Position numbers and translations under genes: made by a program. Below the pieces are notes generated by a model. That model saw only the letters and a list, made by a program, of their open reading frames with translations, did no database searches and was not told the origin of the DNA. From contig SHMX01000005.1 of NCBI GenBank assembly GCA_008080745.1, positions 30,001 to 62,000 of the forward strand: a DNA stretch of 32,000 bases, read 5' to 3'. Shown one piece after another: positions 1 to 32,000 of this stretch (positions are counted from its first letter, which is position 1; the number at the start of each line of letters is the position of its first letter). Origin of the DNA: Candidatus Thorarchaeota archaeon. GTDB taxonomy: Archaea; Asgardarchaeota; Thorarchaeia; Thorarchaeales; Thorarchaeaceae.

Positions 1-160
1 ACCATTATTTTGTGATACGGAGAGGCATATGATTCCGAGTTGCATTCACTAATTGTATTTTACACTTATAAAAGGTCGGAATCCCGTGATAAATTACTGA
101 AAATCTGTTATCGAGTCCTGTACTATCTGTATTTGTCAGACTGGATTCTCGAAGAACATT

Positions 161-201
161 AAAAGAAAAATGAAGGAATGTGGTGGATATGTCGCCACCA
201 C
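161..201 (-). terminator. Putative terminator of tfb: 7-bp stem-loop followed by a U-rich tract
   Basis: GTGGTGG (180-186) and CCACCAC (195-201) form a perfect 7-bp stem with an 8-nt loop. The minus strand then reads TTTTTCTTTT (170-161). It lies ~30 nt after the tfb stop. Confidence 0.6.
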
Positions 202-231
202 ACAGAACCAATAGGATTGCGGGCGGTTCAA

Positions 232-1176
232 TTACGGTCTAATAGTGATTTGTAGGTTTGTTGCAAGGTCCTTGTACCTGTTTCGCACAGTGACCTCGGT
301 CACATTGCTGGCTTCTGCAATCTCGCGTTGTGTGCGTCGGTCGTCCTCGATAATACCTGCAATATACAGAGCAGCTGCAGCTAGACCACCAGGATCTTTG
401 CCAGCGGTGATTCCTTTTTCTCTGGCTTCATTGATGATGTTCATAGCTGTCTGAACTGTCTTTCCGTCCAATGCTAGGTCTGCAGAAATTCTTGGCATAA
501 GGTCATTTGCTGATGGGATTGGGACTTTAACATCTACATAACGGAGAATAAGCCGTACACATTGGCCGAGTTCCTTGCGATTGACTCGTGCCTCTGTTAC
601 AATCTCATCAAGTTGACGAGGTATCTTATGGATTCTACAAGAAAGATAGATTGATGCTGAAACCATCCCCTCAATGCTTCTTCCCCTGACAAGTCTCTTT
701 GTTAGTGCTTTTCGGTATATCAGTGCGGCTGTTTCTTTGGTGTCCCGTGGAATACCTAATTGGGATGTTAGTCTATCCATCTCACTCATAGCAATACTGA
801 GATTTCGATGTTGTGAACTGTGGACCAGCGTTCTAATCTGCCATTTTCGCATACGGTATATCTCGGCACGTTTTGTGGCTGCGATGGCTCTTCCATTAGC
901 ATCACGGTCACTCCAACTGATAGTTGTTGCTAGTCCCTTGTCCGCCATAGTAAGGGTCATTGGTGAACCTGTCCTAGCTCTAGCATCTCTCTCTTCAGCA
1001 GTAAAGGCACGCCATTCTGGACCTGTATCCATAATTCGTTCATTCACAACACATCCGCATGATGTACAGATGTTCTCGCCTCGCGTAGTATCTTCATAGA
1101 AATCTGTTCCACCACAGATGGAGCAGACAGCTGATCTTTTTCGCCTGTCACTCAAGGCCCGGACTGGTTTCGCCAT
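232..1176 (-). CDS. tfb: Transcription initiation factor IIB (archaeal TFB)
   Basis: N-terminal Zn ribbon CSIC..CTSC, B-reader DTGPEWRAF, two cyclin repeats, C-terminal TEVTVRNRYK motif. AGGTGA SD just upstream of the ATG. Confidence 0.97.
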   Translation of the reverse strand: MAKPVRALSDRRKRSAVCSICGGTDFYEDTTRGENICTSCGCVVNERIMDTGPEWRAFTAEERDARARTGSPMTLTMADKGLATTISWSDRDANGRAIAATKRAEIYRMRKWQIRTLVHSSQHRNLSIAMSEMDRLTSQLGIPRDTKETAALIYRKALTKRLVRGRSIEGMVSASIYLSCRIHKIPRQLDEIVTEARVNRKELGQCVRLILRYVDVKVPIPSANDLMPRISADLALDGKTVQTAMNIINEAREKGITAGKDPGGLAAAALYIAGIIEDDRRTQREIAEASNVTEVTVRNRYKDLATNLQITIRP

Positions 1177-1354
1177 TTTGAATCACCTGATTGAATTCTC
1201 TCTAAAATCTGGTCTTCTGTCGGAATCCAATAAGCAGCAATTGTAGAGAGAACGCTTTTCCGATTTGCCTCATTTTCAGTATTTAAGTGTAAGCATCTAT
1301 GAACGAATGTTCTAATCGTTTAAAAAAATCTACTTTGTATCAATTAGATAACTG

Positions 1355-1391
1355 AAAAAATAGTGGGGGGAATAATGGTGTTCCTTCCCCC
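1355..1391 (-). terminator. Putative terminator after the 193-aa gene
   Basis: GGGGGAA (1366-1372) and TTCCCCC (1385-1391) form an inverted repeat, followed on the minus strand by T6 (1360-1355). It starts 10 nt after the stop codon. Confidence 0.55.
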
Positions 1392-1401
1392 TTCCAGGTT
1401 A

Positions 1402-1983
1402 CTATTCGAGACAACTCATCTCACGAATTACTGCATCGGGAATAATGTGGATATTTTCAAAAATAGTATCTCCACTTTCAATCTCTGTCTTTGCAAGAGC
1501 AATTTTTACCAGACCATCTTTTCTACCTAGATAGTATCCGGCCAGATATTGGATTGGTATATGTTTCTCAATAGCTTCTTCTTTGGTCATGGGACAACAT
1601 TCGACTCCCGGACTCTCATAGCTCACTTCTACTATCTCGTGACCATCACAAAAATCCAGACGGGAAAGGTGTTTCGTCCTTCCGTCAATTCTGTCCTTCC
1701 CACTTATACTATGAACAGCACTTGCATCATAATGGAATGGATCTCCTCTCTGCTTGTGAATGCTACTCACTAGATATACCGTTTTGTCCTCCATTGACTC
1801 CACTTTGTTACTTCCATCATCAACGAATTTTTTGTCTGTACTCTCGCCAACTACATAACGAATATGATAGTGTTTTGCATCTACCAGCTTTTTACTATCT
1901 CCTTCTTTCACAGTTATCATGGTATTATCCCACAATTCTATTGGTTCGAAAGGATTGTTTTCTAATTCACTCATCACTGACAC
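1402..1983 (-). CDS. Hypothetical protein, possibly two small beta-barrel (Sm-like) units
   Basis: 193-aa ORF with protein-like composition and a terminator-like element directly downstream. The fold is a guess from the C-terminal pattern VEVSY..LAGYYL..VKIALA..IIP..VI. Confidence 0.7.
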   Translation of the reverse strand: MSVMSELENNPFEPIELWDNTMITVKEGDSKKLVDAKHYHIRYVVGESTDKKFVDDGSNKVESMEDKTVYLVSSIHKQRGDPFHYDASAVHSISGKDRIDGRTKHLSRLDFCDGHEIVEVSYESPGVECCPMTKEEAIEKHIPIQYLAGYYLGRKDGLVKIALAKTEIESGDTIFENIHIIPDAVIREMSCLE

Positions 1984-2140
1984 CTGATTGTTTTAACTAT
2001 TGTTAATTATGTTTAGTATGCTTATGAAACTTTCGACTAATGATTTTCAAGAAACAGATTGAACGAAATATGGTCTGTCTATCTTGGAATGTAATAATAT
2101 CTGATATAAGTCACCAATCACAGATACGGTACAAATAACA

Positions 2141-2863
2141 ATGGTATTTCAGGTGGTATATGAAATGGCTTTCGGTTTGCTTCATTATCTATTCCTAGTT
2201 TCGGGTGTACTAATAATAGGATGTATTCTGTTTCTCTCTAGACGCTATAGTAATCAGAAAAACACCTTGACCTTGGTATTCACGCTATTTTTGATTTCCT
2301 ATGCAATAATTGCGTTTGCGTATGGATTTAGAGGATTATTCGATCCTCAAACTACACCAGAGATTATCCTCTGGATTTTGACAAATTTGATGTATCCCAT
2401 TATGGTTGTTCCTTTGGCTGTCTTTCTCGCCTATCCTTATCTTCAAGAAAAGATTGGAACCCCTACTGGACTCATAACCCGTATAATTATGATTTTTGCC
2501 TTTCTAGTAGTTGTTTTCAATTGGGGAGTGATTTTCACCTCTGATATCGAGTATACCTACATCGATGTCTTTGGTCTTACTCATTATTCTCTGGTTTCAG
2601 ATTTTGTTCCCTATGCATATTACTTGACCCTCTTTCTAGATATAGTTGTAGCGACTTTTTCAGCAATCTTTTTGGCTATATCATTCAGGAGGGAAACAGA
2701 TTCCGTATACAAACAGAAGGCATTATTCCTCCTTGTCGGTTGGTTGTTAATATCTTATGGACAATTGCTTCTACTGAGTGCAACTCTTGCAATTATTCAT
2801 CCTCTGACTTCAATGAGTGGTGTTATTCTCCTTGTACTTGGAGTTGTACGTAGCGGTTCCTAA
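2141..2863 (+). CDS. Stand-alone 7-transmembrane protein (HisKA_7TM/GPCR-like topology)
   Basis: Seven hydrophobic segments by eye, no cytoplasmic catalytic domain, ends 22 nt before a small GTPase gene. Confidence 0.8.
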   Translation: MVFQVVYEMAFGLLHYLFLVSGVLIIGCILFLSRRYSNQKNTLTLVFTLFLISYAIIAFAYGFRGLFDPQTTPEIILWILTNLMYPIMVVPLAVFLAYPYLQEKIGTPTGLITRIIMIFAFLVVVFNWGVIFTSDIEYTYIDVFGLTHYSLVSDFVPYAYYLTLFLDIVVATFSAIFLAISFRRETDSVYKQKALFLLVGWLLISYGQLLLLSATLAIIHPLTSMSGVILLVLGVVRSGS

Positions 2864-2885
2864 AACGTAATAATATGATTGTACC

Positions 2886-3407
2886 ATGGATGTCAAAGTG
2901 AGAACCAATATGACCTCCAAGATTGTAAAGATGGCATTGGTGGGTGCTGGTGGTGCTGGTAAAACTACCATTGCCTCTCGTCTAATCACAGGTGAATTCA
3001 TTGAAACCCTAATGACAATTGGGATTAACATTGAAACTTGGACATTAACAGATGAGGAGAGCGATTCTGATGTAAAAGTCGCGCTTTTTGATCTTGGAGG
3101 ACAACAACAATTTCGCTTCTTTCAGAAGAGCCTGCTTGCGGGTACCCATGCAGTCATTCTGGTTGTTGATATGACTCGATTAAAGACACTCTTTGAGCTG
3201 GATGATTGGATTAGACTGATTCGACATGTTCCTACGGACATGTGGTTACTCGTTGGAAACAAATGTGATGACAATCCTATGATGACCGAGGAGGACATCA
3301 GAGAAAAAGCTGTGGAACTTGGAGTTCCATATGTCATCCTCAGTGCAAAGACTGGTGAAGGTTTTCAAAAACTGACAGATATCATTATAGACATGATGCG
3401 AAAGTAA
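2886..3407 (+). CDS. Ras-superfamily (Rab/Arf-like) small GTPase
   Basis: G1 GAGGAGKTT, G2 TLMTIG, G3 DLGGQ, G4 NKCD, G5 SAK. An alternative ATG is at 2910. Confidence 0.95.
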   Translation: MDVKVRTNMTSKIVKMALVGAGGAGKTTIASRLITGEFIETLMTIGINIETWTLTDEESDSDVKVALFDLGGQQQFRFFQKSLLAGTHAVILVVDMTRLKTLFELDDWIRLIRHVPTDMWLLVGNKCDDNPMMTEEDIREKAVELGVPYVILSAKTGEGFQKLTDIIIDMMRK

Positions 3408-3493
3408 CTCTGTTTATTCTCCTCAATCAACCTTTTTATTGGCATAATGAATTATGATACTTAACCAATATTCAGCTCTCCAGAGGTATTTGT

Positions 3494-4336
3494 GTGTCTA
3501 AGTCCGAAAAAGAAGTGTATGTGTTTTGTGAACAGTGTAAAAAGAATGTTTTACTGAGAGTACCTCTTGATTCTGATGCGGCAACTCGTGGCGGTCTCAT
3601 GTCGGTGGTATCAGTTCATGGAGATCCACCCCATGCTCTAATGGCATATCTTGACGCACAATTTAGGGTACGTGGTGTTGAATATCCGGCAGCAGCCCAG
3701 ACTGGCGATACTGGTAAAATTGAATCTGTTCCAGAAAGCAAGGTAGAACAATTGGAAGAGAAAGTAGAGCTCGGCATTCCTGCCCTTCTTGGTATGCTTC
3801 ACTCAAAACAAAAGGATGCTATCAAAGCACTGTCCATTATTATGGTCAACCTATTGACTAAGAAACGCATTTTTCTAATTCATGATGAGGAACAAATCGG
3901 CTCTTCGGTCATTTCAGCTCTTCATGATATTGTATCCTCTCAGGAAGAATTGATTACCCTGATCAGTCATGAGATTCTATCTCAGAGCGATTTGAATCCT
4001 TTCTGTGTTTATGATTTACAACAGACCAAATTTATTCACAAAGGGCCTAAGATTGATTCTAAGTATTTTGAGCGTACCCTGGACGATATAACAAAACATG
4101 AGAATCCATATTTTCGATTAAAGAATGAGATGAGCAAAATTGTTTACGCTTTTGAAAAATTACAAGAGATTCTTTCTTCTTTGTCCTCTCCTATTCTCGA
4201 TACAAAATTAGCAATGGATGCATCTATTGATTATGAGCTAATGCCCTTCCTTCTTGAATTGGCCGAGTCGGAGGGCATTGTTGTCCGGTCACTGGTTCAG
4301 AAAGATGGCTTGGGTAGAGCATTACGCAGCATCTAA
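3494..4336 (+). CDS. GTPase-associated protein: N-terminal CxxC/H/H putative Zn domain plus a DENN-like core
   Basis: 280-aa ORF with GTG start. N-terminal C12xxC15..H42..H47. The segment IIMVNLLTKKRIFLIH..IGSSVISALHDIV resembles the cDENN consensus as I recall it. Confidence 0.7.
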   Translation: MSKSEKEVYVFCEQCKKNVLLRVPLDSDAATRGGLMSVVSVHGDPPHALMAYLDAQFRVRGVEYPAAAQTGDTGKIESVPESKVEQLEEKVELGIPALLGMLHSKQKDAIKALSIIMVNLLTKKRIFLIHDEEQIGSSVISALHDIVSSQEELITLISHEILSQSDLNPFCVYDLQQTKFIHKGPKIDSKYFERTLDDITKHENPYFRLKNEMSKIVYAFEKLQEILSSLSSPILDTKLAMDASIDYELMPFLLELAESEGIVVRSLVQKDGLGRALRSI

Positions 4337-4357
4337 GCAATCTTAGAAATATTAACT

Positions 4358-4975
4358 ATGGTTAACCTTAATAAGGTGGAAACCCAACCTATATTGATGG
4401 AAATGTTAGAGTATGTTATTATTGTACTTGCAGTCGCTCTTTTTGGATTACAACACAGTGGTTTATCAGCACTCTCTGTGAAGACACGCATTATTGATCG
4501 TTGGGGAAAGACTGGTTATTCAAGACTCTACACCATTTCTGCGGGTATCACACTTCTCCTAGCATTTCTTTCGATGCAATTTTGGGACTGGTTCTATTTT
4601 CTATACAGTCCTGTTAATATTTTCACCTTTATCATCGGTTTAGTCTTAATTGTAATTGGAATGATAATTGCGTATATTGCCACAGGGGTGATATCAGTGA
4701 GCACCGTTGCTGATATGAGAACAGATCGAAAGGCAGAACTAGTTACTGATGGTATTTACTCGCGAATTCGTCATCCCTTATATCTAGCTACAATTCTCTT
4801 ATTCTTGGGTCTCGCACTGTTGTACTTTCCTTACTTGGAGGTGTTAGTATTCTCATTTGCTATGATTGGATACACGTTGATTGGGGCATATCTTGAAGAG
4901 AGAAAATTGGTGATTCATTATGGACAGGATTATGAACAATACCGAAAACAAGCTGGTTTCATCTTGCCAAAATGA
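4358..4975 (+). CDS. Isoprenylcysteine carboxyl methyltransferase (ICMT/PEMT/MddA-like) family membrane methyltransferase
   Basis: Multiple TM helices, hallmark LVTDGIYSRIRHPLY motif, EE..L...YG..Y..Y..Q C-terminus. Confidence 0.9.
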   Translation: MVNLNKVETQPILMEMLEYVIIVLAVALFGLQHSGLSALSVKTRIIDRWGKTGYSRLYTISAGITLLLAFLSMQFWDWFYFLYSPVNIFTFIIGLVLIVIGMIIAYIATGVISVSTVADMRTDRKAELVTDGIYSRIRHPLYLATILLFLGLALLYFPYLEVLVFSFAMIGYTLIGAYLEERKLVIHYGQDYEQYRKQAGFILPK

Positions 4976-4981
4976 GATGGT

Positions 4982-5440
4982 CTATCCGAAGTGGTTTCCC
5001 TTTGAATCAAGCATCTTCTGAATCTTTGATAGATGCCGTCCTCTTTTTACAGCTTTGGGGCTTATTTCATGCACTTTGCCATGCTCAACTACGTAATGTT
5101 CAACCTCCAATTCCGGGATGAAATGACGTTTTACATCCTCTGTGATAAAATGTAATTGGACACAATGAGGGCTGCCATCCACCGAAAGGACCACTATTCG
5201 TTTGAGTTGAGAATAACGCACAAAAGAGGCAATCTTGAAACCTGCTTGATTAACGTGAGATTCTTCCAAGCAGATATGAAGAACTGCATACCCTTCATCT
5301 CTCTGGGCGAATTCTTCAACTATCTCAGGATATCTCTCCATCATACAGGTTCCTATTAGAAGTAGTTGCCCCTTCTCTCGTATGTATTGAGCGCCTACGT
5401 TAGTACTCATTAATGGTTGCGATTCATCCATGAAGACCAC
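4982..5440 (-). CDS. Conserved putative Fe-S/metal-binding protein
   Basis: Motifs IGTC, ICLEESH and VDGSPHCVQLH resemble the stand-alone form of a domain found with 4Fe-4S ferredoxins. It abuts the upstream gene exactly. Confidence 0.7.
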   Translation of the reverse strand: MVFMDESQPLMSTNVGAQYIREKGQLLLIGTCMMERYPEIVEEFAQRDEGYAVLHICLEESHVNQAGFKIASFVRYSQLKRIVVLSVDGSPHCVQLHFITEDVKRHFIPELEVEHYVVEHGKVHEISPKAVKRGRHLSKIQKMLDSKGNHFG

Positions 5441-6400
5441 CTACCATTTTCTTCTGATTGGTGGTTCTTTTTCTTCTTCTCTTGGTATCCATTGGTCTAC
5501 CAAGGGTGCAGCAACTCTACCTATGATATCTCCTTCAAATACATAGTTCATACGTGCTAAGGATACAATAGCTCCATCATAGGGGCTTTTTACCTTGCCT
5601 CTGCCTTGTATCTCCCCAATGACATCGTTATTTCGAATGACCTCTCCTAGATTCACCTTGGGGACAAAAAATCCTTCATTATCTGCATTGATGTGTTGAA
5701 GTCTACCGGTGAAGATGCTTGAGGTTTCTATCTTCTCTCCTGGTATCATATCTTTAATTCTCATCAGATTGACAATGGCCTCTCTTACCTCCACTGCAGC
5801 CTGACTGTCAATCTCGTTCTTTGAACCTCTCATTTCGATGGAAACTGTAGGTATACCCTCATGAGCTGCCTCTGTTGTAAGAGATCCCCTAACGCCTGAA
5901 CTCTCAATTACCAACGGAAGGGATATTTGTGAGGCTAAGTTTCTAACATGGATATATTCTCGGTGCATTGCTATGACATGGCTAACGCATGCCTGTAATC
6001 CCGTCTTTAGATGAATTACAAAGTCGGCCTGGACTGCTCTTCTCCAAATTTCCCATGAAATCCGTTCTGTCACTGTTCCATGTTCATTTCCTGGGAATAC
6101 TGAATCCATGTCTTTCGAATCCAGTGGTGATACCTTTGTGCCTAGTCGAAAGGCTAATGGATTACCAACGGGTAGGACCGTTACAGAGCCATCGATTCGG
6201 TCGAGTTTCTCAAGATGCTGCATTATCAGAAAACTGGCATACATTCCAGTTGCTGAGAGACCGTCCATTGCAGCAAGGATGAGTACATTTGGTCTTTCTC
6301 TGCCAAATGTGTAAAATCCTAAGGTCGTACCTGTCTTGGGGTCGATATCGATTGCATCAACGGAGGCTTTTACCATATTCATCCCTTCTGCTGACTTCAT
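5441..6400 (-). CDS. Succinylglutamate desuccinylase/aspartoacylase (M14-like) family protein with degenerate Zn site
   Basis: Family scaffold (GSVTVLPVGNP, VFPG..GT.TER, GIPTVSIE) plus a C-terminal barrel-sandwich hybrid region (VKSPYDG). Canonical metal ligands are replaced. Confidence 0.85.
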   Translation of the reverse strand: MKSAEGMNMVKASVDAIDIDPKTGTTLGFYTFGRERPNVLILAAMDGLSATGMYASFLIMQHLEKLDRIDGSVTVLPVGNPLAFRLGTKVSPLDSKDMDSVFPGNEHGTVTERISWEIWRRAVQADFVIHLKTGLQACVSHVIAMHREYIHVRNLASQISLPLVIESSGVRGSLTTEAAHEGIPTVSIEMRGSKNEIDSQAAVEVREAIVNLMRIKDMIPGEKIETSSIFTGRLQHINADNEGFFVPKVNLGEVIRNNDVIGEIQGRGKVKSPYDGAIVSLARMNYVFEGDIIGRVAAPLVDQWIPREEEKEPPIRRKW

Positions 6401-6472
6401 TTCAATCTTGTACTTTTATCTAATAAGAAGCAGTGTATCACTTGGTTGGAAACTAGTGAATCTCTCGATTCT

Positions 6473-7198
6473 CTAGAAATTAAAGAGAAAGACATCTGTA
6501 CATCGCTCATCAGAGGAAAACGTGTCATGTCTACTAATTGCATAAGGGCTCCCTACCGATTTATGCTCAAACTCAAATAGGTCAGTATGTCCACAGCGTT
6601 CCGGGTTACCAATCCATATGAGGGGTATTCCGGATTCAACTAAATTGGCGCTTGCCATTGATAGGTATGGTTCCCAACTAACGATTGTCAGTGAGGGTTC
6701 GAATGTTTGAATAGTTTCTATAGCTGTCATTTTTTGTACCCATTTAGGATATCCAATATTATATCGCCCCGTCTTAGCATCTGTAGCTATAATTTTTTGA
6801 TCAATCTCCCGTTTCAGGAATTCTGACAATCTGCCATCTCCACTCATGACTTCAGCTATAATGATATTTTGTTTCTGGGGAGTAATGCTCTCTCGTACGA
6901 TATCTACCAGTTCGTGTATAAACTCTTGACTATATATTTGAAATATCCACCTTCCTCCAGCATTGGATCCATTACAGTATTCTTTTACGGAAAACTCGTT
7001 CTCAATGACTCCGAAGAGCTCGATAACTTTTGAGAACGGAAGTAGTTCCTCATGGACATCTATGAAGACATCTTCTCGCTCATACATCCATTTGGTAGAC
7101 ATACGCGGCGTTCTATCTACTCTCCTTTTTTCACTATCCATTCCGTCATAATCCACAAAGGTGATTACAAACATTATTCGATTTCGAAACTTTCCCAT
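6473..7198 (-). CDS. Putative class I SAM-dependent methyltransferase-fold protein
   Basis: IAEVMSGDGRLS (motif I-like) followed by IIATD (motif II-like) and IVSWEP. The start codon is uncertain. Confidence 0.65.
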   Translation of the reverse strand: MGKFRNRIMFVITFVDYDGMDSEKRRVDRTPRMSTKWMYEREDVFIDVHEELLPFSKVIELFGVIENEFSVKEYCNGSNAGGRWIFQIYSQEFIHELVDIVRESITPQKQNIIIAEVMSGDGRLSEFLKREIDQKIIATDAKTGRYNIGYPKWVQKMTAIETIQTFEPSLTIVSWEPYLSMASANLVESGIPLIWIGNPERCGHTDLFEFEHKSVGSPYAISRHDTFSSDERCTDVFLFNF

Positions 7199-7269
7199 GC
7201 TTGGTCATACTAAGTAGGCATGATACAAAAGCAAAAAGACCTATATACTTACTTTACTAATCTATCATA

Positions 7270-7782
7270 GTGGTCCTAATGGCAATCACACGAAGAATAC
7301 TACTGGTATCAGTACTTGTCATGTGTCTGACCTTCGCTTTACCCACGACGGTTCAGGGATGTGATGCTCAGTGCAAATATGATGATTTCAGTGTGGTCGT
7401 TGATTATGCCAATTATCTGGATCTTGACGGGGATTCTGCGGAAGACGACGTGTTGACCATTGCGCGGGTTTATCGAGATACTCAATATTCATCTGTACTG
7501 AAAACAAAGATATTCTCCTTTGTACAGGTTCCATCAGGAAGGATGTTTCACAGCATCGTGAATGTGAACGGTGATTATTCAAATCTTGTGATCACAATCG
7601 AGTGGTTTAACACAGCAAAAGAAGCTGGTTGGTACGACCTTGATATCTTTGTGATAGTTATCACAACAGATGGGGCTCAGTTCCTTTATACCAGTTTATC
7701 CTTTGATCCGCCTGAAGGCGGCGATCCTGGCCCTCCGTTATATCCGGATGTGGAAATCAACGAAACTGTAAGTCTGTCATAA
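7270..7782 (+). CDS. Secreted hypothetical protein with a DxDGD Ca-binding-like loop
   Basis: N-terminal RR plus hydrophobic signal peptide, DLDGDSAEDD motif, beta-rich body, Pro/Gly-rich C-terminus. Confidence 0.75.
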   Translation: MVLMAITRRILLVSVLVMCLTFALPTTVQGCDAQCKYDDFSVVVDYANYLDLDGDSAEDDVLTIARVYRDTQYSSVLKTKIFSFVQVPSGRMFHSIVNVNGDYSNLVITIEWFNTAKEAGWYDLDIFVIVITTDGAQFLYTSLSFDPPEGGDPGPPLYPDVEINETVSLS

Positions 7783-7832
7783 GATGTGCCTGTGGAAACC
7801 CACTCTGGGTGAGAGAGAGTGTGTGTGTAGCG

Positions 7833-8969
7833 ATGACCGGAAAACGACTCAAGGATTATCTGTCCCTTTTAATCGCATTACAGAATAATCCATTTGGGAC
7901 TACAGATGAACTTTCCGATGAATCCGATATATCCAAACCCACAGTAATAAAGCGTCTTCGTGTGCTACAGGGTGCAGAACCTATTGTTCCAGAAACCAGT
8001 CCGAAAAAATACTTTACAGTCGAGCCAATTCTGGATTATAGTACATTGGGCCTTGAACCAGTTGATATTCTTGCAGAAACTAAGACTCTTGATGGTGTAA
8101 AGGCTTTAGAGCAAATTGCACTTGCACATCCCTATACTGTTTACCGCAGTAGGTGTTTTGGTTCTCCCAATGGGATACTACTGCAATTTCGAACCCCGCT
8201 TGATACTAGAAAGAAAATCGAAGAATTGTTCGAATCGTTATGGGATCGAGATATTTTACTTAACTATCAGATACTCCCAACCAATAATTCAATTGTTCGT
8301 TATACATCTATGCAGCTAAAGGGGTGGGATGCCAACGATGCAAGATGGGAATTTGATTGGAAGACATGGTTCAATTCACCGACCAAGAAAACCCTTGAAC
8401 CGCTTCCCGAATCTGAGCCAGGGAAATCTTTGGAATGGATGACGAAAAATGATCTTCATATCATTCGAGAGCTGATGATAGACACGAGAAGAAAAAATAC
8501 TGAAATTATAGATGAATTAGAATCGAGAGGTATTAGCTTTACGCCTCAGACTTTTGGTCGTCATCTTCAGATAATCAAAGATGAGTGTATTCGAGGCTAT
8601 CGTGTGGTGATTGCACCCGAGCCTTTCGATGTGCTCAATAACATACTAGTTATAGGAAAATCCGAACAATCTCATCTTGAAAAACTGGTTGCTAAGACTC
8701 AATTTCGGGACTTTCCTTTTGAGTCTACGATACGAATTGCTGATGAGAACCTATTCTGGTTTGTCCGGTTAAATCAACATCATATCTCACCATTTTTGAA
8801 TGGCCTATTCGATACTCTCAAAGAAACAAAGATTTGCTTTTTGGACTATGAACACTCATACCTCTACAATATCTGGCCTGATGCTTTTGATGAAGATAAA
8901 AAAGAGTGGCGTGCTGATGACGCCTTTTTACTTGACAGAGTTCTCTCAAGTTTGAAGAATCTTCACTAA
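7833..8969 (+). CDS. Tandem Lrp/AsnC-like winged-helix transcriptional regulator
   Basis: HTH1 (TTDELSDESDISKPTVIKRLRVL) and HTH2 (DLHIIRELMIDTRR..TFGRHLQII..IRGYRVVI), each followed by an alpha/beta effector-like domain. The ATG at 7833 is preferred over the GTG at 7809. Confidence 0.8.
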   Translation: MTGKRLKDYLSLLIALQNNPFGTTDELSDESDISKPTVIKRLRVLQGAEPIVPETSPKKYFTVEPILDYSTLGLEPVDILAETKTLDGVKALEQIALAHPYTVYRSRCFGSPNGILLQFRTPLDTRKKIEELFESLWDRDILLNYQILPTNNSIVRYTSMQLKGWDANDARWEFDWKTWFNSPTKKTLEPLPESEPGKSLEWMTKNDLHIIRELMIDTRRKNTEIIDELESRGISFTPQTFGRHLQIIKDECIRGYRVVIAPEPFDVLNNILVIGKSEQSHLEKLVAKTQFRDFPFESTIRIADENLFWFVRLNQHHISPFLNGLFDTLKETKICFLDYEHSYLYNIWPDAFDEDKKEWRADDAFLLDRVLSSLKNLH

Positions 8970-10018
8970 CTTGGACCTTTGGTCACTTTGAAGACAGATA
9001 TGGGAGTAGCAGTTTCAAAAGCAATAGCTCCTGATTCCATCGCCCACTCTTCCATGTCGTCCTTGGAAAAGAATCCATGGACACCCTCTACGACTTTGAA
9101 ATGTGCCTCATTGTACATGTTTGTATCTGGGTAAAAGTTCTGTGTACCAAATAGGAAACCGCCGGGTTTCAGTACTCGCATCATCTCCGTAATCGCAAGT
9201 TTCGGCTCAGTCCAATGCAATACTTGCGAGGCAAATACGATATCAAAGGATTCATCCTCATAGGGAATCCGTTCAGCATATCCTGGACGAAATTCTACCG
9301 GGAACTCATTCACGGTATCCTTGATACTTAGATCATGTCCATTATACTCTGAAACCATTTGAGGGAATTCTTCGCTTGCTATACGGAGAAGTTTCTCATT
9401 TGGGTCAATACCTACTATCTGCATGGGGGACCCAGGGAAGAAAAAGTCGTTCTCATAGTAGTATGACCAAATTGCGGCTGTCCCCCGACCGTTTCCGGAA
9501 CCAACATCTAAGAATCTCACTGGTTCCTTTAGGGCGTCGGAAAAGGCAAAAGCGGCACGTCTGATTTGTTCATAGAGTTTGTTCGATAAAGCGTCATCCC
9601 AGTTGAATAAATTCAACCCTCCAGTAAACTGTAAGCATCGTCCTCTTAATCTATCTGGAATTGCTCTTGCATGGTCAACCCACAATTCTCTCATAGCGTC
9701 ATCAAAACAACTGGGACATGTCCAATCAAATTCAATGGGCCCCTCCATGAAAAGTTGACCATCATTTTCTTGAATAACCTCGTCTTCAATCAATATACCA
9801 ATTAGGTATTCTAAGAAATCTATCTCAGTATATCTGAACTCTGCAGCAATCTGCATGAGGGTTCGTGGAGACTGTAAATAATCGAACCAACCCTCATTTC
9901 TTAGCACTCCAAGAATATTGCCTCTGAAGAAGCTGTCAATATCCTTTCGGAGCTTTGATACATTTAATCCAAGTTTCATCAATTCTTTCCATGCTCTCAT
10001 CTTTCTTATCATTGTCAA
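8966..10018 (-). CDS. Class I SAM-dependent methyltransferase with an N-terminal helical/wHTH-like domain
   Basis: FLDVGSGNG, GIDPN, AERIPYEDESFDIV and RVLKPGG motifs. Confidence 0.92.
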   Translation of the reverse strand: MTMIRKMRAWKELMKLGLNVSKLRKDIDSFFRGNILGVLRNEGWFDYLQSPRTLMQIAAEFRYTEIDFLEYLIGILIEDEVIQENDGQLFMEGPIEFDWTCPSCFDDAMRELWVDHARAIPDRLRGRCLQFTGGLNLFNWDDALSNKLYEQIRRAAFAFSDALKEPVRFLDVGSGNGRGTAAIWSYYYENDFFFPGSPMQIVGIDPNEKLLRIASEEFPQMVSEYNGHDLSIKDTVNEFPVEFRPGYAERIPYEDESFDIVFASQVLHWTEPKLAITEMMRVLKPGGFLFGTQNFYPDTNMYNEAHFKVVEGVHGFFSKDDMEEWAMESGAIAFETATPISVFKVTKGPS

Positions 10019-10027
10019 TCACTCCTG

Positions 10028-10942
10028 TTATCCAAGAAGTCCTCTCCTCTCAACGTGTTCCAGCATATCGAACACTTTCTGTATTCTCCCAATCTGCCCT
10101 TGTTCTAAGAGGTCGATTACACTCGCTTTTCCACTGAGAAGTGGGACCAGAATCTCTTCTGCAAAATCGAATTTTCGTTCTACACGATCAACTATGGAAG
10201 GTATCCGGGGAATGTACTGGAAGTCGATTTTTGAAAAAAGGCGGTCATCCCCAACTAGCTTCAAAAGAACTGACGAATCAATCTTAGGGTTGACCGCAAT
10301 AGCGTGCAGACCAAGGACAAGGAGTCTTTTGTCGGGGATGGCATCTCGATGTGGTTCTCTTATTGTTTCCTTAAGCAAAGTACTCAGAGAACCAAAAGCT
10401 GCGGGGCCTTTGAGTGCACCACAGGCTATTCTTGAGCCCTTTGTCCACACACGTAGATCCTGGTCAGCGATGGTGAAATTCAATTCATCAGGGAGACTCT
10501 CATAGACCCTCTCTGCCTCCTCAACTCGCTGTGCCAGAAGTCTTGCAAGCTCAAGTATTCTTACCTCGGAACTTGTTACACCTTCTAATACCCATGAGTC
10601 GTCTCTATCCATGATAAAGACACAATCGAAAAATGGATGTGATTCCAACGTAGCAGGCTTTTGAGATACTAACCAGAGTTGTTGCTCTGCTTTTTCTCCT
10701 TTAACCTGTTCAACAAAAGCGTCTTTATGTCCGCGAAAGAGATCCATATGATCTACGATTATTGTGTTCACGTGACGCTCTGAACCAACCATATGCGAAA
10801 CTCTGTAGGTGGTCAGTTGCATACCAAAGAATTTCTCATGTGGCGTTTTGGATTCGAAGGTGGTGGGATCTCTAGGATTGAAACTCACCCTTTCATTACA
10901 CACAGCACATTGGAATGTGGATACCTGTTTTGTTTGACTCAT
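10028..10942 (-). CDS. GTPase-associated protein: N-terminal CxxC/H/H putative Zn domain plus a possible longin/roadblock-like domain
   Basis: 304-aa ORF 10 nt downstream of a GTPase. C12xxC15..H50..H57..D64..R70G71. The central beta-beta-alpha-beta-beta-alpha pattern is assigned by inference. Confidence 0.7.
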   Translation of the reverse strand: MSQTKQVSTFQCAVCNERVSFNPRDPTTFESKTPHEKFFGMQLTTYRVSHMVGSERHVNTIIVDHMDLFRGHKDAFVEQVKGEKAEQQLWLVSQKPATLESHPFFDCVFIMDRDDSWVLEGVTSSEVRILELARLLAQRVEEAERVYESLPDELNFTIADQDLRVWTKGSRIACGALKGPAAFGSLSTLLKETIREPHRDAIPDKRLLVLGLHAIAVNPKIDSSVLLKLVGDDRLFSKIDFQYIPRIPSIVDRVERKFDFAEEILVPLLSGKASVIDLLEQGQIGRIQKVFDMLEHVERRGLLG

Positions 10943-10952
10943 TCCTTATCCC

Positions 10953-11606
10953 TCACCTGTTTGTGAATAGGTTGTTTACCAGCCACTGTCTTACCTCATC
11001 TAGTCCTGAGCCAGTTAAGCAGCTAGTTTCAAAGTATGATACAATCTGTGGATTGCTCTGCAATACAGCTTCAATCAGACCCTTGTCCATCGAACAATTC
11101 AAGTCACACTTGTTTCTAATCAGAACAAAATCGGGTGTATCGAATCGAGTTTGGGACACATAGTATCCGGTCAATAGATCCACCCATTCTGTTAGATCAA
11201 TCAGAGATTGAATATTATCACTGGCGAAAATAAGCAGGATTACATCGACTCCGCCAAGAGCAGTTCGACTGATATCCTTGAGTGCATGAATTGGCGAATT
11301 GAGTTGACCTGCGATGTCGACCATTTGACACAGCCCTTCAATATCCTCGTCAACAAGGTCTGCTGCAGGAATGACTTCCAAATCTACAAAGAGCGTCCGG
11401 TGGTATTCCGCTTCGTCCTTAAGAAGCTCCTTTAAGCTCTTTCTCTCTCTCAACACGGTCAGCAGACTAGACTTGCCTACGGCCCCAGACCCTGCCATCA
11501 GAATCTTTCGTATTCCTGAATGGAGTTTTATTCTTTCAATTAGGCTTCGTGATGTCTCAGGTTCGGTTTCTTTGGTCTTCAATTCGCTCGTACTCATTGC
11601 TATCAC
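10953..11606 (-). CDS. Ras-superfamily small GTPase (divergent)
   Basis: G1 GSGAVGKSS, G3 DIAGQ, G4 NKCD, G5-like ETSCL. An alternative ATG is at 11597. Confidence 0.92.
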   Translation of the reverse strand: MIAMSTSELKTKETEPETSRSLIERIKLHSGIRKILMAGSGAVGKSSLLTVLRERKSLKELLKDEAEYHRTLFVDLEVIPAADLVDEDIEGLCQMVDIAGQLNSPIHALKDISRTALGGVDVILLIFASDNIQSLIDLTEWVDLLTGYYVSQTRFDTPDFVLIRNKCDLNCSMDKGLIEAVLQSNPQIVSYFETSCLTGSGLDEVRQWLVNNLFTNR

Positions 11607-11712
11607 TCAAGATGAATCAATCCTATGATAGTATATTAGTAAAAAATACAGATAAATCTTTGTTTTTTATACTATAACTTTATATTCTTTTGGGCTTAGG
11701 GCCGAGTGAGGT

Positions 11713-13626
11713 TTGAAAGTGAGAGGAACTCGATTTCTTTCCCTAATCCTAGTTTTTGCGTTCCTAGCCCCCGCGTTCTTCCCCGCTGGGCTTGCTAGCT
11801 ACGAGTGTTACGTGTTTTATGATGCGAATGCAGTTTCTGGTGATTCTATTAATGTCGGATTGGATATGATTCAGACTATCTGCGATGACGATGTTACTCT
11901 TCGACTTGTTTCTGTGGAGTCAAAACGAGATTTGCGAGTGAGTCTAACAGAACGATCTTCTGCAATCTTCCTTTTCCATGGTAATGAGGATGGGTTGAGT
12001 CTGACCGATTCTGAGGATGATTCTCCTCTTATGACATGGTCTGAGCTTGCTGGTTATATCGACAAAACAAGTTTTTCTGAATATATGCTATTGAGCTGTG
12101 ATTCCTCCGAGGTGAATGAGCTCACCATGAAAGAGCGTGTCCTCACCTTTACTGGTGAAATTGATTCGAAAGTTGCTACTGCTGTAGCTATATCTAAGAT
12201 TGGTGAAATTCTTCGTCACTACAGCTTCCGTGGCTCATATTCTGTTTTCAACAACCTTATTGAAACAATTCAAAATGATGATACCTTCATTCAGCGGTTA
12301 TTCAATCCCATAGATACTCTTGGTGACTATGGAAAAGAAACCTCTGTTCAGCATGGACTACTGGTTGCCCGTCTGAAGGAATTTCGTAAAGAAGTTCATG
12401 GCATGGCACAGTTAGTTATCACGAAGAAATCCTATCAACATCAAGTTGAATTAGCGTTTATCACCATCATGGATCTAGTGACGGGAGATTTGTATAGCCT
12501 GATGAAGGATGCAGGTGAACATTGTGCAGCGTTGTTAGATGACTTGAATAATGTTGCATCAGATATTGTCTCAGGTAGCGTCAGTGTATCCACCATCATG
12601 AATGCTGTGGATGCAGTTCTTGATATCTATGATTTAGCCTCTATCGTGCTTGAGATGGTCACTAATCAAAAAGTTCGATATATTCTGGAATGGATTGATC
12701 TTGGAATGTTCATTGCAGATATCTGCTATGCTTATGTTTCTGTTAAAGCACAAATGGAGGACTCAGACTATGGGGGTCGGAACATAGAATCTGATAGTTT
12801 GGCAATGATTATGGATGATGAGGCGTATCGTGATATTGATACTGTTCTTTATCTCCCTGATAGAACCAGCGTGGTTAATGCAATTGACAATCTCATTACC
12901 GCTCTGGAAGGAACTTTCAATTACAATACCATTCGTAACAAGGCTGATCGTCTTTCCGATATATGTGACGATGCTTTGACTATCGCTCCTCACATTGGTG
13001 GTGATACAGAGGATTATGTCATGTGTTTATTGGAATCCGTAAAAGATGCGGCCGATAGTATCTATGATAGTGGTGCATACCATCTTGACCGCTATGCTAG
13101 GGATAACTTCTACTACGAAATGGATTGGTCTGTTAACGCGGATTGGTGGGCAGGAAAACTTCACATTAGTTACAGTTTCACCAATCCCTCATGTAATCAA
13201 ATTCCTATCTATAGAATTGTGACCGATTTTGAAGAAACTAAGACTGGCAACTCAAGGTATCATTCCAAATACTTTAGTTATTACCTTCTTCCAGGTTCAT
13301 CTTATGATGATAGCTTTGATTTAAGCTATGATCGCTGGAAGAGCTGGAACGTTGTATTTACTTGGTCACTTACTTGGAAGTATAATAGCGATCTCTATGG
13401 GACCTACAAGGCAGGGGATGCAGATGGTGACGGTCTAAAAGACTGGCAAGAATTAGAATCAACATTTGGCTACCGTACTTGTCCTACAAAGCGGGATACA
13501 GATGGTGATGGATGGCCAGACAAATACGAGATTGACAATGGCTATAATCCTCTGAACTCTGGAAGTCATCCTCCTGATGGTGGTGGTGGAGGCGGTGGAT
13601 TACCTGGCCCTATCATAGTACGCTAA
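11713..13626 (+). CDS. Large secreted multidomain protein: caspase/CHAT-like domain, helical region, beta-sandwich, TSP3-like Ca-binding repeats
   Basis: Signal peptide, IFLFHG and MLLSCD motifs, DADGDGLKDWQE and DTDGDGWPDKYE repeats, Gly7 tail. TTG start preceded by GAGG. Confidence 0.8.
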   Translation: MKVRGTRFLSLILVFAFLAPAFFPAGLASYECYVFYDANAVSGDSINVGLDMIQTICDDDVTLRLVSVESKRDLRVSLTERSSAIFLFHGNEDGLSLTDSEDDSPLMTWSELAGYIDKTSFSEYMLLSCDSSEVNELTMKERVLTFTGEIDSKVATAVAISKIGEILRHYSFRGSYSVFNNLIETIQNDDTFIQRLFNPIDTLGDYGKETSVQHGLLVARLKEFRKEVHGMAQLVITKKSYQHQVELAFITIMDLVTGDLYSLMKDAGEHCAALLDDLNNVASDIVSGSVSVSTIMNAVDAVLDIYDLASIVLEMVTNQKVRYILEWIDLGMFIADICYAYVSVKAQMEDSDYGGRNIESDSLAMIMDDEAYRDIDTVLYLPDRTSVVNAIDNLITALEGTFNYNTIRNKADRLSDICDDALTIAPHIGGDTEDYVMCLLESVKDAADSIYDSGAYHLDRYARDNFYYEMDWSVNADWWAGKLHISYSFTNPSCNQIPIYRIVTDFEETKTGNSRYHSKYFSYYLLPGSSYDDSFDLSYDRWKSWNVVFTWSLTWKYNSDLYGTYKAGDADGDGLKDWQELESTFGYRTCPTKRDTDGDGWPDKYEIDNGYNPLNSGSHPPDGGGGGGGLPGPIIVR

Positions 13627-13784
13627 ATTACATTTAGAGAGGGTATGCAACAGCTGATCAAAACGCCTATGAAGAGGAAGTAAGACATCACCAGTCCTCT
13701 GTGACAAGTGATGCAGCCTCGATGAAGCAGGAAACAGACAGTAGATGAGGACTCCTGTCCACCTTTGTCCACGTTCTGTGCAAC

Positions 13785-13810
13785 GGGGGACATCCCCTTC
13801 TTTTTTCTTT
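13785..13810 (+). terminator. Possible terminator: short GC stem plus U tract
   Basis: GGGG-ACAT-CCCC followed by TTCTTTTTTCTTT, ~160 nt after the 637-aa gene and before the leuS promoter region. The stem is weak. Confidence 0.35.
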
Positions 13811-13983
13811 CTGGCCAATCAATCTTAGCCACAGATATAATAGTGTCAACTGCTTGAAGAGTTCTTGAGTGAACCAGGATGGATTATGTTCTTTATTTCT
13901 ACACATGATTGCGCATGCGTGTACTTTATAGCAGACTTCTTTTTCGGTTCCTCTGTCAATAACCATAGTCGAGGTCATATACA

Positions 13984-16887
13984 GTGAGCGAGTTCATTAA
14001 GATAGAGAAAAAATGGCAAAAACGCTGGAAGAAAGACAAAATCTTTGAGGCTGAACCCAAGCCCAAACAAAAGAAGTTCTTTCTTACCGTTCCCTATCCC
14101 TATACCAACGGTGCATTACATATTGGTCACGGAAGGACCTATACTGTAGGAGACCTCATTGCACGATACAAACGAATGCGAGGCTATAATGTTCTATTTC
14201 CTATGGCATCGCACATGACTGGTACTCCCATTCTTGGTATGGTGGAACGAATAAAGGCGGGTGACCCCCAGGCTATCGAGCAATACAAACGAGATTTACG
14301 TCTCTATTTTGACACCGAGGAAGAAGTGAATCGGCAATTAGGAAAATTCACTGATCCCTGGGCCACTGCAAAATTCTTCGCTGATATAATCTCTAAGGAC
14401 TTTGATGCACTCGGTTATAGTATTGACTGGCGAAGAAAATTTACCACTGGTGATAAGATATACAATGCTTTCATCCGGTGGCAATATCTGAAATTCAAGG
14501 ATATGGGTTACGTAAAACAAGGCAATTATCCACTTCTATTCTGCCCGAATTGTAGTAATCCCGTAGGAGAAGATGACCTACTAGAGGGAGAATCAGCTAA
14601 AGTCAAAGAATTTGTCGCTATCAAGTTTCCATTTGAGGATGGTTTTCTGGTTGCTGCAACCCTACGTCCTGAGACCATTTTTGGTATCACCAATATGTGG
14701 ATCAACCCAACTGCAACCTATGTCTGGGCCAAGGTTGATGGTGAGAAGTGGCTCGTGGCTAAACCTGCTGCAGAAAAACTGAGGTTACAAGCAAAAGAAG
14801 TTGAGATACTTGAAGAGTTTCCAGGCTCCGAAATCATCGGGAAGACCCACAAGGCAATTCATGATGATCGAGATATTCCTATCCTCCCAGCTCCCTTTGT
14901 CAATCCTGAAAATGCCACGGGTGTTGTGTATTCTGTTCCGGGTCATGCTCCCTTTGATTATATTGCTCTTCGTGATTTGTGGGATAATCCATCAAGTCTG
15001 AAGAAATATGGCATTTCTGCAGATGAGGTGAAGGCTATCGACATAATTGGAATAATTGACATCAAGGGTTACAGTGAATACCCTGCAAAGGACGCGGTTG
15101 AAAAACGAGATATCAAATCCCAAGATGAAGATAAGAAACTGGAAGAGGCCACTCAGGAGATATACAAGGCTGAATTCTATGAGGGTGTCATGAAGGACAA
15201 CTGCGGTCAATTCTCTGGTCGTTTGATTAAAGAGGTCAAAGATGATGTTATTTCTTGGTTGAAAGAGAAAAATCGAAGTGATGCATTTTATGAGCCAGAT
15301 ACTCGTCCAGTAATCTGCAAATGTGGTACTGATGTTCAAGTTGGGGTCTTTGCTGGTCAGTGGTTCTTAGATTACCAGAGCGAGGGATGGAAGGAGGAAG
15401 CTTGGAAGGCTTTGAATCAGATGGATATTGTTCCTGAGACCTTTAGGAACCTCTTCGAGGCCACTTTCGATTGGCTGACACAAAGACCATGTGCCAGAAA
15501 ACGTGGGATTGGAACGAGACTCCCCTTTGATGAAGAATGGATTATTGAATCACTGTCTGATTCTACCATCTACATGTCCTTCTATACTATATCACACCAT
15601 ATTAAGCAAAATAAGATTAAAGCTAAACAACTAATCTCTGCTTTCTTTGACTATGTCTTTCTTGGTAAAGGTAGTGTTACCAAAGTTGCTGAGAAGACGG
15701 AAATCGATGCGGACCTGCTCAAGGAGATGCGGGAGGAGTTCAAGTACTGGTATCCAAATGATCAACGTCATACCGCTCCCTCTCACATATCCAATCATCT
15801 GAGTTTTGCTATATTTCATCATGTGGCTATCTTTCCTGAGAAGTACTGGCTGCAATGCATTAGTATCAATGAACATGTCAATCTAGAAGGAATGAAGATG
15901 TCTAAGAGCAAGGGCAATGTTATTCCCCTGGTAGAGATTCCCAAGAAATATGGTGCAGATGTATATCGCACATATGCGATTTCTGCAGCCGAACCGGGTA
16001 GTCTTATGGACTTTCGAGAGAAAGATGTTCCTGCTGTGCGAAATCGGATTAACAACTTCCAAGAGGTCATCAAAAAATTTGTGAAGAAAACACCTAAGGT
16101 TTACAAAAAGAAAGAAAGATCTACTATGATTACTCGCTGGATTTTATCAAAGGTGAATTCTCTTGTGGAGCAATGTACCACTGATCTCGACAACTTTCGA
16201 CTTCGGGATTATGCAATACGTGCAACATCCGAGATGTCACGAGCAGTCAATATGTATCTTAATCGACCGGAGGTCCAGAAGGACGAACGTGAGGGTACAA
16301 TGGCTTATGTGGCTGATATTTGGGTGCGACTGATGGCACCTATGACCCCTCATATATGCGAAGAACTCTGGCATAAGATGGGACATGAGACCTATATATC
16401 GTTGACAGATTGGCCAAAAGCGGATAAGAAATTAATTGACCCCTCTGTTGAGGCCTCCTTCGAAGTAGTTCGAAACACATTGTCAGATATACGTGAGATA
16501 GCACGGCTACTGAAGGATACAACTCCCAAAAAAGTACACATCTATGTTGCGCCTCAGTGGAAATTCGATGCTATGAACAGTGTCCGTACAGCTGATATTC
16601 CCAATATAGTTGGTCAGATTATGAAACATCTTATGTCTAATCCTGAGTTCCGAAAACATGGTAAAGAAGTCAAGTCCATAGTTGATCGGATTGCGAAAGA
16701 GAATGGATTATGGGTTCACTCCGAGAGTGCTAAGGATGAGCTCCAAGTACTTGAGGGTTCGAAACCTTTCATGGAGCAGGAATTGGGTTTCGAAGTAACT
16801 ATACATTCTGCAGAGGGTCCTGAATACGATCCCAAGAATAAGGCTCGATTCGCCTTACCTGGACGCCCCTCTTTGTTGCTTGAGTAG
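13984..16887 (+). CDS. leuS: Leucine--tRNA ligase (archaeal/eukaryal type)
   Basis: TVPYPYTNGALHIGH (HIGH), ATLRPETIFG, editing domain GTG-like region, KMSKS. 967 aa, with GAGGT SD before the GTG. Confidence 0.97.
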   Translation: MSEFIKIEKKWQKRWKKDKIFEAEPKPKQKKFFLTVPYPYTNGALHIGHGRTYTVGDLIARYKRMRGYNVLFPMASHMTGTPILGMVERIKAGDPQAIEQYKRDLRLYFDTEEEVNRQLGKFTDPWATAKFFADIISKDFDALGYSIDWRRKFTTGDKIYNAFIRWQYLKFKDMGYVKQGNYPLLFCPNCSNPVGEDDLLEGESAKVKEFVAIKFPFEDGFLVAATLRPETIFGITNMWINPTATYVWAKVDGEKWLVAKPAAEKLRLQAKEVEILEEFPGSEIIGKTHKAIHDDRDIPILPAPFVNPENATGVVYSVPGHAPFDYIALRDLWDNPSSLKKYGISADEVKAIDIIGIIDIKGYSEYPAKDAVEKRDIKSQDEDKKLEEATQEIYKAEFYEGVMKDNCGQFSGRLIKEVKDDVISWLKEKNRSDAFYEPDTRPVICKCGTDVQVGVFAGQWFLDYQSEGWKEEAWKALNQMDIVPETFRNLFEATFDWLTQRPCARKRGIGTRLPFDEEWIIESLSDSTIYMSFYTISHHIKQNKIKAKQLISAFFDYVFLGKGSVTKVAEKTEIDADLLKEMREEFKYWYPNDQRHTAPSHISNHLSFAIFHHVAIFPEKYWLQCISINEHVNLEGMKMSKSKGNVIPLVEIPKKYGADVYRTYAISAAEPGSLMDFREKDVPAVRNRINNFQEVIKKFVKKTPKVYKKKERSTMITRWILSKVNSLVEQCTTDLDNFRLRDYAIRATSEMSRAVNMYLNRPEVQKDEREGTMAYVADIWVRLMAPMTPHICEELWHKMGHETYISLTDWPKADKKLIDPSVEASFEVVRNTLSDIREIARLLKDTTPKKVHIYVAPQWKFDAMNSVRTADIPNIVGQIMKHLMSNPEFRKHGKEVKSIVDRIAKENGLWVHSESAKDELQVLEGSKPFMEQELGFEVTIHSAEGPEYDPKNKARFALPGRPSLLLE

Positions 16888-16978
16888 CAATATCAACAGT
16901 CTGTCGTTCAATCAAAAAAACCGAGTGAAAGATATTTCAACAACCGAATATATCCTCCAGTTAGGAGCGGAATCATTG

Positions 16979-17254
16979 ATGGATATGATACGAGTTGTTT
17001 CACCCCCGCATTGTAAAAAGGGGCCTGCAAGATGTTCGGGCTGTAGGGAGGCTGCACAAACCAAGAAAATCTGTCATATCCATGTTTATACAACTGAGAG
17101 CGAAGAATTCCGACCGTTAATCCAGATGGAAATACGTGGAATACCGGGCTTCTATGAATACGAGATAATTGAAGTATTTGAATCTCCCAATGAGGCTATT
17201 GAATATGCTAGGGAAAACAGTATTGATGACATCGACCTCTCTATGGGCCGATAA
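16979..17254 (+). CDS. Small Cys-rich hypothetical protein (putative Zn-binding)
   Basis: In-frame ATG at 16979 with AGGAG upstream, giving 91 aa, which avoids the overlap with leuS in the 124-aa call. Pattern HC-x6-CxxC-x9-CH. Confidence 0.7.
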   Translation: MDMIRVVSPPHCKKGPARCSGCREAAQTKKICHIHVYTTESEEFRPLIQMEIRGIPGFYEYEIIEVFESPNEAIEYARENSIDDIDLSMGR

Positions 17255-17256
17255 CA

Positions 17257-17712
17257 CTAAAAAGTGGTATATCGAGGCTCGTTATCCTCAAACCAACTTG
17301 GTACCTTTGCATCATCGACTCTATCTGATGATGGCATGTAGGGTTTGATATCAACCACTGGTGTATTATCAAAAGCGTCTATTTGATCGATGATAATCCT
17401 TCTTTTTTCAGGTAAAATTTCCTTAATGGCTACAATCGATACTCCAATAGGAGTGGGTCTTCTGGGGGATCTGGTCGCAAAGACACCGGAAAGTTCCGCA
17501 TCAGGTTTTGGAGGAGTACCTGTCAAATTCATTCTGTCTGGTGTTCTATCACGTTCTGTAATCCACCATAATACGATTATGTGTGAAAACTTGTCCATAT
17601 TCAATGTAGCTTCCCAGAATTGCTCTTCTATCTGGATGAAGATGGTATCGTCTTCTGGTTTTCGAACTCTTCCCACAATTTTTGCACATAGTTCAGGCTT
17701 GACGTCCATCAT
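17257..17712 (-). CDS. tsaA: TrmO/TsaA (UPF0066) tRNA m6t6A37 methyltransferase-like protein
   Basis: GVFATRSPRRPTPIGVS and IDAFDNTPVVDIKPY signature motifs. Confidence 0.92.
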   Translation of the reverse strand: MMDVKPELCAKIVGRVRKPEDDTIFIQIEEQFWEATLNMDKFSHIIVLWWITERDRTPDRMNLTGTPPKPDAELSGVFATRSPRRPTPIGVSIVAIKEILPEKRRIIIDQIDAFDNTPVVDIKPYMPSSDRVDDAKVPSWFEDNEPRYTTF

Positions 17713-17779
17713 TTTTTAACACCAAACAACCGCTATCGACTAGAAGCGAGAAACCACTTCCTCAAGAAGCTTCCTCTTA

Positions 17780-18631
17780 TCAATACGTATCTTCCTGTAT
17801 GATAGGTAATTGTATCTCTGTTAGAAGCTGTTCGGGTGGCACCTCTTGAGGGCTATTCAAATAGAGTTCTGTCAACGGTCCTGAAATCTCATAATTGTTT
17901 TCTATAACAAACTCATGTACTCTCACATATCCTTGCCCTATCTCGGGATACGGGCCACGATAAGTCGTTGATGCTACTTTTGATTTAGGAATTGTTCGAA
18001 CTTGAAGATCTTTTGCTTCAAGCGTTACTCTTCCCGTTATTGGTACCGCTACTTCAAAATCTGCATTCTCAGGAGTAAATTCTTCTCCATGATGAAGGAA
18101 CATTATTGGTCCGGTGATACTCACCATATTTCTCTGATTCTCTGGTCGATAGATTTCTTGCATTATCTTCCCTATCATAGGACCAATCTGTTGGATTGGA
18201 GCAATCTGTCTGAGTGAAATCACTCGGATATCCGGAACTTCTTTGATACTGGGCTGAGTGGTTCGAAGGTAAAAGAGCTTGAGCGATTCTTCTTTATTCC
18301 GGAGTATCTTTCTCACCTGTGTTAGACGTTCAATTTCTTTCTCTGTTTCTTCTAACCTTTCATTGAATAGGTTATCAAGGACGGTTTTGTTTTCGCTCTC
18401 GGACGCTTCCAATAGATCTCCTATTTCTTCCAAACTAAATCCTAACCAGGTTAGTAATTTTATCTTTATACCTGTTTCAAGCTGAGGCATTGTGTAATAT
18501 CGGTATCCTGTAAGAGTGTCTTTCTCCTCCGGTACTAGAAGCCCCTTTTTGTCATAGAGTCTAAGGGCTTTTGGAGTAAGCTGAGTGATGATTGAGAATC
18601 TTCCTATGGGAATTCGAGAGAGTTCGGACAT
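17780..18631 (-). CDS. MerR-family regulator with C-terminal GyrI-like domain (BmrR/BltR type)
   Basis: IGRFS..TPKALRLYDKKGLLVP..TGYRYY HTH, coiled coil, GyrI-like GPY..E.Y..P..TEIQLP. Confidence 0.93.
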   Translation of the reverse strand: MSELSRIPIGRFSIITQLTPKALRLYDKKGLLVPEEKDTLTGYRYYTMPQLETGIKIKLLTWLGFSLEEIGDLLEASESENKTVLDNLFNERLEETEKEIERLTQVRKILRNKEESLKLFYLRTTQPSIKEVPDIRVISLRQIAPIQQIGPMIGKIMQEIYRPENQRNMVSITGPIMFLHHGEEFTPENADFEVAVPITGRVTLEAKDLQVRTIPKSKVASTTYRGPYPEIGQGYVRVHEFVIENNYEISGPLTELYLNSPQEVPPEQLLTEIQLPIIQEDTY

Positions 18632-18655
18632 GTTTCTTTTTCCTCCTTTAGGTCT

Positions 18656-18685
18656 AAAAAATGATGGGGGAGTACTATGACTCCC
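18656..18685 (-). terminator. Stem-loop plus U6 between the gyrI-like gene and merR
   Basis: GGGAGT (18668-18673) and ACTCCC (18680-18685) with a 6-nt loop, then T6 on the minus strand (18661-18656). It starts 8 nt after the stop. Confidence 0.5.
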
Positions 18686-18693
18686 ATGAGTAA

Positions 18694-19191
18694 TTATTCG
18701 ACTGGCAGTTGAAGCTCTGTCTGCAGGTTTTCTGGAGAAACTTCCTGTGGATTATTATGATACAGTTCTCGTAATGGCCCTGATATCCTAAGCCCCTTTT
18801 GCTTGGCAAATGCAAAGACCTGTCCGTAGATATCTTTGCTCAGATCCGAGTAAGGCCCAAAACACATCATCGATACAACTTTCCCACCTGCTATAATATG
18901 ATATTCGAGATTTCCATTGATAGTTGGTTCTTTATTTACAGGAACTGCTATCTCGAAGCACATATTCTCAGGATTGAATTCGGTATTGAGGTCGATATAC
19001 ATTGGTGGCCCAACAGGATGAATACCATTTCCTGCATTCTCTCGCTTGCCAATTTCTCCAAAGATCTCACCCATTGCTGGACCTACCAATTTAGAGAGGT
19101 TGTTTGTACTGACACCTTGAAACTTCTTTCCAACGACCTGAATATCTGGTATCTGTTTAATTTCTGGTTCTTCTGTTCTCATTTTTATCAT
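18694..19191 (-). CDS. Stand-alone GyrI-like small-molecule-binding protein
   Basis: FEIAVPV, GPYSDL and GPLRELYHNNPQEVSPENLQTELQLPV. Clearly paralogous to the C-terminal domain of the neighbouring MerR protein. Confidence 0.9.
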   Translation of the reverse strand: MIKMRTEEPEIKQIPDIQVVGKKFQGVSTNNLSKLVGPAMGEIFGEIGKRENAGNGIHPVGPPMYIDLNTEFNPENMCFEIAVPVNKEPTINGNLEYHIIAGGKVVSMMCFGPYSDLSKDIYGQVFAFAKQKGLRISGPLRELYHNNPQEVSPENLQTELQLPVE

Positions 19192-19240
19192 TCCATTGCT
19201 TTCAGTAGCTACAATTTGCTACAATACCAGACAGAACTCA

Positions 19241-19278
19241 GAATAATATAATACACAGGAGTCTCACCTAGGTGAAAC
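19241..19278 (-). promoter_or_regulatory. Putative operator palindrome plus TATA-like box upstream of the gyrI-merR genes
   Basis: GTCTCACCTAGGTGAAAC (19261-19278) is a 16/18 palindrome with a perfect 12-bp core. The minus strand reads TATTATATTATTC at 19253-19241. Confidence 0.45.
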
Positions 19279-19284
19279 TTCAGA

Positions 19285-20097
19285 CTAGTCATCAATAATT
19301 CTCTCATGCCCAACAGGGCAGGTCCCATAAGTACAATCATAGAAACCTTGGTCGTAGACAACTCTTGTTACATAGTGATCCTTACAATAGATCTTGTCAC
19401 ATTTCGGGCAATACGCATCAATGCCATCTTCAATGAATGTATTGTTCCTCAAATGCTTGTGAACCTGTCGGATTTTCCCCTCATCAAGCAGACCAAATAT
19501 GAGTTCATTGAGCTGATAATCAAGTGTCGTACTCTTGGTTATGCCTTTGTAGTTTATTTTTCCACCACCATCCTCGGATATGGGACCCAACGTAAATGAT
19601 ACTGCTATCTCACCACATAGTGAACAAGGGAGATGATATTCCATTGGGCCTGCCTTGATGACATGTTTCTTTGGTGGTGTACCCCTCCTCTCAGGCATAT
19701 ATGATTGGATTGCCTCTCTTAGAGAATCAGCTACCTGTCTGAAAGCTTCTCTGAGTCTGTGTTCTAGATGTTCCGACTTCTCATCTTGGACTGTTTTAAC
19801 TTCACTTAGAACCTGCTGAAACTTCTCTTCAGCAGCCTCTAGAAACTGCATGGCATTTTGAGCACGAGTAACTCTCTCTTTTCCCTCTAGTGATGGGCAG
19901 GATTTTAGCAATTGCCAAGAGGATACTGCACTGAAATAGAGGTCTCGAAGGTCCACTTTCCACATGCTATCAAAAGAAGATGCTTCAGGGTTGGCATCGA
20001 ATAAATCCAAAACGTCCTCTTTTACAGATTCTAAATCGTCTAGGAATTTTTTGATTTCCCATATTTGAGGTTCATCGCCTGTGCTACGATTGTTCAT
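19285..20097 (-). CDS. Hypothetical protein: N-terminal helical bundle plus C-terminal Cys/His-rich Zn-binding domain
   Basis: CSLC, CPKC..YCKDH and GTCPVGH motifs in the C-terminal half. Confidence 0.8.
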   Translation of the reverse strand: MNNRSTGDEPQIWEIKKFLDDLESVKEDVLDLFDANPEASSFDSMWKVDLRDLYFSAVSSWQLLKSCPSLEGKERVTRAQNAMQFLEAAEEKFQQVLSEVKTVQDEKSEHLEHRLREAFRQVADSLREAIQSYMPERRGTPPKKHVIKAGPMEYHLPCSLCGEIAVSFTLGPISEDGGGKINYKGITKSTTLDYQLNELIFGLLDEGKIRQVHKHLRNNTFIEDGIDAYCPKCDKIYCKDHYVTRVVYDQGFYDCTYGTCPVGHERIIDD

Positions 20098-20170
20098 ATC
20101 ATTTAAACCAGGGACATACTCGACTTAAAACCTCTGGAATTACCAGAATTCGCTTCAATAATGATAATAA

Positions 20171-20208
20171 GAAAGAGAATGAGAAGGTATAATTTCATAC
20201 CCTCTCAT
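20171..20208 (-). terminator. Terminator-like 12-bp hairpin after the oxidoreductase operon
   Basis: Minus strand ATGAGAGGGTAT-GAAATT-ATACCTTCTCAT (one G-U pair), followed by TCTCTTTC. It starts 6 nt after the stop at 20215. Confidence 0.65.
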
Positions 20209-20214
20209 CCCAGA

Positions 20215-21981
20215 CTAATATGGGGCTAATCTTGTAGCACCAAAAGCGTCTCGTATCTTTTTGGTCAGACCCCAAAGTTTTGGCATAGTTTCTCGTTCCA
20301 ATACCTCCCGTTCCAGTTTTGGATGATTGAAGAAATAGAAACCTTGGTTCAGCGCTCGAATAGTGAATTCTCTTAGAGCTTTTGAGCTGAGGTCTTTTTC
20401 CCGTTGACTGGTAGGGTCTATTTGCACCACAAATTCCACACATGCAAAGTGGGGACCTGCACCGGGAAGTATCATCAGACCCCAGAGATGCTCTTTCACT
20501 GCCTCTGGATAGAACTCTTCAAGGGTTGTAGCGAAGAGGTCAATGCATTCCTGTACTCTACTTGGTGCTACTCTTCCTGATTTGAATAGGAGACCTCCCT
20601 TCTTCCTCATGAGGCGGGCTGTTATCTCATTATATTCGAGCATCTTTCCACCTCTAATCAACCAATCGTAGCGATAGTCTTCCATTCCTGAGTTTTTCAT
20701 CAGGATGTATACGGATTCAGGATCTGCATCGGGACTATATGGCCAGAAGAAATGCTTCTGATAATCCGTTGCATCTCTTATCTTCTCAGTATTGAGTTCT
20801 TTATTTTCAAGAACGTCTTGAAACCTCTTTTCGTCTAGCTTGACTTTTCTCTCAGTACCCATGAGAAATAGGAGGTTCACATACTTGATTCCCTGCAGGG
20901 CTAGAAAGCCCTTGAAGACTTCTTGATAGGATTCTCTATCCTTGTATTTTCGACCCTTTGTCATGACTTTGATGCCTGTCATCAGGGCTTTGAGTTTGCT
21001 CTTGATGGTGGCCTCAACTCTCTCAACATCTTTGTTGGAATGTTGGGCTGCAAGAGCATTGTCTTCAGGAACACCAATCAATCCTCCAAAACCTATCTCT
21101 CTCTCAGCTGCCTCTGTAACGACTCTGACCGAGTTTTCTATGCTTCCAAACCCATGGCAGAGAATCTTGATAACCTCGGGTCTTCTGTATACTTTCACGC
21201 ACATCTTGGTGACAATACCATTTCCACCAACGCTTTGATGTGGAAATCCTGTCAAGTCTGGACCCCATGCCTGAACACTCACTCTTCCCCCATCGAGTTC
21301 TGGTTCATTCCTGACACCAGGCTCCCGCGATTTGGTTTTCAAATCGGGTTCATTTACTAAGGAACCCGTTCTTACAATTTCCCCATTGGGTAGTACCATC
21401 TCCAAACCAACTGTTTCCATAGCACCATACCCAAATCTGCCAGAGAAAAATTTGAAGCCAGCATAGAGGTTATTTCCCACAACACTTGCAGAACCAGGGG
21501 CCCCGGGCACATTGATTCTCAAATTGTATGGCTCAAGAATTGCTTGGGCCCTTGCATAACTTACGAAGGGTTCAACGGTGAGAGTGAGACCATCTCTATC
21601 AACCTCTAGGACACGATTCATCCGCTTGAGATCAATCATAATCCCTCTGAATAGTGCAATAGCCATTGCTGCAGTGTTCACATTGGTTGACATGACATGA
21701 ACAGGTACATTATGTTCGGAAGCAACTTTACACACATGTACAATGTCTTCAGCTGAGCCTGGTAGTACCACAATATCGGGTATTCGATACTCATTAACAT
21801 CATGACTACCACTGCCTGATGAGTCCTTACTATATGCCACACGAATTGCCCAATCTCTCGAAACATATCGGGGTTCAATTACAGAAGACAGTTTGCTTAC
21901 AATCTTTGCAGCTAATTCCTCTTCCATCTCTTCATGCTTAGCAAGTAGTTTCTTTGACTCCTCGAAAACGTGTTGTTCCAT
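20215..21981 (-). CDS. FAD-binding oxidoreductase (PCMH/GlcD/D-lactate dehydrogenase-like superfamily)
   Basis: PDIVVLPGSAEDI, IDLKRMNRVLEVD, VEP, GLEMVLPNGEIVRTGS, GIVTKM. Confidence 0.9.
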   Translation of the reverse strand: MEQHVFEESKKLLAKHEEMEEELAAKIVSKLSSVIEPRYVSRDWAIRVAYSKDSSGSGSHDVNEYRIPDIVVLPGSAEDIVHVCKVASEHNVPVHVMSTNVNTAAMAIALFRGIMIDLKRMNRVLEVDRDGLTLTVEPFVSYARAQAILEPYNLRINVPGAPGSASVVGNNLYAGFKFFSGRFGYGAMETVGLEMVLPNGEIVRTGSLVNEPDLKTKSREPGVRNEPELDGGRVSVQAWGPDLTGFPHQSVGGNGIVTKMCVKVYRRPEVIKILCHGFGSIENSVRVVTEAAEREIGFGGLIGVPEDNALAAQHSNKDVERVEATIKSKLKALMTGIKVMTKGRKYKDRESYQEVFKGFLALQGIKYVNLLFLMGTERKVKLDEKRFQDVLENKELNTEKIRDATDYQKHFFWPYSPDADPESVYILMKNSGMEDYRYDWLIRGGKMLEYNEITARLMRKKGGLLFKSGRVAPSRVQECIDLFATTLEEFYPEAVKEHLWGLMILPGAGPHFACVEFVVQIDPTSQREKDLSSKALREFTIRALNQGFYFFNHPKLEREVLERETMPKLWGLTKKIRDAFGATRLAPY

Positions 21982-21983
21982 CT

Positions 21984-23216
21984 TTATTTACCTCCTATCG
22001 CTCTTCTAACCAGTTCCGTCAACTCAATCACTTCCAGCGGCTTATCTCCTGATTCAGACGCTTCCTTTTTGGCCCCGTCCTCTAGACCACGAACACAAAA
22101 TGGGCATGCAGTTACAAATGTATCCGCTCCCTTGTTTCTTGCCTCACTAACTCTAAGTTTTGCAATGTATTCTGCATATTCAGGAAGCCCTGCTTTTACG
22201 CCTCCTCCAGACCCGCAGCATAGGGTGGCATCCATCTCCCGATCGAGAGTTATTCTTTTTGCTCCAGGTATACTATCTATCACCTTTCTCGGTTCATCAT
22301 ATACGGCATTTGGAAACATGTGCCTTCCGAGATGACATGGATCATGGTAAGCAATCTTCATGTCCATTGGTTCATTCAGCTCAAGCTCGCCAGAATCCAT
22401 CTTTTCTGCCATGAACTGGGTGACATGTATGGTTTCAAAAGGTAGGTCTTCTCCAAGAATTCTTGGCCAATCTTTCACTACAGTCCTGTAACAGCCTGCG
22501 CATGAGAATATGACTGTCTTTGCTCCTGATTCCTGAATAACCTTGACATTCTCTCTAACAAGACGTTCAACATCTTCCAGTTGCCCTGTACGAATTAATG
22601 GGGACCCGCAACAAATCTCCTTGGAGCTGACAGAGTAATCCGTGTCTGTAGTCTCTAAGACTGTAGTGGTTGCTTTAGCAATATCCTGATATCGATATCC
22701 CGTTGTACATCCTACAAAATAAAAGACGTCTGATTCTAGCTTGTCTCGTCTGGACTGGTCCTCTATCCACATATTTCTCTCACTTGACTCTCCATAGGGA
22801 TTGTCAACTTTCTTTACACTCTCTGCAAATTTCTTCTGACTAGGTAGTGGACCAACTCCCTGCTCAACTAACAATGCACGAATACCCTCCGTGACATGTA
22901 CTGGAAGGACATTCGTATCATTGACATATCGACAGGTAGCCTCACATGCACCACATGTTGTACAAGAGAATATAATTTCTTCAATAGCCTTGGACTCCTT
23001 CAGAGGATATTCCCCTCTTAGGATCGCACGAGCCAATTCATTTCTTCCTGGTGAATAATATGCATCAAACCCAAAATACAGTCCTGCTGGGCAGGTATCT
23101 GAGAATCTCTCTGATTCGGTCAGAGAAGGAAGGGTATGATAACACAGACCACAATGCACACAACTTAGTGCGGCGTCCAGAAGACCTTCTCTTGATTGCT
23201 TTTCTTCTAATGTCAT
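21984..23216 (-). CDS. Fe-S oxidoreductase with two CCG domains (HdrD/GlpC/GlcF-like)
   Basis: CVHCGLC..CP and CTTCGACEATC ferredoxin motifs; CCG/CAGC and CCG/CPFC domains. Start refined to the ATG at 23216 (GGAGGTG SD, 1 nt after the upstream stop). Confidence 0.93.
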   Translation of the reverse strand: MTLEEKQSREGLLDAALSCVHCGLCYHTLPSLTESERFSDTCPAGLYFGFDAYYSPGRNELARAILRGEYPLKESKAIEEIIFSCTTCGACEATCRYVNDTNVLPVHVTEGIRALLVEQGVGPLPSQKKFAESVKKVDNPYGESSERNMWIEDQSRRDKLESDVFYFVGCTTGYRYQDIAKATTTVLETTDTDYSVSSKEICCGSPLIRTGQLEDVERLVRENVKVIQESGAKTVIFSCAGCYRTVVKDWPRILGEDLPFETIHVTQFMAEKMDSGELELNEPMDMKIAYHDPCHLGRHMFPNAVYDEPRKVIDSIPGAKRITLDREMDATLCCGSGGGVKAGLPEYAEYIAKLRVSEARNKGADTFVTACPFCVRGLEDGAKKEASESGDKPLEVIELTELVRRAIGGK

Positions 23217-23217
23217 G

Positions 23218-24705
23218 TTATGCACCTCCCATATTCGACACAATCCCGCCCTCTCCATTGAACAACATAGAGGGATGCATGATATTTTGTGGATCCATGA
23301 CGCCCTTCAGACGTCGTAATGAATGGTAGTATTGTTGAAGTTCGGCTCTTTTATAGACCAATTCCGATACTATTGAGTTTCGAGGGACATTGATTACACC
23401 ACCACTATCCAAGATGACTTCGTACATACCTTTGTAGAGCTCTGACAAGTTCACGTCTCCCATCATTGGTAGATTAGCAGGACTAGCATTAGGTTCTCCA
23501 TAGAATAGGTCGTATTCACAGAAGTAGGTTCTCCCTAATTCTATAGAGTTCATAATGAATCCTATTGATTCGTCCTCATCTACTCCAATACCTCGAAGGT
23601 ATTCTGTCATTGCATCTCTAATTCTTGAGAGCATGCCCGCTGTTGTGTAAAATTCGACCCGAATATGTGGATCGTATTCGAAGTGGTGGATTGCACTCTC
23701 TGGTTTCCTGTATTCCTTCTCAAGTGTCTCATTTATTCCACCTGTGGGTGGTTCCTCTGACAATTCGAGTTTCAATCCGTTTGCAGCTTCCTCTAAATCT
23801 TTTTTCTCAACATCAATAAGTTCTCGACTTCCTCCTAATGCAAAGATTGCAGTCCATTTCGGTAATTGACTTTTTAGAGTTCTATACGAATTTTTGGAGC
23901 TGCCTATGAGCCCGGCAAACATTCTATTATCAACGAGCATAACTGATTGAGCCGCTTCTGTGGAAAGCGTTAGTTTACGGGTACTAGATACAAGCTCATC
24001 CAAAGATTCACTCTGAGAATAGAGGAATTCGTATTCATCCAGTTTGTATTTTATCTTGCAGCTTGCCTGAGTCAAGATTCCGAATGCACCCATCCCTCCC
24101 AAAATCAACCTTCCAACATCCATTCTTGGTGAGAATGGACAGTCACCTTGTGGCGTTCCAGTCTCCAAGCCGTCAGATCCAGTAGAAACCACTGAGCCAT
24201 CATATGTTGCAAACATGTAGGTTAGAATCATCCAATCTTGTTCGTAACCATGTCGATTGGCCTCAAGCAATGGATACCTTCCATAATAGGTACTAAGTAC
24301 TGAGGTTTCCCCCGACATTCGAATGGGTGTTATTACTCGAAAGCCATCTTTCTCAAGTGTTTCATTTAATTGGTTGAAAGACAATCCTGGCTCAATATCA
24401 ACACTCATTCCATCAAAAGATGCATTGATTGAAGTAATCTCTTGTAGTTTACTCATATCAATGATAATACTATCTTTTGAAGATAGCGTACTTCCATGAA
24501 AATCATACTTTGAACTTGCAGGAACAAGGGACACCTTGTGTTTGGTTGCAATTTTCATTATCTCTGATATTTCTTTTTTATCCGTTGGCTGAATCACAGC
24601 TTGAACTGTACTTTCAGCTATGGGGAAAAAAGGATTTATTCTATACTTATTCAAGATCTGATCATCTATCAACAAATCTTTCAGATCTTCTCTCCAGCTA
24701 CTCAT
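23218..24705 (-). CDS. Second FAD-binding oxidoreductase (PCMH-type, divergent)
   Basis: AVIQPTDKKEI, IIIDMSKL, IEPG, GAFGILT, and the C-terminal MDPQNIMHP motif. Confidence 0.88.
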   Translation of the reverse strand: MSSWREDLKDLLIDDQILNKYRINPFFPIAESTVQAVIQPTDKKEISEIMKIATKHKVSLVPASSKYDFHGSTLSSKDSIIIDMSKLQEITSINASFDGMSVDIEPGLSFNQLNETLEKDGFRVITPIRMSGETSVLSTYYGRYPLLEANRHGYEQDWMILTYMFATYDGSVVSTGSDGLETGTPQGDCPFSPRMDVGRLILGGMGAFGILTQASCKIKYKLDEYEFLYSQSESLDELVSSTRKLTLSTEAAQSVMLVDNRMFAGLIGSSKNSYRTLKSQLPKWTAIFALGGSRELIDVEKKDLEEAANGLKLELSEEPPTGGINETLEKEYRKPESAIHHFEYDPHIRVEFYTTAGMLSRIRDAMTEYLRGIGVDEDESIGFIMNSIELGRTYFCEYDLFYGEPNASPANLPMMGDVNLSELYKGMYEVILDSGGVINVPRNSIVSELVYKRAELQQYYHSLRRLKGVMDPQNIMHPSMLFNGEGGIVSNMGGA

Positions 24706-24875
24706 TTCCTAAACCTCTCAATGACTAATCTTCAATCTCTCCCAATGATATTGAGTCAAAGTCGTGGACTGTTTTCGGGATGCTCAATCTGATTCCTTAT
24801 GAAATTTACTCAAAAAACTAGAATTAATCAAATGGTTACATAATGTAGAAAATAGTTGACGTTTTAGACTGAAAC

Positions 24876-25091
24876 TTAACTTGTGTCATCAGGTCTGTAG
24901 GTCCCCATGTAGAACTCTTCTAGCTTTCCTTCATCCGAAGCCATTTCTGCAAGCCGAGTTCTCTCCCTCACTTGCTCTTGATTTAGACACCTATGACATT
25001 CGCCACAGTACATCTCCCTGATATGCCATTTGTTGTAGCGTTTGCGCTTTTTGGTACTTCCACAATACGGGCATGGCTCGAAATTTGTCAT
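24876..25091 (-). CDS. Small Zn-ribbon protein
   Basis: 71 aa with CPYC-x17-CGEC. Confidence 0.75.
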   Translation of the reverse strand: MTNFEPCPYCGSTKKRKRYNKWHIREMYCGECHRCLNQEQVRERTRLAEMASDEGKLEEFYMGTYRPDDTS

Positions 25092-25141
25092 ATCTTCTCA
25101 TGCGTATAGAAACTGATAAGTATCTTGTAAACAATCTATAG

Positions 25142-25354
25142 TTGGTAATTTTACGTATTTTTGGAGAAGATGAGTTGCCACTAGACGATTACAAAGATGT
25201 GGAATGGTTTTGGAGTGAATCAGACGAACCGAAAAATACTGTCAAAATTCGTTTTCTGGATTGTGGAGTGATAACATTGTCTATGAAAGCACAACCAGAG
25301 AATCCTGAAATTGCAAAAACATTTGTTCGCTTATACAAGCTACTAGAAATGTAG
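25142..25354 (+). CDS. Small hypothetical protein
   Basis: 70-aa ORF with TTG start, divergent from the Zn-ribbon gene, protein-like composition. No family recognised. Confidence 0.5.
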   Translation: MVILRIFGEDELPLDDYKDVEWFWSESDEPKNTVKIRFLDCGVITLSMKAQPENPEIAKTFVRLYKLLEM

Positions 25355-25522
25355 ACTATTTGGTAAAACCACATTTGTTTGACATGGTTTTCCACACGGC
25401 AGCAAAAAGTAGAATTCTTTCGTACAGTTTCAACTGAATACGATTGCGGGCGGTGTGAGTGGTACACTATATAGGGGATGATATTCACGATATGTGACTA
25501 CAATTCGACTTAGAACATCACA

Positions 25523-25574
25523 CTTATATGGTTTGTAACACAAACTGAAATCATATAAGGTTTGTACTACAAAC
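25523..25574. promoter_or_regulatory. Tandem palindromic operator-like sites GTTTGT-N3-ACAAAC
   Basis: GTTTGTAACACAAAC (25531-25545) and GTTTGTACTACAAAC (25560-25574), each with perfect 6-bp arms, ~95 nt upstream of the DUF362 gene. Confidence 0.7.
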
Positions 25575-25668
25575 TATTATTTGGAAACGAATGGAATGAA
25601 TAATGGATTAGTAAGATTGCTGCTAACCCTCGTCCCTTTCGTTTTAGCCGTTGGATGGAGTTCTAAAC

Positions 25669-26892
25669 ATGACAGAAAAATCAAAGGTCTACTATGGTTC
25701 TGTGATAGCTGGGCAACCTGAGAGATTTGCAAACCCCTCTGAAAAATTGGATAAGATTCTGGAGAATCTTGATTTGAGTACCATTGAGAAACGTGACAAG
25801 GTGGCAATCAAAATGCATCTTGGCTTCAATGATGGTTATCAAACAATACCTGTGTTTTTTGTAAGACGAATTGCCAAGGCCATCAAAGAACAGGGTGGTT
25901 TCCCGTTTGTAACTGATAATCCAACTGCTGTGTATAATGCGGCTGCCCGTGGTTATACCTCTGAGACCTGTGGTTGTCCCTTGATTCCTATTGCAGGTGT
26001 GAAGGATGGATATACAACCCAGAAGGAGATTGGATACAAGGGTGTAGATGACCTGGATGCTGCCGGGGTACTACTCGATGCTGATGTACTGGTCAATCTA
26101 TCACATACAAAGGGGCATGGTACTTGTGGTTACGGTGGCGCATTCAAGAATCTAGCTCTTGGTGGATATAGTGGTCCCTCACGTTGGCGAAAAATTCACG
26201 GAGTAGAACAATTTGACACATATTTTGACAAAGATAAGATGACCAAAGAACATATTCTGAAACTTCGTGAAGCTTGTCCTTTGGACGCACCAAATTGGAA
26301 TGATCAGACAGAGACCCCTTCACTAGCTTTCTATGCCTGTGATCAATGTCACGGGGCAGAAAAAAAACCCTGTGAAGAAGCGGACTCTGGATTAACTGGA
26401 TGGACTATTAAAGAGGAGAATTTCTACTCTTTCCAAGAACTTATGGCACATGCCACAAAAACAATCTTAGATTCTTTTAAAGAAGATAAGATGTTTCATA
26501 TCAATGTCATGATGGATATCACACCCTTCTGTGATTGTATGGGTATGGGTATGCCACAGGTCATTCCTGACGTTGGAATAGCTGGAAGCCGAGATATTGT
26601 AGCTGTTGAATATGCAAGCCTAGACCTCATTGCGGGTGCAGGTCTTATCGAGGGTGTTGTAAAACAGATTCCTAAAAGCTACATGAGAATCAATCCTGAT
26701 TTAGAAACAGATCTCCATCCATTCCAAATCTTACATGGCCCATTCAAGAATCCCTACAAGGTTGCAGAATATGGGGAATCCATGGGTCTTGGCTCTCGTG
26801 ACTATGATCTTGTGGAGATACTCTCTCCAGAAGAAACTGCTAAGATGGATAGTTCAGGTCATACCTATGAGGGTGGACCAAGCTTTTTCTAA
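25669..26892 (+). CDS. DUF362-domain Fe-S protein (COG2768-like)
   Basis: KVAIKMHLG, PFVTD, CGCPLI, SHTKGHGTCGYGGAFKNLALG, ITPFCDC, SRDIVAVE. The ATG at 25669 is preferred over the TTG at 25651. Confidence 0.9.
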   Translation: MTEKSKVYYGSVIAGQPERFANPSEKLDKILENLDLSTIEKRDKVAIKMHLGFNDGYQTIPVFFVRRIAKAIKEQGGFPFVTDNPTAVYNAAARGYTSETCGCPLIPIAGVKDGYTTQKEIGYKGVDDLDAAGVLLDADVLVNLSHTKGHGTCGYGGAFKNLALGGYSGPSRWRKIHGVEQFDTYFDKDKMTKEHILKLREACPLDAPNWNDQTETPSLAFYACDQCHGAEKKPCEEADSGLTGWTIKEENFYSFQELMAHATKTILDSFKEDKMFHINVMMDITPFCDCMGMGMPQVIPDVGIAGSRDIVAVEYASLDLIAGAGLIEGVVKQIPKSYMRINPDLETDLHPFQILHGPFKNPYKVAEYGESMGLGSRDYDLVEILSPEETAKMDSSGHTYEGGPSFF

Positions 26893-26906
26893 GGCTCTTT
26901 TGAGAT

Positions 26907-26929
26907 AGCAAGCGAAAGGTTCGCTTGCT
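26907..26929. terminator. Perfect 10-bp hairpin between convergent genes
   Basis: AGCAAGCGAA-AGG-TTCGCTTGCT lies between the DUF362 stop (26892) and the TSUP stop (26932). Confidence 0.6.
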
Positions 26930-26931
26930 CC

Positions 26932-27837
26932 TCATTCTTTCTCGTCCAAATCTTCAACCTCTTTTGTCTTTACAATCTTCACACTTACTCGTGTAAATAC
27001 CGCAAAGAGCATGAGGAAAATAATTACTGCAATGATTCCTGCAACAATATTCTGAACCAAGGTGTTGAAAATGGTATAGATTCCCAACATGACAGCTGCA
27101 GTACCTACAGTAGGGATAAGTCGTTTTGCCTTTACAGAATTAACAAAATATGCTGCAAAGGGTGCAGATAATACCGCTCCTATTAATAGAGGAATTTCAA
27201 GCTGTAGGAACAGGTCTAGACTTAATGTCGTCCTCTCTAGGAGGATGTAGAGCCCGTATGATGTTCCCGTTGTGACTGCTTCTGCTGTTGCTGTGGAAGC
27301 AACTGCTTTCTTGCTCTTTCGTCCTGACAATATCTGACCACCAGCAACTACTGCGCCATAACCTCCACCACTCAAGCTCTTGTTTATAGCAGCAATCAAC
27401 CCGAACATGGTGACACGTCTGTAGGTGAAATTCCACCTATATCTCTGAGCTACAAGAGATCCTGTGATAATCACGGTTAGTGCAACATAGACTGTGATAA
27501 TCATTTCAGAAAATGAAACTGCTATCGACACACCAATGGCAGCTCCTATCATACCCATAGTTGATAGAATTGCTGAAACCTTGAAGTCCTTTGATTCTGG
27601 ATCCGAACTGATAGTACCTGCTAATCTGTGGAGTACGGCGGTAATTGCAGATGAAACAAATTCTGAAAATAATATTGCTGGAACAACTCGATATACCGAA
27701 TAACCCCCTATTAGGAGAACGGGGGCCAAGATAGTACCATAACCAAGTCCCAAGGTAGAATCAAAATACTTGCTAATGAAACCGACAATGCACAATAATA
27801 TGAACAAGAACATGAAAATGTCCATTCTTCTGCACAC
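26932..27837 (-). CDS. Sulfite exporter TauE/SafE (TSUP) family transporter
   Basis: DSTLGLGYGTILAPVLL and GGGYG..V duplicated motifs, AVAST, PLLIGAVLSAPFAA, multi-TM. An alternative ATG is at 27825. Confidence 0.9.
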   Translation of the reverse strand: MCRRMDIFMFLFILLCIVGFISKYFDSTLGLGYGTILAPVLLIGGYSVYRVVPAILFSEFVSSAITAVLHRLAGTISSDPESKDFKVSAILSTMGMIGAAIGVSIAVSFSEMIITVYVALTVIITGSLVAQRYRWNFTYRRVTMFGLIAAINKSLSGGGYGAVVAGGQILSGRKSKKAVASTATAEAVTTGTSYGLYILLERTTLSLDLFLQLEIPLLIGAVLSAPFAAYFVNSVKAKRLIPTVGTAAVMLGIYTIFNTLVQNIVAGIIAVIIFLMLFAVFTRVSVKIVKTKEVEDLDEKE

Positions 27838-27916
27838 TCCATTCTTTATATGGGGATTTCAAACTCGATACCTGCTTGGCTTCACTCCATATCCCTTTAT
27901 TTTTGTTGCTTTTGTG

Positions 27917-29230
27917 TTATTCAATCATGGGATCAGGTAATTTGAGCCCTTCATGTGCTTTTTCCTCAAAGACCTGCTTAGCAGCCACCATGAGGCTCTT
28001 CTCAATACCTGCAATGTTGTGGTTGGTTGCAACAAGCATGTTGACCTTGGTGATGAGACCGTCATCATCTGTCCAGTAGTTGTGGATGAGCGTTCCGCGT
28101 GGCGCCTCCACACAACCTACACCTTGTCCTTTTCTTGGCTCGACATCGGATAGTTTCACATCTGTACTGACTATCTCTGGGTCCTCAAGTAGCATCTCTA
28201 TCTCTTCAATGGCTTGGACCAATTCGATGATTCTAGCCCAGTGGTATGCAAAAGTTGCATGTATCACTCTTCCAAGCTTGTCACGCATCTCTTGTAATGC
28301 TTCGTCAGCTAAGGGTGTTGCCATCTTGTCGACAACATTGCATCGCGCTAGTGAATTAGCTCGCCAAATTCCCTCAGGATATCCTACAGGTTTGTAATAA
28401 ATGTGGGTTGCATAGGAGTGGTCGGAAACATATTCGCCCATGTATTTCTTGTAACTCCTTGGTGTGAAATCTTCAACGATTTCTCCCTCGGGGTTCATCA
28501 CACGCAGCTTACCTTCGTAGATTTCTAAGTTTCCTTTGTCATGCAGACCGACATAATATGTTGGTGCAATAGCTAATTTTGTAATCGGGTCCCAGTAATC
28601 AGTCACAACTTTCTTTGCTAGGTCTACAGTTTGAAGTGTCCAATCTTTTGCTTCTTTCACCCTCTCAAGGAATATGTCTCTTTTCTCTTCAGAGAATGGA
28701 TTTAGCATTCCACCTGGTGTTGCAGTAACTGGATGTATTGCTTTACCACCAACTGCTGTTACCAGATCTTGACCAAACTTCATTACTTGCAGGGCGAGTT
28801 TTCCTACATCGGGTAATTCTTTGATAATTGTGGCAACATTGCGTTTTGCAGGGTCCGCAAAGGGTCCCACAACAAAGTCCGGAGCTGCCAAGGCAAAAAA
28901 GTGCAGAGCATGACTGCTATATTGTTTTGCATTGATTGCCAATCTTCGTAATTTTATGGCTGCCGGAGGTGGAGTTACTTTCCATGCGTCCTCAACAGCT
29001 TTCACAGAGGCAAGATGATGTGGAACTGGGCAAATACCACAGATTCGAGGAGCAACTCTTGGTGCCTCCTCAGCAAATCTGCCCTCTAGGAACTTCTCAA
29101 AGAATCGTGTGGATGACACATTGAATTGTACATCCTTGACTTTACCATCTTTTGTCATCTTTACTGTTAACTCACCATGTCCCTCAAGTCGGGTGACTGG
29201 ATGAATTTTGATAGTCTTTTCGTCAGTCAT
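27917..29230 (-). CDS. mvhA: [NiFe]-hydrogenase large subunit, group 3c MvhA/VhuA type, lacking the C-terminal L2 motif
   Basis: PVTRLEGHG, L1 motif RICGICPVPHH, EAPRGTLIHNY, VATNHN. The protein ends KLPDPMIE with no DPCxxC. Confidence 0.93.
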   Translation of the reverse strand: MTDEKTIKIHPVTRLEGHGELTVKMTKDGKVKDVQFNVSSTRFFEKFLEGRFAEEAPRVAPRICGICPVPHHLASVKAVEDAWKVTPPPAAIKLRRLAINAKQYSSHALHFFALAAPDFVVGPFADPAKRNVATIIKELPDVGKLALQVMKFGQDLVTAVGGKAIHPVTATPGGMLNPFSEEKRDIFLERVKEAKDWTLQTVDLAKKVVTDYWDPITKLAIAPTYYVGLHDKGNLEIYEGKLRVMNPEGEIVEDFTPRSYKKYMGEYVSDHSYATHIYYKPVGYPEGIWRANSLARCNVVDKMATPLADEALQEMRDKLGRVIHATFAYHWARIIELVQAIEEIEMLLEDPEIVSTDVKLSDVEPRKGQGVGCVEAPRGTLIHNYWTDDDGLITKVNMLVATNHNIAGIEKSLMVAAKQVFEEKAHEGLKLPDPMIE

Positions 29231-30135
29231 TTCTCTTCTCTCTCCTTGTCACGAATCTTTGAAAGATATGAAGCTCCATAATCTGTAAAGTAAAAGCTAC
29301 CAATTGGGTCTGGAAATGCCTTTTCCAATTCCTCTGGGTCCATGTCTGCAATGGCACCCAATGCAGAGATTATCTTTGCTCCGTGATCTTTTATTCCTGG
29401 TGGGGGTCCAAAACAGCCCTTACAAGGAGTATTCACTGTTGGACATTGAGCACCACACATCCCTATCGTTGCAAAACCTAGACAGAGATATCCCTGATCA
29501 AGGAGGCATTTGTCGGGATCTATATGCCCCTCATGAGCACGTTTGAACTTGGTTATACTCTTCTCTTTCCGTTCCTTTGGGCATTGGTCACAGACGGTCT
29601 TTTCTGGAAGATCATATGGTTTTCCAGTGAGTAGCGCTGATAATGCCTCTAAGGTATTCTCGCTAGTTGGAGGGCATCCTGGAAACGGGACATCGAACTT
29701 TACAATCTCCGTATTAGGTACAACACTCTCAGTAAAGCCAGGCATCTCTTCCTCAGGTATACGACCATCTTCTACTGTATCGGCTTTTAGGAATTTTCTC
29801 TCTAGTAATTCCTTGAGTTCCCACTGATTGCCAAGTCCCTGAACACCACCATAACATGAGCAAGAGCCCCATGCAACGAGAATCTTGGCCTTCTTTCTCA
29901 TAAGTTTCAGTAGATGAACATCTTCTTTTGTTCTGCAACTTCCCTCGACTAACCCAATGTGTATAGATTCATCTGGCATTGCCTCAAGGTCCTTCAGTTT
30001 GTAATCCACCACTGCAGGCCAGTAGACAATCTCAAGCTGTGGAAGTACTTCCAACAACGTTAGATGGAGATCTACTAATGATTGGTCACAACCCCAGCAT
30101 GAGGTGAGCTGTGCAAGGGCAATTCGTTTAGCCAT
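29227..30135 (-). CDS. mvhG: [NiFe]-hydrogenase small subunit MvhG/VhuG
   Basis: SCWGC, VEGS, GSCSCYGGV, PGCPP, VCDQC, CLLDQGYLCLG, CGAQCP..PCKGCFG. ATG at 30135, ATGA overlap with mvhA. Confidence 0.95.
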   Translation of the reverse strand: MAKRIALAQLTSCWGCDQSLVDLHLTLLEVLPQLEIVYWPAVVDYKLKDLEAMPDESIHIGLVEGSCRTKEDVHLLKLMRKKAKILVAWGSCSCYGGVQGLGNQWELKELLERKFLKADTVEDGRIPEEEMPGFTESVVPNTEIVKFDVPFPGCPPTSENTLEALSALLTGKPYDLPEKTVCDQCPKERKEKSITKFKRAHEGHIDPDKCLLDQGYLCLGFATIGMCGAQCPTVNTPCKGCFGPPPGIKDHGAKIISALGAIADMDPEELEKAFPDPIGSFYFTDYGASYLSKIRDKEREEK

Positions 30136-30137
30136 AA

Positions 30138-30608
30138 TCAATCACTCTCTCCTGCAGGATTGGGTCCAAGTCGCTTCACGGTTTCAACCATCGTCTTCAC
30201 TCCTTCTGTAAAGACATCTCCTTCCGCAGCACTTGCCCATTGTAACCTTATTCGTTCTGGTTCAAGTCCAGCAGATTCTACCATCTTCTGAAGCAAGGCA
30301 AAACGAGCTTGCATTTTCAGATTTCCTGTAGAATAATGGCAGTCTCCTGGATGACAGCCAGAAATTAACACTCCATCTGCCCCTTGATTGAGAGCGTCAA
30401 GAATAAACGATGGGTCGATTCTACCTGTGCAGTTTACTCGGATAATTCTGACATTTGGTGGCATTTGCATCCTACTTGTGCCAGCTAGATCTGCGCCAGC
30501 GTAACTGCACCAGTTGCAACAGAACGCAACAATTCTAGGTTCAAATCCCTTTGCTTTCTTGCGTTTGGATTTCGTTGCCGTCTTTGGTTCTTGTGAAGTT
30601 GCTGTCAA
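30138..30608 (-). CDS. mvhD: Hydrogenase [2Fe-2S] subunit MvhD/VhuD (Cys form)
   Basis: FEPRIVAFCCNWCSYAGAD, RVNCTGR, GCHPGDCHY. The start is probably the TTG at 30608 (GGAGGT SD 9 nt upstream) rather than the ATG at 30680. Confidence 0.95.
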   Translation of the reverse strand: MTATSQEPKTATKSKRKKAKGFEPRIVAFCCNWCSYAGADLAGTSRMQMPPNVRIIRVNCTGRIDPSFILDALNQGADGVLISGCHPGDCHYSTGNLKMQARFALLQKMVESAGLEPERIRLQWASAAEGDVFTEGVKTMVETVKRLGPNPAGESD

Positions 30609-30766
30609 GTTCGTGGGACCTCCCGCGGACAGTTTAGCTCCGGTTTGATGTCGCCCTATTAAGATTGCTGGATTAGTCATGTATATGTTTTATTTTTGGT
30701 GAAAGGTATTGTTTTTATTGGTATAGCAGATTAGTATATCATAGACAGTTTGAGGAGCTAAAAATT

Positions 30767-31000
30767 GTGATAATGGCGTTCATAATGGCAAAAGTAGACT
30801 CTCCAAAAGCGAGAGAAGTATTGGAAGAAGTACGAAATCTGGAAGAAGTCCAAGAGGCTTATCTTATCTATGGTGCATATGACTTGATAGTAAAGGGGAA
30901 TTTCAAGAACCCTGAGGACCTGAGCGCATTTGTGGTTGATAGATTACGAGCAATAGAGGGAATCCATGATACAACCACTAATGTCTGTGCTACCTGCTAG
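30767..31000 (+). CDS. Stand-alone Lrp/AsnC ligand-binding (RAM) domain protein
   Basis: EVQEAYLIYGAYDLIVK..IEGIHDTTT pattern, no HTH, GAGGAG SD upstream. Confidence 0.9.
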   Translation: MIMAFIMAKVDSPKAREVLEEVRNLEEVQEAYLIYGAYDLIVKGNFKNPEDLSAFVVDRLRAIEGIHDTTTNVCATC

Positions 31001-31022
31001 AACTGTGGGAGATTGTGTATAA

Positions 31023-31343
31023 TTGGTTACTGAAGTTCATAGTAAACGTATCTACACTTTCAAACCACGGTTTGGAGCTCAAGTGCATTTGACTGCTGCA
31101 GAGATTAGGTCCGCCATTCTGAATCTGGGGACCAAGATTAAAGGCGCAAAATACACAGTTGAAGTCTTGTCAGAAGATACAGATCAGATTGAGATTTACT
31201 GTATCGCACCCACAGGTGAACTGGTCTATGAGATGGACACGAAGATTATGTACAAGATTTTGAACTTTTGTGAAGCGAATAATCTCGACTTCAGTGTAGG
31301 TCCGCTTAAAGCAAAGACTCCTACAATGGACGAGTGGGAGTAG
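31023..31343 (+). CDS. Hypothetical protein
   Basis: 106-aa ORF 22 nt after the RAM-domain gene, followed by a hairpin plus U tract. Confidence 0.65.
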   Translation: MVTEVHSKRIYTFKPRFGAQVHLTAAEIRSAILNLGTKIKGAKYTVEVLSEDTDQIEIYCIAPTGELVYEMDTKIMYKILNFCEANNLDFSVGPLKAKTPTMDEWE

Positions 31344-31368
31344 TTTTAGACTACTCCTTTCTATTTTT
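31337..31368 (+). terminator. 8-bp hairpin plus U-rich tract
   Basis: GGAGTAGT-TTTAG-ACTACTCC overlapping the stop codon, then TTTCTATTTTT. Confidence 0.6.
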
Positions 31369-31370
31369 AG

Positions 31371-32000
31371 TTATGTGAATCGTTTTCTTGTTTCCGATGC
31401 TTCTTGCATTTTTCCTTGTCCTTCTAGTGATTCAACTAGTCCAGCCCAAAGACGTTTATCCTCTGGGTCATGTCTTATAGCACTTCTATAACAATTCTCA
31501 GCGTCTTTGAATTGTTTTCCGACAAGATAGATTGCTCCAAGGCGAGCCCATGCCTCGGTAAAAGTAGAATCTAGCTCTGTAGCTCTCTTATAGGCCATGA
31601 AGCATTCTGGTATTCGATCAAGATTTAGTAAAACGGTACCACGGTTGAACCAGCCAATGGCATCTGTTGGACGTATTGCTTTGTGGCGGTCCAATGCATC
31701 CAATGCTTGTGGATAATCTCCTCTACCTGCCAAAATAGCACCGATCTCACGCCATGCTTGTGGATCTGAGGGATTCAGTTCAACTGTCTTCCGAAATGCC
31801 CTTTCCGCTTCTTTCATTTTGCCATCCATTTCATAAGTAAGGCCCAGATTGAACCAACAATCAGAATGAGAACTATTCAATTTCAGAGCCTTCCAATACA
31901 TTTTGATTGCATCACCTAGTTTTCCACTCTCACGATACAAATTCCCAAGATTATACCAGATTGTGTGCATATCCGGTTCTAATTTGCTTGCCCGTTTTAG
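31371..32000 (-). CDS. Tetratricopeptide repeat protein (5' end outside the window)
   Basis: Repeated W.NLG..Y..G...A...Y..A..L.P units. The frame stays open to the window edge (LKRASKLEPD before the ATG at 31970). Confidence 0.93.
   Translation of the reverse strand, partial: LKRASKLEPDMHTIWYNLGNLYRESGKLGDAIKMYWKALKLNSSHSDCWFNLGLTYEMDGKMKEAERAFRKTVELNPSDPQAWREIGAILAGRGDYPQALDALDRHKAIRPTDAIGWFNRGTVLLNLDRIPECFMAYKRATELDSTFTEAWARLGAIYLVGKQFKDAENCYRSAIRHDPEDKRLWAGLVESLEGQGKMQEASETRKRFT

Follow-up and report, generated by a model that had tools for sequence, protein, structure and literature searches.

Prokaryotic seven-transmembrane (7TM) sensor domains, HisKA_7TM among them, are usually fused to an output enzyme, whereas eukaryotic GPCRs are stand-alone 7TM GEFs; DENN, for its part, is the fold of eukaryotic Rab GEFs. 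The pairing of a GTPase with a DENN protein in Asgard archaea is already known: one Asgard operon sets a Rab-like GTPase and a DENN-domain protein beside a Roadblock protein of LAMTOR1 type, and the GTPase and the DENN protein were proposed to form a GEF module (Liu et al., preprint 10.1101/2020.10.19.343400). The actinobacterial conservon CvnA-D is likewise an operon, consisting of a membrane sensor, a small Ras-like GTPase and a presumed GEF and GAP (PMC13621833, PMC13343842). At lysosomes, the C9orf72-SMCR8-WDR41 complex is recruited by the membrane protein PQLC2 (PMC7039192).

Although Asgard archaea carry many small GTPases and eukaryote-like regulators, a specific regulator or a membrane partner can be assigned to very few of these switches. 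The locus described here, which lies within a window of 32,000 nucleotides (G000:C5:30001-62000) from a 3.16 Mb source genome that is 98% complete, appears to name all three parts for a single switch, with a Rab-like GTPase, a candidate exchange factor of DENN fold and a seven-helix membrane protein of its own. A preliminary description of the window had drawn attention to the membrane protein and the GTPase, proposing that the two might form a GPCR-like receptor-switch pair. Throughout the following, the product of 2141-2863 is termed TM7 and the product of 3494-4336 is termed P280. The features of the locus and its flanks are as follows:

1402-1983, minus strand: gene of 193 aa, upstream of TM7
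2141-2863, plus strand: TM7, stand-alone seven-helix membrane protein, longest ORF 240 aa
TM7 residues 183-193: cytoplasmic loop RRETDSVYKQK, with TM6 the most conserved parts of the protein
2886-3407, plus strand: Rab-like small GTPase, 173 aa, G1-G5 motifs and catalytic Gln73 intact
3494-4336, plus strand: P280, predicted DENN-fold protein, 280 aa, the most constant neighbour of TM7
3494-3691, plus strand: P280 N-terminal beta module, five strands, with invariant C12, C15, H42 and H47 as presumed zinc site
3758-4303, plus strand: P280 DENN core (residues 89-270), in which a helical part follows an alpha/beta part
4301-4333, plus strand: P280 C-terminal tail KDGLGRALRSI, candidate docking element
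4358-4975: ICMT/PEMT-like methyltransferase, 3′ of P280

The basic architecture attributed to TM7 in the preliminary description, namely a stand-alone protein of 240 residues with seven hydrophobic segments, was recovered in the open reading frame, in a hydropathy scan and in an AlphaFold2 model built from 18 relatives (pLDDT 92.4, pTM 0.86). The translated frame is probably slightly shorter than its longest form, since both relatives and database copies begin at M9 (MAFG...), which would place the true start at 2165 and yield a protein of 232 aa. The seven helices of the model span residues 13-39, 42-66, 72-103, 108-133, 159-184, 188-212 and 216-236, and the TM4-TM5 loop, which had been described as extracellular in type, contains a beta-hairpin at residues 135-152. 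When lysines and arginines were counted over the 18 relatives, loops 1-2, 3-4 and 5-6 together with the C-terminus carried 10.3 such residues, as compared with 1.7 on the opposite side. By this positive-inside count the N-terminus and the acidic TM4-TM5 hairpin are therefore predicted to lie outside and the C-terminus inside, in line with the N-out topology that had been anticipated. The expectation that TM7 lacks an output domain is also sustained, as the polypeptide stops four residues past helix 7.

With respect to its relatives, an exhaustive search of 1.84 billion representatives returned 19 matches to TM7, and the credible ones all measure 190-235 aa. A search for longer proteins scored no longer or fused forms, which is weak evidence that such forms are absent. 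TM7 is a member of a conserved family (22-88% identity) in which nine positions, Y36, L45, F47, G65, P99, E185, L197, G200 and P221, are invariant, and on the strength of this conservation pattern we regard the gene as real. Conservation within the family peaks in cytoplasmic loop 5-6 (RETDPFYKxRAL), in TM6 and in loop 1-2. The family is present in 16 of the 86 genomes of one Asgard family and in no other of the 400 Asgard genomes searched, whether with a single protein or with a profile; four marginal partial matches outside that family, obtained with the profile over the same 400 genomes at E values of 4e-5 to 1e-3, were not counted. The single close database relative of TM7 carries the name Lokiarchaeota.

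In terms of fold, GPCRs ranked first when TM7 was compared with solved structures, both by Foldseek (E about 1e-3, TM 0.45-0.61, rmsd 6-9 Å) and by VIA (Z 13-15.6, rmsd 4-5 Å), although VIA Z values of this size are easily reached by helical bundles. The alkaline ceramidase ACER3 (Z 12.6), microbial rhodopsins (about 12) and AdipoR2 (11.6) followed close behind in VIA, with no gap separating them from the GPCRs. Moreover, no GPCR family in Pfam (7tm_1, 7tm_2, 7tm_3, Frizzled and others) matched TM7 or any of the 18 relatives, even at E values up to 10. What stands of the suggested GPCR likeness is the general shape of a seven-helix bundle, as judged from the model; the resemblance does not clearly set GPCRs apart from other 7TM folds, and it is not accompanied by membership in any GPCR sequence family. 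Two other seven-helix classes were considered and ruled out. Helix 7 of TM7 (216-236) is devoid of the retinal lysine, the column is not conserved as lysine among relatives, and no metal-site histidine or aspartate is invariant within the helices of the family; TM7 is for these reasons neither a rhodopsin nor a hydrolase of the PAQR or alkaline ceramidase type.

A closer correspondence was observed among predicted structures, where the best matches to TM7 were 7TMR-DISM_7TM and HisKA_7TM modules fused to histidine kinases or GGDEF domains. These prokaryotic sensor modules superimpose on TM7 with TM 0.70-0.75 and rmsd 3.2-3.7 Å over about 216 residues, the HisKA_7TM modules by themselves giving TM 0.73-0.75. 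At the level of single sequences the relation is faint: the Pfam model for HisKA_7TM (PF16927) is matched by 3 of the 18 TM7 relatives (best E 2.1e-5), and it matches neither the TM7 of the window nor any other protein of the source genome. Profile-profile alignment of the TM7 family with 13 Asgard HisKA_7TM domains by hhalign, on the other hand, gave a probability of 88.7% and E 2.6e-6 over 190 columns, extending from TM2 to TM7. The HisKA_7TM-type relation raised in the preliminary description thus holds in a specific form, with TM7 best classified from profiles and models as a stand-alone protein remotely related to the HisKA_7TM sensor module, a kinship visible only in profile-profile and structural comparison.

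The gene that follows TM7 after a spacer of 22 nt, which contains no T-run, encodes an intact small GTPase, as had been noted. All G motifs are present (GAGGAGKT, T44, DLGGQ, NKCD and SAK), they are invariant across eight orthologues, and the protein matches Pfam Ras at E 7e-23. The best solved matches of the GTPase profile are Sec4, a Thorarchaeota Rab, Rab35, Rab1 and Rab6, and by this sequence relationship the protein is classed as Rab-like. The GTPases of different cassettes are mutually orthologous (47-83% identity). Neither the GTPase of the window, which ends ...IIIDMMRK, nor any orthologue possesses a C-terminal cysteine for prenylation; no lipid anchor is obvious in the GTPase, and none is shown by P280.

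P280, which is encoded beyond the GTPase, matched no Pfam family, DENN, uDENN and dDENN included, at E values up to 0.1. Its structural model (pLDDT 78) is nonetheless informative, and comprises the N-terminal module, a disordered linker at residues 67-91, and the alpha/beta and helical parts of the core. Residues 89-270 align with DENND10 at Z 13.0 (rmsd 3.9 Å, 161 residues) and with FLCN, C9orf72, SMCR8 and DENND1A/B, the last bound to Rab35, at Z 10-10.8, whereas the next unrelated fold is reached at Z 6.6. The best Foldseek matches are the GEF domains of DENND1A/B in complex with Rab35, and the neighbours of P280 among predicted structures include Asgard proteins, a Heimdall folliculin-like cluster and eukaryotic DENN proteins. 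Taken together, these models assign P280 a DENN fold composed of cDENN and dDENN. The fold is compatible with either GEF or GAP activity and does not discriminate between them, because two DENN proteins, FLCN and SMCR8, function within GAP complexes (PMC12290439).

The N-terminal module of P280 combines five strands with a single short helix, bears a Cys2His2 site and includes an invariant arginine, R60, within the sequence VRG. There is no GP motif before strand 2 of this module (motif as defined in PMC12290439). Zinc modules of this kind are widespread in Asgard proteins; among eight sampled Asgard loci, the module adjoins a small GTPase in six and is fused to a membrane protein in none, all of the zinc-module proteins being soluble.

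The gene neighbourhood of TM7 could be judged at 21 loci, and the steady neighbour that emerges is P280 rather than the GTPase. P280 lies directly 3′ of TM7 on the same strand in 16 of the 21, with gaps that range from an overlap to about 236 nt, and the pair spans two deep paralogous clades and several gene orders. A GTPase is present at seven of the 21 loci and is accompanied by P280 at every one of them, in the order TM7-GTPase-P280 (n=6) or GTPase-TM7-P280 (n=1); TM7 together with a GTPase and without P280 was not found at any judged locus. Linkage of TM7 to a small GTPase in relatives, which the preliminary description had left to be checked, is therefore real in that an orthologous GTPase recurs, but it is surpassed by the linkage to P280, which includes every GTPase-bearing locus. 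The source genome itself contains a second, diverged cassette (G000:C3, 29% identity) that consists of TM7 and P280 with no GTPase. Since the orthologous GTPases are scattered over the larger TM7 clade, the gene tree suggests an ancestral TM7-GTPase-P280 cassette from which the GTPase was later lost repeatedly.

The boundaries of the cassette appear to be narrow. The methyltransferase at 4358-4975 was rejected as a member, as it stands behind P280 only in the source genus, and the divergent 193-aa gene at 1402-1983 was rejected likewise, being conserved only within the genus. No match to the Roadblock family was found among the genes neighbouring the cassette. Within it, the 86-nt spacer between the GTPase and P280 contains a T5 run and an A/T-rich stretch, and for this reason P280 may have a promoter of its own. 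There are also at least four TM7 genes with no adjoining P280, and two TM7-bearing genomes, G332 (93% complete) and G347 (85% complete), gave no match to full-length P280; on account of these orphan genes and genomes, TM7 may be able to work without P280.

Besides the gene linkage, the C-terminus of P280 points to a connection with TM7. The sequence DGLGRAxRS[IF] ends all 14 of the TM7-linked P280s and is missing from each of the 13 TM7-free P280s, several of which terminate in poly-Lys; the genes for these TM7-free proteins are mostly located behind msrA, with one behind a GTPase. The TM7-free P280s form a single clade (support 100/99), so the correlation between tail and linkage counts as one evolutionary event. 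The conserved cytoplasmic loop of TM7 is retained in the orphan genes and lines up with a conserved part of HisKA_7TM, and its conservation may for that reason reflect a structural role rather than a docking site for P280.

Structure prediction with ESMFold2 lends this connection weak support. A three-chain prediction with TM7 as the scored partner reached 0.50, which falls in the weak band, against 0.01 for the best of three controls. Of 80 solved complexes, 58 came up to the mark, as did 2 of 110 mismatched pairs; only 7 of the 80, plus both of the mismatches that passed, lie at 0.60 or under. Agreement between runs extended to at least 76% of contacts, with a partner pLDDT of at least 80; the prediction used custom alignments and three chains, unlike the calibration, and reported no contacts. 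The control in which the GTPase was kept and P280 was swapped scored 0.01, which indicates that the interface scored in the prediction involves P280 and is no evidence against a contact between TM7 and the GTPase.

These observations lead us to lean, with modest confidence, towards a reading in which TM7 is a membrane dock, and possibly a sensor, for P280 as the DENN regulator of a Rab-like GTPase. From the folds and the topology, together with the linkage of the genes and the correlation of the tail with it, we infer that TM7 would be a lineage-specific, stand-alone descendant of a prokaryotic HisKA_7TM-type sensor module and would contribute the membrane subunit to a small-GTPase module of three parts. 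P280 would bind to the cytoplasmic face of TM7, possibly through its conserved C-terminal tail, and would in turn regulate the Rab-like GTPase encoded between the two, as an exchange factor more probably than as a GAP. Because neither P280 nor the GTPase shows a lipid anchor, TM7 is a plausible means of bringing P280, and through it the GTPase, to the membrane, and such recruitment may hinge on a signal perceived within the membrane or outside it. The stronger proposal that TM7 is a true receptor, in which a ligand or membrane state would alter the cytoplasmic face, engage the P280 tail and so switch exchange on the GTPase, we hold to be possible but doubtful. If it were true, it would describe a pathway from receptor to GEF to small GTPase in archaeal relatives of eukaryotes, one that combines a prokaryotic sensor module with eukaryote-type GTPase regulators.

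The identity of P280 also bears on the reading that prompted interest in the locus, in which TM7 is itself a GPCR-like exchange factor acting directly on the supposedly co-transcribed GTPase. The close spacing of the two genes with no intervening T-run, the N-out seven-helix topology, the rank of GPCRs among solved structures, the recurrence of an orthologous GTPase at a third of the judged loci and the absence of a membrane anchor from the GTPase are all consistent with this proposal. Direct exchange is disfavoured, however, by the frequent absence of the GTPase, which is lacking from two thirds of TM7 loci including the paralogous cassette of the source genome, and by the DENN protein that always accompanies the GTPase when it is present. 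As DENN is the fold of known Rab GEFs, the cassette already carries a candidate exchange factor in P280, and none of the present results points to TM7 in that capacity. The GPCR likeness is moreover as unspecific as the ceramidase, rhodopsin and AdipoR2 scores make it, TM7 is fitted better by prokaryotic sensor modules, and it matches no GPCR family in Pfam, all of which renders direct exchange by TM7 very unlikely. An unrelated membrane function, be it in transport, in the hydrolysis of lipids or of a structural kind, with adjacency to P280 and the GTPase reflecting co-regulation or inheritance and no physical coupling, strikes us as improbable to a lesser degree. Some TM7 genes do stand alone, and the two genomes that gave no match to full-length P280 fit this explanation, as do the seven-helix hydrolases and pumps that score only slightly under GPCRs in the fold search; HisKA_7TM itself has no known function. 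It is harder to reconcile with the retention of the TM7-P280 pair over two deep paralogous clades and several gene orders, with a P280 tail that is found only where TM7 is linked, or with the margin of the three-chain prediction over its controls (0.50 against 0.01, weak band). The invariant His/Asp set of PAQR and ceramidase-type proteins and the helix-7 lysine of rhodopsins are both lacking from TM7, and the predicted structures closest to it belong to kinase and cyclase sensor modules and not to transporters.

A further alternative retains the docking of P280 by TM7 and assigns P280 a different activity, as a GAP or as an effector or adaptor of the GTPase in the manner of FLCN-FNIP or C9orf72-SMCR8. 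FLCN, SMCR8 and C9orf72 are indeed among the best structural matches of P280 (Z 10-10.8), DENN-containing GAP complexes are documented (PMC12290439), and the invariant R60 of the N-terminal beta module could be accommodated in such a scheme. Against this, the N-terminus is a Cys2His2 beta module that is not a recognised longin and has no GP motif before strand 2, Foldseek ranks the Rab35-bound GEF domains of DENND1A/B first, and the GTPase retains a catalytic glutamine of its own, Gln73. We therefore consider a GAP or adaptor role for P280 unlikely, though deserving of attention, and continue to favour the reading of TM7 as a membrane dock for a DENN regulator that is more probably an exchange factor.

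As a dock of this type, TM7 would represent a prokaryotic 7TM sensor module that has parted from its usual kinase output and joined GTPase machinery, and the cassette would bear on the assembly, prior to eukaryotes, of GTPase signalling coupled to membranes. The C-terminal tail of P280 offers a concrete element to mutate, and the parts of the cassette are small and should be tractable for reconstitution. The literature searched contained neither a 7TM partner of Asgard DENN/GTPase operons nor the combination of a stand-alone HisKA_7TM-like protein with a partner-specific DENN tail.

Among the systems that have been described, the Asgard operon of Liu et al. shares with the present cassette a Rab-like GTPase encoded beside a DENN-fold protein. 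It differs in that the cassette has no Roadblock or LAMTOR1-like gene and holds a stand-alone TM7 in third place, that P280 bears a Cys2His2 beta module and a TM7-specific tail, and that the TM7 family is confined to one Asgard family. HisKA_7TM (PF16927) and 7TMR-DISM_7TM (PF07695) resemble TM7 in their seven helices and N-out topology and provide its best predicted-structure matches, whereas TM7 itself falls below the Pfam model, has no fused kinase or cyclase, and has as its putative partners a DENN protein and a small GTPase. Eukaryotic GPCRs share with TM7 the seven helices, the external N-terminus and the internal C-terminus, and head the fold searches of the PDB; the partner proposed for TM7, however, is no heterotrimeric G protein but a monomeric GTPase of Rab-like type that has a DENN regulator of its own.

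The two remaining comparisons are ones of arrangement and mechanism. The CvnA-D conservon, also an operon of prokaryotes, brings a membrane sensor together with a small GTPase and its presumed regulators, although its sensor is histidine-kinase-like, its regulators are Roadblock/MglB and DUF742 proteins, it includes no DENN protein and no stand-alone 7TM protein, and it belongs to another domain of life. PQLC2, like the TM7 proposed here, has seven helices and docks, in the manner of a receptor, a complex of DENN proteins by which small GTPases are regulated; it is a PQ-loop transporter from a different 7TM family that binds by way of a WDR41 loop, and the parallel is one of mechanism, with no homology shown. 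By analogy, the conservon (PMC13621833) is the nearest known prokaryotic counterpart of the proposed membrane-docked DENN/GTPase module, and PQLC2 (PMC7039192) is its nearest known mechanistic one.

The genome of the window (G000) also holds a paralogous 7TM–P280 cassette (locus excerpt L002, G000:C3:118623-122294), in which the GTPase is absent between the two genes. The 7TM gene of this cassette, a paralogue of the window TM7 at 29% identity, overlaps the start of the P280 paralogue by approximately 20 nt.

L002 1498-2163, minus strand: 7TM gene
L002 660-1517, minus strand: P280 paralogue

Two 7TM copies, in G335:C51 (L017/L036) and G325:C125:6559-7241 (L022), are each broken into two reading frames, and represent either decaying genes or assembly errors; the G325 copy lies directly after an intact TM7–P280 pair.

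With respect to P280, a feature of one clade (L039-L055; for example, L046 1444-2295, minus strand, and L047 1498-2340, plus strand) was the absence of a 7TM neighbour. These proteins are usually encoded just 3′ of msrA and lack the DGLGRAxRSI tail. Several end in Lys runs, which could bind the membrane directly. The Cys2His2 beta module of P280 also occurs alone: numerous soluble proteins from Asgard archaea, 90-360 aa in length, carry it, and a small GTPase adjoins the module-bearing protein in 6 of the 8 sampled loci (including L076 and L079-L083), as in the following example.

L083 (G000:C6:12500-16500), ORFs 1267-1821 and 1718-2317, both minus strand: Cys2His2 module beside a small GTPase

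The window's genome yields at least 18 small-GTPase matches. Three paralogues stand in tandem at G000:C1:529278-531227 (L071-L073), and these are the nearest relatives of the cassette GTPase within its own genome (41-46% identity).

Of the other genes in the window, one lies upstream of the cassette and one follows it.

Window 232-1176, minus strand: ordinary archaeal transcription factor B (TFIIB repeats and zinc ribbon), upstream
Window 4358-4975, plus strand: ICMT/PEMT-like membrane methyltransferase, 21 nt 3′ of P280

Despite the adjoining methyltransferase, neither the cassette GTPase nor P280 carries a C-terminal Cys motif, and this gene is found downstream of P280 only in the window's genus.

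A second gene string (window 8966-11606, minus strand), with gaps of about 10 nt, contains no 7TM gene, and its 304-aa partner has no Pfam match.

Window 10953-11606, minus strand: divergent Ras-family GTPase
Window 10028-10942, minus strand: 304-aa partner with a CxxC...H...H start, directly after the GTPase
Window 8966-10018, minus strand: class I-type methyltransferase-like ORF, third in the string

This string shares its logic with the TM7 cassette.

Follow-up and report, generated by a model that had tools for sequence, protein, structure and literature searches.

A predicted zinc-ribbon-type module accompanies one clade of small GTPases in Asgard archaea

Introduction

Eukaryote-like small GTPases number in the dozens in Asgard archaea, which also possess many longin, roadblock, DENN and TRAPP-like proteins; in the cultured strain MK-D1, genome layout seldom reveals GTPase-regulator pairs (Tran et al. 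2024, PMC10933270). We analysed 32,000 nt of a Candidatus Thorarchaeota genome (contig SHMX01000005.1, positions 30,001 to 62,000; hereafter the window, with coordinates counted from its first nucleotide), in which two small GTPase genes are each followed by a gene for a protein with a similar arrangement of Cys, His and Asp residues at its N-terminus. The first-pass annotation took these N-termini either for a mobile Zn module that would dock varied regulators onto Asgard small GTPases or for an interaction adaptor serving an entire family of GTPase regulators. Are they one domain, and what ties it to the GTPases?

Two GTPase loci with otherwise unrelated partners

On the forward strand, a string of three genes opens with P0005 (2141..2863), whose translation is a 240-aa membrane protein with about seven hydrophobic helices and no Pfam family. 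It continues with the 173-aa small GTPase P0003 (2886..3407; Pfam Ras, E 7.2e-23; Roc, 2.3e-19; Arf, 4.1e-18) and P0001 (3494..4336), a 280-aa protein with a GTG start. On the reverse strand, the small GTPase P0004 (10953..11606; 217 aa from a GTG, with an ATG at 11597; Pfam Ras, E 1.9e-9) precedes the 304-aa P0002 (10028..10942), so that the gene order first described, with each partner downstream of a GTPase, was confirmed at both loci. Directly downstream of P0002 lies the gene for a SAM-dependent methyltransferase, P0007 (8966..10018, reverse strand; Pfam Methyltransf_11, E 3.4e-19), a homologue of which adjoins the pair of GTPase and Zn-longin genes in 8 of 9 loci of other genomes. P0003 and P0004 scored 81.4 and 37.7 bits against Pfam Ras (cut-off 21.6), and both contain the G1 P-loop, G3 DxxGQ and G4 NKxD motifs of Ras-superfamily small GTPases, kept across nine orthologues of P0004 as G1 GSGAVGKS, G3 DxAGQ and G4 NKxD. 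The PEMT/ICMT-like P0006 was considered as a conserved partner of P0001 and set aside, as it was not seen at the orthologous loci within their short flanks.

Past their N-termini the two partners differ, with a DENN fold in P0001 and a longin fold in P0002, as the first-pass annotation had proposed. The orthologues of P0001 (271-281 aa) align from end to end. In P0001, the N-terminal module (residues 1-67; 3494..3694, forward strand) is joined by a disordered linker (residues 68-90) to a DENN-fold domain (residues 89-269; 3758..4300), in which the cDENN and dDENN fold is present. The N-terminal longin (uDENN) lobe is missing and the Zn module takes its place, remaining unaligned with the longin lobes of DENN proteins in a structure comparison of the whole model. 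In P0002, the module (residues 1-79; 10706..10942, reverse strand) is followed by a longin-type alpha/beta sandwich (residues ~103-220; 10283..10636, reverse strand) and then by a helical C-terminal domain.

The two N-termini are copies of one module

Deep profile-profile comparison aligned the N-termini of P0001 and P0002 in register (HHalign, 94.7%, E 6.3e-8), with shuffled controls at E 0.0035 or worse. Strand order is common to the two AF2 models, which place strands at residues 5-12, 17-24, 36-42, 47-53 and 59-63 of P0001 (pLDDT 62-80) and at residues 8-11, 18-21, 36-38, 41-52, 55-63 and 69-79 of P0002. Pairwise BLASTP detected nothing (best E 0.56), HHalign with shallow alignments was only marginal (E 0.03, Prob 1.7%), and HMMs seeded from either subfamily missed the other, both in this genome and among the top 146 representatives; the link between the two proteins thus rests on the profile-profile comparison and the shared context. 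Rather than two different folds, these N-termini of 65-80 residues are copies of one undescribed, Asgard-wide module.

The family comprises 716 cluster representatives (E<=1e-3) among 1.84 billion. Of the 151 Asgard genomes sampled, 126 contain the module, in up to 14 copies per genome. Its approximately 20 named members are all annotated as hypothetical, and nearly all are labelled Asgard. The module matched no family in Pfam, NCBIfam or PDB sequences, in agreement with the initial impression that it has no Pfam name, and a literature search found no paper describing it; it defines a sizeable protein family with neither a Pfam or NCBIfam name nor a sequence relative among solved structures. 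A candidate assignment to TackOD1 (PF18551) was discarded: in a whole-genome search with a cut-off of 32 bits, the best match scored only 14, and no match coincided with a module position.

Its mobility was borne out: besides stand-alone copies, there are fusions to DENN (P0001), longin (P0002), TPR, DUF742-like winged-helix, V4R and DegV domains. In this genome, the gene for one paralogue joining it to a DUF742-like winged helix (E 5.9e-6; 26.5 bits, cut-off 27) immediately follows that of a GTPase. In a single partial record (P0037), which may be an artefact of gene calling or assembly, a P0002-type protein is itself fused to a GTPase.

Zn binding is predicted from a conserved ligand pattern

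The residues first singled out, with their spacings, are present (C12, C15, H42, H47, D54, R60 and G61 in P0001; C12, C15, H50, H57, D64, R70 and G71 in P0002), and each is invariant among the respective orthologues. Across 157 family sequences the proposed C2H2-Asp-Arg-Gly motif held in part: C12, C15 and D54 are conserved in 100%, H47 in 97% and R60 in 92%, but the third ligand may be His or Cys and the Gly is not conserved. H42 occurs in 83% of the sequences, the others having a Cys 2 or 4 residues ahead of H47; such a His/Cys swap is expected of a metal ligand and fits this role. The family pattern for the putative Zn ligands is C-x2-C ... H/C-x(1-6)-H, and it is followed by the invariant Asp and the conserved Arg, the latter missing in two stand-alone paralogues.

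In the models, predicted strands 1 and 2 flank the C-x2-C pair, while strands 3 and 4 flank H-x4-H in P0001 and H-x6-H in P0002. The predicted structure thus has the two beta-hairpin knuckles, each with two putative Zn ligands, that characterize a zinc ribbon, and the invariant Asp would sit at the end of strand 4, with the conserved Arg in the turn toward strand 5. For one stand-alone member of 73 aa, the ESM Atlas model was nearest to Asgard hypothetical proteins (TM 0.69-0.90) and, among named folds, to Zn_ribbon_21 (TM 0.55/0.64 over 54 residues); searches with the whole P0001 and P0002 models were filled by DENN and longin domains. We take the module to be most likely of the zinc-ribbon type, and its sequence suggests that it binds Zn.

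Module genes accompany one GTPase clade

Five of the 12 module genes of this genome come immediately after a GTPase gene (binomial 1e-7). In five other whole genomes, 11 of 39 lie within ~1.3 kb of one, against ~1.4 expected, and a GTPase is present in 11 of 12 P0002-type loci, so that the suspected enrichment next to GTPase genes was indeed observed. The linked GTPases, including P0003 and P0004, form one clade (support 95/93): in this genome, all nine of its members have a module gene within ~2 kb, regardless of the fused domain, as opposed to none of the remaining 18 GTPases closer than 2 kb (Fisher 2e-7). In other genomes, 19 of 20 GTPases beside module genes joined this clade, in a tree whose non-linked GTPases were drawn from this genome only, and its subclades follow the architecture of the module partner. 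Within the genomes, the module is thus partnered with a single monophyletic branch of the Asgard small GTPases. A sequence-recognisable module marking the partners of one clade would allow a list of cognate pairs to be read from genomes, and it suggests a way in which a single GTPase family might recruit varied regulators by domain shuffling.

This linkage bears on whether the module could be a generic structural or nucleic-acid-binding zinc ribbon lacking a specific partner, with the genomic association due to the attached DENN, longin and TPR domains. Some members have weak first-knuckle matches to Zn_ribbon_Brz, CpXC and Lar, below significance for the window proteins, and the first knuckle also weakly matches ribosomal and RNA polymerase zinc ribbons among PDB sequences; winged-helix fusions (HTH_47, 6 of 140) and fusions to DegV, which is unrelated to GTPases, point the same way. 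However, stand-alone modules devoid of any other domain also occur in GTPase operons, a module gene accompanies the entire GTPase clade of this genome whatever its fused domain, and conservation extends well past the metal ligands (Y52, D54 and R60). We consider this explanation distinctly improbable.

The majority of the family, and especially its small stand-alone members, lack a neighbouring GTPase gene: none is adjacent to 28 of the 39 module genes in the five genomes or to any of the 14 in genome G144, and among the best loci 0 of 11 small stand-alone members neighbour one. Among the representatives examined for gene context, P0077 is abutted by a GTPase gene and P0088 and P0100 are not. 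At the orthologous loci of P0001, a P0005-family gene is found directly upstream in 7 of 12 and a GTPase in 5 of 12, some loci having the former but no GTPase, and in this genome P0005 paralogues directly precede two other module genes. In two operons of this genome, a GTPase and a stand-alone Zn module are encoded together with a longin-like protein and a multi-pass membrane protein of 457-479 aa; no histidine-kinase-like sensor was seen.

These arrangements raise the possibility that the docking target of the module is the polytopic membrane protein encoded alongside, or some other non-GTPase partner, the GTPase being linked only indirectly within a shared membrane signalling complex. Such a role would account for the membrane-protein genes at P0001-type loci and in the stand-alone operons and for the many members far from any GTPase gene. 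Nevertheless, in the stretches covered for the P0002- and TPR-type loci no membrane-protein gene is conserved, with the GTPase retained in 11 of 12 as noted; moreover, GTPases group by clade and subclade in step with the module protein, and the predicted complex of module and GTPase passed its controls (see below). On balance, we regard a non-GTPase partner as unlikely.

A predicted docking face on the GTPase

Complex prediction for P0004 residues 28-217 with the P0002 module gave an ipSAE of 0.66 (best control, 0.39). Of 80 solved complexes, 58 attained this mark, as did 2 of 110 mismatched pairs, although the one pair modelled here was run with custom alignments and small molecules, outside the calibration of the method. 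Three runs agreed in 100% of contacts, with a partner pLDDT of at least 87. The predicted interface joins module residues 36-41, 43, 62 and 70-73 to P0004 residues 132-139 and 172-185, and it sets the invariant residues of the module against helices alpha3/alpha4 of the GTPase, at a distance from its switches. No obvious clade-specific signature was apparent by eye at the GTPase interface positions. On the whole the reading put forward in the first-pass annotation is supported, its docking part being suggested by a controlled prediction for one pair.

The same model is informative about a catalytic role, in which the module would be a GAP element inserting R60/R70 as an arginine finger into the GTPase active site, as longin-type GAPs (FLCN, SMCR8 and NPRL2) do. 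Longins of the FLCN type, Asgard ones included, have both an arginine finger and a Gly-Pro motif, the latter located in a hairpin loop (PMC12290439). The conserved Arg and invariant Asp of the module would suit this role, as would an H-G-x-P in the strand 3-4 loop of many members (G 64%, P 55%; present in P0001) and a strand order, beta-beta-(short helix)-beta-beta-beta, recalling the first part of the longin fold. Yet in the complex model R70 meets residues 176-177 of the GTPase, which belong to alpha4 and lie well away from the nucleotide pocket, P0002 has no Gly-Pro and carries a full longin domain after its module, the two stand-alone paralogues mentioned above dispense with the Arg, and sequence searches returned neither Folliculin nor other longin families. 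That the linked GTPases retain their own catalytic Gln is neutral in this regard. We also rejected the module as a complete FLCN/SMCR8/NPRL2-type longin: that fold consists of two strands, a helix, three strands and two helices, and the AF2 models have 5-6 strands, one helix of 3-4 residues and no flanking helices. A GAP function appears to us quite unlikely.

Our preferred reading, held with moderate confidence, is that the module is a portable zinc-ribbon-type handle that docks varied proteins onto the alpha3/alpha4 face of a cognate GTPase. Contact would be made by the edge of strand 3 (F39, G40, M41 and L43 in P0002) and the Arg-Gly turn. The switch regions would stay accessible, so that the attached DENN or longin domain, or else other partners, might serve there as exchange factor, GAP or effector. 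The module is attached to domains of the GTPase-regulator type (DENN, longin plus helical, TPR, DUF742-like winged helix, V4R/Bet3-like) or is encoded on its own.

Comparison with known systems

Members of the zinc-ribbon fold group, such as Zn_ribbon_21 (PF14255) and Zn_ribbon_Brz (PF23454), resemble the module, as predicted, in their two beta-hairpin knuckles with two metal ligands each. The module differs in its second knuckle, His/Cys-x(1-6)-His instead of C-x2-C, in an extra fifth strand with the invariant Asp and conserved Arg, and in its genomic tie to one GTPase clade, which the group lacks.

In folliculin/Lst7, the longin and DENN domains are preceded by an N-terminal putative zinc-binding module, HxCx2H ... 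Cx2C (Nookala et al. 2012, PMC3438538; PMC4703059). Ligand order and spacing are different, the FLCN motif being split by 28-56 residues, and it precedes a full longin domain that P0001 lacks; the sequences do not match. We find it very doubtful that the module is an archaeal forerunner of this split Cys/His element. If it were, a P0001-type Zn-DENN protein with its dedicated GTPase and seven-helix membrane protein would represent a prokaryotic precursor of a membrane-bound FLCN-type GTPase-regulator system.

An Asgard operon described earlier (Liu et al., bioRxiv 10.1101/2020.10.19.343400) encodes a DENN protein, proposed to be a GTPase regulator, together with a Rab-like GTPase and a roadblock protein resembling LAMTOR1. 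It shares with P0003-P0001 the adjacency of a Rab-like GTPase gene and a DENN-domain gene, and has a roadblock protein upstream where the window has a seven-helix membrane protein. The text of that preprint does not mention an N-terminal Zn module or its sharing with longin, TPR or stand-alone proteins.

The actinobacterial conservon consists of the membrane sensor CvnA, the roadblock protein CvnB, the DUF742 protein CvnC and the GTPase CvnD, and operons described here likewise unite a small GTPase with a roadblock/longin protein, with a membrane protein and with a small adaptor. To our knowledge, CvnC proteins have no such Zn module; moreover, the membrane partners here are not histidine-kinase-like, and the GTPases are Rab/Arf-like by Pfam. 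Among eukaryotic zinc-containing domains, the Raf cysteine-rich domain, the Rabphilin zinc finger and Mss4 touch small GTPases. Their folds and ligand patterns are unrelated to those of the module, whose predicted face is alpha3/alpha4, and we claim no homology; the likeness is that of small zinc-stabilised units, as the module is predicted to be, adding a GTPase contact beside the main regulatory or effector domain.

Two homologous modules downstream of small GTPase genes

The window belongs to a 3.16 Mb Asgard genome, and the nearest relatives of its proteins carry Thorarchaeota or Lokiarchaeota labels. The 280-aa P0001 (3494-4336, + strand) and the 304-aa P0002 (10028-10942, - strand) each begin with a segment of about 65-80 residues, with C12, C15, H42, H47, D54, R60 and G61 in P0001, all invariant among 10 orthologues, and C12, C15, H50, H57, D64, R70 and G71 in P0002, all invariant among 19. 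Each gene directly follows that of a Ras-family GTPase on the same strand, P0003 (2886-3407, +) at 86 bp from P0001 and P0004 (10953-11606, -) at 10 bp from P0002. The first-pass annotation had reported these residues and spacings, delimited by the two C12 codons (3527-10909), as well as the preceding GTPases and the DENN-like (P0001) and longin-like (P0002) nature of the remaining parts; all of this was confirmed.

BLASTP found no match between P0001 and P0002, neither subfamily HMM (P0001-type or P0002-type) retrieved the other subfamily, and HHalign with shallow alignments of both modules gave a marginal E of 0.03. With deep alignments (157 P0001-type and 33 P0002-type module sequences), HHalign joined the two over 59 columns (Prob 94.7%, E 6.3e-8), with the Cys pair, the His pair, the Asp and the Arg-Gly all in register. 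The score was 37.3, compared with 13.0 for the reversed template and, at best, 17.2 (E 0.0035) in 30 column-shuffled controls. AlphaFold2 predicted the same order of elements in both modules (pLDDT 62-80 in P0001 and 62-91 in P0002): strand, C-x2-C turn and strand; a helix of 3-4 residues; strand, His...His turn and strand; an Asp/Arg turn; and a last strand. The profile comparison, its controls and this common order together indicate that the two copies are homologous, and the segment is very likely a real, homologous module of metal type.

An Asgard family of varied architecture

A profile built from 16 module sequences, run against 1.84 billion proteins, retrieved 716 cluster representatives at E<=1e-3, of which 42 passed E<=1e-10. 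This main profile also matched 126 of the 151 Asgard genomes sampled, the number of copies in one genome reaching 14, and the P0002-type subfamily was narrower (18/151). About 20 members had a source name; every one was annotated as hypothetical and nearly all were labelled as Asgard (Thor-, Hermod-, Hod-, Heimdall-, Njord- and Promethearchaeota), one record being labelled only Korarchaeota and another both Korarchaeota and Njordarchaeia.

Among 157 module sequences, C12, C15 and D54 were conserved in 100%, H47 in 97%, Y/F52 in 94% and R60 in 92%. The Gly of 'RG' was kept in just 52% and H42 in 83%, the remaining sequences having instead a Cys at 2 or 4 residues ahead of H47. This corrects the motif proposed from the two proteins, since across the family either His or Cys stands as third ligand and the Gly is not conserved. 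A His/Cys swap at one ligand with the other three fixed is the pattern predicted by a four-ligand zinc site, which the module would contain.

The module often stands alone, in proteins of 65-100 aa, and its fusion partners include DENN, longin, TPR (740-765 aa), DUF742-like winged helix, V4R, HTH_47 and DegV domains, in agreement with the mobility initially suggested; some proteins carry it at the C-terminus. V4R (Bet3/TRAPP-like) was fused to it in 8 of 140 family representatives. A 220-aa module protein of this genome (G000:C3:285777-286439, +) has no nearby GTPase gene, and no Pfam family was found in it, its C-terminal domain included.

As the first-pass annotation had anticipated for Pfam, no match covered the module in Pfam, NCBIfam, PDB sequences or TackOD1, and in the ESM Atlas it falls among unnamed Asgard clusters. 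In structural comparison of a 73-aa member, the nearest named family was Zn_ribbon_21 (TM 0.55/0.64), the modelled fold class being that of a zinc ribbon. In the libraries and the searchable papers we found no description of the family itself, of the Asp/Arg extension or of the link to a single GTPase clade.

Linkage to one clade of small GTPases

This genome contains 36 Ras-family matches and 12 module genes (eight of the main profile, three P0002-type and one divergent, C1:651942-652241). A GTPase gene lies directly upstream of five of the 12 (binomial 1e-7), and two more are in a GTPase-containing operon or convergent to a GTPase gene. In other genomes, a GTPase gene was directly upstream, on the same strand, at 11 of 12 P0002-type loci, and nearby at 10 of the 30 best main-profile loci (0/11 for small stand-alone genes). 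Across five whole genomes from four families, 11 of 39 module genes had a GTPase gene within about 1.3 kb (~1.4 expected, P about 1e-7), seven lying directly downstream of it. These counts indicate that enrichment is strong but partial, differing by subfamily and lineage; the proposed neighbourhood is borne out statistically, but many members have no GTPase gene anywhere near them.

One of the five genomes, G144, from another Asgard family, has 14 module genes and 55 Ras-family matches, with no GTPase gene within 4 kb of any of the 14; in its lineage the module acts in trans or with other partners. In the window genome, a 744-aa TPR-type module protein (C1:360640; locus L004:5188-8874, G000:C1:359188-362874) is preceded by genes for an FtsX-like permease and an ABC ATPase, not a GTPase, the nearest GTPase gene being 2 kb off, divergent and outside the module-linked clade. 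A single partial Thorarchaeota record (P0037, 478 aa) joins a P0004-like GTPase in-frame to a P0002-like zinc-longin protein, and may be a natural fusion or reflect a lost stop codon.

Twenty-seven GTPases of this genome were placed in a maximum-likelihood tree, in which every GTPase with an adjoining module gene fell in one clade of nine (support 95/93). A tandem trio and the GTPase of the divergent-module operon are among the nine; each of the 18 outside was at least 2 kb from the nearest module gene (Fisher 2e-7). The trio's paralogous genes (G000:C1:529248-532781) face that of a 262-aa module protein, with a P0005-like membrane gene ahead of it. When 20 module-adjacent GTPases from other genomes were added, 19 grouped with these nine in a clade of 28 rows (support 92/89); the remaining one is the second, more distal GTPase of its locus. 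Subclades match partner architecture (DENN, a 156-aa DUF742-like type, TPR and longin); GTPase and module protein thus diversified together, as judged from trees whose unlinked GTPases came from this genome only. The module is likely to be a dedicated partner of this one clade.

Membrane proteins and methyltransferases in the operons

P0005 (2141-2863, +), which adjoins P0003 upstream, belongs to a family of 220-240 aa proteins with about seven helices and without a Pfam family, represented by three paralogous loci in this genome; the other two paralogues also precede module genes (extracted loci L006:6120-6785, -, and L002:7113-7781, -). Homologues lie upstream of P0001 orthologues at 7 of 12 loci, the GTPase being absent in some. 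The family's position directly upstream of P0001-type genes points to a cassette in which a membrane receptor, a GTPase and a DENN protein are combined. In this genome, two operons unite a stand-alone module with a longin-like protein, a multi-pass membrane protein of 457-479 aa and a GTPase: G000:C1:649590-652241 (-), encoding a divergent module (100 aa), a longin/roadblock-like protein (126 aa), a membrane protein (479 aa) and a clade GTPase (185 aa), and the similar G000:C6:31865-34607. From these operons and the membrane-protein neighbours, we therefore conclude that the module belongs to membrane-linked GTPase signalling cassettes.

The SAM methyltransferase P0007 (8966-10018, -) is directly downstream of P0002, and a homologue adjoins the GTPase and zinc-longin pair at 8 of 9 loci in other Asgard genomes. 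P0001 is followed by a PEMT/ICMT-like membrane methyltransferase, P0006 (4358-4975, +), which was not seen in the short flanks available at orthologous loci; on a metagenome contig, a PEMT/ICMT gene (L054:725-1348) also adjoins the gene for P0100, a module protein that is unrelated. Its presence near module genes may be coincidence.

Predicted docking on the GTPase

In one controlled complex prediction, P0004 residues 28-217 were paired with the P0002-type module, using alignments of 9 and 19 rows, respectively, and with GTP and Zn included; the ipSAE was 0.66 compared with 0.39 for the best control. Among solved complexes, 58 of 80 attained this mark, as did 2 of 110 mismatched pairs. These counts apply only roughly, as our prediction used its own alignments and the calibration was run without small molecules. 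Contacts agreed 100% across three runs, with partner pLDDT of at least 87. The modelled interface joins invariant module residues F39, G40, M41, L43, I62 and R70-K73, the first four forming the G-x-L strand of the first-pass annotation, to GTPase residues 132-139 and 172-185, in helices α3 and α4 and away from switches I and II. For this one pair, the model supports a docking role, and does not support R70 as an arginine finger; whether the module physically docks on α3/α4 is evenly balanced. The original interpretation, a module tied to GTPase partners, is supported, with corrections for ligand, glycine and distant members.

Comparison with known proteins

DENN proteins are reported to adjoin Rab-like GTPases in Asgard genomes by Liu et al. 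(bioRxiv 10.1101/2020.10.19.343400), and the portion of that text consulted makes no mention of the zinc module. In folliculin and Lst7, the longin and DENN domains are preceded by a putative zinc element in two parts, HxCx2H ... Cx2C (PMC3438538, PMC4703059). We found no sequence or structure link between the module and these proteins; P0001 resembles them in carrying a putative zinc element before DENN but differs in ligand order, and the parallel is suggestive. The module cassettes are, in turn, like actinobacterial conservons in logic, although not in parts.
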